A DNA stretch of 63,885 bases, filler included, from Olpidium bornovanus S191 (lineage: Eukaryota; Fungi; Olpidiomycota): assembly GCA_017911155.1 (NCBI GenBank). It is 28 parts of 28 records of this genome, joined end to end, with 100 filler letters (N's around TTAATTAATTAA, not from the genome) between each part and the next. Parts side by side here need not be neighbours in the genome. Positions count along the whole stretch, not along the records: positions 6,135 to 9,253 come from JAEFCI010010908.1; 27 more parts are not named here. One strand, 5' to 3'. Shown piece by piece: positions 1-63,885 of the stretch. The position numbers were made by a program, and so were the translations under genes. The stretch's first letter is position 1; each line of letters starts with the position of its first letter. Under the pieces are notes generated by a model that had not been told where the DNA came from, searched no databases, and saw only the letters and a program-made list of their open reading frames with translations.

Positions 1-238
1 CATGGTTCTTTCTCTTCTGCTCTACTTCTCCGGCGGTAAGCTCTGCGCTCGTGGTCAGGGCTGTCCCGCTGGGCTCATAACCTGCTGGAGCCAAGCCGAA
101 GAATTGCGCAGGCCCAGAGAACGCCGCGAGTCTGCAAGAACTGGAAGGGAAGGAGAACTTTGCATTCGGGGGCGTTTGTTTACTGGTTTTTCCCCTGTGC
201 CCTATTTGATATGGCGGCGACTAAGGAAAATCTACGCA
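1..238 (-). mobile_element. LTR retroelement 5' end: half-tRNA PBS plus tentative short LTR
   Basis: Minus strand reads ...CAGCA-GGTTATGAGCCC (PBS at 71-82) and runs to ACCATG at the contig edge; LTR 5' boundary tentative (TG at about 238). Confidence 0.65.
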
Positions 239-284
239 GGGGTAATAACGCGGGCTGGCGTGCGCGCGGTGCGTCTACGGCTCA

Positions 285-321
<37 letters not shown>

Positions 322-1462
322 ACCCCCTGTTTATTCTACTTGCGGGCCATCGTCACCCGCCGGCTCTGATCGAGGCACAATGCGGGCGTCAACGAGAAGC
401 ACGTATGTCGCCAAAGGGCCCTTTTTTTATTTCGCGCATGAGCTGCCCGCAAAACAAGACCCACTGTTCACACGTTAAAACCCCACCTCCTCTGAAAACC
501 GTGCGGACCTTTTTTTTTTTTTTTTTTTTTTTTTCACAAGCCGGCCCAAACAAACGGCCCCGTTTGGAAGCTCGTTCGGCAAGATCTGCGCCCGGCGAGA
601 TCGAACGAGCTGCGAACGTTCCCCGCAGGAGACCTCCCCCCCCCCCCCCCCCTCCCCCGGTCGACGCGAACGTAGCTTGCGTCACGGATGCGACGCGCCA
701 TGCTGGCTCTCTGTATCGAGATTCTCATCGGGTGTTTAGGCGAGTCACAAACAGGCTGGAACAAACGCAAACCGACGCTGAACCTGCGGAACGCGTTTTT
801 TTTCTCAAACGCGGGGGTTTTTGTTTTTTTTTTTTTTTTTTCCTCGCCCCTCTCTTGTCCTGTGACCGTGGGGTTGTTTCCCCGGCACGGTTTCTGACGG
901 AGGCGGGCCGGCCGACAGTCCGTCTCAACGCCGGTGCTTCCGGTTTGTTTTGACTACATTCTCCCCGTTTTTGTTCGTTTCGGCGGCTCCGCTCGAGGAT
1001 GTGTTTTGGGAACCGCTGGTGTGGCGAAGAAAGAAAAAAAAAAAAAAAAAAGAGGAAAAAAAAAAAAAAAAAAAAAAAAGACTTGGTTTCCCCGAAGCTC
1101 TCCGCGTCGCGCGCGCTTCGCAGCGTTTTCCTTTTGCCTTCTGCTCCTGTCCCGCCTCGCCGCCTTCGTTTCGCGCGCGGCCGCCCCCCTTTTTTATTTT
1201 TTCTCGTTATTTTCCTTTCCTTCCTCACATGCTTTTTGACGTGACCGCCAGATCTCCTAAACAGATATCTTCTTTTTTTTTCGTCACATTCGGCGCTCCA
1301 AAGGCGGGGAGAATACTAGCGCAGCCTGCAGCCGTAAACCTCCTACGCTCGAAATACAACGAAATCCCAAAACAAATGGCGGTTCGACGGGCGGCCGCCG
1401 TTGCACCGGCGGGCGCTTCGAGGGAAGGGGGGGGGGGGGGGGGGGGGGGTCCCGGCGGGGGG

Positions 1463-1508
<46 letters not shown>

Positions 1509-2183
1509 AATTCCCGGATTGGGGGAAGGCGCGCGCGCCGGGCGCTTTCGCGGTCGGGGAGACAGGTGGCGAGCGCCCCCGGCCGCCGTGGACGGGGTGC
1601 GTTTACGGACGAAAGGCGGCAGAGAGAGCTGCGTCGCTGCCTCGGCGTATCCGTGGCTGCGGGGGGGTCCCCTCGCCACCCGCGGGCAATGAGGCGCCGT
1701 TTGAGCCCCGCGGTCGCCGGGCAGCGTTCGCTGGCCGCTTACTTACGCCCGGGAGAGTGTGCGCCGGGCGCGAGTCAGCAGACGGTAAGGGGAAGGAGGC
1801 GCGCCGGTCCGCATACACATAAAGAGAAAGCGGATCTCATTGAACAGAGCTTTCGACGCAATAAAAATCGTGATCCCCCGCGGCCGTCTGATCCTGGCGG
1901 GGAGTCAAAACGCCGTAGGTTGTGATCTCGTCCGCCTTCAGAACAGCGCGTAAAAGCGGCTTGAGCACGAAACCATAATGATACCGGGCGGCCGACGAAG
2001 ACGCGAACGCGACGCCCGGGAGCAATGACGTGCCGCCAGGTCGCCGTTCGTGGGTGCGCTAGCCGGTGGGCGGTTTATTTTATGGGCGAAACTCCCCCCC
2101 TCCCAAAAGAAAAAGGAAGAAAAAAAAAGGCCCGTAACTGCTGAGGAAAAGACAATGGGTGGGCGCAGCCCTCGGAGAATTTA

Positions 2184-2639
2184 CTAATGCGGTATGACGT
2201 ACCCTGGGGAAGTGTATGGTGGGGGCGGAGTGTCGTGGAGGACCTGGGGGGGGTGCTGCTGCAAGTCGTGAAAGAACTGGTCGATCTCCGCGGTCTCAAG
2301 GCGGGCTTGGTGCTGCTGGAGCAGCTGCCTCTGCGCCGCGGCCGCGGCGATGACGTACTGCCGCTGCTGCTGGTGCTGCTGGTTCAGCTGGTGCTGCGAG
2401 TGGGCCAACGCCTGGAGCTGCGGCGGCGCGATCGCGAGCTGCGATTGGCCCCTCGGCGCCATCGGGGGGACGCCGGCCGAACCAGCCATCGTTGATTGCG
2501 GGAGCTGGGCGTATTGCGCCATGGGCAGCACCGGGACGGAAGAGAGCTGCGACACCGACGGCGGCCGGAACAGCGACCCCTGGGCCGCCAGGTTTTGCTG
2601 CTGCTGCTGCTGCTGCTGCTGTTGCAGCGACTGCTGCGA
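2184..2639 (-). CDS. C-terminal exon of a Q/P-rich low-complexity protein (partial)
   Basis: Open frame from the contig edge: polyQ (CAG tract), QHQQQRQY..., ending PPPPYTSPGYVIPH*; no domain recognised. Confidence 0.55.
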   Translation of the reverse strand, partial: SQQSLQQQQQQQQQQNLAAQGSLFRPPSVSQLSSVPVLPMAQYAQLPQSTMAGSAGVPPMAPRGQSQLAIAPPQLQALAHSQHQLNQQHQQQRQYVIAAAAAQRQLLQQHQARLETAEIDQFFHDLQQHPPQVLHDTPPPPYTSPGYVIPH

Positions 2640-2739
2640 NNNNNNNNNNNNNNNNNNNNNNNNNNNNNNNNNNNNNNNNNNNNTTAATTAATTAANNNNN
2701 NNNNNNNNNNNNNNNNNNNNNNNNNNNNNNNNNNNNNNN
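2640..2739. other. Artificial contig linker (44 N + TTAATTAATTAA + 44 N); first of 27 identical linkers splitting the window into 28 contigs
   Basis: Same 100-bp spacer starts at 2640, 6035, 9254, 10463, 11808, 13423, 16950, 21289, 24411, 26081, 27776, 31144, 34635, 36266, 37948, 39152, 40478, 42292, 46129, 47668, 48771, 50125, 52909, 54544, 56677, 58585 and 62755; it carries stop codons in all six frames. Confidence 0.99.
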
Positions 2740-2770
2740 CTCTTTTTTTTCCCCCCCCCCCCCCACCCCC

Positions 2771-5383
2771 TTAACGGCGGTCCTCCGCGTCCCGGGAAAT
2801 GAAAGCGGCCGGATCAGGGAAGGACGGCGGCGGCGGCTGCTGGTGCTGCTGGTGCTCGTACCCGTGAATCTGCGAGGCGCTCTGGCGCGCCTGCTGCTGG
2901 GGGTAGGCTCCGTGCCCGCCCGGCCCCGGCTGCGGGAACGCGGCGGGTTGCGGGAACCGCGCCTGCTGCGCCGGGTAGTCCTGCGTGCGGGGCAGGCGGT
3001 GGTCGCCGTGGCCGTGCTCTTCCTCCTGCGGATACCGCGAACCCGGGTATCCCTGGCCGTGCGCCGCCTGGCCAAATCCCGGCGGGCCCTGCGGTTCCCC
3101 CTGGGAAAGTTCCGGGTAGCCGGTGTTGTGCGCGGACGGGGTCGGCACGTAGCAGGCGCCCGCTTCGGGCGCGGGGACGCGCGGGCCGTGCGCCGCCTGG
3201 CCAAATCCCGGCGGGCCCTGCGGTTCCTCCCGGTGAAGTCCCGGGTAGCCGGTGTTGTGCGCGGACGGGGTCGGCACGTAGCAGGCGCCCGGCCCGGGCG
3301 CGGGGACGCGCGGGCCGCCGCCGCAGCCGGAACTGCCGCCCTCCTCGCTCCTGCGGTTCCTCCCGGCCCGGACGCTCTCCTTTTCCAGGTGCCGTATCAG
3401 CGACGGGTTCTCGTTCGCCCACGTGCGCACGACGTCCAAGAGCCGCTCCTGCAAGGGGGTTTTCCTCGTCCCCAGGTCCGCCGGGTGGAAAAACACCTGC
3501 ATGGCCGTGTCTATGGCGCGCTGCGTGGTCGCCTCGTCGCCGGACGACCACGCTTCGGCGACCGCCTTCACGACCTCCTCCACGATGCACGTGGCGACTC
3601 TCCCTGCCGGCTGTGTTGCGGAGAAGTCAGCTTTTATCCGTCGGCGGCTAAAAATTCGGAGCGCATGTTCCGAGCGTTCCACCTGACGGACCTCGTTGAG
3701 ATACAGGGCAAAGTGATCCTTTGACAGCATCGAATGTGTCGGATCCGAGCATCGCGCGTCGTTGAAGACCTCTTGCTGCTGTTCGGAGCTCAGCAACGCG
3801 TCAGACCCCGCCTCTAGTTTGCCGACCACTTGGCTCAGGAGAGGCTTGACGTACGGCTGCACCCATGACGGTAGGGAAAAAAAAAACGCCCGCGCGGCCG
3901 CCGTCAAAATCCCCCCCCCCTTTTTTCCGCACGTGCGGTGTGCGAACCGGGAGAAAGGCCTCACCTCCAGGCGGGTCAGCATGAAGAGTTGGACAGACTC
4001 CGAAATTTTCTCGGCCAGCCAACTGAGACCCGGAATCTTTTCCACCGTCAGCTCGACGGCCTTGACGATCTTGTCCCTCAGCACGAGGAGACCCCATATG
4101 CGGTCCTTAACCTGGGCCGGGTCTTCGAGGTTGACCGGGGCGCGGTCCACGTCCTCGACTTCCCTCGTCACGTCGCTCATCCCGGGAGCTTTGCCGAGCA
4201 GCTCGACCAATTCCGACGGGCCGCCGGAGCGCTTCGCGTCGTCAATCGCCTTCTCCAGCCCCGTGACCGACGCGGACGACACGTGGTCCGTGGCTTCTCC
4301 GAGCAGGGAGTGCACGAAGTCGCTGGCGCCAAACGTGCCTGTCACGACGGGGTAGACCGGCCTCGGGCGGCCCGTGCGCGCGTCGGCGACGTGCCGGAAC
4401 GCGGCCTGCTCGCCCACGAACGGAAACACGCGCTCGTGGCCCAGCTCGATCAGCGCGAGCTCCACGAAGTTGGAGTGCGCGGGAAAATCTTCCAGCGTGT
4501 GCAGGGCCTGCCCGAGGAGCCGCATGGCCTCGTGCCGGTTTCCGGCCCGGTACTGGTCGATGGACTCCCGCAGGCTCCCCCGGACGTACGCCGAGGAAGT
4601 CGCCCACCCGCCCTGTTCGTTCGCGATGTAGTTCTTCAGGCCCGTGCGCGGGTCGACCTCGAGTTCCCGGGGATCGACGGGGCCTCGGAGGCCCGGGTGG
4701 TGCTGCCTCGCGTCCTGGCCGTCGGCGTAGCCCTCTTAACGCAAATTCGACGAGTGAGAAAAAAGGGTCGCCAAAGCAAAAAGAGTTTTGGCGACCGGAA
4801 GGCAAAAGACCATCCCCTCCCCCCCCTCCCCAACAAAATCCGCTTACTCGGATTGTCGATATGCTCTTCGCACCGGTAACAGCCCAGACGTTGCTCCGTC
4901 ACCTCAAACTCCTCCGTCGCGTAACCGTGGGCGCTGAACCCCAGAACTGCCACGAGGGTAATAAGCGAAGCCAACGGGATGCCCCTGCCGAGGGTTCCAA
5001 CGTCTATGGCCTGAGAATAGTCGCGGAGCCAATTCCCTGGGGAGTGACGTCGGACGACACGCGTCAACCCCCGCCGCGCGGCAGTGTTGCTCACCCCACA
5101 CCGTCTAGTGCGCGAATCCCTGACGGAAATCTGCGCTCTCACCAAAGTAAATGCGCTTGACGTCCATCGTGCCGAACTTCTTGTTCAGCAACGAAAAAGC
5201 GCCCTTCGCCATGACGAGGTCTTTGATGCAGTCCTCGATATCGCCATGGCGAAAGGCCTTGCCCTCAAGCCCGGAAACGGACGCGATATTCCCCGCCCCA
5301 AAAGCGGCAACCGGCGCCGGCAGCCACAGAATCAGCATGCACAGGGCAACTGAGATTGACACCAGCGGAGACCGTTGCGACAT
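2771..5383 (-). CDS. Heterokaryon incompatibility Het-C family protein, multi-exon, with signal peptide and low-complexity C-terminus
   Basis: FGAGNIASVSGLEGKAFRHGDIED; NWLRDYSQAIDVG; LGCYRCEEHIDNP; LLGQALHTLEDFPAHSNFVEL; TGTFGASDFVHSLLGEATDH; GT-AG introns. Confidence 0.95.
3055..3312 (-). repeat. Two tandem 129-bp (43-aa) coding repeats in the Het-C tail
   Basis: GPRVPAP(GP/EA)GACYVPTPSAHNTGYP...PQGPPGFGQAAH x2; DNA period 129 (3055 vs 3184). Confidence 0.9.
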
Positions 5384-5962
5384 TTTCCCGGCTGCTTGTC
5401 TGTTCGTCTGGGCGCCAACCGGTTTTCGGCACGTCCTATTTCTTCTAGAAAACCAAAAGCCGACAGCTGGTCAGAAGAAAGCACGGGCGACAAGTTTCAA
5501 GGTGCGTAACGCAGGTGGAGTAGACGGCAGGATGCAGTCGAGGGTTTGCAAACGGTGATTGTTGGCCGCTTCGGCGCAGGTTCCGGCAGGTGCAACTTAA
5601 AATCCAGGAGAGTCCACCATCGGGTCGGCCGGCGTTCCAAAACGGCGGAAAATCCATACAGGAAAAAAAAAAAACAAAAAAAAACCGCGCCTCAGGCTGC
5701 GGGTAAAGTGTGCTTTGGCAGAAAACTGGGGGTTCGCTCTCAAACGCGGAGGAAGGGGACATGCCAAACAGGAGGCACGCGCCGAAGCAGCAGCGTCCGC
5801 ATGGGAGTAGCCAGGATCGTGCGCTTAACAAAAAAGCGAGGAGGAGGAGGAGCGGACGCCGCATCGAGCAAGATTCGCCGCGAAGCTTCCCCTACCGTTT
5901 CCCGCGCTGTTCGCGTGTCTTCTTCCCCGCGTTGCGGCGTGGCGCGGCGCCTTTCTTTCTTT

Positions 5963-5994
<32 letters not shown>

Positions 5995-6164
5995 CCCCCC
6001 CCCCGCCCGGGGGGGGGTTTTTTTTTTTTTTTCANNNNNNNNNNNNNNNNNNNNNNNNNNNNNNNNNNNNNNNNNNNNTTAATTAATTAANNNNNNNNNN
6101 NNNNNNNNNNNNNNNNNNNNNNNNNNNNNNNNNNCAAAAGGGCCCCCCCCCGGGGGGGGGGGGG

Positions 6165-6199
<35 letters not shown>

Positions 6200-6230
6200 T
6201 CGACCGTAAAATGCGTCCTCAGACGGCCCT

Positions 6231-7040
6231 TTAGACGGCAAAAGAATGTGCATCCCACAAAGGACAAGTGATCTCGTCCTTGGTGACCGCAAACCGATGT
6301 TGAAAGCGCCAACCGCATCCCGCCTAAGCCGTAATGCACTAAAAGCAGATTAGTTATCCGCGTATAGTACGGTGTACATTATTAGAAAAAACCACAAGTG
6401 CCACACTTGAAGGTCTTGCTGCCGCCGATCCTGTGAAACGGGCATTGCTTCGATATGTATTCTTCCGTCGTGATTACCACGTGGTTTGCTTGTAAGGGTC
6501 CGCGAGCGCCTTCGCGACGATCCGTTGCCGAAACGCAAAGCGCGAGCGGTTTTGCATTGCCTTCCGCATCAACGTGCACAACGGCGAAGCCCCGTCTCGG
6601 GGTGGTTCGTTCACGTCGGGCGCATTTCCCATCAGCAGTGGCATCTTCATCTGCGTCCGTCGCCCTCACACCATCTTGGGCGTCACAAACTTAGGTGGCA
6701 CGATGGTGTCGTACTCCCTGATGAGATGGTTGGCGAAGGCGTTGCGTGCCTGCCGGACGTTCGCTTTCACGCGATCGTGGCGGACGCTGATGCGCTTGAC
6801 TCCAAGTTCCAACAACCCCTCGCCTCTCCGGCCCCTCGACCTTTCGGGATCAGAGGATGACGGCAACGTTGAGTCTGTGACAAACTTTCTTAGGCTCTCA
6901 ACCTCCTGATCGGCGATGCGCTGCTCAACGTCGTTCTGCTAGAAGCGCTGCACGGCGGGAACACCACTTACCTGTTGCACCACGCGCAAAACCCGGCGCC
7001 TAATCCCGCCCGCGCCGTCCGTTCGCCTCCGCTTCTCCAG
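6231..7040 (-). pseudogene. Decayed Fanzor2 (IS607-TnpB-derived RNA-guided nuclease) gene, RuvC half
   Basis: In order: SGVPAVQRF (6942-6968, decayed DPGVxxF RuvC-I); ANHLIREYDTIVPPKFVTPKMV; LMRKAMQNRSRFAFRQRIVAKA; VVITTEEYISKQC; IGGSKTFKCGTCGF; RDAVGAFNIGLR (6287-6322); interrupted by stops and frameshifts. Confidence 0.85.
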
Positions 7041-7873
7041 TTACGCATGCCCCCATAATTCTAGGGACGACTTCGTAGATCGAAGGTGGTCCACGAGAGA
7101 GGAAAACACCTTTTGCCCCCCTTGGATGCGCCCGGGCCACGAAAATAGATTCACCGCTTTTTGCTTTCATAGGGGTTCCGGGCGCGTTTAGAGCGCGCGT
7201 GCCACACGGCCGCCGTTGCGCGCTCGACCCTACCCCTCGTGTCCACGTGGATCGCGGGGAACGGTTTCGTCAACAACGCGTGCTATAACGGAAGTCTGCT
7301 GCTGCGGGACGTCTACGTCGCGTAAGCAAAATTAGGGAGGAATGAAGCAATTTCTTTTTGGGCAGGTCAAACTTGCATAGGATGCGAGGCCGCGTTGGCG
7401 CCTTCGCAGCGGGCGGGCTTTGCCGGTAGCCGTCTCACAGGAAGAGTCTTACAAGGATCTACGACGGTGGCGTCATTAAGCCGCCAAATTGATTGCAAGT
7501 GAGAGAATCGGGAAGATGCTTCAGGAGGCCGCCGAACCAAAGCAGCTTCCCGTCGGCCGGGAACGATCATCTTTTGCCTGGACGGTGTCGAGCCGACCGA
7601 AAAGGAGAGCGGAAAAAAAAACATATCTCAGCCCAGCTCTCGCCGGGCAAACCACGATCTCTCTCTTTCTTCCGGGCGCAGTTGGAGTGCCAAGGGTGTT
7701 ACGCGAAGCCTACGGGGAGTCGTAACGGACAAAAATAAGGAAGTTTTGCGTTTAGGAACCCGGCGGGGAACAGGGAAGGGAAGGGAAAAGGATTTTGGAA
7801 ACCGTGGGAGGGCGCGGCAACTCGGGCGAGCGGGGGTCGTGTGGACAATCCGCCTGCGGAACCGTCGCGGCCT

Positions 7874-7911
<38 letters not shown>

Positions 7912-8370
7912 GAACAGTAAACAAAAAAATAGAAACAAAAAATAAAAAGAAAAACCAAAAAGAAAAGTCCGACAAAACCCGCATTTTGCGAGAAGTAGGT
8001 GCAAACTTGCGCTTTTGGTTCGGGGGTATGGGGGTTAGTGGGATATGGGAGGAGGGGCTTATCAAGGGGGTTCGCGTTCGACGAACGCCCCTGCCTTCCG
8101 TTTTGCGGGGAACCTGACCAGCGAAAAACCCCGACTCCACGAAATTCTGCGGTTTCGCCTGAATTTCTTTTTTTTGTATCTACGTAGATCGGAGGGGACC
8201 TCCGGGAAAGATTTTGAGGGGGGGGGGCGGGGGCGGAACGTTTGCCGGACAGGGAATAACGCGGAAAGGCCGCGGACGGTGGCGAAAAGGGAATGATTAA
8301 AAATATATACACGCCCGGTCTTGATGCTCACCGCCGGCGTAAAACTCTTTCTTTTTTTTGTTTTTTTGTT

Positions 8371-8673
8371 TTAATCCTCGGCCTCGTCCTCATCGTTACC
8401 CGCGGCCTCCTTCCGAGCTCCCGGCGGCGGGGCGGCGATCCCCTTCGCGGCGGGACCGTTTTTGTCGAACGCCTGCCTCAGCAGGTCCTTCTGCTGGCGG
8501 TTGAAGTACTTTGGGAAAAACAGCTTGAACTGCAGCACCAGGTCCCCTTTTTCCAAGGGGTTCTTCGAAAGCGGCATCCCCTCCCCCGGGATCACCTTCT
8601 CGTAATCCGGCCTTGGAAATAAAAAAGTAGTTTGCGGTGGTGGTGGTGGGGGGGGGGGGGGGGGGGGAAAAAA

Positions 8674-8708
<35 letters not shown>

Positions 8709-9253
8709 GGGGGAAAAAAGTCGCTGTGAGATGAAAAAAAATTGTGTGCGATTGTTGCCCCGAGTGCAGCAAGGGGCCGCAGCGCCCTGAGTGCGGTGGG
8801 TTCGGGGAAGGAGAAGGGGGGGGGGGGGGAAAGGGGGGCGGCGGGGGGCGGGGGGGGGGGTTGGGGGGGGGGGAGGGGGGGGGGGGGGGGGGGGACTCAC
8901 GTGACGACCTCGTTGACGGGGATGTGGAGAGTCCGACCGTCCAGCGTCTCGACCCGCAGCACAAACCCCGTCAGCGCCTGCACGAGGGGGATCTCGACGC
9001 TGTGGTAAAGGTTCCTGCCTTTGCGCCTGAACCTGGCGTGCGGCTTTTCGTTAATGATAAAGACCACGTCCGCTTGAAGGTCAAGCAAGCGTTATTTTTT
9101 TTAAAAGATGGGAATAAAGAAAATGTCAACCGTTTCGCCCCATTACTGGGTGGTGATCTCTCTCTCTCCCTCTCTCTCTCTCCCGCTCTTCCCCTCTCCT
9201 TCCGTTTCGTTTGCTTTGCGACACAAAGCACCTGGAATGCTGTTTACGCCATG
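8371..9253 (-). CDS. DNAJB13: DnaJ/Hsp40 class B C-terminal part, most like DNAJB13 (radial spoke RSP16); 5' truncated
   Basis: Exons 9232-9253, 8901-9072 and 8371-8611 splice to NSIPADVVFIINEKPHARFRR...LHIPVNEVVTPDYEKVIPGEGMPL...KGDLVLQFKLFFP...KDLLRQAF; subfamily assigned by eye. Confidence 0.75.
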
Positions 9254-9353
9254 NNNNNNNNNNNNNNNNNNNNNNNNNNNNNNNNNNNNNNNNNNNNTTA
9301 ATTAATTAANNNNNNNNNNNNNNNNNNNNNNNNNNNNNNNNNNNNNNNNNNNN

Positions 9354-10462
9354 CATGAGCTCCTCGTCCCTGGCTGGCTGGACCGCGAACTCTTCGTCCG
9401 CCGCCGCCTTGTCCTGTTTCCGCGCCCGCCCGAACGTGCCGGCCTTCGCCGGGAACTTGACCTTGGGCCACTCCTCCTGGTACAGCTGCCACAGCGCGAA
9501 GTACGCCGTCGTCGACGCCAGCACCTCCACCGGCACCTGATCCTGCTTGTAACCGCCCCTCGATTCGAGGAATTGGTACCGGTCCGTTTTGATCTCCGTG
9601 CTGGCCCACGGCAGCAGGTGCGTGAGCGCCTGGTTGAACTCCCTGCAGTAGAGGTTTCCGCTGCTGTGGAAGTCGTACTTCTTGAGGTTGTGGAGGTACT
9701 TGAGACGGCCGGAAGATGCGGGTGGCGACCAGCGGGCAGCTTCAGGTTGGTTGGAGCGTTCACGGCGCCCGCGCCAATTCCAGCTGCCCCCGCACCTACC
9801 AGCCGGTAATTCGGCTCGGTTTTCCGCTTCAAAATGTACATCAACCTCTCCTCCACGACTTCGCGATTGAACCGGTTCTTGCTGTACGCGACTTGCTCGA
9901 GCTCCATTTGCTCGTAGAAGCCTTTCTGTTGGAAGGAGTTAACCGGCGCGGGGGGTTATCGTCCGGTGCCCGTGCGACGCAAGAAAATCATGAAACCGCG
10001 CCGCGGCGCACCGGTCTTCTCGGATACATGACATGCAGCATGTGCCGGTACGCTCTCAAATCCAGAGGATCGTACTTGTCGAACAGGTGGCGCGCCAGGA
10101 TAATGTACTTGTAGCTCGTGTCGTCTTCGCCACTCAGCATTCGAACAAAGAGCGCCACCGCCTTCGGCAAAGCTGCGCACGTCAGAGGCTGCGCGGTGCC
10201 ACCCGTTCCGCACCCCCCCCCCCCCAACCGGCAAGTTCCGCTCACGAGGTTGTCCGATATTAGCTCCATGCTGGAGAGGTAGTCGTAAAGAGCCTTGCGC
10301 GCCACGTCGGGGATCTTGTACCGATCCATCAGGAAATCGTACACGTAGTCATTGAACGACGGTAACTCTTTGTAGTTTTGCTTCAGGTCGCACTCCGACT
10401 CGATGATCCAGTACGTGTCCCAGAGCTCCTGGATGAATGCGCGCAGCTTGTTCACCGGCATG
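9354..10462 (-). CDS. Conserved-looking hypothetical protein fragment, multi-exon, with an EF-hand-like motif
   Basis: Spliced open frames (IQELWDTYW...; FVRMLSGEDD...; EQMELEQVAYSKNRF...KTEPNYRL; KKYDFHSSGNLYCREFNQAL); both ends truncated. Confidence 0.6.
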
Positions 10463-10619
10463 NNNNNNNNNNNNNNNNNNNNNNNNNNNNNNNNNNNNNN
10501 NNNNNNTTAATTAATTAANNNNNNNNNNNNNNNNNNNNNNNNNNNNNNNNNNNNNNNNNNNNACGGCAACTCGAACTAACACGAGTCGCGAACAAAAAAC
10601 GTTTTCTGAAACGACCCAC

Positions 10620-11807
10620 CGGCACTCTGATATGGTTTCAACGCCTTTGGGCAAGAAGTTGGTGAGCGTCAACTGAAGCATGCGGAAGAGCGCCAAACTC
10701 ATGAAAACCTGCGGAAACGAAGACGTCGCATCAGCAAGCGGCTTCCGTTATTTTTTTTTTTCAAAAATCCGCGTTTGCGGCCGGCGCTTTCCGGGGGCTT
10801 TTGGCGGTCGGCCCTGCTGCGTACGTTGGCGGTTACGAGGGGCTCGCCCATCGCCCATTTTGTCATGAACGTTACAAAAGACACGAGGGCTTTTTGGACG
10901 AAAAAAAAAAATTGATCAGCGGAAATTCGACATCCCGGCCCGGCCCCCCCCCCTTCCCACCCCACCGCGCAATCGCGTCGCGGATTTCTTTCACGAAGGC
11001 GCACCGGGGAAGAAGAAAAAAATGGAGTCGTTCATGGCCTTGAGCATCGAGGCCTTGAGGAGCGGCTTGAACTCGCTGTTCCTCAGGGCCTGCACGGTGC
11101 GCCCGAGGGGCTTCTCCCACGCGTAAAGCTTGACGAGCTCGATCCCCGAAATCAGGTCCGCGAGGCTCCTCACGCGCTCGTCGCGGCGGTGCACCGTGCT
11201 GTGGCGGGTGCCGGCGAAGCTGCGCGCGAAAGTGTACTGCAGCGGGAACAGCAGGAGGAACGTCGCGAGCCCGGCGAAGCACGCCACGCCCATCGCGTCG
11301 TAGAGGAACCAAACGACCAGCAGGAGCTCGACGGCCCCGATGATGACGTAGAGCGCGAACGGGCCGGCAAACTCGAAAGACTGGGTGTCTGGATAAATTT
11401 CAGACGGCCGGAACGGGCAAAAAAGGGGGGGTGTGTGTGTGAGAGTATACCGCGACGCCCAAAAAAAGGCCCGGCTCCAGCGAAAATGCCGTCGCTGGAG
11501 TCAGACCCCCTCGAGCTTTCGTGCCGGCCCGCCACTGAAAAATTACCGTTCGACACGAGGTTGATGATCGCCCCTGCCGTGGCAGTGGATGCCAACGGCA
11601 GCTTGAGAATTTTGCGATAGATCAACGCAGTAAACCCTACTCTCGCGTCCGTCCCTATTCGCATCGTCGGGGCTGCTCCCCACAGTTGCACCACGATTTT
11701 GCGTGAAAATAGCGCGGAACATTAAATGCGGGCCGTTTTGCAGCGTCTTCCAAGCAGAACAGTCCAGACAACCACGCACGGAAGTAATGATGGTGGGTCA
11801 CCGCATG
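10620..11807 (-). CDS. ABC transporter subfamily C (MRP/ABCC4-like), TMD1 fragment
   Basis: LIYRKILKL, GAIINLVSND, RDERVRSLADLISGIELVKLYAWEKP; GT-AG introns. Confidence 0.9.
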
Positions 11808-12004
11808 NNNNNNNNNNNNNNNNNNNNNNNNNNNNNNNNNNNNNNNNNNNNTTAATTAATTAANNNNNNNNNNNNNNNNNNNNNNNNNNNNNNNNNNNNN
11901 NNNNNNNCATGGAGGATTTTCGCTTTGCTTGCTGCTGATACATACTAACGTGCGCCGGCCGTTGACGTTTGACCGTATCATTTACCTTCAATCGTATTAT
12001 ACAG

Positions 12005-13386
12005 CATTGATCTTGTCGGTCGCATTGCTGACAGAGGGGCCGAATTTGTTAGCGCCAGAGAGTGGATGCGCATAGTGTGAGTCGCCCTATTTGGACTCCT
12101 TTGTCACTGCTTGCTTATTTTTTCGTTGTCCAGTGTAGTCAACATGTGCCATGCTCTTCTCAGGTTCGAGCTTCTGGACATGTTAAAGGCCCACAAGAAG
12201 GGGATCCGACGAGCCACTGTAAACACCTTCGGGTACATTGCCAAGGCCATTGGCCCGCAGGACGTCCTGGCTACGCTGCTGAACAACCTGAAAGTTCAGG
12301 AACGGCAGAATCGGTGTGTTCAGAGCCGCACTTCTTTGCTGCCAGACGCATGACGCGGTTAGGATGGTGGCCGAAGTTTTTGAGCTAAGCCTGACTCGTT
12401 TTTCGTTTTTGAAATCAGTGTGTGTACCACTGTTGCCATCGCCATCGTTGCCGAGACTTGCTCGCCATTCACGGTCCTGCCCGCGCTGATGAACGAGTAC
12501 CGCGTGCCGGAGCTGAACGTGCAGAACGGCGTGCTGAAGAGCTTGAGTTTCCTGTTTGAGTATATCGGCGAGATGGGCAAGGATTACGTGTATGCGGTTA
12601 CGCCGCTGCTGCAGGACGCGCTCATGGACCGCGACCTGGTGCATCGCCAGACGGCGTGCACCACCGTGAAACGTGGGTCCTCGTTTGCCGGGTCCGGTCC
12701 TGCGGCATAGTTTCTGGGCGTTTCAGAGGACTTCGTGTTTCTAGCGTCCGCTTTTTATTTACCCGTTTCGCAGATATGGCCTTGGGAGTCGTCGGCCTCG
12801 GGTGCGAGGATGCCATGATCGACCTGCTCAACCGTGAGTGTCCGGTCGCGCCTGTATTTTTCAGCATACGGGGCGTTTTGACAAAAACACCGGCACCGGG
12901 TTAAACGCAAAACGTAAAACGCCTTTTTTTTCTTTCCCGCGCAGACATCTTCCCGAACATTTTTGAGACGTCGCCTCACGTCATCAACGCGGTCATGGAA
13001 GCCATCGAGGGCATACGGTGCGCGGTCGGTCCGTCGGTGATCCTGCAGTACACGCTGCAGGGCCTGTTCCACCCCGCGCGCAAGGTGCGCGAAGTTTTTT
13101 GGAAGATCTACAACCAGAGTACGTTTCTTTTGCTGTTCACCTCGGCGCATATCGCGGTCAAACGGCGCACAACGCGACGCGCGCGGCCGGGGAAGTTCTG
13201 ACCCTCCCCTTCCCTCACCCCCCGCCAAAAAAAAAAAAAAAAAAAAAAACGAAATCAGTGTACATCGGCGCTCAGGACGCGCTGGTGCCGTACTACCCGC
13301 ACATGATTCCGAATCCAAAATCTTCTCCTTCGCCCTCCTTTAACTCCGCCTCGCCGGCCGCACGGCCGTTCGACATCCACCTGTAA
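12005..13386 (+). CDS. SF3B1: Splicing factor 3B subunit 1, C-terminal HEAT repeats (partial)
   Basis: [92 protein letters not shown]. Confidence 0.98.
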
Positions 13387-13560
13387 GGGTCAAAGGCGGA
13401 GGCGTTCTTGAACTCTCTCTCGNNNNNNNNNNNNNNNNNNNNNNNNNNNNNNNNNNNNNNNNNNNNTTAATTAATTAANNNNNNNNNNNNNNNNNNNNNN
13501 NNNNNNNNNNNNNNNNNNNNNNCATGTCTCCTGACCAGCCGGTTCCTGCTGTCCGTCCAG

Positions 13561-15841
13561 GCGGAGAACATTTCTCCGAATTGGAAGCAGCTACTCGCCG
13601 ATGCGGGGGTATCGGAAGAACAGATGAAAGACGAGAGCACCAGGGAGTTTGTTGTCAACTTTGTACAGTCTCGCGGAGGGCCACGCCCGTCGACAGCTCC
13701 CTCGTCTCCATCGAGCGGCGGTAAGTCTTGACCGGAGTTACGTTTCCATATCTTCCGGCGAATTGCTTGACCTTTCAATGTTATATCGCGTTACGTCCAG
13801 CGAAATCCCGCCGGCCGCCGCCGCCGCCGCCGCCAGCATCGCGGAATAGGCGGCCCCCCCCGCCATTGCCGCGGCCGCGTGTGCAGGCCGAGGGAGAAAG
13901 TCAGAATCGGCAAGACCTGCCGGTGACGGTCAAAAGCCCGACATCTGAAAATGCCGCCGCCGGTCCTTCTCTCCCGCGGCGTCCGGTCGTGTCGAAACCG
14001 CCACCGAGCATTTCGACCGCCGTTGCACCGCCGGTCACGCCGGAGACGCCGATGGCGGCAGCTCTGCTCCGGGAACCGGCGCCCCCTATGCCGCTCCGGC
14101 CGATTATGCCTGCGGCGATGCACCAGGAGCCGGCACCTCCTATGCCGCTCCGGCCGATTACGCCTGCGGCGATGCACCAGGAGCCGGCGCCCCCTATGCC
14201 GCTCCGGCCGAAAAAGTCTGCGGCGAGCAATATTTCTGCCGGGCCAGATCGGTCGCCGGATGCCGCAGATCGAATCTCCCAACCGGTCTCACCCAGGTCA
14301 CCTACAGGGCAGATATTTGACGCCCACCCCGCTGTTTCCGTTGAGCGGAATCTGCCGGTTTCTCGTCGCGAAGCACCACCACCGCCTCCCCGCGGGAGGA
14401 AGCCGAACATCTCAGCCAGGTTGGTTGTGCCTCCGCCGATCCCGTCCACGCCGCGTCCGAGTGTGCCGAGGGGAGTTCGTGCGGCGAAGGAAAGCGCGCC
14501 TTCCGCCGTCCGCCGACCGCCCCTGGCCTCCCCCCCGACCCAACCGACGAACTCGGTTTTGGTTCCCGCCCAATCAGCTGGGTTGCACCCTGCTGCGTCC
14601 GCAATTCTCCCGTCGGTCCAGCCCTCGCCGACCTGGACTTCAGCCGGGGGGTCGAAAGTGGAATCCGGGGCCAACGGCGCCACGATTGCGCCTCTTCCTT
14701 CTCATCCACTTTTCCCCCCTCCTCCATTGCCGTCCACTCTGGACCCGCGGCCTTTCCGTCCGCCGGTGCAGCCGGCTTGGGCCCCTCCGGCAGCAATGGC
14801 AAAAGAGGTGCCTGCGGTCGTCACAGCGATCGCCACGTCACCTCCGGTGCTTTCGCCTTCTCCGATTCCAACCACCGCTGTCCCGCAGACCCAGGTGCAG
14901 CCGACGTGGATTCCTCCGGCAATAATCTCGCAATTGGAGTCTGCGGTTGTAACGGCGGTCGTTGCGGCGGCACCGCCGCCTCCGCCGCCTCCGCCGCCTC
15001 CGCCTCCTCCGCCACCAATGCCGTCCACCGTCTTTATCCCAGCGGTTCCGGCTGCCAACCTTTCAGTTCCTGCATCTTGCCCGCCGCCGCCTCCTCCGCC
15101 TCCGCCAGCTGCTTTGGTTTCGGCTTCCGCGGTTTCGCCGGCGACGTCCGACGGCCGGAACGTCGGCCGGAACGAACTTTTGGCAAGCATCCGGTCTGCC
15201 GGGATCGGCGTCCTCAAGCCTGTCGGTGCCGCTCCGCCGGCTGCGTCTTTCCCGGCCACCCCGAGCATGCCAGCGTCGTCGAACGGCCGGAACGATCTTC
15301 TGGCAAGCATTCGATCTGCCGGGATCGGCGCCCTCAAGCCCGTGAGTGTCGGGCTTCGCCGGCGTTGGCGTCTTGTTATTTACATAAGCCCCCTCCCCCC
15401 CCCCACTTCGCCCGCTTACCTTTTTTCGGCTTTCGCGTTTGGGAGCAGAATTGTTGCGTAGAGTATTTTGCTCACGCCCGTTCTTTTATTTTGCATCGCG
15501 CATCCCGTCGGCCCCCAGGTTTCCTCCCGCTCGTCTCCCGCGGTTCGGTCTGCTCGCAACGACGAGGTCACAGTATCCGGCAGTGGCGGTTCGCCCGCGC
15601 ACAGCGACCTCGCGTCGGCGCTCGCGTCGGCGCTCGCCGCGCGATCCAAGGCCGTCACCGGAGACTCGTCAGGTGAGCGGCGGCGAGCGGGGCGACGTAA
15701 CGAGGATTTTGACCTCCCCTCCCCACCCCCCCATTTTTTTGGCAGGGCCCGCGTTTTTTTTTTTTTTCCTTTTATTGCTTACGATTCTTTTCCCCCTCGC
15801 CAGATGAAGACGACGACGACGACGACGAGGAGTGGGACTGA
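13561..15841 (+). CDS. WASP: WASP-family actin nucleation-promoting factor (GBD helix, proline-rich region, 2 WH2, C, A); 5' truncated
   Basis: Exons 13561-13720, 13801-15341, 15519-15672, 15804-15841; LLADAGVSEEQMKDESTREFVVNFVQSRGG; GRNELLASIRSAGIGVLKPV and GRNDLLASIRSAGIGALKPV; DLASALASALAARSKAV; DEDDDDDDEEWD*. Confidence 0.93.
14073..14210 (+). repeat. 54-bp (18-aa) coding tandem repeat, about 2.6 copies, in WASP
   Basis: EPAPPMPLRPI(M/T)PAAMHQ units start at 14073, 14127 and 14181. Confidence 0.9.
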
Positions 15842-17244
15842 AGCGGAAAAAAAAAAAAGACAAAGAAAAGAAAAGAAAACCACATCGCCTTTCTCGTCAG
15901 CAAGGCGGATATTCTTTCTCTTTTGCGCTCGTTTTGCACCCCCCTTTTTCTGGTTTTGTGAGTTTGTCACTCCCGCTTGTTTTCATATATATCTCCGGCC
16001 CGCACTCTTTTGTTTGGTTGTCCATCTCTTGCGGCCGTTTTGCGTTCTCTCGTCGTTTTGAATAGAGCCCCATAAAAATCCGCGTTTTTCGTTTCGGCCC
16101 GAATACCCACCCCTTTCCCTTCTCACCATCACAACCGCGCCCTTTGCGTTGTATATAATCTGCACGTTGCCTTTTTTTTTTTTTCTGTCCCGAAGCGAGG
16201 GAGTTAAAAAAAAAAAAAAACCTGGGGCCTGTCCACGCGAGGCGGTCCCTAAGCGAGGGAGTTAAAGAAAAAAAAAAAAAAGAAAAGGCGCTCGGGAACA
16301 GTTTTTTTTTTGGTGTAGTTATTGGGGGAAGTGGGGGCGGGGGAGGGGCGGACATCCCGTGTTTATTTCTTCAGTGGTTCAAATTGGTGCCCCGGGGCCG
16401 GGCCGTTTTGGGCTTGCAGAGTACTTGGATAACACGACCAGGTCGTTGCAAGGTGCTTTAACACCTCTCCGGATACCACAAAAATCGCGACGGAGACCTC
16501 CAATCTCAACAAAAACCTCGCCCACGTTCGGATACTCTCGATGTCGACGTTTCGTACCAAAGTCGAGATTCGTTTTGTTTTTTATTCTTTCTTTCTCTTC
16601 TTTGTTTCCTTCTCTAAGTGTCAAGTAGTACTCCCCCCCCAAAAAAAAAAATTTGATCAGGGATGCTGGCTTAGTTTTGCCGAACACCCGTTAACGGCTG
16701 TTAAGGCGCATCATCCGGACACCCGTGATGCAGTATTAGGCCTCATTCCCCCGCTTGTTGGACGCGTTGTTCGCCCCGCGTTTGTGGAAGAGGAAGAGGA
16801 AGAGGTTGCAAATTGCGCACGCAATTGCCATTTCTGCGAGACGCGCACGCCCGCGCGCACAGGCCCAACGGCCTTTTTCTTTTTTTTTTTTTTTTTCTCG
16901 CACGAAAACGCGACTTTTCCCGCGTGCGGGTGGGGGGGGGGGGGGGGGGNNNNNNNNNNNNNNNNNNNNNNNNNNNNNNNNNNNNNNNNNNNNTTAATTA
17001 ATTAANNNNNNNNNNNNNNNNNNNNNNNNNNNNNNNNNNNNNNNNNNNNCATGATCTCGGCGTCCCGTTAGCTCCATTGTGTGCTGACTCCTCTTCTTCG
17101 ACCGGGTTGGGGAGATATGCAAGCGACATTGGATTCCGAAGCGGAAGGCATTCCAGAGCTGCTTCCAGTTCCTGATCCACCAACTGCTCGTCCATTGGGC
17201 CAGCTTCCTCCTGAACAGCTGTACACGTTCCCGCTTCCTGCCTT

Positions 17245-17430
17245 TCAGCCGGACCATCCATTGAGTCCAGTGTGGTGGAAGCAGTTCTTGATGGCGGTGC
17301 TAAAAATTTCACTCCACGCTGCCAGCGGCCAGCGCGTTGCCGTGAGCCGATCAACCTTGTACAGGTTGAACTCGTTGCGCTCGTCCCGATCCAAAACGTT
17401 GTGAAGATGATAAACGCCGGGAACGTTTCT
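17245..17430 (-). mobile_element. pogo/Tigger (CENP-B/DDE_1) transposase C-terminal remnant
   Basis: NLYKVDRLTATRWPLAAWSEIFSTAIKNCFHHTG matches the YKVDxLxAMRW..AW..V....I.NC..HTG motif. Confidence 0.75.
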
Positions 17431-18144
17431 TGAACAGGCGAAGGGCGGGGTGGGGGGGTGGGGGGGGCACATCGGGACAACAACAACTGGTTGACCGCTT
17501 TACAGAATGACATCTTCTATATTCTTTTTGTATTTTCTTCCTTTTCTTATATCACGGGATGTAAAAAAAAATGTTGAAGTGTCACATGTAACGTATGCGG
17601 AGTAATAAAAGGACTGGGGTAGGTTAAGACTGCGCGCGAAAAATAAAAAGAAGAGAAAAAAAAATAAGTAATCCGGTCTAGGAGAAGACCTTTTCGGTTG
17701 GTTTTTTTTTTTCGGAATCATCACGGGTTATAAATGGGTGGTGGTGGTGGGGGGGGTGGGGGGTGGGGTGGGTGGATGGGAGGAAGGGGGAAAATTAGTC
17801 CGGGAACAGGGTTTGGCAGGTTCAAAAAGTCGCCCGGCGGGGAATGCGGAAAAAAAGGATAGAACGTGGGGCCCCTGTCAAAAAAAAAATAAAAATAAAA
17901 ACAGGCACACGCAAACGAAAAGGGTGCTCGATGGCAGGGCAATTTTGCGCACCGGCTGCGCTCGCGTGCCAACGAGTTTTAAGTCACGAGCGGGGGGGAG
18001 GAGGAGGATGGGGAGGAGGGGGAGAGGGGGCGGGGTAAGCGGGAGGGGGAGGGAGGGGGGGGTGTGAAGCGAGAGAAAAAGACTGAGTGTGTGGTACGGT
18101 TTCAAATAGAAAAAAAAAGAATTTTTCGTCTTCGACTCCCTCGG

Positions 18145-20755
18145 TTATAATGACCCCAGGGCGGTGAACTTGAATATGATGTTCACCGTGACGGCGCAAA
18201 AAAGCGTGGCGGCGAGGACGACCGGCCCGACGAGGTCGTCGTAGACGCCCTTGTCCCGGCGGCGGATCTTTTCCGCCCGCCACTGGTAGACCCCGAGCGC
18301 GTAGAACATGATGCCGATGGATATGAACGTGAACAGGACGCCGGCCGTCCGGCCGGCCGTGTCGCCGAAGTTGACGAGGCCGACCGCGAGCGACCCGAGG
18401 AGGACCGCGAAGTGCAGCCACTGGAGGAACGTCCTCTCGTTGGCGAAAAAGACTTTCGGCTCCACCCGCGTCGGGATGGCTATGCGTTTGGCGGCCCCGC
18501 CGGCGGAGGGCCTGCTGCCGCCGCCGCCCTCGGCCGGTCCACCGACGGAGCTCGCCGGCGGCCCCGGGTGGCTCGGGCGCCGCCCGAACAGGCCCCGGAG
18601 CGCCCGCGCCGCCGCGCTTTTGCGGCCGCGCGCGCGCGGGGCGCCGCTGCCGCCCGAATAGCTTACGCCGTTGGCCGCCGTCGAGTCGGCGAGGAGCGGC
18701 GTGGTCTCGCTGCCGATCGCCCGCATGTCCAGTCGGACCTCCGGGACTTTCGAGTTCCCGTCGTTGGCCTCGATCGAGTCCTCTTCGCTGCCGTGGTTGC
18801 TGGAGCTCTTCGAAGACACGTCGCGTTCGTCCCGGAACGCCCATTGCAAGCTGTGCCGCGAGATGCGGAAGTCGTGCGTGGGAGGCTTCCGGATGTCGAT
18901 GTCCATCTGAGGCAGCTTTTGTTTGTTTTTTTTTTTGTTTTTTTTTTTTGGAAAGGCAAAGAGAGCGTTTTGTCGTGGAGAGATTTAAGGCTTCCGTCGC
19001 CGACCCGTGTTAACGCTTTCAACCGCCGCACATCGCGTGGTTCGGCTCACTCCAAACTTACCCAGAATGGCAATAAGGAAACTCTGGACTCCAGGAGGGT
19101 GGCGCACCCGTGTATGAATTTGCTGAACTTGGGGACTTCCTCGACCAGATGCGATGTCGTCAAATCCTGGACCCATCGCGGCGGCTCCGCCCCCTGTTGG
19201 GTCTGCAGCTTGACTTCCAAGATTGCGTACGGAAAACGGCAGATGTCATTATCAGGAAGCTGACTAAACGGAAACTCTGTGCCGATATCGCGGCGACGCC
19301 AGTGAGTGCCAGACCGCGACACCCCGTCGTAGTTGTCCTCCCGGATCAGCGAAAGCTCTGTCTGCGGTGCCGGTAATTAAAAGAGTGAGTCGGGCGACGT
19401 CGGACACGTTGTCGGGCCCAAACACACGGCTTCCCGATGACTTACATCGAGAGATATTCTCACGCGGGCGTCGCCGGGAAGCTGAAAGGCGATGCGATTG
19501 TAGAACGACCGCATGGTGGGCTTGAGCTTCTTCTCTAAAACTGTGCGCTGCACCTCGCTCGCCAGCCTCTCGAAGGCGCTGACATCCTTTTCGGTCTTGA
19601 TGCCCCGCTCCCTAAACTTCTGCACCGCCTTCTCCACCGTGTACTCCCCGCTGAGAAAGGCGTCGACGTTCTTGTCCTTGAGCGGGAAGCGCTCCTTGAC
19701 CGACGACTCGCCGGTCCAGTCCTCGTGGTGCGTTTTGCGTTCCACGAAGATCTCCTCGTTGGTGGCCGGCCCGTACCAACGCAATCTGATGGCCTGAGCC
19801 TTCTCCGACTTCTCAAGCCTGCCCATGTAGAGCGCGAACTGGTCGTTGTCAAGGTACACCGAGGTGATGGCCGGGTCCGCGGCGTCGCCGCCCTTGCCGT
19901 TATAGATCAGAACAGGCAGGTACTTGAGTATGACGCATTTGACCTCCATGATATTGTCCGGATGCACCCAGTACTTCGTCGTCCGGCGCACGAAATTTTG
20001 CGCTCCGCCTTCGCCGCGCATCGCGCCCGAAACTGCCGGGCGCCCCATGTTCCGCACCACGTCGTACAACCGGGAGAGCTGGAGGACGATGGAATCGTAA
20101 TTCTCCTTGTAGAACGGCTTCTCGTTCAGCTTCGCCATGAAGGTCTCCTTCAGCGGGATGTGCGTGTGCTTGTCGTGCTTCTTGACGATCTTCACGAAGG
20201 CCGAGTAATTGAGCCGAGTGTATTTCGCCAACTCGTTGACCTCGCCGATGATGAGATTAATTTCGCGCTCGACCTCTTCCCACTCCACCGGACTCTCGTC
20301 TCCTTGCTCGATGAGGTCCTCGACGATCGAGTCGCAGCGCTGCACGCGTCGGCCGATTTCGCCGACCTTCACCGCCTGGAAATTCCACACCTGGGGAACG
20401 CCGAGACGACGCCGGGGGAACCGTCAGCGCACTTCTGCCGCGGGCCCGCTCGCCCGAGGCCCACTGCAGTGCCGGCGCGGCTTTCGCGAAAGTCGCCCGT
20501 GCACCCGGGTTCCGCCGAGAGAAATGATCGTGCCGCTCGAAGCGACAGCGGCAGCGTTTACGCGGACACCGCCCGACGTACGTCTTGAAGATAGCGGTTC
20601 AGCTCCGCGGAGAACCTCGTTTCGTCTTCTTCGGTAAAATTTTCGCTCCCGTCCTTTACGGACCGCTTGAGCAGCTTCTTCAGCCTGGAGTAGTCCACAT
20701 AGTGGAACTTCCAGTCCGGGTTGAGGTTGTTTCGGAGCTGCGTGCCGAACTTCAT
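18145..20755 (-). CDS. VTC4: Vacuolar transporter chaperone 4 (SPX-VTC-DUF202), polyphosphate polymerase; complete, multi-exon
   Basis: MKFGTQL...YVDYSRLKK; [15 protein letters not shown]; IRLRWYG; [20 protein letters not shown]; [13 protein letters not shown]; [11 protein letters not shown]; [16 protein letters not shown]. Confidence 0.97.
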
Positions 20756-21388
20756 TTCCGGCGGCCTGGGAAGACAGACTGCCGGCGGTTCGCGGCGCAG
20801 CCGGGAGCCCGAAACGAACGCCGAGAAACACCGTCCGGCAGAAACGGCGGGGCTTGCGGAACGGTACGCGGCGGTTCGTTCGGAAATGCCGAGCTGTGCG
20901 AGGAGCGGACGGGGCGTTTCCTAGTGGGCGGAACGTACAGTTTGGCGATCACGAGGCGGTTCTCTTTTTCCTCAACCAGAGCGCAGCGGCGGCGCTAAGG
21001 AAACCGGGGCCTTCCGGCTGCCGGCCAAGCGGTCGGAAAACCGACTGTTTGCCGGACCGGACACTTTTTCCCGCCCCGCCCTTCCCGCCCTTTTTCCCCC
21101 TCCTTCCAGGGCCCCGGTTTCCTTTTTCAGCCGCAGAGGCGGGGGGAGGGACAAGCGTTCTCCGCGTGATAGGAACTGGGGGGGTTTCGGCAATGTCTCC
21201 ACCCGGTCTCTCTGAGGGCGTGCGGTGTGTGCCTCTCCTCTCGTCGCCCTCCCCCCCCCCCCCCCCCCCCCCCCCCCCGTCTCCCCCCNNNNNNNNNNNN
21301 NNNNNNNNNNNNNNNNNNNNNNNNNNNNNNNNTTAATTAATTAANNNNNNNNNNNNNNNNNNNNNNNNNNNNNNNNNNNNNNNNNNNN

Positions 21389-21790
21389 AAAACTTGAGGA
21401 TGCCAAATGCCCACTTGACGACCACCAGGAAACTGGCAAGTTGGTTATTGAGCTCCTTGGCGACTGGAATGCGCCGCGTGACGGTGAGCTCAAATGTCAT
21501 CACAACATGCTTGCTGCTTGCGTAGGCATAGTCGCCAAGAATAAACGGAGGGACAATTGCAGTTGTCCAGCTAATCTCTGTTTTGGGAGCTGGCACTGTG
21601 CCATCCAGACACTCAGCAAGGTACCTCCGAAGTGATTGGGCTATTTTGCTGTTCCGGAAATGTGTCTATCCCCTACAGCACCAGGCCAGCCAATAATGAG
21701 GTCCATGAAGCGGCCCTCATCATCGCAAATGGCCTGCAGGCCAATGCTGTAGTAAGACTTGGGATTGAAGTTCTGTAGAAAAACGTCAAG
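21389..21790 (-). mobile_element. PIF/Harbinger transposase (DDE_Tnp_4) remnant
   Basis: YSIGLQAICDDEGRFMDLIIGWPGAVGD; PFILGDYAY; NNQLASFLVVVKWAFGILK; contains stop and frameshift. Confidence 0.85.
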
Positions 21791-23033
21791 GTTGTTGTGC
21801 ATTAAGAAGAGAGACGGCGAGACAGAGAGAGAGAGAGAGCCGGGCGGGGGGTTGATATAGAGGATCGAGGACAGTTCACTACAATCCCCCCCCTCTTTAC
21901 GAAAAGCACGTCCTGTGCATAAATCGAATCGAATCAAAAAAAGGGAGCTAGCCGCACTAAAAAACCCAACCTGTCCTCTCCTTTTTGCCTGGGAGGGGAA
22001 AAGCGTACTAGCGGGGGACGGAGCTAGCTACAACCTGAAGACTTGGTGACAGAGTCTGGATGACGAGGCTAAAGGCAACGGTCAGGAGAGAACGGAACAA
22101 AAAGCCAGCCATCGATAGGATGATGATGGGGAGGCAAGAACAACGAGACGGGCATCCGAACACTTTGACGCGAGAACCCCAAGGATCAGGCGGCCAAGCC
22201 ATCTCCTCAGAGACCCCATCAAACGATGGCTAGTCATTCGATGTGTCGTCGCGCAGGGAGCCGCTCGAGCTCAAAAGGACGACAAGTGCAGAATTTCGTG
22301 GTGAGTCGACGGTAGCCGGGGGCGCCGGGAGTACCGAGGCCACGGGGAGACCAAGAAGGACGGCATCAATATCGCAGAATCGATGAAACGGCATGGTAAT
22401 GGCGTCGATGTATAAGTGTCATCGCTGGCAACAGTATGTAAAGCACGACCGCAGTGCGATGCAGTGCGTGGGCAAAATTGGACCAACAACGGAATCCCCC
22501 ACCGGTTAGCCTACGGCAACAACGCCAGGAACGAACGGGCTCAAACCGTATATCGAGTTCCTCTTTGAAGACTCGGGTCCCCCACGAGTTGACAGAGCAG
22601 GCGGCCAGAAGCCTGGGACGCGACCGGTGACACCAGAACACTGGGGTTGAGCATGAAAAGACGTGAGGAGCAGTTAATACAGCGGCACCATGAGCCGAGC
22701 GAAATTAACAGACACCCCCCAGCGCTGCATGTGGGATCAAACCGCAAGGCAGGCTGGCTCCCAAAACACGATCGTTGAACAAAGCCGGTGTCATGGACGG
22801 CGCAACGGAAAATGATACTGGTCGGCGACGAACAGACTCGCTATGTGGAATCAGTCGTCCTTCGGCTGTGCTTGGCAGCTGGTAGGAGTCGATTAGCATG
22901 GTCGGGGCAAACCGTGACCACGCGGGACGATGGGCAAGTTCCGAACGACGTGGATTTCGATCGCGCGATCCTAGGTGCGCAGACGATATGCACAGGGAAT
23001 AAATGCGGTTGGATCTCGACGGCAGATGTTAGC

Positions 23034-23470
23034 TCAGTATTTGTGCAGAATATCATGGGTCGTGAAAGACGATGCCAGAATCCACAAATCGTGAGATGAA
23101 TCATAGCCCTCCCAACAGACGCGGCACTTAATGTTTCTTTTTCCCGGCGTATGATCAACAATGTGATCGACAACATAATTGCGGAGATCTCCCTCAGGAT
23201 CTGCAGCAACATCGGCAGCACGGTGGCAAAGACGAGCAGCACGGCGTGAAGGTTGATGGCACTGTGTGGAAGAAGGCATCGACACAGGAAGACGGGTTAT
23301 ATCATTGGCAACGGTGTGGACATCCCGTCAAATGGACATAGGAGAATCGAGTGCGGCAGAAAGACGAAGTGCGTCGGGTAAAGGCGCAGACTCAGCGTGG
23401 AAAGCACGGAGCTGAGCGGCATTCACTCTCCACGTTCGACCGGTTTGCGGGTCGCGGAGCGGATAGACGT
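23034..23470 (-). mobile_element. Ty3/gypsy chromovirus remnant: integrase C-terminus plus chromodomain
   Basis: VYPLRDPQTGRTWRVNAAQLRAF (23400-23468), then NYVVDHIVDH...KCRVCWEGYDSSHDLWILASSF...ILHKY* (chromodomain pattern). Confidence 0.75.
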
Positions 23471-24410
23471 TGTCGAAGCGCCTGTTGGATCGCACTGATC
23501 GTAACCCCTAAATGTTTTGTTCCCGTCTTGTTTCCCCTTTATGTAATTTTACTCTCTGAATATGACGCGTCTCCGTACGCACTCCAAAACTCCCCATAAC
23601 CGACAGGTTATGAGCCCAAGCCGGACCTGACGGCGTCCCCGCAGCGCCGTCCCCGCAGCGCCGTCCCCGCGGCGCCGTCCTCCGCGGCTCGGCTTTGCCT
23701 TCCGCCGCAGCTCGCGCCGCCGATTACCTTCCGAGCTCGCCTTCGCCTTCGGCTTCCGAGCTCGCCGCCGCCCGCCGCCGCTGCGCTTTTCCGCTGCTTT
23801 CCGGCTGCCGCCGCCGCTTTTCGCCGCCGCCGCCCCTGCGCTTCTCGCCGCCGCCGCCGCGCGCCTTCCGGCAGCCGCTGCGCTTTTCCGCCGCTTTCCG
23901 GCAGCCGCTGCGCTCCGCCGCCGCCGCCGCGCTCCGCCGCCGCTCCGCTCATCGCCGCCGCCGCCGCCGCTCCGCTCATCGCCGCCGCCGCTGCGCTCCG
24001 CCGCAGCCGCCGCTCCGCCGCAGCCGCATCTTTGCCGCCGCCGCATCTTTGCCGGCCGCATCTTTTGCCGCCGCCGCATCTTTGCCGGCCGCATCTTTCG
24101 CCGCCGCCGCGTTCGTTGCCGCCGCGTTCGTTGCCGCCGCGTTCGTTGCCGCCGCGTTCGCTGCCGCCGCCGTTTCGGCTTCGCTTAGGCACCTGCAGGA
24201 TTCGCTTAGGCACCTGCAGGATTCGCTTAGATACCCGCAAGAATTTTCCCGCGTCTTCACTGTGCCACAACTGACGTTAACGTCGCCATGCCATTTGATA
24301 AAGGCGAACAGGCTAGTGCCTCAAAGCCGGATAAAAGCGCTATCTTCTCGCAAGCCCTGCGCCTTGGAGATCCCTTCACCGAGACTCCCACCTATCAGGT
24401 ACAACCTCCT
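23471..24410 (+). mobile_element. Short-LTR retroelement (family A), 5' part: 135-bp LTR, PBS, GCC-rich leader, gag start
   Basis: TGTCG(23471)...CGACA(23605); GGTTATGAGCCC 23606-23617; ATG 24288 MPFDKGEQASASKPDKSAIFSQALRL. Confidence 0.85.
23618..24240 (+). repeat. Compound GCC-rich minisatellite leader
   Basis: 15-bp units (CGTCCCCGCAGCGC-type x3; GCCGCCGCGTTCGTT x3-4), 21-bp GATTCGCTTAGGCACCTGCAG x2.5, GCCGCC runs. Confidence 0.85.
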
Positions 24411-24585
24411 NNNNNNNNNNNNNNNNNNNNNNNNNNNNNNNNNNNNNNNNNNNNTTAATTAATTAANNNNNNNNNNNNNNNNNNNNNNNNNNNNNNNNNN
24501 NNNNNNNNNNCCCTTTTTCCCCCCCTTCCCCCCCCCCCCCCTCCTTATTTTTTTTTCTTCTTCCTTATACTTCGCCCGAACGAAG

Positions 24586-25964
24586 TTGGCCGCCGTCTGC
24601 GCGAGAAGGCTCGGCAGGCCGAAGGAGAGCTGCCTGCCGTTTCCCTCGAGGCGCGTCGCGCAGCGGTGTCGCGACTTCCTCGCCGCGCGGGTTCGGACGG
24701 CGCCGCGGGTTGTGGAATTCGCGATCGCGCCGCCGGGCCCGAGATCTCTGCGCGACGCCGCGCCGGATCGCGGCTGCGGCGGCGGCGAGCGGGCCGCGGC
24801 GGACGCGGACCCGGACGCGGACCCGCGCGCGCGCCTCTCCGGCAGGGTCGCCGTCCACGCCGTGTTCTTCGCCGGGGAGGACTCCGGGGCCGCGAAGGAG
24901 TTCTGGCAGCACGCGGGGGAAGGCGCGTCGTCCCGCTTCGCGGAGCACTGCCTCCGCGTTTTCGCGGCGCGCGAGGAGGGGCGGGCGGAGCGCGGCGCGC
25001 ACGGGGACCGCGAGGCGAAGCTCTCCGCCCGCGAGGAACGCCCCGCGGCGGGGCGGGCGTCCACGGCGGGGCCGCTCGAGGGGCCGGGGAACGCCGCCGG
25101 CTGCGGCCGCGGCAGGTACCGTTGCCAGGGCGGCGGCGGCGGTCCGCGCGCCTTTGGGCTGCGTCGACAGGAGCCGGCGGCCGCCGCCCCCAACGCCGCC
25201 GCGGGGGGCGAAGAGGAAGACGGCGGCCCGGAAATCGAGGTTTTCCTGGGGGAGCGGTACGGCCGCAACGTCGACGTGGCGGCCGCCGCGGGCGCGAAGC
25301 TCACCCTTCGCCGCCGCATTGCTTCGGCGCTGCGGGGCGACCGGGCGGACGGGCGCGACGGAGGGGTCTCGAACGCCGTCGCTCCGCGCGTTTCGGAAAA
25401 GGACGTCTTCCTTTTCCCGTCCGGCATGAGCGCGATCTACAACATCCACCGCCTGCTGCTGAAGACGAGAGGCGAGCGCGCAAGCGTTCAGTTTGGGTAA
25501 GTTTCATCTCGGGGAGGCGGGTGGGAAACCGACTGAAATCGGTCGACGCGGGCGGCGGAAAACGTGGCGTTTTGCAAACCCTGTGTAATATGCTCCCCGG
25601 CCCGTCTGGTGAATTTCTGTCCGGTAGTTTCCCTTACCTCGACACGCTGAAGGTCCTCGAGAAATTCGGCCCGGGATGCGTTTTTTTCGGCCACGGCGAC
25701 GAGGCGGACATGGAACGTCTCGAGACGGCGTTGGCAGACCGCGGAGAGCGCGACCCCGTCCTGGCCGTGTTCTGCGAATTCCCGAGCAACCCTCTCCTCA
25801 AATCTCCGGACCTGCGCAGGCTGCGCGCTTTGGCCGACCGGCATGACTTTGTGCTGGTCGTCGACGAGACGATCGGAAATTTCGTGAACGTCGCGGTCCT
25901 GCAGTACGCCGACGTCACCGTGACGAGCCTGACGAAAGTCTTCAGCGGAGACAGCGACGTCATG
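24586..25964 (+). CDS. STR2: Cystathionine gamma-synthase (STR2-like), partial
   Basis: [15 protein letters not shown]; [11 protein letters not shown]; [16 protein letters not shown]; CEFPSNPLL; [11 protein letters not shown]; [15 protein letters not shown]; homology ends abruptly at CATG 25961. Confidence 0.92.
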
Positions 25965-27875
25965 GACGAGAATGATGTGCTGAAGGCTCAGGTGAAGAGC
26001 CTACAACGGCAACTGGAACGGCGTGACAAAGGAAAGGACAGAGAGCTCTCCACACAAGAACGCACCGACCTCGCTACAGANNNNNNNNNNNNNNNNNNNN
26101 NNNNNNNNNNNNNNNNNNNNNNNNTTAATTAATTAANNNNNNNNNNNNNNNNNNNNNNNNNNNNNNNNNNNNNNNNNNNNCGGACGCCGAATCCGTTGAG
26201 TGTCCAAGAGACAAGTCGTCGAGGTCGACCAGGCCGGCGTCACAAAGCCCCGCGAGCTCGGGACATCTTTCGGCCATATCGTCCGTCGTCTTCGCTGCAT
26301 GTCCGCCTTTCTGTTTGTTTCTGTAAAGAAAACGCCCGCAAATTTTGGCGATGAAGCACAGAGTAACCCATGGATGCAATGTTTCGGCCAGACAGCGCTC
26401 TGTCACCAAACAGAAGCTGACCAGCACAGCTATCAGCATCAACGCCCGGGGCAGCGTGGTAGACTGCGCAGCCATTAAGCCACAATGCCAGAAACAACGC
26501 GCCATGCGTCGACGGAGAACGCTTACCAGCAGCAAGGCCCTGGATAGCTCGCCTGCGTCGTTGACTGGGTAGCGGAGGGGATTTAAGGGGAGGGGGGGGA
26601 CGGGGTGGTTGGCTTGACTTTGCGGTTCACAGCAGGAACGGAACCAAAGACAGAGCGCGGGGTTGGTCAGGCACGGCTGGGGCAGGCCAGGCGACCTCGG
26701 CGGTTTCTGAAAGGCAACCAACGGGCCGAACGAACCGCCTGACCGACGACCCAACAGATGAATAAGGCGCGGCCTTCGACTGTCCCCGCCGGACAACGCG
26801 AAAGCGGCAAGGCGAGTCTGCGAGGTACAGAGCCGCGGTCGCCGGGGATTCTACCCTGGGAGGCGTGTGCTTCCCTTCAGTCTCGCATGACTGTGCCGAC
26901 GTTTGGGAGCGCGAGCCTAATTTGCCGTCGCCGACTGAAGCGCGGGAAGCTTCTCACGCGTAGCGAAAAACATGCGGCGCAGCGCCTCCTGCAATCGCCG
27001 CATCCCTTAACCAAAACGAGTTGATTTCGCCGACTTCGGCGGTTTCCCTTTGCCCGCAGTCCGTTGGCCTTGGGGAGCACGACCGACAGAGCGACGCTTC
27101 CTTTAAGTCCACCGTAGGCCCGCGGCCAACCGTCGGCAGCCCCAGCAAAGGCAGAACGCTGTGGGATTGCGATGCAACAGGTGCCTTGAGCTGTCCGAGC
27201 TTCGTCACGCGAGGTGCGACATATTTTTTCCGCTGAAGACAAGGAAATGCTGCCGGCGGCGCGGGCCGCCGGGTCCCCCCTGCACGCACGCCTTAGGACA
27301 ACGGCAAGCCCCTCGCTGCAACTGCTACGCGTCTTCGCCTCTCACGCCCGTCTCCCACCATCAAAAGCCTTTGGGCGGGGAAGTTGTGGTGTGCACTCGG
27401 GTTTCTGGCGCCTACCTTCGCGTATGGCCGAGCGCCCCGCGACCGCGGTGCCATCTATACCGCCGCTCCTTGTCGGAGATCCTGTGCGCGCGTTCCGCAC
27501 TTTCCCTGCGTCGTTCGGTCGGCGGCACAAACCGGCATTCTGGTTCAGGCAACCTGCGCTGCCTACGTTTCGCGCTTCGCCGGCGTTCTTTCGCTGCGCC
27601 GCGTTCAAAACCGAACGGCGCCTGGAGGAAGCTGCACGATACGGGCGCAGCACGACATGCCCAACGGAAAACGCCCGCGTGTGCGCAATTTCCGGTGGCT
27701 TATCTCCCAGTCATTATGAAAGCGCGGCGCCTCAGGCCAAGTCTGACCAAAGCCGCGGTGTGAAACGATGGAGCANNNNNNNNNNNNNNNNNNNNNNNNN
27801 NNNNNNNNNNNNNNNNNNNTTAATTAATTAANNNNNNNNNNNNNNNNNNNNNNNNNNNNNNNNNNNNNNNNNNNN

Positions 27876-29940
27876 CATGCACAACTCCAATTCCACCACG
27901 CACCATTGACAGCGTCGATATCTTTCTCAAGTATTTTCTGGTACCATCTTCTTTGCATAGAGCTCAAACCAACGTAGACGTTGACCTCTTTCTTCGGCAA
28001 AAGTGACTTCTCGACGTCAGACTTGATGCGACGCAGGAGGAAAGGGCGGAGAACCTTGTGGAGTTGCGCAACCACTTTGTCCTGGTCCCCGCCCTGGGCT
28101 TGGAACCACGAATCAAAGGCCTCGGACGAAGAGAAGACATCCGGCAGAAGATAGTTCAGTAAGGCCCAGAGCTCGTGAAGATTGTTCTGGAGTGGCGTCC
28201 CGGTAAGTAGCAACCGGTTCTTTGAGTTAAATTCGCGCACAATTTGCGATAGCATCGAATTTTCATTTTTTATCCGGTGAGCCTCGTCGATCACAATGTA
28301 CTGCCATGCAAACTTCTTCAGGTGCGACTTCTCTCTTAAGCACATCTCATACGAGGTAACGCAGATGTCAAATTTGTTGCCCAGTAATACGTCCTTGACA
28401 ATAGCTGCCTATACTAGCCCAAGCACATAGATCAGCTACCACCCTCGCAAGCGCTCTATCCAAACGGCATCAAAACTATACCCTATCATTTTTGTCACCA
28501 TGCAGCGACATCACATCCAAATCAGGAACCCATCGATTGAATTCCTTCACCCAGTTGTGAAGTGTTGATTTTGGTACGATTACAAGATGAGGGCCTGGGA
28601 TATTCAGGAAATGTTTCAGGTAGCCCAAAAACGCTATGGTTTGCAGTGTCTTTCCCAGCCCCTACAACAACCGATTAGATTGCGTCATAACGCCAGCAGT
28701 GCAGCCATGCCATTAAAAAAGTTCACGCTGTGAACATCACAAAAAAACGCACCATTTCATCAGCTAGGATGCCGTTGATGCCGTTGTGGAACAGAGATAT
28801 CATCCAATTCAAGCCCTGTACTTGGTACTCGCGCATTTTGCCTCCTTTTACATCTAGCGACCATGCAAAAGGCAGAGGTCAGTAGCTGCACTTTCGAAAA
28901 TGGAAAAGAAAACTGCTTTCTTCACATTACGCACAATTGGGGCTGTCTGTGAACACCATTGGTTCGTCCGCGCTGTTTGCGTCGCGGAGCAACTCCGCGT
29001 CCTCCTCCTGCTCAGTCTTTCGGTGTCGCTTCGAGCTGCAAGGCTCGACCATATCACCGGCGTAAGATAAGGCTGTTTGATACGACGGGAGAACTCCGCA
29101 CAGCCCACATACCCGTCCTTTTTGTTCGCAGACTTCAACTTCTGGGTTTCTTCTATCAAAGCCCTGAAGTTATCGTCCTCAGACATCCGCAAGTTGATGA
29201 AATGAGAAAAAAGTTCGGTCTGCCCGAGGAGATAAGCGAACCGCTTCGCGGTGTCTTGGATCTAAGGTAGCGTCCACCACGAAGGTCAGTCACATTTAGT
29301 GCCTTGAGGCGCAATTTTCCCCGCCAACGTGGCTTTGCCGTCGTGCGTGCTGTTCAAGGAGGCCAACACAGGAAGAGAAAAAAAAACCAAAAACCATGCC
29401 TTCGTCTGGTCTAGTGCTTTCTTCCTATCGGAAAAGGCGTGCTTGCGCTCGCGGGTCTCCTGATTCCGCTTGGCTTTTTTCGCCGCCCGCTCCGCTTGCT
29501 TCGCGGCGCTCTTCTCTGCCCGCCTCTTCTCGCGTTCCTCCTTCAAAGTCCGCCACACAAGGCAAACGGCGCCCCCAAACGCGGTATTGAGCGGGTGAGT
29601 TTCGTTTACTCGGCCTCTGTCGTCCGCGTACCAGCGTCTCTGCGCGGCAGTGGGAAACCAAAACACTCCTTGGCCCCGCACCTACCGTTCTCGCATGCTG
29701 CTCGCCTTCCAAACCGCCGGCGACTTCCTGCATTTCCGCGTCGTCCTGCTCGTCATCCTCGTCTTCGACACCCTCCTGCGCCTCGCCGCCGTCGCCGCTG
29801 GCGTCCTCATGTTTCTGTCCGTCGATTGCCTTGTCCGCGTCCTCCCCATCGCCGTCAGACACGCTCCCGTTCGTGGTGGCCGTGTTCGCGGCGGTGGCGG
29901 TAGCGCCCACGGTCGAGTCGTTGTCCCCGTCGACCTCCAT
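27876..29940 (-). CDS. ISW2: ISWI-family SNF2 chromatin-remodelling ATPase, N-terminal half
   Basis: [81 protein letters not shown]; [14 protein letters not shown] is ISWI-typical; ISW1 vs ISW2 not resolvable. Confidence 0.92.
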
Positions 29941-30452
29941 TGGCCGCGGCTGCTCGCGGCCCTGCTCTGCCGCCAGTGGTGCAGCGGGGGCTTCCTCGGG
30001 AGTTATTCGTGGTCAGCGGCAGCCGGCGTCTCCTTTTGCCAGAACGGCGAGCGCTCCCTTTTCTGCCGGGGCGGAAAGAGCAGAAAAAAAGAGGCGAGTG
30101 GCGTTCGTTCCCCCGTGGCAACCCGTGCCAGACGCCACCCACCTCCGGTGCGAGCGAGAGCACCCACCAGAAGCATCTGAGCCCCTTCCCGCACGCATCG
30201 GCCAGAAGACAACGAAACGAGACGGAAACGCGATCGCCCTGTGGCGATTTGTAACCATACAATAAGCCATGTGAGCAACGTCCCCTCCCAACCACCTGCA
30301 AGCCCAGCGCGGAGGAAGGGCCGAGACATTGCATGCCAAACTCTGCCACAGGGCGTACAACGGGAAGTCAATGATGTGGTCCCTTGCCAACCACTTTAAC
30401 CCAGCGCACCTACGACAGGCCACCATCGTCAACTGAAGCCAGTGCTTTCGCG

Positions 30453-31143
30453 TGTTGGAAAAAAGGGGGGAGAACGAGGTGCACTGCGCACAACGCCCCG
30501 ACGCCCCTGAATTCACCCCTGGAATCCTCTCCATAAAACCGGGTAGACCGGCGGAATACAGACGCTCTTTGGAGCTCCTTCGAACCCGAATTCAACAGGT
30601 TATGAGCCCAACGTAGACTCCCCGTTCAACCGTTGAATCAAAAAAAAGGGCGTGAGAAAAGACCTGTCATACGTCGGCAAAAGACCTGCCGTCCGTCGGC
30701 AAACGTCCAAAAACCCGCCGTCCGTCGGCAAACGTCCAAAGACCCGCCGTCCGTCGGCAAACGTCCAAAACCCGCCGTCCGTCGGCAACGTCCGTCGGCG
30801 CCCGAACCAACCATGAAGGAGAAAAGGAGCACAACGCCGCTGAACTCTCCTTCAACCATGGAAGTAGAGAGGTGGAGACAAACCCTGGGAGAGTACGACA
30901 CCCCAGCGGACCAACGAGGGAGGACACGCCAAGGCACGAAGAGCAAGTCAGAACCGCGAAGTAACTCGCGAGGTTCCGAACTTTCCGTCACCTCGCAAGC
31001 GTCGTCACAACGGTCCAGACTGTCCGCCCGGTCACAAAAAATTGTGGACTCAGTTCTCCTTCGACGAGAACAAGCTCGACGCCACAGAGAAGAGGCACTT
31101 ACAAAGGACAAAGTCACAGCCCTGCAAAAGCAAATAGCCGCAC
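30453..31143 (+). mobile_element. Short-LTR retroelement (family B), 5' part: 145-bp LTR, PBS, tandem repeats, gag-like ORF start
   Basis: TGTTG(30453)...CAACA(30597); GGTTATGAGCCC 30598-30609; ORF from ATG 30813 open to contig end. Confidence 0.85.
30688..30793 (+). repeat. 29-bp tandem repeat, about 3.7 copies, in retroelement leader
   Basis: GCCGTCCGTCGGCAAACGTCCAAA(A/G)ACCC units at 30688, 30717, 30746 and 30774; no spacers. Confidence 0.9.
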
Positions 31144-31243
31144 NNNNNNNNNNNNNNNNNNNNNNNNNNNNNNNNNNNNNNNNNNNNTTAATTAATTAAN
31201 NNNNNNNNNNNNNNNNNNNNNNNNNNNNNNNNNNNNNNNNNNN

Positions 31244-32846
31244 CATGACGGGAATTGTGGTGGCGCGCACCCGGATGCAAGAGCTTGTCCACAAGCGACC
31301 GTCCCTTGCTGCTGGTGTCAGACAAGTGCTCGTCATCGTGGTCCTCGCTCCTGTCAGGGCTCGGACTCCGCCCTTTCTTTCCGCGGGCACGTCCGTGGCT
31401 GCGGCCAATTTCAACCACAGGATGGAATTGCTTGTTCGAGACGGGTTCTCCCTCGTCGCTGGTTTCAAAAGTGCGGTGATCGTCGTGAACGTCGTGCCGC
31501 TCCATTTCGCAGCCATCCTTCTTCTTGTGCGCATGCCGCCGGTTACGGCCGTCATCTTCACCCGGGTGGAGCAGCTTGTGGACGATGGAGCGGTGCTTCC
31601 CGCTCGCGTGCGAGGGGTGCTCATCGTCATCGTCTTGCTGGTCGCCGAGGCTCGGAGGACTTCCCATACCCCGCGCCATGCCTTTTTGGCTTTTTTTTTG
31701 CTTTCCGCTGGCGCGTGAGGAGTGCCCAACGTCACTGTCGTGATGGCGCCCGGGGCTCTGAGGTCGACGGCCCTTATTCTTCCGCGCCGCTCCTCTGTGG
31801 TTTTCGTTACTTTCATCGTCCGAGCTGGACAGGTGTAGTAGCTTGCTAACGAGGTGAACAATCTTATAGGAAGGGGCTTCCGGCCCGCTCTCGTCGTGCG
31901 CAGCGTCATCCGCGCTGTGCGCCGAGGCCGTGTCCGCCGCTTTCTCTCGCGCATCGTCCAGCGGGGTCGCAGACTCGCGCTTGGTTTGGACCGGCGGCCC
32001 ACCAGCACGATAGTAAGACCTCCGCGGCAGCGGGCCTGATATATCGGTTTCCGGAGCGTTCACCACGGGTGACCCGGCTGGTCCCCCTCGTGACGGCTTC
32101 TCCACCGGGCCGCTCTCCGCCGTCGGGCTCGCTCCGCGCTCCGTTTCAGGCGGCGGCTGCGGCGGCGGCGGCGACACCGAATCCTCCTCCTCCTCGTGAT
32201 CAGAGAAAGTTATGGACCCGGGCTTACCAAATTCCGAAAAAATCATGGTCGGCGGCTCCCACTGCGCGGAGGACCGCCGCGAGGCCGGTCTGTCACCCGA
32301 AGCAAACTCGTCGTGCGATAATGCCGTCAGGATGGACGTGGACGAGATCTGGTGCCGCCTCTGCGCCCAGTCGTCGATGCAGTATGCGGGGTGGTGGAGG
32401 TCCATGCTGAGACTGGACATCGACCGCAGGGACTTGCGCGGTATCACGAAGCTCCCCGTGGACGCGCCCGACAGCAATCCCAACCCGGGGCAGATGATCC
32501 GAGACGCGCTGATTTTGTGGTCGGGAACATAGACGGGGTACTGCGGCAGGGACGCGAGGTGTAGGAAACCGGTTGAGGAGTGCAGCGGCGCGGCGTCCGG
32601 AAGCTTCTCCGAGTGCCTGCGCCGCGGCACGTCCCGCCCTGCCAAACGTCCTGCCAGCGTTCCTGCGTCGCACCCTCCGTTCCCCAGCGAGCCATTCCTC
32701 CGAATCGCCCGCGGCTGGAAGCAGGACGGTTGGGGATGGGGCGCCGGCATCGCCGGCGGCGCCCCCTGCGCTTCCGCCTGGCGGTCGGCTCCCCTGGCGA
32801 CCCTTGCCGCCCCGGTGGCGCTCTCCAGAGGCAGCACTGCGGCCAT
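31244..32846 (-). CDS. Hydrophilic His/Asp/Ser-rich hypothetical protein with a repeated KLLH(P)G motif; 3' truncated
   Basis: Long open frame; LVSKLLHLSS, SIVHKLLHPG, SLVDKLLHPG; start and exon structure uncertain. Confidence 0.6.
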
Positions 32847-33174
32847 GGCGGGGGCGGCGGCGGCTAGGTCCGCCGCCTGATTCTTTTGGTTGTGGGGGAA
32901 GGATGTGCTGCGGCAGAGGTTGGGGGCGGCGGGGAATGGGTTTGCCGGTCGTCAACGGCGGTTTCTCAGAAAAAAAAAATCACAAAAGCTAAGAAAGCGG
33001 ACATCTCCCGCCGCTTCTTTTTCCATAGCATTGAACGAATTACGTCAATCCAAGAGAATAACTTCCATCCCAAAAACAGTTATTCCCTGGCTGACGAACT
33101 CCAAGGGCAGTTAAAAAAAGTTGGCCAATCCAAGAAAATAACTTCCATTCCAAAATTAAAGAAATCTAAAAAAT

Positions 33175-33246
33175 TGCTGCTTCCCAGAATCGAACTGGGA
33201 TCGCCTCGGCCACAACGAGGTGTACTAACCATTATACTAAAGCAGC
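33175..33246 (-). tRNA. tRNA-His (GTG), intronless
   Basis: GCTGCTT/AAGCAGC acceptor stem, CCTCG-TTGTGGC-CGAGG anticodon arm, CCCAG-TTCGATT-CTGGG T arm, discriminator A, T6 Pol III terminator. Confidence 0.97.
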
Positions 33247-33550
33247 TAGATCCGCGTTATAGCGTTGAGCATTACTTAAAGAGAAAAACCCTGCCTTCGC
33301 AGCTTGCCAGCCCAGGCGGGAGGGATTGGCCGGCCGGCGAGATGCGAGAGTTCAATCAAAACCTCCCCGCTCACATTTCCCAACGCGAAATCGGCTTCCC
33401 AAGCAGATAATGACATGGTGAATATGTACAAAAAGGAAATATCCAAACGGACAACTGTTTGATCAGGATGTGGCAGCGAATCTCGACCACCAACGCCACG
33501 ATGCTGTTATTCATCGGCGCGCCCCGAGCGGAAGCTCGCGGCCGTCGAGC

Positions 33551-34633
33551 TCAGTTCGGCGAAAACAAAGTCGTCGTCGTTCTCTGCGTCGTGGAAAAAA
33601 AATCCGCGTCGTCGAAAGCGCCACCTTCCAGGAATTCTGCCTGCATCGGGCCGACGACGTCCCACACGTGGTAATACGTCGAGCCGGCGGCGAACTCCAA
33701 GTCGTCCTTGGTGATGTCATCCCAGCACTTGTAGACTAACATTCTTTCTCACGGGTCGTTTTATTTTTGAGAGGAAAGGGCGGCGGTCAGGGATGTTGAG
33801 CCGAATTGCGCAGACGGAAAATTGACTGACCGCCGGCCGGCTCCCGGAAAACGTACACCGACAGAAGATTGCCGATGGTGGCAAAGAAGAGTCCGTCCAT
33901 TAATCGATCGACCTGCTCGCATATCGACGTGGAGAACACAAAGAGGCAAACCTGCGCCAGGAGGAAGGAGAGAGCCGCGCACATGATAGTCCCTACGCCG
34001 AAGACGGGGTTAGGAAGCCTTAGCGAGCCGACGCATGCCTTGGCAGCACAAAGCATGTGCCTTGGAGAGGGGCCGGGAGGGAAAGGGGTGGGACGTTTGG
34101 GGAAAACTTACCGAGGGGCCATTTGTCTTCCAAGGTGTTTACTACCAGGACCACCTGCGCGGCCAGGTAAACTGTGATCGCCGTGCCATTAAAGAAGAAA
34201 TGGACGATCCAGAGAAGCCACGGAAACGAGCGACTGAAACCAGGCCACTCGTTCAGCGTCGCGGCGGCGACGGACCACGCCACCATCAGCACGGCCGCCG
34301 ATGTCGCCCCGAAGAACCAAAGCGACTCTCGCGTCCCGTCCTCCCTGAACTGGAAGCCCACAAAGCCGTTGAGCATCAGGCACCAGCATGTCGCGGCGAT
34401 CAGACCGACGTGGACGGCTGCGAAATACTGCGCTTTTTTTTTCCGCGAAGCCGACGACGCACCCCGAACAGACCCGGAAAACCCGGCGGAAGGCACAGTG
34501 GCGTATCCGGAGCTTCAGTGATCTGGAAAGTCTTTTTTGGCCGCCGCAAACTTCCCCGGGGACCCAGAAAGGACTCACGGGGTATGCGCTGCTCGATATT
34601 GGTATGATGTTGCTGACGAGCAGGACCTCCATG
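33551..34633 (-). CDS. CHS7: Chitin synthase export chaperone; 5' truncated
   Basis: YFAAVHVGLIAATCWCLMLNGFVGFQFREDGT; QVVLVVNTLEDKWPLG; DGLFFATIGNLLSV; YKCWDDITKDDLEF. Confidence 0.93.
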
Positions 34634-35413
34634 ANNNNNNNNNNNNNNNNNNNNNNNNNNNNNNNNNNNNNNNNNNNNTTAATTAATTAANNNNNNNNNN
34701 NNNNNNNNNNNNNNNNNNNNNNNNNNNNNNNNNNCATGGAAATGTTGACGTGGCCTGGCCCATAACTCGCTTTGCGCAGGCGAAATAAAAAATAACGGCT
34801 CAGACAGTTGTTTCCCAGTACGTTTTGGTGGAGACGGTGCGCACGACGCACCTCGATGACGATGTCGCAGAGATCGTCGAGACTAGCAACGGGAAAAGCA
34901 CTGAGAAGGAGCCAGCGGCGCGAAGTCAGCCGCCAGATGCCAAACGTGCCAGCTACACGCCGATAAGAAAACACGCTGTAGTGGTCAAAAAACATCGCCG
35001 CATTAAGCGATACAGTACGGTTCCTCCTCGCGCGCCTCGGGCTTCTCAAGGATCTGGTCCACGATCGCGGCGAGCAATCGTAGAACGGGATCGTGCCCGT
35101 TCGTCTTCAAGTAAACTGGTCGGGACCACGAGCGATCAGCACGCTTGTGTCTGCATCGAAAGCGCGCCGTGACTTGAACGACGCACGGTTCCTCACTATA
35201 TCCACCTTTTTCCTGGTTCGTCCCAAGGGAGGTCAGGATCCACTGTTGCGGGATTAATGCCAGGCATATTGTCAAAGAGGGTGTTCCACTCCGCTACGCC
35301 CGAACGGTTCGTTTCTCAGCGTAGACAAATTTTGACTGGACTACTTTTCTCTCCTCCCTGGCCCCCACCCCACCTTCCCCTTCCTCCCACGGTTCTTTGC
35401 CTTTCCTTCGTCG

Positions 35414-35857
35414 TCACGGCGCGTCTAGCCTCCCCGTCTCCGGCTTTTTCTCCCTCGTTTCCCGTACTGCGACCCGCCCTTGCTCCGAGCTCCTCCGCTT
35501 TTTCGCGGCCCGAGCGCGTCGCCGACGCACCTTTAGAAAGGCTTCTCTCGGCTCCCTGTGCTTGGCCAGCCTGCACATCTGGGCGAGGCAGGCCTCGAGC
35601 GCGTGGTCCCTCTCGCGGAAGTCGCTCTTCATGTATTCCTTAAGCGCCACGGCGACCCTCTCGAGCAGCACGTCCCTTAAGGTCGGGTATGCGGTCAGGG
35701 AGGCAGCAACAGTGTCCAGGGCGAAGGCGGGGTGGTCGGGGTCCTTGGCCACCGACGCGTCGAGGAAGCGGTACGCCACCGAGTCGAGCAGACGGCCGTC
35801 CATGATTGGGCGGGTTGCCCGCGGGTCGGCGGCGGGTGCTGTGCTGCCGTTGGGCAT
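35414..35857 (-). CDS. Hypothetical helical protein, first exon; weak resemblance to the glomulin/Ybp1 N-terminus
   Basis: ATG-led coding-like exon ending CLAQMCRLAKHREPREAFLK|GT; family resemblance weak. Confidence 0.5.
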   Translation of the reverse strand: MPNGSTAPAADPRATRPIMDGRLLDSVAYRFLDASVAKDPDHPAFALDTVAASLTAYPTLRDVLLERVAVALKEYMKSDFRERDHALEACLAQMCRLAKHREPREAFLKVRRRRARAAKKRRSSEQGRVAVRETREKKPETGRLDAP

Positions 35858-36192
35858 GCGCGGGGGAAGGGCGCCGGGTTGAGTTGCCCGGTCCCGCCCG
35901 CCCCGCCCCCGTTCCGCCCGCGCCGTCTCCCGAAATCACCGCCCGGTTTCTTCTTTTTCCGCCCTCTCGGCGGCCTCTCCCCCTGCCCCCCGGTCCTCCG
36001 TCCGACGCCTCTCGCAGGAAGCAGATCGCTTTCCAACGACTGCGCAACCCGCCTTCCAGCGCCAGAACGGACGGGACAGCGGCTGCGCAGAGGGCGGCAC
36101 AGGAAGGAGGAGAGCGGCCGGCGTGTGGCCAAGCTTCCCCCCCGCTGATTTTGGCCACCGCCGACCCTCACGACCTCACGGGCTTTCCAAGC

Positions 36193-36229
<37 letters not shown>

Positions 36230-36365
36230 GGGGTTTTTTTTTTTTGCCGGGGGGGGGGGGGGGGGNNNNNNNNNNNNNNNNNNNNNNNNNNNNNNNNNNN
36301 NNNNNNNNNTTAATTAATTAANNNNNNNNNNNNNNNNNNNNNNNNNNNNNNNNNNNNNNNNNNNN

Positions 36366-37869
36366 CATGTAATCTGGCGGAACCTTGTCGGCCTTCACCG
36401 AAAGGACGTCAAAGAAACTGGGGATGGCGCTGTCGCCGAATATTGCTGTGTTTAAAAAAAAACGTGCGGGCCGGTTTTTTTTTTCTGCGCCTAAGCAGCG
36501 TCCGCAAACTCGCGGGGAGGACGGCGGCGGCGGGAAGGGGCAGTAGGATGGGGTGGAGGGGAGGGGGGATGACGCGCACAACTGGGACTCCGGCCAGAGT
36601 GAATCCGGGGAGGGGAAGGGGAAGATAGGGCAGGTGGCCAAGTTTATAAAAAAAAAATCGTCCAGAACAACGACGTACCGACATAAGGAGAGAGGCCGTA
36701 TGCACCCAGCGACGAGCCCCAGTACGATTTGCCCTTGTTCGATTTCGTGATTACGCGGACTTTCGTGGACACCACGTGCTCCGCGACATTATGCTTTTTA
36801 TTTTTTTTTTTAAAAAAAAGCTCAGGATTTTAGAGATTCCCGGGACCCGGCTTTTGCCCGGTTCGTCTAAGCTGGGCCGGGGAGCGGGATTTGTGCGCGC
36901 GAAAACACTCACGATCACGGCCGCCGCTAGAGAGCCCGAATGCTGCGTGCACGGGATCTTTTTGCATTGCGTGGTGCTGCAAAAAACTTTTATTTTTTTC
37001 GCGCGGTTCGGGGGACGACGGCAGGGATCCCACGTAAACAACAAAACAGTTTGGTCAGCAAAGATTGGTGAGCGTCGCGGGAGAAGCGACGGGCGGGTGG
37101 GCCGTCGCCTGTTGAACGTTTCGTGGTGAGAAACGGGGAAAAGGATGCGGGGGGGATCAAAATAGAAAAGAAAAATAAAGGGAAAAAAGGGGGAAGAAAG
37201 GAAGAAGGAAAAAAAAGGGAGAGAAAAAGAAGGGAACATTGAAATAAAACAAAAAATGGAAAAAAAAAAGAAGAAATAAAAAAGAGAAAGAAAAAGAAAA
37301 ACCTAAGCGGTCATTGTCTTCTCTCCCGCCTAATCTAAATTGTAATCTAGGGAAAAATAGTGATTTTTTTTTAAAAAAAAAAAGAGAGAGAGGCAGGAAG
37401 AGGGGGGGGAACGGAAGACGAGCGACTTACGGTACTTAATCTCTTCGAAACATTTCGCGTCGACGTCCAGGTTTTCGCACGCCGTGCTGCCCAGGACGGA
37501 GATCTCGGAGCTGCGCAGATCGAGGGCGAGCGGGTAGACCCTCGCAAAGGTGGGGGCGCCGGAGTCGTCGTCTAAGATGGACGAGGCGAGCTCGACGTCG
37601 ACCAAGAACATCTCCGAGGGCCCGCCGAGTTCCGTGAAGGCGCTTTCGTTCTCGTTGTGGCGAACGGGGATCTCGGCCGACGGCGGCGGCGGCGCTGGGA
37701 GATCGACGTCCGGCGCGGAGTAGCGGACCCGCTTCGCCGTGTACGAGGCGGCGGCGGCGGCGGCGGCGGCGGCACGGCCCGACGCGCAGGCCGCCGCCCA
37801 CGCCAGGCTTCCGAGGGCAAGCCCGGCCAACCTCCTCCGTTTCGCGCCTGCGTGGCGCACCTTCATCAT
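36366..37869 (-). CDS. Secreted aspartic-peptidase (A1)-like protein, N-terminal exons; first catalytic motif degenerate
   Basis: Signal-like LAGLALGSLAWAAACA; MFLVDVELAS...VYPLALDLRSSEISVLGSTAC aligns by eye to YxVxIxIGT...VLLDTGSSDLWVxSxxC. Confidence 0.55.
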
Positions 37870-37871
37870 CG

Positions 37872-37930
<59 letters not shown>

Positions 37931-38047
37931 CCCCCCCGCCCGCCCGCNNNNNNNNNNNNNNNNNNNNNNNNNNNNNNNNNNNNNNNNNNNNTTAATTAAT
38001 TAANNNNNNNNNNNNNNNNNNNNNNNNNNNNNNNNNNNNNNNNNNNN

Positions 38048-38996
38048 CTTTACCGCGAGGCCGGAGACGACGCCCGAACGCGCCTCAAGTTTTGGGAGGC
38101 TTCCGCCGGGGACTCTTTAATCTGCCACAACAACAAGGGCGATGGTTTCGATCTCATGGTCACCATTGGCGGAGACGGCACCGTTTTGCACGGGGCTTGG
38201 ATCTTCCAGGGTTCGTCCCCGCCCATCATGTCCTTCCACATGGGCTCACTGGGCTTCCTCACCGTGTTCGACGTCCAGACGTTCCGCGAGTCGATGCGTA
38301 ACGTTATCGAGGGCGGCGGCATCCGTCTCAACCTTCGCATGCGCCTGGCTTGCAGCTTGTACCGGGGCGCGGACTCGCGCGAGTGTAAGCGCCCCAGGAA
38401 AAAGGCGGACTCGCCCCGCGCTGACGAGGAATCGGCCTCGGATGACGAGGCCGGCGACGCCGCTCCGTTTTCGGACGTGTTCGTCGAGCGCAACGAAAAC
38501 TTTGACGAGGAAGGCATGCCCAGGAAGGACGCTGAGGCGGTGTTCCACGTCCTGAACGAGCTGGTGGTGGACAGAGGGGCGAACCCCAGCTTGCTGCAGT
38601 TGGAGCTCTTTGTGGACGGCGTGCATCTTACAACTATCCTGGCGGACGGGCTTGTCGTGGGTGGGTCGTTGCGTGGCGCGGCTCGTGTGTTCTGTACCGG
38701 CAAAAGGATTCGGCCGCAGAAAGAAAAAAAAATTTGCTGCTTTTCTCACCCCAGTCTGCAAAAATTCTAGCTACGTCGACGGGTTCAACGGCATATTCGG
38801 TAATTAGAGAAAGAAAGGATACAGAAAATTCCAAAAAGTCAACGCGTATTTCGCGAAAGCGCCACTGACGGAACCCGCCGCTCCCTTTCGCATCTGACAG
38901 CTCGCTGCAGGAGGGTCGCTTGTTCACCCGGAAAAGAACACCGTGCTCGTTACGCCAATATGTCCGCATGCGCTGACGTCCCGACCATTCCAACTG
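38048..38996 (+). CDS. NAD(+)/NADH kinase, partial
   Basis: [64 protein letters not shown]. Confidence 0.95.
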
Positions 38997-39514
38997 GTGG
39001 GGCTCGTTTGTCATTGTTATTTTTTTTTTTCGTTGGGCGCGGTGGGGAGAGTGGGGGGAAGAGGGGGGGACGCGCAGAGAGAGAGTTTGTTCTGTTAACG
39101 TTTGTCGCTTGCCACTAAACTTTGGTCGCCGAATTTTTTGCATCCCATCCCNNNNNNNNNNNNNNNNNNNNNNNNNNNNNNNNNNNNNNNNNNNNTTAAT
39201 TAATTAANNNNNNNNNNNNNNNNNNNNNNNNNNNNNNNNNNNNNNNNNNNNAACATGCATCAACTGCCGGCGGTAATGCGTCCTCCTGACCGGCGCTCAC
39301 CGATCGCCGCAGGAACTTCCTGAGTAAAGGCTGACTGAAAAGTTCTTTCGGTATCACGCTTATATAACAAATCCGCGTCATTTCCAGCAGATAGCCGTGG
39401 CCAACATTGTCATCCTGTCCGCGTTTTCCTTCCCACGCCTTCTCCCTCCGGACTTCACAGCGTCATTCCGAAAGAGACCCCAACCCAAGGCGAGAAAGCT
39501 GGCCGCCTCGTACC

Positions 39515-40352
39515 TTAAAAAATCGGCAGGCTGCCTATATATCGGTTAAGCTCGTTCTTGAAGTACTCGTTGCTGATGAGCTGCCTGTCGATCTTGACGA
39601 GCGGGTTTTTGACGACGTATTCGACATAGATGTGCGTGTAGATCTGGCGCAACACCTCCCTCATCGGTTCCGTCTCGACGGTGGGGTCCGTATTGAGCAC
39701 GAACCTGAGACCGGTGGGTGTCTCAAAATAGTGCAACTTGTAGGCCGAGGTCCGGTAGGCAAGGAAGCTGTCGGAACTGGATTTGTACGCGGGGATGGTG
39801 AGACGGCGGAGGGCTGCCCCGCCCGCGACCGGATTGCCCAGCCTGCCGAAACGGCAACACGCACGGCTTCCCCGAAAGCTTGTTCACGAGATTCCGCAGC
39901 GAGAACACGACGCCGTATACAAGCTTGGCCTCCTCCTCCAGGCTCATGTCCGTCAACTCGGTCGCGACCCCGCCGGCGGTGCCGTCGCTCGCGCCGGTTG
40001 GCGCACCTGGCGCTACATTCGTCGGCTGCTGCTGCTGCTGCTGTGCGGCGCCCGCCGCCGTCCCGGGAGCGGCCAGAGAACGCGATTGTCGGTGCCAGTC
40101 CTGATAGAAAACGAGTTGACAATGCCGGTCGAAGATGTACAGATTGTAGATCGCTGGCGCGGGCCAGAAGTGGGTAGGTGGGGAACAGGGGGAAGCGCGC
40201 GGCGTGAGGCGGCATTTTTCAAGCTTTACTTCTCTCCTCCGGAAACAACGCACCGGCTCCCGCGGGGGAAGGGCGGGGGTCGGGAAGGGACGGTCCGCGG
40301 CAACGCGTGGACTCCCCGGGCGGTGCGGCGACAACCGCCTGCGCTTACTCAT
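39515..40352 (-). CDS. BET5: TRAPP complex subunit 1 (Bet5), complete
   Basis: ATGA|GTAAGC micro-exon then (T)IYNLYIFDRHC; EEAKLVYGVVFSLRNLVNKLS; YKLHYFETPTGLRFVLNTD; IYVEYVVKNPL. Confidence 0.95.
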
Positions 40353-40577
40353 GCCGTTTTCTCGCTTCCTTTTTTTCCTTTTTCTCGTTTCCAACGCCAA
40401 ACCGGCCGGGGTCGCGTCCGCCGCCTTGCGAACTTTAACACGGCCGTTATGGTCGATGCACAGCCGCCTCTCTCATGNNNNNNNNNNNNNNNNNNNNNNN
40501 NNNNNNNNNNNNNNNNNNNNNTTAATTAATTAANNNNNNNNNNNNNNNNNNNNNNNNNNNNNNNNNNNNNNNNNNNN

Positions 40578-40726
40578 AAGTGACTTGTCCAGCATAAATC
40601 CCGGTTGGCGACAATGCTCCTGGGCACCCCCTGATGTTGGACCACTTGCTCGACAAACCATTTTGTTGTCTGTGCCGCTATGTCAGTTGTGGAGCATGAA
40701 ACCGTTACCAGGCTGAAGGACGTCAT
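40578..40726 (-). mobile_element. Ty3/gypsy integrase core remnant
   Basis: CSTTDIAAQTTKWFVEQVVQHQGVPRSIVANRD resembles TxTAxxxAxLF...HGVPxSIVSDRD. Confidence 0.75.
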
Positions 40727-40744
40727 TGACGAAGAGGACTACTC

Positions 40745-41310
40745 TGGGCGGAGGCAGTGGCAACAGCGGTATACCTCCGGAACAAGGTTGGCTACCCCCG
40801 TGCGCCCATCGAGAACTTGGTCAGAAAGAAGCCAGACATCAGCATAATACGTGTGTTCGGCTGCAGGTCATGGATTTCACCCGTCGGGAAGCGGGGCCCT
40901 CGGGCCCGGGAAAGACTACTCCTAGGCTTTGAAGGAGGAACCGGAAACTACAGGATTCTACTGGCAAACGGTGACGTCACCATCAGCCGTGATGTACGGT
41001 TCGAAGAGTCCTTCTTTCCGGCAAGACATGGCTGGCGCTTCCCGCACATCGTACCTGGGACTGCAATAAGTTTCCCTTACCGAGATGAAGAGGATGACAT
41101 GTCCGTCATCGCTGAAGGTGATGACAGTGACGACGAAGGAATCACAGAAATCATGTATGAACACGACCCAATGGAAAACGTGGGGCCAATCACCGGATTT
41201 GGAGAGGATGAGGCGCCGCAACCCCGGAGGTCAGGACGCGTCAGGAGACCCGTCATCTGTTATGGATTTGACAAGGAACCTACGCCGGTACCTCATATGG
41301 ATGTAGACCA
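40745..41310 (+). mobile_element. Ty1/copia pol remnant (integrase C-terminus plus SH3-like domain)
   Basis: LWAEAVATAVYLRNK; KPDISIIRVFGC; LLGFEGGTGNYRI; ISRDVRFEES; RRSGRVRRP. Confidence 0.9.
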
Positions 41311-42291
41311 TGTTGAACCCGGAGAATCCGGAGGCCTCCTCGGAACCCCTGAATGTTCTCTGTACTATAACGCGTAAATCTCCCAAAAAACTGCCTTCTC
41401 TCACGGAGGCGAAAACCACAAAACCCAACAGGTTATGAGCCCAAACCGGACCTGACGGGGGAAGCCCGACCGCCGTCGCCGCTCACCGGCGCCCCCTCCG
41501 TCCTCCTTTGACGTCCGCCTTCCGATCGCCGCCGCCGTCGTTCACCGGCCGCCTCCGTCCTCCTTTGACGGCCGCTTCTCACCGCCGCCGCCGCAGCCGC
41601 CGCCTCTCATCCCCGCCGCCGCAGCCGCCGCTCACCCGCCGCTCGCCGCCGCTGCCGCCGTCGCAGCCGCCGCTCACCGGCGCTCCCTCCGTCACCCTCC
41701 CAGCAGCTCACAGCCGCCGTCACCTTCCACCGGGTGCTCATTGCCACAGCCGCCGCTCACCGGCAGCTCACCGGCCGCCGCCTCGCAGCCTCCTCTCATC
41801 CCCGCAGCCGCTCACCGGCAGCTCACCGGCCGCGTGCCGCCTTCGCCGCTGCCGCCGCTCACCGGCCGCCGCCGCCGCCGCTGCTGCTTTCCACCGCCTA
41901 CCGACAAGCTCAGCCAAGCTATGTCCTTTGCCAATGAATGCGACGGAGAGCGTGAGATTGTCGACCGGGACAGGGACCGGGACCGGGACCCCCCCACCGA
42001 CAAAGGAAAAGACAAGATGAGATCCAAAACAGCCATCTTCTCGACTCCACACCGCCTCGCTACAACCTTCCCTGGTTCAGATTTCGGAGATTTCCCGACG
42101 GGATAACCAACTCCAACGCCCTACAAGGCCCCCCGGGGACATGATACACCTACCACACCTTCGTCCTCACTCCATGATGACGCTGCTCTCCGGCAGATGC
42201 TTTCGGAGATTGAGAAGTTTGATGGCAGTGGGGGCCCACAATCGCTTAGGCTGTTCTTTCGCAAACTCGATGCTTACTTCACCCTTGCATC
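41311..42291 (+). mobile_element. Short-LTR retroelement (family A), 5' part: 120-bp LTR, PBS, GCC-rich leader, gag with premature stop
   Basis: TGTTG(41311)...CAACA(41430); GGTTATGAGCCC 41431-41442; gag ATG 41921, in-frame TAA 42104-42106, then ...IEKFDGSGGPQSLRLFFRKLDAYF. Confidence 0.87.
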
Positions 42292-42549
42292 NNNNNNNNN
42301 NNNNNNNNNNNNNNNNNNNNNNNNNNNNNNNNNNNTTAATTAATTAANNNNNNNNNNNNNNNNNNNNNNNNNNNNNNNNNNNNNNNNNNNNCGCCGGCCC
42401 CCCCCCCGCGGCCCGCCGTCCCCGACCCAGGGGAGGGTTCCTGCCATGGCGGCTCCCCCCCCCCCCCCCCCCCGCCACCCCCCCGCGGAAGGGACGTAAG
42501 GGATGACCGTGCAGCACGCAGGTCAAGAATAATCGACAATTTCACGTAC

Positions 42550-43557
42550 TGGTCCATTTTCAAAATGCATCTACGGGAGGGCAAAAGCGATTAACACGGC
42601 ACCTCGGGATGGAATGCAGAACCTCCTGGTCCGAAGTACTTACTGGCCGCACACCCGGCAATGATGCGTCCGATCCGGCTGGGAATGCCGAGGGGGGTGT
42701 CAGGGCAGACACAGGGGGGAGCACCGCCGGCCGCAAGGCCGAGCCCCGGGGATTCCTTCCACGGCGGCCGGCAGCCTCTCCAATTTTCATACCTTCTCTC
42801 CGTTGCATTTGGTGCAAAACCTTTGCTGACCGTTCTGTTTCACCGTGACGCTCAGTTCGACCATCTCCAGGGACAGCCTCACGTCGGATAACCTGCCGTC
42901 TGGGTCGCCCTCTGATAAAGGCCCACCGGCGGCGCCGGACGAATTTGTCACGCCGGCGACACTAGATGATGATGGCGTTGTGGAGGCGCCAACGACACCG
43001 TCGGCGACCTGAGGATGGTGCATATTTGCGACCCTTTGTTGTGGGACCGTGCTCGGCGCGCCGCTTCGACTCCTTGCTCGAAGGTCAGGAGTACCGGGAT
43101 GAACGAGCACGACTTGCGCGTAGCTCCACATGAACATAATAAGCAACGGGTGGTATATTACGAGATATACGACAGCTGAATGGTCAAAGTGATATGGAAA
43201 CAGCGGACCGCCAGTAATGGCAACAGCCAAACTAGGATCAGCGACATCGTCGGCAGTTCCACGGGTGGGGCCACCGCTACCGGCGACGACAGTGGTCTCG
43301 TCGTTTTCGTTATCCGAACTTCACCTTGTGTGGGCCGTCGTTCCAGTAGAGGGAGGCATAGCGTAATAATAAAAGCCTGGCCAAGTGGGGAGTAATCGGC
43401 TGTGGGCGTGAGATTTCCGCACGTCTTCGGTGGGACGGTCGCGGGCATAATAACCAACATAGTAACTCCAGGCGACGATCGCAACACAAAGCAGGACGGG
43501 GATGAAAGCGATGATTTTCAGGGCCCTGCGCTCGCTTTTATCGTCGTCCAGCGGCAT
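42550..43557 (-). CDS. PFA3: DHHC palmitoyltransferase (Pfa3-like), N-terminal part
   Basis: FIPVLLCVAIVAWSYYV; WSYAQVVLVHPGTP; RFCTKCN; PDRTHHCRVCG; CILKMD. Confidence 0.88.
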
Positions 43558-45670
43558 TTTGACGGCGCAGGAGGGCGTCGACCGTTGCGTACGTGGCCAC
43601 CGTCCGGCGACGAAAGCGAGTTACGCAACGAAGGCTGTCGGCCAAGATCTTCTGGTCCGCCGGGCAACTGCGGAGGCCAGCGTCGCTTGCCCCGGGCCTC
43701 CTCGCTGCGCGGGCTGCTGCGGATCGCCGAGGGACCTGGCTGAGCCGGGTTGCGGTGGGTCCGCCGCTGCGACCGTTATTGCGGCTCCTGGTGTTGCTGC
43801 CGCCCGGCCGCTGAGCCCGAGCGGCTCACGTGACGCGCCGGTCCGAGACGGCCGCTGGGCTCTGCTGCGAGCGCTCCGGGCGCTGCCGCCTCGACGGCGG
43901 TGCAGGGAAACCGTACGGAGCAACGTCGGCCGGGAGATGTAACTTCGAGCGGGCTTGCCGTCGCCTCCGCTCCTGCTTCGCATGCTTTGAGGGCGGCCGT
44001 TTCGCGCGTTTCGCCTTTTGGGGGAGAAGGGGCGGGGAGGGGGCGGAGGGGGGGTGGGCGCCCGTGGAAGGGGCCCACGGGAGGGGCTCCGGTTATGACG
44101 CACCGCGGAAGAAAAACTCCTCCTCGTCGTCGTCGTCCTCCTCCTCCTCCTCCTCCTTCCCGTCGTCAGCTCCTGCCTGCCGGAGGGGCGAGCCAGCGCT
44201 GCTCCGACCGCCCCACGGACGCGGCGCAGGCTCCGCCCCTCTGCAGAGTCGTCCCGGTGTTCAGCCGGTCCTCCGTGGACGCCAACGTGATTCTCATTGC
44301 CGTCCGTACCTTATACCCCCTGTTGCGGGGGTACACAAAAAATAATCCCGCAGTAAAAGAAGTCGCCTGTCGTCGTCAAAAGCCATGTTCGCCAACAGGA
44401 ACTTGGCTTCGTGCTAAGGCGCACTCGCAACGGCAAAGGAGAGACCAAAAGGTCTGCCGTCCTGAATTATCCAATTAATCAACCAATTTTAAATAAATAA
44501 TATTAGCTTTTATATAAAAGTGTATTGTTAATAATAACTTGTATACTAAATATTATAATGCTGACGGAGGGGCCCAAAACCTCTCGAAGGCACGTCCCGG
44601 TTCCCGCATAATTGGCCAACTTGCCCATCGCGCCGAACGCGTTTGGAAAAAGGTCGTTATACCCCGCATCGTGGTGCACGCTGCGGGAATACGAGCTGCG
44701 GAAATACGACGACGTCAAATGACCGAACTAACTTCTGAGTCACCCGGACGCTTTTGACGACCGGCGCTTTGCGGCGATTCTTCGCCGATGATCCGCGATC
44801 GCCTCTTTTGCACGCCGGGAGACTCACGGCGCCCATCAAATACCGTCCACTCGGAATGCGCGCCGGTACCGCTCAACAATGTCAACCGTTTTTTTTTTTG
44901 GACGCCGTTTTGTTGCGTCCGGTTGGCTTTGCTAGGCCCGCCTGTCAACGGCGGGGGTTTCCACGGCGAGAATTTTGATGTGTACACAGGGGGGAGGGGG
45001 GTTTCTTGGAAACGAAACGCTGAATTTTGCCGAACGCCTCCACGTGGGGCGCTCATCTTGATGGAGGCAGGCCGGCCATTGCCGCTGTCAAACGCAGCCG
45101 TTCTCCGGAGCGCAGCGGCTGCGTCTCCACCGCGACGCGGATGATTTTTTTTTTTCTCTTCTTCTTTTTGACCCCGTCGCGTGTCCCCCCGGAAGCCGAG
45201 CCGGGATGTGCCGTCGTCGGTGGAGGCGGCGCGGGGCAGGGAGGGATCAAAACGCGAGGGCGGAAGAAGGGGAACGCGCGACCGGGGGACGCGCAAATTT
45301 TTTCCAGTTGGGGTGCGCCAACCGCCCGCCCAACCACCGCCCCCGCCGCCCCGCTTGCGGCTCCCCGGAAACGTCATGCCCGCCGGCCGCGGCCCGTCGC
45401 TTCGGCCGCGCTTTCGCGCGCACCGCGCGCCCGCTGGCCCTCTCCTCCCCGCCGTCCCTCCGCCCGCCGGGCGAGCCGGGCTCGTCGCCCGACAAATCCT
45501 GTCGCCCGAAAGCAGCAACGACACGGCCGTGCCGACGAAGCGCTGCGGTGGGCTCACGAAGCGTCCCACGACCCCGCTGCCCCAACAGGAATCCCCATTC
45601 CCCCCTTCCCCCCCCCCCGGATCTCGTCGTTCGTCTTATCGTGTCCGGTCCCCGTTGCGCGCTTTCGCAG

Positions 45671-46119
45671 CCGAGCACTACTACGTCCGGCACCTCCCCG
45701 GCTTGGCTGATCCGCAGGGCATCAAGCAGTTTGCAGGGTTCGTGATCTGTTCGCCGCGTGCTTCACCTCGATGTCCGTGTTGGTTGCAGACGCTCAGCAG
45801 TTAATCGGCCGTCTTGTCTTGAACAGGCATATCACTGTCGACCCGGCGAAAAACGGTAACCTGTTCTTCTGGCTCGTCCTCCATCACCATAACATCAACA
45901 CAGACAAATTGGTGGGAAGCGGGCTGTCCTTTGTTCCGTTATGCGAGATCGTTCTGGAAGCACGCGCTGACTATTTGCTCGCACGCCTCAACGGGCCAGA
46001 TCATATGGCTTAACGGTGGTAAGTGCGGCACGAAAAAATTCGCCGTCCGAGCTTTCTAGGCCTGTAATGCCCCGATACACGCATTTAACGGCCGGCTGTC
46101 GGCATACAGGTCCAGGATG
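45671..46119 (+). CDS. Serine carboxypeptidase S10 (Kex1-like), N-terminal exons
   Basis: YYVRHLPGL...FAG/HITVDPAKNGNLFFW/IIWLNGG/PG across small GT-AG exons. Confidence 0.85.
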
Positions 46120-46279
46120 GTGAGGAAGNNNNNNNNNNNNNNNNNNNNNNNNNNNNNNNNNNNNNNNNNNNNTTAATTAATTAANNNNNNNNNNNNNNNN
46201 NNNNNNNNNNNNNNNNNNNNNNNNNNNNCATGAGCTGTGCCCTAGCATCAACTGGGAAGGACTCCCAGATGACCTCAAT

Positions 46280-46565
46280 ATGGGCAGAGGTATCCAGGGG
46301 GTGCTGGATGCGCAACTAGGCACATTGACGCAATTGATACGAAAGCACCAAGAGTTTGGTCTCTTTTCCTGGGATGAGAATCCGGGACAGGTTCATCCTG
46401 ACATTGCACAGCACCGGATAGATACCAGAGATGCTAAGCCAATCAACTTTCCGCCTAGACGGCAGGCGCCGCACAAACGTCGGCAGACGGCGGAGGAAAC
46501 TCAGCAGATGCTCGAGTGTGGCGTCATTGAGCCCAGTCGCTCACCATGGGCAGCGCTCGTGGAAT
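46280..46565 (+). mobile_element. Ty3/gypsy reverse transcriptase N-terminal remnant
   Basis: QHRIDTRDAKPINFPPRR...MLECGVIEPSRSPWAA. Confidence 0.85.
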
Positions 46566-46770
46566 TGCAAGTAAACAGGTTTTGGAGTCTTGTCTTTCTT
46601 TTCGCTTTTATTATTAATGGAAGTACAAGAACAGGGAAAAAGTATTTGCGACATGGCGCTTTGCTATTCTTTGTGTTGAGTTTTCTTTGGGAAGTTGTGT
46701 TGTGGTGGGGAAGAGAAACCCTGCAACGAGTGGGGTTCGCTATTTATGCCCACGCCTACCGCTGTTGCCC

Positions 46771-47240
46771 AACCGCACCATGGTTGACCATGGTGCCTTG
46801 CCCATGGTTGACGCGGTGTTCCGCGTGGCGTTCACGAGGCTCGCCGTTTGCGCTCACGCGGTTGACCATGGGGTTTTGACCATGGCCATGGTTGACGGTT
46901 GACGGTTGACGCGTGGCGTTCACGAGGTCCCCGTCAACCAAGGTTCACGCGGTCGTCGTCTTGGGCTCCTTGGCCGCCGTCGCGGCCACCTTGGCCGCCT
47001 CCATGGTCACGCGGCCACGGTCGCGGCCTCTTGTCCGCAGGCGCGGCCACCTTGGCCGCCTCCATGGTCACAGGGCCGCCGCCGCGGCCACCTTGGCCGC
47101 CTTGGCCCACCTCCATGGTTCACGCGGCCGCCGCCGCGGACACCTTGGCCGCCTTGGCCCGCCTCCATGGTTCACGCGGCCGCCGCCGCGGCCCCTTGGC
47201 CGCCGGGGCGGCCACCTTGGCCACCTCCATGGTCACGCGG
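46771..47240. repeat. Complex GC-rich satellite built from CCATGG / CCTTGG / GCGGCC(GC) modules
   Basis: 11 CCATGG; recurring unit GCGGCCACCTTGGCCGCCTCCATGGT(T)CAC of about 50-60 bp. Confidence 0.85.
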
Positions 47241-47341
47241 CGCCTGCTTCGGAAGGGGTCTCGGAAGTCTCGGAGAGTTTGGAGGTTTGCCCGCGTGGCC
47301 CGCCGAGGCGGTTTTCTGAGGGAGCGTCCGTGTGGCGTCGT

Positions 47342-47381
<40 letters not shown>

Positions 47382-48146
47382 CCTTGCCTTTGTGCGTTTG
47401 TCCCTCGCAGTTCCCCGCCGGGCCGTAACACCGCCCTGAGCGCGAACAAAGGCCCCACCCCGTCCCCTCCCCTTCCCATACCGACTGCGAGGGATGAGCA
47501 ACCTTTGAGGGCCGCGCAGCGGGATGCGCAAAGAGATCGGGGGCAACATGTGTGTTGATCAACGGCGCGATTTGGCTTTAACGACGGACATTTTTCTTTT
47601 CTCACAACAATCTCGTTTTCGGAAGGCAGGAGTTCGAACAACGGCTGTTGCTATACCGCACAAGCGCNNNNNNNNNNNNNNNNNNNNNNNNNNNNNNNNN
47701 NNNNNNNNNNNTTAATTAATTAANNNNNNNNNNNNNNNNNNNNNNNNNNNNNNNNNNNNNNNNNNNNCATGGGACGGTCTCCAAAAATTTCCTACAAGGA
47801 ACGGTCTCCAAAGATTTGCATATCTAGGATCGATGTAGGGAATACAAGGGACACAGGAGTATTTTTTACCGCAATGCAATTCCGGACGGAAGTGCACCTT
47901 AGGGGTTTTGATAATAAAACCCCCTGAATTTGCAGGAGACGGTGGCCGCGTGTAGAAGTGAAATTTGCGGGGAGAGGAAGGCATACTTTGAACCGCCCCT
48001 GAAAACGTGGCCACCGGCGGGGGTTACCTCCGGCCGGAGCCACGCGGGCGGGCTTCGAAGGTCGGTAGCGGCAAATGCGAATGGAGTATAAAATACCGTT
48101 TGCTTGATCCAGGACGGAAAATGACCCTTGCACGAAGTACGGCGTA

Positions 48147-48770
48147 ATGACTCTCGCCATGAACTTCTGTCGCCTGTCGCTTTTGGCGGCGCTTGTTCTC
48201 GACGCCGCCGTCTGCCATGCCGCCCCGGTGCAGAACGACCCCGCGGACTTCCCGTTCGAAGACGTTCAGGCGACTTCCATGATGAAGCGGAGCTTGTCGT
48301 CGATCACGAAATACCTCGGAACGCCGTTTTCCCAGGCACCATATTCTCCAGATAACGCCGCAGCATTTTCTTCCACGGCGGCTAAGCACTTGGCCTCGAA
48401 CGACAAACTCTCAACCTTGTTCGTTAAACACCAAAATGCGCTCATGAAATCGGAGGCAAAGATAAACCAAGCCACCGAACAAATTTTGCGCCTCCAGGGG
48501 AAGACGGACAAGGCCTCCCTTCAACTGGTAAAGAAAGCAAAGGCCGCCAGGGATGACGCCATCAAAGCTGCAGCCGCGCATTTTGACGCCCTGCAAAATA
48601 CCGCCAGGCGACTGAACTCCGGTGTGGCTAAAGCTTCCCAGGCGCCGAAGGCGCCCGGCAAAGTTGGTTTCGAATCCGGTTCACCTCCAGTGGTCCGCAA
48701 AGTTGGTTTCAAACCCGGACCACCTCAAGTGGTGGCTGGTGCCCGGCTGACCAAAGCCGAGTCGGACATG
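48147..48770 (+). CDS. Intronless secreted hypothetical protein (signal peptide, KR site, Ala/Lys-rich helices); 3' truncated
   Basis: MNFCRLSLLAALVLDAAVCHA|APVQ; MMKR; 208-codon open frame to the contig end. Confidence 0.75.
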
Positions 48771-48879
48771 NNNNNNNNNNNNNNNNNNNNNNNNNNNNNN
48801 NNNNNNNNNNNNNNTTAATTAATTAANNNNNNNNNNNNNNNNNNNNNNNNNNNNNNNNNNNNNNNNNNNNCAAATATCG

Positions 48880-48916
<37 letters not shown>

Positions 48917-48945
48917 AAAAAAAGACATTATTTCAATAAAATAAT

Positions 48946-50124
48946 ATGCGACCTGCCGCCGCGCCGCGCACCGCCGCGTCCCTGTCGCAACGAGCTCGCC
49001 GGGCCGACCAGAGAGGGCGCGGCCGCGGCGCTCCGGAGGGCAACGCCGCCGTCCGCCGGCGCGGCCGGAAGAAGGAAGCGAGCGCTTCGGACGAAGACGA
49101 GCATGTCGCCGGCGGGCGCCGCGGCCGGCTTTTGGAGCGGGAGAGCGGGGCGGAGGAGGCGGTGGTAGCCGGAGGGGCCCGCTCGGACGGAGGAGCTCCG
49201 GAGGAACAGAACGGCGCGCGCGGCGGCGGCCTCGAAGGGGGCGGCGCGGACGCGAGCGGTGACGGGCGCGAGGGCGAAGCCGGCGGAGGCGCCGGGCCGA
49301 GGCCGCCGCAAAGTGAGCGGCCGAGCTCGTCGTCGCCCGGCTCCCAGGCGTCGGGGACTGAATTGCAGACGACGACCTTCGCGGCCCTTGGCCTTGATAA
49401 GTGGCTGGTAGACGCTCTGGCGGCCATGTCTATCAGGCGCCCCACCGAAATCCAATGCGCTTGCATCTTACCGACCGTCCAAGGTGAGGAGGACTTCTGG
49501 CGTTGGAACGTTTCCTTGGACTCGACATGCAATACGAACCGGCCCTTCTGCGGGGCCGACCGCTGGAACGACGGTGGCTCGGGCGGTTGTCGAGGGCTCT
49601 GCGCTGAGCCCGTTTGTCTATCGCGCTTTACCCCAGGGCGAGACGTCATTGGTAACGCGAAAACCGGGTCCGGTAAAACTGCTGCGTTCGCATTGCCCAT
49701 TCTGCAAAAGTTGAGCGAAGACCCTTACGGTATCTTCGCGTTGGTGTTGACGCCAACGAGGTATGCATGTATTTCCGGGGTTACGGCCCTGTCCTGGCCC
49801 CTCCGACTTACGATCGCCGGACTTGCTTTGTCCTCTGCAGGGAACTCGCTTTTCAAATCAACGAGCAGTTTACGGTACTTGGAAAGACCATAGGCCTGAG
49901 AAGTTGTGTCGTTGTGGGAGGCATGGGTGCGTCCGTGAGGATTTGCCTGAAGCGCGTTTCTCCCTGTTATTGGCGTCTAAGTTCGGAACCGCTCTTCGCC
50001 AGACATGGTCGCGCAAGCTATAGCTCTGCAGAAGCTGCCGCATATCGTCATTGCGACTCCCGGGCGGCTCGTAGACCATATCAACAGCCACGGAAGCGGT
50101 GCTGTGAGATTAGGAAAAGTGCGG
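48946..50124 (+). CDS. DBP8: DEAD-box RNA helicase Dbp8/DDX49, N-terminal part
   Basis: [70 protein letters not shown]; start codon uncertain. Confidence 0.92.
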
Positions 50125-50224
50125 NNNNNNNNNNNNNNNNNNNNNNNNNNNNNNNNNNNNNNNNNNNNTTAATTAATTAANNNNNNNNNNNNNNNNNNNN
50201 NNNNNNNNNNNNNNNNNNNNNNNN

Positions 50225-51031
<807 letters not shown>

Positions 51032-51699
51032 CCCCTAGCGGTTACCGGTGCCGGAAAAAAAGGGGGGGGGGGGGGGTGCGGTCCATATTTAATGGCGTGT
51101 GGCGTGCGCGTTCGTGAAACAGTTCCCGGTTTTTGCGAATGTTCAGCTTATTGCTCGACTTTGCTGAATCCGACTTTCGCTTCTACGTCGCCGAATCTGT
51201 CCGGCGGTATCTCCTCTCATGCTAAGTGCGAAGTTCTGGACGGTTTCCGCTGCTGCCCTGCTTGTTGCGGGCGTCGAACATCGCGAGAGTAAATTCCGCG
51301 CGACTGTGGTAGTCAAATCATTCACGTGATCACGGTCGAACGCTGACGAGCAACGCGACCGCCCGAGTCGTAAAATATCCTTCAAACACCTTTTCCGGCA
51401 ACGACCTCAGGTCGCCCGGAACGGTAAATACTGTAAGAAAACCACCTGCGGTACTCACAGCCGGACGACTCTCCAGTGACGTTGCCCCTACAGTATATAT
51501 AAATAATAGCCTACACATAAATAATTTATACAGGTGTAAATATATTGTTCAACTCTTAATAATCCTCCCCCCCTTCCCTCTCCTGGCCGACGCTGCCCAG
51601 GTTGCGGCGAACATCAAACTCGACAGTTCTGGCTGTCCGCCCCCCCCCCCCTTGCCCCGGGCCGGACAGGCAAACCGCGCGGGGGGGGGGGGGGGGGTG

Positions 51700-51743
<44 letters not shown>

Positions 51744-51772
51744 CCGTCGCCCCGCGTTTATGTATGTAAAAG

Positions 51773-52505
51773 ATGGTACCGAGGCGTCGCTGGAAGTGTA
51801 TCCTCCGAACGGCATCCTGCCCTTCCGAGGGCTAGCACAGTTGGCGGCTCCGTTTTGCTTTACAAGCAGAGGCACGGACGACGCATACTTGCTTTTCCGC
51901 GAGGCTTACGCGAGGTGTGTACGATTAACGAATTGTGAAAACATTCAACTCTTCTCGAATTCGGCCATCTAATATTTGGGAGGTGGGGGCGATGTGGGGG
52001 GCACTGCAACAAGCTATTTTTGCCACATACACACCCTCTCCTCCCACGCGGGGGGCATCATCGCTCTACTTTCCCGGTTCGAAACACTTCTGCAGCGTAC
52101 GGACCCGCAGGTGTACTTCCACCTGCGACACGGCCTTGCCTCGTCGCCGATCAAGTACGCCCACACCTGGATATCGCGCGCCTTCGTCGGCACCCTCGAG
52201 TCCGAGCAGGTGCTATGCTTATGGGATCGCATTTTCGGGTACGGCGGCGTCTCGGCCGAGTGCGGGCTCGATCTTCTCCCGATTACCGCCGCGGCTCTGT
52301 TTGTGTGGAGGAGGGCGGAGCTCCTGGCGGCCGAGAACGAGAGGGAGGTCGAGGTGGGTTTGGAAAGTCCGCCTGTGTGTTCCGCGCCCACCGACCCGGC
52401 TTCACACGCCCTTTAAACCTTTTTTCATTCCAGACTGCTTTCGGCGATGTCCAAAGTATTGGTGTGGTACCCCTTTTACAGTATTTCTTATTCCATACCG
52501 CCTAG
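51773..52505 (+). CDS. TBC1D19: TBC1D19-like protein, C-terminal part
   Basis: VYPPNGILPFRGL...APFCF; HTLSSHAGGIIALLSRFETLLQ; WISRAFVGTL..EQVLCLWDRIFGY; VPLLQYFLF. Confidence 0.85.
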
Positions 52506-53032
52506 CGTTAATGAGCCGGTTTCGAAAAACGACCACGAATCTTCTGCGCTTGAACGTCTGACAACGCGACGAATCAGCGTTGCGGGCGTGTTGTTCTCTG
52601 TCTGCACCGATGTTAGTAACCAATCTAGGGGATTGCTGAAAGGTTCTCCGAGGAGGACATCCTCCAGGGCAAACGAATGATTTCGTCCCTGGTCTGCGAT
52701 TCCGACGCCCGGGTTTTCGCAATTTCAGCATTGGACTACGCGTCGCAGATATCCCGAATCCGAGTTCGTTGATCACTGGGTAATCTCCATGGAAAACGGC
52801 AAAATTGCACGGGTGCAATTTTTTTCCCTTCCTGTGTTCGCGAAATCAATGCTGGATGTCAGGGTCAGTTTCGCCTGATGTCAGCTTCCCGCAAATAGCA
52901 CCCCCCCCNNNNNNNNNNNNNNNNNNNNNNNNNNNNNNNNNNNNNNNNNNNNTTAATTAATTAANNNNNNNNNNNNNNNNNNNNNNNNNNNNNNNNNNNN
53001 NNNNNNNNCATGAGCAGGAGAACAAGAGGCCC

Positions 53033-54541
53033 CTAGGAAAGAGAGAGGAAGAAGTGACATTGGTCAAAGGCACAATCAGCAAACCCCTTGGAAAAACTGT
53101 TGGGCACCCAAATTCCCTCCTTCTCCCGACTGCATTTTGCCAATTGTTCACAAAAAAAAGTTTTGTTCCCTACCAGATCATAACAGAGGTACTGCGAAGA
53201 GAACAATTGAGGCAATGTGAGTTTGGCAGGACAAAACCAGGTGCAACCGACCACATGGCACAAACAAAAAAGGTGAAAAAAGGCACCCATGAAAATTTCA
53301 CATTCCCCAAAAAGCCCAGCCAAAAAATTGCTTACGTAATTCTTATCAAGCATGTCCTTGATCTGCTGCTGGAAAGCATGCTCTGACTCCAGCAACCTGC
53401 CAGAGCTCTTGTCGACGCAGAGCAGCAGCATGCAAGCCTCCCGCTTCTCAAGTGCAAAGTGTGCCTTCGAGAACTGAAGTTCCCCGTACTCAGCAGATTT
53501 CTTGGCCGGCGACTCTAGTACCAAGGGGAGCATCGACAAGATGTGTCTGGGCCAAAAAATAACGGACAGCCAAGAACAGACATGAGTCAGAATAGGAGTT
53601 TTAAACTCCTGAAGGGTCAGGACGTCCGCGAAGTTCATGACGAGCACTGAAGACTTTTCGGGAAAACAAGCGGCCCGAAAAGAAGGGTATGAAACTTACG
53701 CGTGCTCGATTGGGTCGGTGGATATCCCCGCCTGGCCGCCCTGCTTTCCGATCATCGGGAAAGCCAAAGCGTCGAACGCCGATCCTGCCGTTGTCCAGAT
53801 CTGTCCTTTCCACCTAGTCATCTGCTTCAACTCCCGATGGAGCGTGAGGTCCGGCGAAACGGTTGGGATCGGCTCCGCCGAGGCGCAGTGGGGCCGAGCA
53901 GCAGGTGTCGCAAACGCGCGTACGTGGGAGTCGGCTGCACCAGTCGAAGGTCGGGCCCCGGTCGTCGTCGTCATCGCGGACTCGTTTCCGACACAGGGGA
54001 TGGGATCCGGACTCGATTGCACCGAACCAGGCTCGTTCGACAGCGGAAAAGCGCCGTTGTGCGTTGCACGGAGCCCGGGCGTCTGGGTTGCCACCGGCCC
54101 CGGCTCCCTAACAGTGCTCTCGGCGTTCGACAGCCCCGAGGGAAGCGGCACCTCTTCGGCTAATGAGTCGACCGTGTGAGCGCGGGTCTCCAGAGATGCA
54201 CTTTTACCGCCGCTCTGGACCAATGCACCGGCCAGCGGAGTCGGACTACCGCAGAGCGGCACCGCTGTCTCTTCTGGCTGACGCGTCGCCGGCGGCGCGC
54301 ATGCCATTGATTCGGATCCGTTCTGTTGCGCTGAGTCATAGGAAGCGGCCGCACCAGGCGACAAAAACGACCCCTGCACAGCTTCCGGAGAAGCAAACGC
54401 CGCACTGTGGGAGTCCGGCGGCGCATGCTCGGCGTGAACTGACGTCGATTGCGGTGCCCGCTGCGGCCCAGGGAACCTAAAGGTCTCCGAACCAGAACCA
54501 AAGCCCGCGCCTGCGGTTCCCTCGTCCGGTTCTTTGGCCAA
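53033..54541 (-). CDS. Hypothetical protein fragment (low-complexity region followed by a possibly SPOC-like domain)
   Basis: Open frames linked by a GT-AG intron; RWKGQIW...ALAFPMIG and ELQFSKAHFALEKREACMLL loosely resemble SPOC motifs. Confidence 0.45.
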
Positions 54542-54643
54542 CANNNNNNNNNNNNNNNNNNNNNNNNNNNNNNNNNNNNNNNNNNNNTTAATTAATTAAN
54601 NNNNNNNNNNNNNNNNNNNNNNNNNNNNNNNNNNNNNNNNNNN

Positions 54644-55584
54644 CATGCCCTCGGGCACGGCGACCAAGGTGAGCTTTGTGTAGAAGCGGCTTTTTTGGCA
54701 CATTCTACTCGGTCTTGCCGCCAACGACTACCCCTTGTGTCAATTTCGATCAGCCCGGTGACGTCGTGGTCGCAAGCAATGGGAAGTCCGTTGAGGTATT
54801 GTAACGCGTCGCCTTCTTCTTTGCCTTGTCTTTTTGGGGCTGGTTGTCACCCACAGGAACCCCGCTGCTCACTGATGTATTTTTACCCCGCAAGGTCGAC
54901 AACACGGACGCAGAAGGACGGTTGATCTTGGCTGATGCGCTGGTGCATGCGTGCAAAGAGTACAAACCCTCCGTCGTCGTGGACGTGGCAACGCTGACCG
55001 GCGCGATGGCGGTTGCCCTGGGGCCTGCCTTTTCCGGCGTGTTCTGCACCTCCGACACCCTCTGGGAGCGCTTGAGGCTCGCGGGCTTGCGCACCGGCGA
55101 CAGATTCTGGAGAATGCCGTTCGACGACGTGTACACGAAGATGACGTCCAAGTCGACGGTCGCGGACCTCGTCAACTCCGCCGGCAGGGAGGGCGGCGCC
55201 TGCACCGCCGCGGCGTTCCTGCGCGAGTTTGTCTCCCCGCTTCCAAAGAGCTCCTCGGGCGAGGGCGTCCTAGACCAGAACACCGCCGCGGACGGCGACG
55301 AGTCCGAGGCGGCAGAACGTTTCGTGAGCTACGCGCACGTCGACATCGCGGGGACGATGCATTCCAGTAACTCCGAGGGATATCAGTTCCAGGGAATGTC
55401 GGGTGCGTTTTTCCCGCGAAGTTGAAAAATGGTTTATCCCGGGCATTGTGAAAAGGGCTTTCCCCCCTTCGATGCTGACTTTTCCACGTGTTTCGCCTTC
55501 CCGCTTCGTTTGAAAGGCCGGCCGACGAGGGCACTCATCGAGTTTATGCGTCAATCAGCTCAGGAAGGATGGTTGGGCCGCTAG
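54644..55584 (+). CDS. Leucyl aminopeptidase (M17), C-terminal part
   Basis: PGDVVVASNGKSVE/VDNTDAEGRLILADAL, DVATLTGA, WRMPF, GACTAAAFLREFV, AHVDIAG, G/RPTRALIEF. Confidence 0.95.
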
Positions 55585-55971
55585 TCGTTTGCACCAATAT
55601 AGAAATACTCCGGGCTCAGCATCCTCCCTATTTTTGCTCGAATTCGTGCCGCCCGGCCGTGGTCGAAGTCGCCGTCCCCCGGCTGATTTTGGGTTGCGCC
55701 AACTCAGGGACCGGTCTTTTTTTTTTTTTTTTTTTTTTTTTTTTCGGTCTGAGCATAAGCGTGCGCACGCACAAGTTGTTCATGACGTCATTTCTTGCGA
55801 GCCTTTGAGAGTGCCGCGAGATCCGTTCTTTCGGTTTGGCGTGCGTAAAAGTAACGGAGCGTCTGTTAGTGTTGTCATCAGTTGCCATCCCCGCCGTTGC
55901 AAAAACACTTCACGGATTATGAGCCGGAGGCTTTTCACCCCGCAGTCCCCCCCCGCCTCCGCCGTAACGGC

Positions 55972-56177
55972 GGCCGACGCAACCTTGGAGAGGAAACATC
56001 CGAGCGTTGCCGACGCAGCCGTTTGAGAGCAACGCGCGCGTGTCCGACACGGCCGGGCAGAGGGAACCCGCGCGCCGCCGACACAGCCGCGGAAGAGGAA
56101 CCCGCGCGCTGCCGACGCTGCCATTGAGAGGAAAACAGACGCCGCCGACACGTCTGTTGCGGAGGAAACCCGTGCCA
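55972..56177 (+). repeat. Degenerate 33-36-bp minisatellite, about 6 units
   Basis: Units begin (G)CCGAC(A/G)C and carry GAG(A)GGAA-like cores. Confidence 0.6.
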
Positions 56178-56776
56178 CGACGCGCGGCGAAAACGGACGA
56201 GGACGTCACAGACCCCGCCGATGTGTGCCTACCAGACGCATATAGTGGAAAGGCAGGCAAGGCGCCCCGGTTCCGCTGGATGCCTCGGCGCTTTCTTGGA
56301 ACCCTGACCGCGGGGCGAATGGGTACCCCGAATTTCCACGCGCGCGAACTCTCATGGAGCACCAGTACAGCAGGCGGACGCGTCGTTGGCGGGCTGCCTC
56401 CAACCCCTCGCTGATATTCCAAACTACGACGGCGGAGGAGGTGGGGGCGGGGGGGGGGGGGGGGGGGGGACGGATTTGTAGAGAAACGTCGACACATACG
56501 ACCCTGACAACACAAAGCACCAGCGGGCGGAGAGTTCAACCAAAAAAGGTGGAAGAAGCTGCAGAAAAATTTCCACAAAGCGTTCGGCTAACCCGTCCGA
56601 GGAAGGTTCCTGTTGACGACGCAAGCACAGGGGCCGAGCCGGCAGCAGCTTTCCTCCGTTCGTCAAACCCCCCCCCNNNNNNNNNNNNNNNNNNNNNNNN
56701 NNNNNNNNNNNNNNNNNNNNTTAATTAATTAANNNNNNNNNNNNNNNNNNNNNNNNNNNNNNNNNNNNNNNNNNNN

Positions 56777-56830
56777 GGAAAGGACGGCAATGGCAGCGAG
56801 GACAGCGGAGAAGACGTAGTAGACCTTCAT
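56777..56830 (-). CDS. Signal peptide of a secreted protein cut by the contig end
   Basis: CAG|ACG ATG MKVYYVFSAVLAAIAVLS, preceded by an acceptor-like TTTCTACAG. Confidence 0.55.
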
Positions 56831-58684
56831 CGTCTGTAGAAATTGGCGGGTTGTCATTAATGGAAATACATCCATCATCACACCAGCTGTATCCATGTCT
56901 TTTTTTGATCGTGGGGCCCCCCCCCTACGTTGGACTTTTCTCGGAGCAGCAAGCGTGTCCGGTTAAGGCGTAATCGATCAATCTGCACGAAGTGTTTATA
57001 TCCGTTCTACAGCGCGGAGAGAGTGTTCGCCACCGTTCAACGGCGAAACGGCTCAAAAAAGCGCAAGCGGTTTCCGCTAAGCAGGGTCCAACCCGCAAAT
57101 CCTGGAGAACGTGCGGAGAACCTCAAGGTTACGCTTCCGCAAATGACATAGATTTGTTCAATGAGAACCGCGCACAACCAATTCTATATTCTGTGGTGGC
57201 GTATACGAGTGGGCACCCCGGCACACGGCACTTCCTCCCGAAAGATGGAGCGGCACAGTTGTTTGTGTCAGGTGTAGCCGCGTCTCCGGTCAAATCTTCT
57301 TTCGCATAAAGAAAAAATTTAGCCTGACAAATCAGCACGACAAGGGTTTGGCTGCAAGCCGTTACCATCCACACGGACGGTGATGGGATGGGGATTTATA
57401 CCAACAGACGACGTTAGGCAGGATAGGCGAACCGTCATCAAACGTTGGCGAGCGGACCAAACGAGACAATTGAATGGAGGACTCGCCAAATCCGGAAGCA
57501 GAAGCCGCCGTAACTGGGTCATCTAACCTTTCCAAACCATCAAGTGGCATGGTTTTTTAAATGCGAAAAAACCGGTGTGTGCTTGCAGCAGGCTTTGGCG
57601 CGGTGTGGCAATTTCCCCCTACTTCATGCTTACTTGGCGCCTGTCAGCCGCCGAGCGCAATCTGGCCGAGTGCCACCTAGAAGATTGTTGACCAAATTCT
57701 TCAAGCATGTAATGCGTCAAGTCCGCCACGAAGGTGGCCGTTAGCCTCTTGGTCAAGCAAACAGGGACATCCACAACGGACAAACCCGGAGGTGCGAGTG
57801 GGCCGGCGGGCCGAACCATCAAGAAAGAAATGAATTGTCGACGGGTGTTGTAAATGTTTAACGATCTCAACCGAACCGCTCTTATACATGCTAAGGGCAA
57901 AAGGACAGACTTCCCTTTCATCTGGCGAAGGATTTGTTACGTGGTAGAGGTGCTGGGACGCTTGAGCAGAGGTCTTTGCTACAGGTTTCTCGGTGACGAA
58001 TAACGGCATGTTGTGGAGAATTCGGCTTGGTGCCGCGGCGTCACCGGCAGGAATTTACAACAAAATTTCGGCTTGGCCGGGACGGGGCCCGGGTGCCCGA
58101 CGAGAAAGGTGGTGAGCGTTGCAGACAAAAAAAAAAAAAAAAAAAAAAAAAAAGGAAGACGGCTTTGACGGGGCCCGGGGCGCAGTATGCAGAGAAAGAC
58201 TCGGATGGAAATCGCCGTGCTCCACCCTGTCCGTGAGAAAAATAATTGCCTTACATCTATATGCTTGCAACAGGAGTGATGAACGGGATTCTCTCGGCCA
58301 CAAGCTTCGCGCCTCGGTTGTCTTCCATGACCAACGCTTTGCGCTTTGCGCCGGGCGGCCCGTCCTCCACGCTCAAGCTTATCCATGAGTTGGGGTGGAC
58401 AACTCCCTTGCTTTCGCAGCTTCGGCAATAACGACATAATCCCCCTGGGAACTGGCGATGACTCCCTTACTCCGCCAGCTGAAGGCGCCGCCCGCGAGCT
58501 AAAACACACAACCGCTCGTGGACTTCCGCGCCTCCTTACATTTCGCGTAGTCTGAGTCGCTGAATTTGACCAGACTTCCTCCCCNNNNNNNNNNNNNNNN
58601 NNNNNNNNNNNNNNNNNNNNNNNNNNNNTTAATTAATTAANNNNNNNNNNNNNNNNNNNNNNNNNNNNNNNNNNNNNNNNNNNN

Positions 58685-59222
58685 CATGTTGAAAACATCA
58701 CGGAAGTTGTACTTGGCAACCTTTGCACGAAGATCCAGGCAGAGCCTCGTCAATTGCACCATTGTCGGCTGATCCGCTTTCACCGTGGATGCGGACCGAG
58801 CGAGGCCTGTGGCGACACTGGAACTTTTGCAACCATCCAGCAGAGAAGTGGATGAATTCGGCTGGGATTCCAAGACTGTCGCCATAAGTCTTGGCTTTGG
58901 CTCGGATCAGATCCCCCGTAAGTGCAACTCCACAGCTCTGGCACTGCAGGACCCGGAATTCTACAGCTTCCTCCACGACGGAATGCTGAACAGTGCGTAG
59001 GCGCTTTGCGTTGAGCTTATCTCTATCCATTGCCTCTAGTTCCTGGCACTTCTTTAGAAAATTACAGACTGTCGCCTGCGTGATACCTTTCCCAGGAAGA
59101 TTGAATTCCGTCTTTGCCCAAGCAGCCAGTGACGTCTGTGTAATCGGTGGATTACTGTCCTTCTGACGACAGATCTGGCGCATCTGTTTGTATGTTTCGT
59201 ATGTGAGGTTGTACTGTGTCAT
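58685..59222 (-). mobile_element. pogo/Tigger transposase N-terminus (two HTH domains), frameshifted
   Basis: ITQTSLAAWAKTEFNL...TQATVCNFLK; LTGDLIRAKAK; FSAGWLQKFQCRH...IHGESGSAD; shift to YNFRDVFNM. Confidence 0.92.
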
Positions 59223-61677
59223 CTTCTTACAGCAGCTACTCTGGTAAGTGTAGTACCCTCCGGAGGGCAGAAAACGGGTTGACACATGTTTCCTGTGTTG
59301 CCAGATGGTGGAAAACACCTTAGTACACCCTGGGTGGTGTTGTGTCTGGGTGCCAACGAGATCTTGGTCTTCTGAAGGTGATTTTTCCAGGTTTTGTGGA
59401 AGGTTTGTGTTCTGGGAAGGAAGTTGCTGGGGGAAGAGGAGCTGCTGTGGTCCGTTTTTTTTGATTTTAAATAAATTGATTATTCGGCCCTATAATCCAC
59501 TACTTAATAACCTCTGATACCTTAAACATTTCAACCGGAACAGGGACTGTAAAGTATGAGAGGGACGACTGTATACACATACATATCCGGTTACTCCAGG
59601 ACGCGGAAAGGGGGAAATTAGACAACAGTCCACCAAACTAAGGTGATCACGAAGGAGAAAAGCAACGGCCGCCAAATGATTTGGCGATTGGCTCGAAGTA
59701 GCCATTAACGGATGCAATTCTTGGATAACTGTGTATTCGGTTCTCGCTGTACTTGGTATGCAGGGTGAAACCCGCAGGAGCTGTGCACAATTATTATTTA
59801 TTGCCTTACAGTGAGCGCCACAGCCGCTTCCAAAAGCTTCTAATGCGCGACGACGGATGGTAACGGGTCGGGATTTCAAGGTATTCGCGTTGAACTCATG
59901 ACCTGTTGCCGCGGATTGGCCTTCGTTGGGTTTTATTACTAAAATCATGCGCTCGGAAATAGGGAATATACGTAACAATACTGATCATCGTTGGACTTTG
60001 GGCTCATCACCACTTGGGAGAGCGGCTTCTCTCCCGCCCCCGGGGTTTGTATGGTTCTTTTTCATTTTTGTTTTCGCGAGGTGTTGCGGAAAGGGCCGAG
60101 TGCGTACGCTCCAAGTTCCGCAGCAAGCGGATGTGTGTCCCGAGTCGTGCCCGTTTTTTGCATTTACAACGTGAAAGAGGGGAAAAGCGGGCCGCACTCA
60201 AAGTTTTGTCGAATGTGTTTCCGTATCCGTAGAGCCGTGTAGTAAACTTTGCGCGTCAGCAATTTTTTCCTTATTTTTTTTTTTTTTTTTGTTTTTTTTT
60301 TTGTTATTCGTCCTGGACTTGCTGGAATTTCGGATCCTGGCCTCGGTACGGCGCTTTCCTCAATTCTTCCCGTTTACAACCGCGTGCGGGCAAGCCCGGC
60401 GTCGGCGGTGGGGAGGGGGAAGGGGGGGGGGATTGGGAAGTGGGGAAGGGGGTCGAAGCGGAGACAGCGCATCCAACGACGACCACGGCCGAGCCCCGTT
60501 GGACGGCCGACGGGGAAGTACATAAAAGGGACCAAGGCCCGAGCGGGGCGCTGCCAAGTCTGCCAGTGTCCGGGGGTGCAAACGAAGGGAGCGGGGGGCG
60601 GAAGCATTGGAAGGGGGGGGGAACAGCCGGACTGGGGGGGGGAACAGCCGGACTGGGGGGGGGACACGGGGGGCGGAAGAGCATCTTCTCCCCCAAAAGG
60701 GTAGGAGGGGTTTGCCTTTTGGGCGGGCGAGCGAGCGCTTTTCTTTTTCCCCTCCCGGCTCCTTTTCCCCTCCCTCCCCTTGCACCGCTTGCGCGCACCG
60801 CACGGGATGCCCCCCACCAACTTCCAACCCCCCCCTCCCCCCCGACGGCACGCTCTCTGCGGCGATACCTGTATCTAGCCTAGCCACTTTCTCAAAATAA
60901 ATCCAGTGTCAAAAGGGAGAAATGAGAAGAACCCCTGCAAGTCCCTTTGACACTGTCATCTACCCTCCCCGCCCCTCCCCTTGATCCCACACGCCATTCC
61001 GCGCCCGCTGCCCCTCGATTAGCGATCCGTGGCGGAAAAGGGAGAGGGAAAGGGGGGGGGGGGAGGTTAGAAGGGCTGAGAGCGGAGCGGCGCTTGTAGA
61101 CATCATCATCGCCATCCGCACGTCTCCTTCCAACCTGTGTCCACGCATACAAAAGGCGCCTTCTCGGCGCGTCCCCCCACCTCCCCCCCGCACTTTCCCC
61201 ACACACGCCACGTAAAATTGCCTCCTCGCCGGCGTCGCCTGCAGCCCACAGTCTCCCTCCGCCGCCTTCGGTCTGCCTGCCAGAATAAGAACAAGTCTTT
61301 GGCGGTGAGCAAGCGGGACAGGGGAGAGGAAGGGAGGGAGGGGGGATGGGACCGCGCCGAAGAGAGAGAGAGAGAGAAAACGGCAAAAACAGGGGAGAAA
61401 ATGGAGATTGGAAATAACCTTGGGGGGGGGTTTCTCCTTTTTTCCTACTTTTTGCTCTTTTTTTTTACTTTTTCCTCTTTTTCTTTTATCCTTCAATCTC
61501 CTTTTTTAATTTCATTTTTATCTGGGGGGGTTTTCTTTTCGTTTTTTCGCGTCTTTTTATTCTCTTTGCTTTTTCTTTCTTATTGTTGCAGAAGTTAAGT
61601 TTCACTTTGTTCTCTTTTTTTTTGGCCGTCTTTTTTTTTTACTTATTTTATTTTTTTCGCCCGCGTAACAGGCCGCC

Positions 61678-62241
61678 ATGCCCCGCCCCCTCCTCGTCGG
61701 ATCGCTCATGCTCGCTGCGTTGGTCTCGGCCTCTTTCTCGTCACAGTTGGCATTCACTTATGACCACGCAACCTGGGTGTTCACGAACCGGCTAATGGCC
61801 AAGGCCCAGAACCTAGTGGAGCGCACCCATCACCAATTGGCCATGTTGACCGCGTGCTTTTCGGCGCTGAGCTTCGCCACGGCCGACGGCGAGCGCATGG
61901 GATATGGGTTCAACTTGCCGTACCGGGCCGTGGCGGTCGTGCCGGAGCCCGCGCCGATCCCTGATAGCGTCATCCACCAAAACATGGCTGCGGAGAACCG
62001 CGGCCCGACTTCCGACGAAATGGCATCCTTGGCGTGGAACAATGTTCGGTACAAATGCGCTGAGAGCCTGTTAAACACCCTCGTTATAGACTGCACCCCG
62101 TTTGCCGAGGAACCCCCACTGGAGCTCCGGACGAGGTGCAAGGTCGCCTACGACAAAGACTGCCGCATCCTAGTGTCCGACACAGAGTTCGATCCCTCGG
62201 TGCTGTTTGCGGATGACCAGTCTGGAGTCGCTAACTCTTAG
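61678..62241 (+). CDS. Small intronless secreted hypothetical protein (187 aa, 5 Cys)
   Basis: Complete ATG-to-TAG ORF with Kozak GCCGCCATG and signal peptide MPRPLLVGSLMLAALVSA. Confidence 0.75.
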   Translation: MPRPLLVGSLMLAALVSASFSSQLAFTYDHATWVFTNRLMAKAQNLVERTHHQLAMLTACFSALSFATADGERMGYGFNLPYRAVAVVPEPAPIPDSVIHQNMAAENRGPTSDEMASLAWNNVRYKCAESLLNTLVIDCTPFAEEPPLELRTRCKVAYDKDCRILVSDTEFDPSVLFADDQSGVANS

Positions 62242-62265
62242 AGCATTCCCCCCCTTCCGCCTCCC

Positions 62266-62754
62266 TGTCGGAAAGGGGGAGGCTAAGCACTGCGCCCACC
62301 AGTTTTTTCACCCCTGAAGCCCTCCATAAAGTAGCGTAGAATGCATGAAATAAAGCAACTCCCGAGATCTTCTTTTAACCCCAAAACCCTCCAAAATTCC
62401 ACATTTTTTGAGCCCAAACCGTAGAATTCCTGTCAAAGAAGAAGCAACCATGGAGAAGACGGTTGCCGACGCCCGCGGCTCAGCGGCAGGCTACGGCTGT
62501 GTGACAAAACCAGGAGCATGCCAGGAGCACCAGGGATGCCAACACAAAGAAAGACAAACGCAATAGAAACATAAAGTGTTTTAGTTGCAACAAGATGGGA
62601 CACATGGCGAGCGAATGTAAAGTCTCTCGCAGGAAAAAAAAAAAATCAAAAAAGGACGCGTCGGTGGCGAGCACAACCAATAAGGCCAAGATTGAGAAGC
62701 CTGATCTCCAAGTCACGCGCGCGGCTACGGTGGCCAGAAATAAAAATAAAGCAC
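62266..62754 (+). mobile_element. Degenerate short-LTR retroelement (family B): 138-bp LTR, mutated PBS, gag zinc knuckle
   Basis: TGTCG(62266)...CCACA(62403) shares blocks with the LTR at 30453; TTTTTTGAGCCC; CFSCNKMGHMASEC (CX2CX4HX4C) at 62577-62618. Confidence 0.8.
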
Positions 62755-63885
62755 NNNNNNNNNNNNNNNNNNNNNNNNNNNNNNNNNNNNNNNNNNNNTT
62801 AATTAATTAANNNNNNNNNNNNNNNNNNNNNNNNNNNNNNNNNNNNNNNNNNNNCATGTTATATTAATAATGGCATCTAATTACTTGACTAACTAGTGCT
62901 TCACTATGTGCCAATATAGAAACCAGTTATTGTAATGCATTTCTTAAGGAGTGCATAATTTGCAGTGCAGCTAAATTATTAGGCAATAGCAATCATAATA
63001 GTAGCGACTATGAATATATATGGTCGGGGCGGCTCTTGGGGTTCCGACCTTCCGGGATGAGCAGGGTGAGAATGGTACATATGCGCCATAGCATAGCTAT
63101 TCAGTCGGCCATCCGATCGTGTACGTACGTTACCAATTACCGGGGGAGCCTACCCGTTGAAGGGATCTGTGTTCTTCTGCTGGGTCTGTATATTTTAATG
63201 GTTTGCAGCCAGAAATCCCACACACAAACGCCCCCCTTCCACTTCTCTGCATATACGGTATGGATTCTTCTGAAAGACAGTGTAACAGCTACACATAGGG
63301 CTGATTTGTGTAAGGTATTGTACCTTTGACTAGGACACACATATAATTATTGCTTCCACTTTATTGTAGGCTCTAATGACTAGGGTACTATGTTCCGGCA
63401 AAACTAATTCTTGTTGAGAATTAGTTGCCCACCCACCTGGACAAAAACTGCATCTTGGAAAAGAGGTCCAGCAGGTGAGCAACGAGCTTACAAACTTAAT
63501 AGAAGAATTTGATTATCCAGCTTGGGTTTACTTCCTGGTCCATCCATGGTGGTGTGCTGTAGCACGGCCCTCAAACCGCCCGTCGACCGACGCCACGGAA
63601 GGCAGGCGGCGGGCGACGGCGGGCGGCGGACGAGGGGTGACGGGCGAAGGGCGCAGGGCAAAGGGCGAGAGGCGGTCGAAGGGCGGAGGCGGCGGCGGGA
63701 TCGAGGGCAAGATGGCCCCCGAACCTGGGGGTCGACCAATAGAATAGTCCCCCTCGAAACCCGCCAATCGAAGAGCACTTTCCCCCTTCCCCCCTCAAAG
63801 TCCGCCAATCGAAGAGCTTCCCCCCTTGCCCCCTTCCCCCCCAGCGCCACACGTGGGAACTCCTGCCAACCAGAACCTCGCCGAC

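Follow-up and report, generated by a model that had tools for sequence, protein, structure and literature searches.

The minus-strand region at 6284-6845 is, with a probability that we put at about 0.88, a decayed, 5'-truncated pseudogene of an IS607-type Fanzor2 nuclease, which is transcribed and spliced and has no function. Positions are those of the window, that is, the whole stretch of 63,885 nucleotides, and the region examined is the piece at 6135-9253, translated on the minus strand in three frames. The superfamily to which the remnant is assigned has been described by Bao and Jurka through the motif D-x(125,275)-[TS][TS]-x-x-C4 zinc finger-x(5,50)-RD (PMC3627910). The combination of DPG and a Glu six residues before the zinc finger sets Fanzors and pro-Fanzors apart from ordinary TnpB (PMC10711439), and the mimivirus Fanzor2 uses the catalytic triad D324/E467/D501, in which the shifted Glu is catalytic (PMC11832414). 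Fanzor1 and Fanzor2 were defined in 2013, when zoosporic fungi were placed under Fanzor1 only and fungal Fanzor2 was recorded in yeasts only (PMC3627910); a later survey reports Fanzor2 broadly in fungi (PMC10432273). Fanzor2 is associated with IS607 and enriched in giant viruses (PMC10530073), and decayed single copies of IS607-like elements have been described in fungal genomes, as in S. cerevisiae EC1118 (PMC3673617).

Homology of the remnant

6284-6845, minus strand: Fanzor2-derived coding remnant of about 185 C-terminal codons, recognized by tblastn, HMM and blastp
6669-6845, minus strand: frame-0 segment ending in ...VRQARNAFANHLIREYDTIVPPKFVTPKMV, recognized by phmmer, ESM atlas and family alignment
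6388-6486, minus strand: frame-2 segment NHVVITTEEYISKQCPFHRIGGSKTFKCGTCGF, with a weak Pfam PF07282 signal and a family HMM match (E=6e-13)
6284-6325, minus strand: frame-1 segment RRDAVGAFNIGLRS, with tblastn identity of 77% over 13 aa and an HMM match (E=3e-4)

All the peptides quoted in the earlier note are recovered by translation of the minus strand at the place it gave for them. Frame 0 (7040 to 6477) contains SGVPAVQRF, YDTIVPPKF and RKAMQNRSRFAFRQRI and is interrupted by stops at 6939-6941 and 6666-6668; frame 2 contains TTEEYISKQC and IGGSKTFKCGTCG between 6486 and 6385 and reads NHVVITTEEYISKQCPFHRIGGSKTFKCGTCGFF over 6486-6379 before two stops; and frame 1 (6349 to 6284) contains RDAVGAFNIGLR. 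From its N- to its C-terminal end, the remnant takes in the helical stretch ahead of RuvC-II, the RuvC-II position itself, the relocated Glu, the zinc finger and, last, RuvC-III.

A Pfam scan of the stop-free pieces returned a single weak signal, for PF07282 Cas12f1-like_TNB (formerly OrfB_Zn_ribbon), on the zinc-finger stretch (E=0.088), and an NCBIfam scan of the same pieces gave nothing beyond it. No match was obtained with the relic pieces by phmmer against the PDB, nor with the 90-aa and 102-aa pieces in a homologous-protein search, the length window of which left out full-length relatives. The related-locus search of viral and metagenome contigs with the relic pieces produced pattern matches and zero confirmed relatives, the ESM atlas search with the 34-aa zinc-finger piece gave no informative match, and the Rfam scan of the piece yielded zero credible families. 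With the 57-aa piece at 6669-6839, the top ESM atlas clusters were PF01385 OrfB_IS605 (scores 0.95 and 0.94), a family present in 77 of the 100 matches listed. A phmmer search of 1.84 billion representatives with the same piece recovered four proteins at 57-63% identity (E=3.4e-7 to 9.6e-4), all of them carrying PF07282 and two being hypothetical proteins of Borealophlyctis nickersoniae.

Searched against the piece with tblastn, the intact relative P0001 produces three linked HSPs (E=2e-35) at 6845-6489 (48% over 122 aa), 6498-6388 (55% over 44 aa) and 6322-6284 (77% over 13 aa). A family HMM built from 19 members matches the relic in four consecutive, colinear pieces (E=1.7e-16, 2.7e-17, 6e-13 and 3e-4), a frameshift-tolerant alignment of profile to DNA reaches 186 bits across 6797-6286, and blastp of the read-through sequence, with X at the breaks, against P0011 of Geranomyces variabilis returns E=2e-59, with 54% identity. 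Placed in a tree, the relic is nested in the chytrid and metagenome clade (support 95/91) on a terminal branch of 0.85, against a median of 0.14. The tblastn, HMM, profile-to-DNA and blastp results and the placement in the tree together establish that the relic is real and well past chance.

The homology extends over the RuvC and zinc-finger C-terminal half that is diagnostic of the TnpB/Fanzor superfamily, and the placement of the catalytic Glu within it is that of a Fanzor. The canonical RuvC-II Glu position is occupied by Pro (IVPPKF), and the relocated catalytic Glu (6465-6463) lies six residues N-terminal of the first zinc-finger Cys (6444-6442; E-EYISKQ-C). RuvC-III retains the Arg-Asp pair (RRDAVGAFNI at 6325-6296, with Asp at 6319-6317), which corresponds to R664 and D665, invariant across the family; an insertion of about 56 nt, with a change of frame, stands between this motif and the zinc finger.

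Lesions, missing parts and the intron

6666-6668, minus strand: in-frame TGA stop, aligned to the Arg of the family motif MVRKRR at position 562 of P0001
6484-6489 (about 6486), minus strand: 1-nt frameshift from frame 0 to frame 2, between ...ALADPYK and NHVVITTEEY
6326-6387, minus strand: AT-rich insertion of about 56 bases that separates CGF from RRD, where the family has 2 codons
6841-6971, minus strand: spliceosomal intron of 131 nt, CAG/GTAAGT ... CTGAT ... AAAG/G, from an RNA contig
6972-7188, minus strand: transcribed upstream exon, from RNA contig coverage, without significant family homology
6163-6195, minus (coding) strand: A33 run about 90 nt past the last homologous codon, with C and G runs and the piece edge after it

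The earlier note had described the coding sequence as broken by stops and frameshifts. A TGA stop and a frameshift are indeed present, but one of the supposed breaks is a spliced intron, and the list of lesions is longer than the one it gave. The TGA stop is retained in RNA contigs that are colinear with the genome across 6617-6838, and the frameshift at about 6486 is real, since the RNA contig over 6427-6611 crosses it without a gap. Because the RNA contigs are colinear at both lesions and the aligned conserved residues are contiguous, the stop and the frameshift are beyond rescue by splicing. The first zinc knuckle lacks five codons between the Phe at 6438-6436 and the His at 6435-6433 (CPF-----H), a deletion that eliminates the invariant second Cys (C638 of P0001), so that the window reads CPFH...CGTC where the relatives read CPFC...Cx2-4C and no complete C4 zinc finger is left. 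Hence, the first CxxC, previously described as deleted, is damaged through the loss of its second Cys only. The second knuckle, CGTC, is intact and represents a normal variant within the family.

The AT-rich insertion introduces two stop codons and a net frame shift, and its GC content is 0.37, against 0.59 alongside. Its stretch at 6326-6376 matches an RNA contig as well as a very abundant AT-rich sequence of a soil metagenome, which reaches depth 560 where the contigs around it have roughly 10; a NUMT-like filler is one conceivable origin. A mini-intron of 54 nt with GT..AG ends, at 6392-6339, was considered as the source of this insertion and rejected, because the length of every GT/AG pairing is divisible by three and the frame is not restored; its 5' site (GTTTTT) is also poor, and the stretch matches abundant AT-rich sequence elsewhere. 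Substitutions at invariant or near-invariant positions add to these lesions: family LPEF has become PPKF, with Lys in place of the near-invariant Glu554 equivalent, ISH has become RSR, and FTLHKTTRK has become SPLCTLMRK.

The piece holds no detectable sequence for the N-terminal ~430 residues, which make up two-thirds of the protein, and no trace of TnpA at E<=1, in agreement with the absence of TnpA from the contig reported previously. Since TnpA is absent from the piece and present beside the relatives, the membership of the relic in Fanzor2 is one of descent and not of its own context. Neither an nhmmer search of the piece nor alignment of the 3' region revealed the conserved 3' block of the family. 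The relic makes no working enzyme and can neither cut DNA nor move.

The 5' truncation and the absence of TnpA, the A33 run on the coding strand shortly past the last homologous codon and the missing conserved 3' end of the element would all fit a processed retrocopy, in which a Fanzor2 mRNA had been reverse-transcribed and inserted 5'-truncated with its poly(A), instead of an IS607 copy decayed in place. Homopolymers are nevertheless common in the piece, and A33 may be a coincidence or an assembly feature at its edge; the piece ends 60 nt past the run, a flank too short to show whether there is a target-site duplication, and the transcript of an element would be expected to carry the very 3' block that is missing. 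We therefore regard a retrocopy as unlikely and retain decay in place as the preferred reading.

The intron bears directly on the claim that all RuvC motifs occur in order, which is borne out at the RuvC-II position and for the relocated Glu, zinc finger and RuvC-III, and is not supported at RuvC-I. A 300-nt RNA contig with 1 mismatch joins 6972 to 6840 and skips the 131 nt between them, in which CTGAT forms a branch-like site. SGVPAVQRF (6971-6945), which had been taken for RuvC-I, falls within this spliced-out sequence, and the Asp-to-Val lesion that had been read from it is unsupported, the motif being intronic. When the RuvC-I block of the family was aligned to 7420-6800 with frameshifts allowed, the best placement was WTTFDLRSR (7093-7069), at 16.6 bits; shuffled DNA gave 13.8 +/- 2.1 bits, with 7 of 60 shuffles at 16.6 bits or more, and the plus-strand control gave 19.0 bits, so that no RuvC-I remnant rises above chance. 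As a possible but non-significant trace, WTTFDLRSR would belong to the block next after RuvC-I. Its placement as RuvC-I, in frame 1, and that of HPRGAKGVF...SIYEVVPRIMGA, in frame 2, were both discarded for want of statistical support. The length of the intron is not divisible by three. The sequence that it cuts has an open frame 0 and is about 90% conserved in a better-represented paralogous RNA contig (6850-6932, depth 28-35). On these grounds, the splice site looks to have arisen inside former coding sequence.

Intact relatives and assignment to Fanzor2

A family search seeded with residues 420-686 of P0001 yielded 21 proteins, of which 16 (besides P0001 itself) show 38-59% identity to P0001 and the remaining four (28-33%) served as the tree outgroup. 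The sixteen stem from metagenomes and from chytrids of four species, Borealophlyctis nickersoniae in the Rhizophlyctidales and Geranomyces variabilis, Geranomyces michiganensis and Thoreauomyces humboldtii in the Spizellomycetales. The proteins nearest to the relic are encoded on Chytridiomycota nuclear contigs (KAJ3300409.1 and KAJ3285045.1 of B. nickersoniae, and those of Geranomyces and Thoreauomyces), with 48-55% identity across the preserved region. The motifs that they share with it are VRQAHNAFANHL, LPEF (in the altered form given above), TTEEY.TKQCPFC, KIG..K.FKC and RD.VGAFN. What sets these homologues apart from the relic is that their ORFs are full-length and mostly open and include both DPG and a complete zinc finger, with remnants of TnpA upstream and with the 3' block. 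The chytrid copies lie on nuclear contigs of 74-350 kb, amid ordinary host genes, and that of G. michiganensis is a single exon of 2,139 nt.

The family is characterized by SIDPG at RuvC-I, VIVLPEF, in which Pro takes the place of the canonical RuvC-II Glu, TTEEY(S/T)TKQCPFC, a second knuckle of the form Cx2C or Cx4C and an invariant Arg-Asp. PF07282 is found in all members, and DPG together with ExxxxxxCxxC in nearly all. On metagenome contig L001, a gene for a 183-aa protein with MerR and Resolvase domains ends 12 nt upstream of the nuclease gene. TnpA-like sequence lies directly upstream in five of the six loci (L001, L002, L003, L004 and L006), and gene models are fused to Resolvase in 3 of 16 cases and to MerR in one. 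Downstream, a stretch of about 100 nt that follows the stop codon is conserved in all of L001-L006 as far as ...ATAGGTG, beyond which the loci diverge; this block is the putative omega-RNA and right-end region.

In the intact relatives, the element is ordered as TnpA (MerR helix-turn-helix plus serine recombinase), a Fanzor2 of ~640-760 aa and, at the right end, the ~100-nt 3' block. By analogy with characterized systems, the nuclease would bind an omega-RNA transcribed from the 3' region and would cut guide-matched DNA beside a TAM by means of a triad formed by the Asp of DPG, the relocated Glu and a further Asp. Of all this, the window copy retains the last ~185 codons and lacks the WED/REC/RuvC-I part, TnpA and the 3' RNA block.

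The best match of P0001 among solved structures is, by sequence, 9b0l, the mimivirus L79 Fanzor2 (phmmer, E=1e-4). Foldseek with an AlphaFold model of P0001 likewise places 9b0l at the top (E=3.6e-15), ahead of Cas12f and TnpB, with no Fanzor1 structure among the best 50 matches, the AF2 model being of moderate quality (pLDDT 68, TM 0.24-0.33). The greater closeness to ApmFz2 and TnpB than to Fanzor1 was thus found on the relative P0001. A search of the PDB with the family profile recovered weak Cas12f/Cas12m zinc-finger matches only, and neither 9b0l nor other Fanzor structures. ApmFz2, encoded by L79 of Acanthamoeba polyphaga mimivirus in an IS607 element (PDB 9B0L), resembles the family in its DPG, in a Glu six residues before the zinc finger, in an upstream TnpA and in a conserved 3' non-coding RNA region. 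It differs in that overall identity to the chytrid proteins is about 15% and in that the latter are some 150-250 aa longer, with a basic linker from RuvC-I to the helical region. With respect to ApmFz2, the relic is reduced to a broken fragment of the C-terminal part, in which RuvC-I, TnpA and the 3' RNA block are all missing. The Fanzor1 of Spizellomyces punctatus, SpuFz1 (PDB 8GKH), is also a chytrid-borne RNA-guided nuclease of the TnpB family with a relocated Glu, but it resides on a TIR element without an IS607 TnpA; it is not matched by P0001 in sequence and falls outside its best 50 fold matches. The S. punctatus genome also holds many partial Fanzor copies (PMC10432273).

The association with TnpA and the best structural match thus favor Fanzor2 over Fanzor1, and the assignment of the chytrid family to IS607-type Fanzor2 is supported by sequence comparison and by the modelled fold. 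It might be argued that the family belongs instead to Fanzor1 or to an unclassified Fanzor/TnpB lineage. The relatives measure 640-880 aa, beyond the typical compact Fanzor2, and have extended N-terminal regions together with a basic linker; about 190 aa separate their RuvC-I Asp from the relocated Glu, more than the 120-160 of the published pattern, and the profile search of the PDB brought up weak Cas12f/Cas12m zinc-finger matches only. We consider this improbable, however, given that an IS607 TnpA adjoins the gene at all but one of the six loci, that ApmFz2 leads both by sequence and by fold, to the exclusion of Fanzor1 from the best Foldseek matches, and that the extra length stems in part from gene models fused to TnpA. 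For Fanzor2, then, the case rests on the chytrid relatives at 48-55% identity, their DPG with relocated Glu, their TnpA at five of six loci and the 9b0l match, and the reading of the locus as a dead Fanzor2-type relic, advanced in the earlier note, is sustained.

The same IS607 layout, a serine-recombinase TnpA together with a TnpB-family gene, is seen in cyanobacterial IS607 TnpB ('pro-Fanzor') elements and in yeast IS607-like pseudogenes; the relic departs from these in its eukaryotic host, its spliced RNA and its nearest relatives, which are chytrid and not bacterial or yeast. A viral route of entry finds no support here, as a scan of viral contigs with P0001 gave no match. A KilA-N gene occurs on metagenome contig L001, which is at most a faint hint with regard to such a route.

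Fanzor2 in fungi having already been reported broadly, the relic is a newly found dead copy and, in itself, matters little as one more dead transposon-derived gene fragment. Its interest lies in what it points to, a coherent IS607-type Fanzor2 clade with members in chytrids of the Spizellomycetales and Rhizophlyctidales and in metagenomes, from soil among other sources. The source annotation names none of these chytrid and metagenome elements as Fanzor, and in the literature we found no paper specifically describing this chytrid clade. With their full-length ORFs, upstream TnpA and ~100-nt 3' RNA-like block, the elements of the clade could be screened as candidate eukaryote-adapted compact RNA-guided nucleases.

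Transcription and genomic setting

8371-8598 and 8897-9088, minus strand: DnaJ C-terminal domain gene in two exons, from Pfam DnaJ_C and atlas clusters

The RNA evidence consists of assembled contigs without strand information, the strand being inferred from GT..AG. Near-identical RNA contigs of one organism cover 6427-6611, 6617-6838 and 6970-7188. Transcription is confined to 6300-7215, with 7216-9253 silent in the same RNA runs, and the RNA depth over the locus is very low (2-5). The joint in the 300-nt contig, with its GT..AG ends on the minus strand, indicates that the locus is transcribed from that strand and spliced. Diverged short RNA matches fall on the most conserved coding stretches, namely the zinc finger (6397-6434) and NHL..YD.IV.P.F (6697-6742). 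Together with the match at 6850-6932, they point to the transcription of one or more additional family members in that organism; the Fanzor2 family that had been postulated for this genome is supported by these diverged paralog fragments.

We read the transcript as opportunistic transcription of a pseudogene. Its co-option in a chytrid, either for a small domesticated Fanzor-derived protein of 83 codons or as a regulatory non-coding RNA, would find some encouragement in the fact that, once 6971-6841 is spliced out, an ORF that opens with the ATG at 7048 enters the Fanzor-derived frame 0 and spans 83 codons. It would also draw on the joining of a new 5' exon to the helical segment by canonical splice signals, on the restriction of transcription to 6300-7215 beside a silent 7216-9253 and on synteny with a soil relative at about 90% identity. 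Nevertheless, a 56-codon ORF starting at 7170 precedes the 83-codon one, the intron crosses apparent former coding sequence, invariant family residues have been freely substituted on a long branch, and the read depth is very low, all of which makes co-option very unlikely. As an opportunistically transcribed pseudogene, the locus illustrates that Fanzor relics can stay transcribed and gain spliceosomal introns, which bears on the assimilation of such elements into eukaryotic genomes.

In the DnaJ gene, the exon at 8897-9088 matches Pfam DnaJ_C at E=1e-11, and that at 8371-8598 at E=0.0089 and 16.5 bits, under the cut-off of 26.6 bits; the atlas clusters for the exons are eukaryotic DnaJ_C. The intron between them is full of G runs. 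Long homopolymers are common in the piece as a whole, including A36 at 7875-7910 and several G runs. An intron-split DnaJ gene on the same piece identifies the contig as eukaryotic nuclear DNA and rules out a bacterial contaminant, and the host genome is most likely that of a chytrid, as suggested by the sequences of the relatives.

The faint direct Pfam signal (E=0.088) and the finding that one apparent break is a real intron might still be taken to mean that the locus is a bacterial TnpB brought in by contamination, or that an intact gene with introns has been mistaken for a broken one. Both are extremely unlikely. The DnaJ gene with its intron shares the piece, the RNA is spliced, the Glu is relocated and not canonical, and the relatives sit on chytrid nuclear contigs. 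Moreover, the stop and the frameshift fall on contiguous conserved residues, with no room for an intron, and both persist in the RNA contigs. Contamination, named in the earlier note as grounds for refuting its reading, is thus contradicted by the DnaJ intron, the relocated Glu and the spliced RNA.

An exact 24-mer scan of metagenome contigs for a soil relative gave no match. Syntenic contigs of about 90% identity were found in a soil metagenome over 6196-6735, 6956-7676 and 8169-8627. One of these soil contigs has an additional G behind 6486 that would bring frames 0 and 2 together, which dates the frameshift to a time after the split from the soil relative. The AT-rich insertion appears to be common to the soil relative, that contig having no 50-nt gap at the place.

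Conserved block downstream of the intact nucleases

Immediately 3' of the nuclease stop codon, the six loci of intact relatives (L001-L006, from metagenome and chytrid contigs) share a conserved non-coding block of ~100 nt.

Position of the 3' conserved block in each locus
L001: 8068-8170
L002: 7140-7250
L003: 7617-7720
L004: 4259-4360
L005: 5287-5385
L006: near 5683

The motifs of the block follow the order CCTACCTGTCGGG .. GAGGAC .. GCTTGC .. GACACTC .. TA.ATAGGTG, and the L001-L006 sequences diverge past its TA.ATAGGTG end. The block probably represents the omega-RNA scaffold and the right end of a chytrid IS607-Fanzor2 element. Remnants of TnpA (Resolvase or MerR domains) are fused to the Fanzor ORF in three gene models of 828-883 aa, two from Borealophlyctis nickersoniae (P0002 and P0009) and one from a metagenome (P0007), which are termed 'hypothetical proteins' and whose source records carry no TnpB or Fanzor annotation in any of the three cases. 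The metagenome contig with the most complete TnpA-Fanzor2 pair, L001, also has a KilA-N domain gene at 1-295. Because large DNA viruses and phages often encode this domain, its presence faintly suggests a viral carrier.

Transcripts of the relic and of a probable related gene

Once the intron at 6971-6841 is spliced out, the upstream exon's frame 1 continues into frame 0, which is Fanzor-derived. The resulting ORF of 83 codons opens with an ATG at 7048 and closes with the TGA at 6666-6668. A second, separate ORF of 56 codons starts farther upstream, at 7170. Other RNA contigs from the same coded organism match the relic at 87-91% identity, with matches confined to the short conserved stretches 6850-6932, 6697-6742 and 6397-6434, and one of them has a depth 6-7 times that of the relic's own transcripts. 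These matches point to transcription of at least one additional member of the family, the upstream flank of which reads as a Lys-rich linker. None of the three RNA runs covering the relic contains an RNA contig of the neighbouring DnaJ C-terminal gene (8371-9088); weak expression, filtering or the breaking of contigs at the G runs could each account for this.

Composition and variation of the relic locus

Soil metagenome run X6 contains a syntenic contig, ~90% identical to this locus, in which an additional G after 6486 would abolish the frameshift seen in the relic. Positions 6233, 6256 and 6287 are sites of other small indels in that contig. Within the relic, the RRD codons mark the left boundary of a 51-nt AT-rich stretch (6326-6376; GC 0.37). 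This stretch differs by 2-3 mismatches from an AT-rich soil-metagenome sequence with a depth of ~560, versus ~10 for neighbouring nuclear-like contigs, and is also matched by a 714-nt AT-rich RNA contig. It looks like an insertion of short NUMT-like (organelle-derived) filler between the zinc finger and RuvC-III.

An inverted pair of homopolymer runs encloses a 1.68-kb segment that includes the relic.

6163-6195: T33 run
7875-7910: A36 run

C14 and G9 runs come next, at the edge of the relic's piece, and the DnaJ intron (8640-8895) is filled with G runs of 20-40 nt each. All these runs may be a genome feature, retroposition tails or assembly artefacts.
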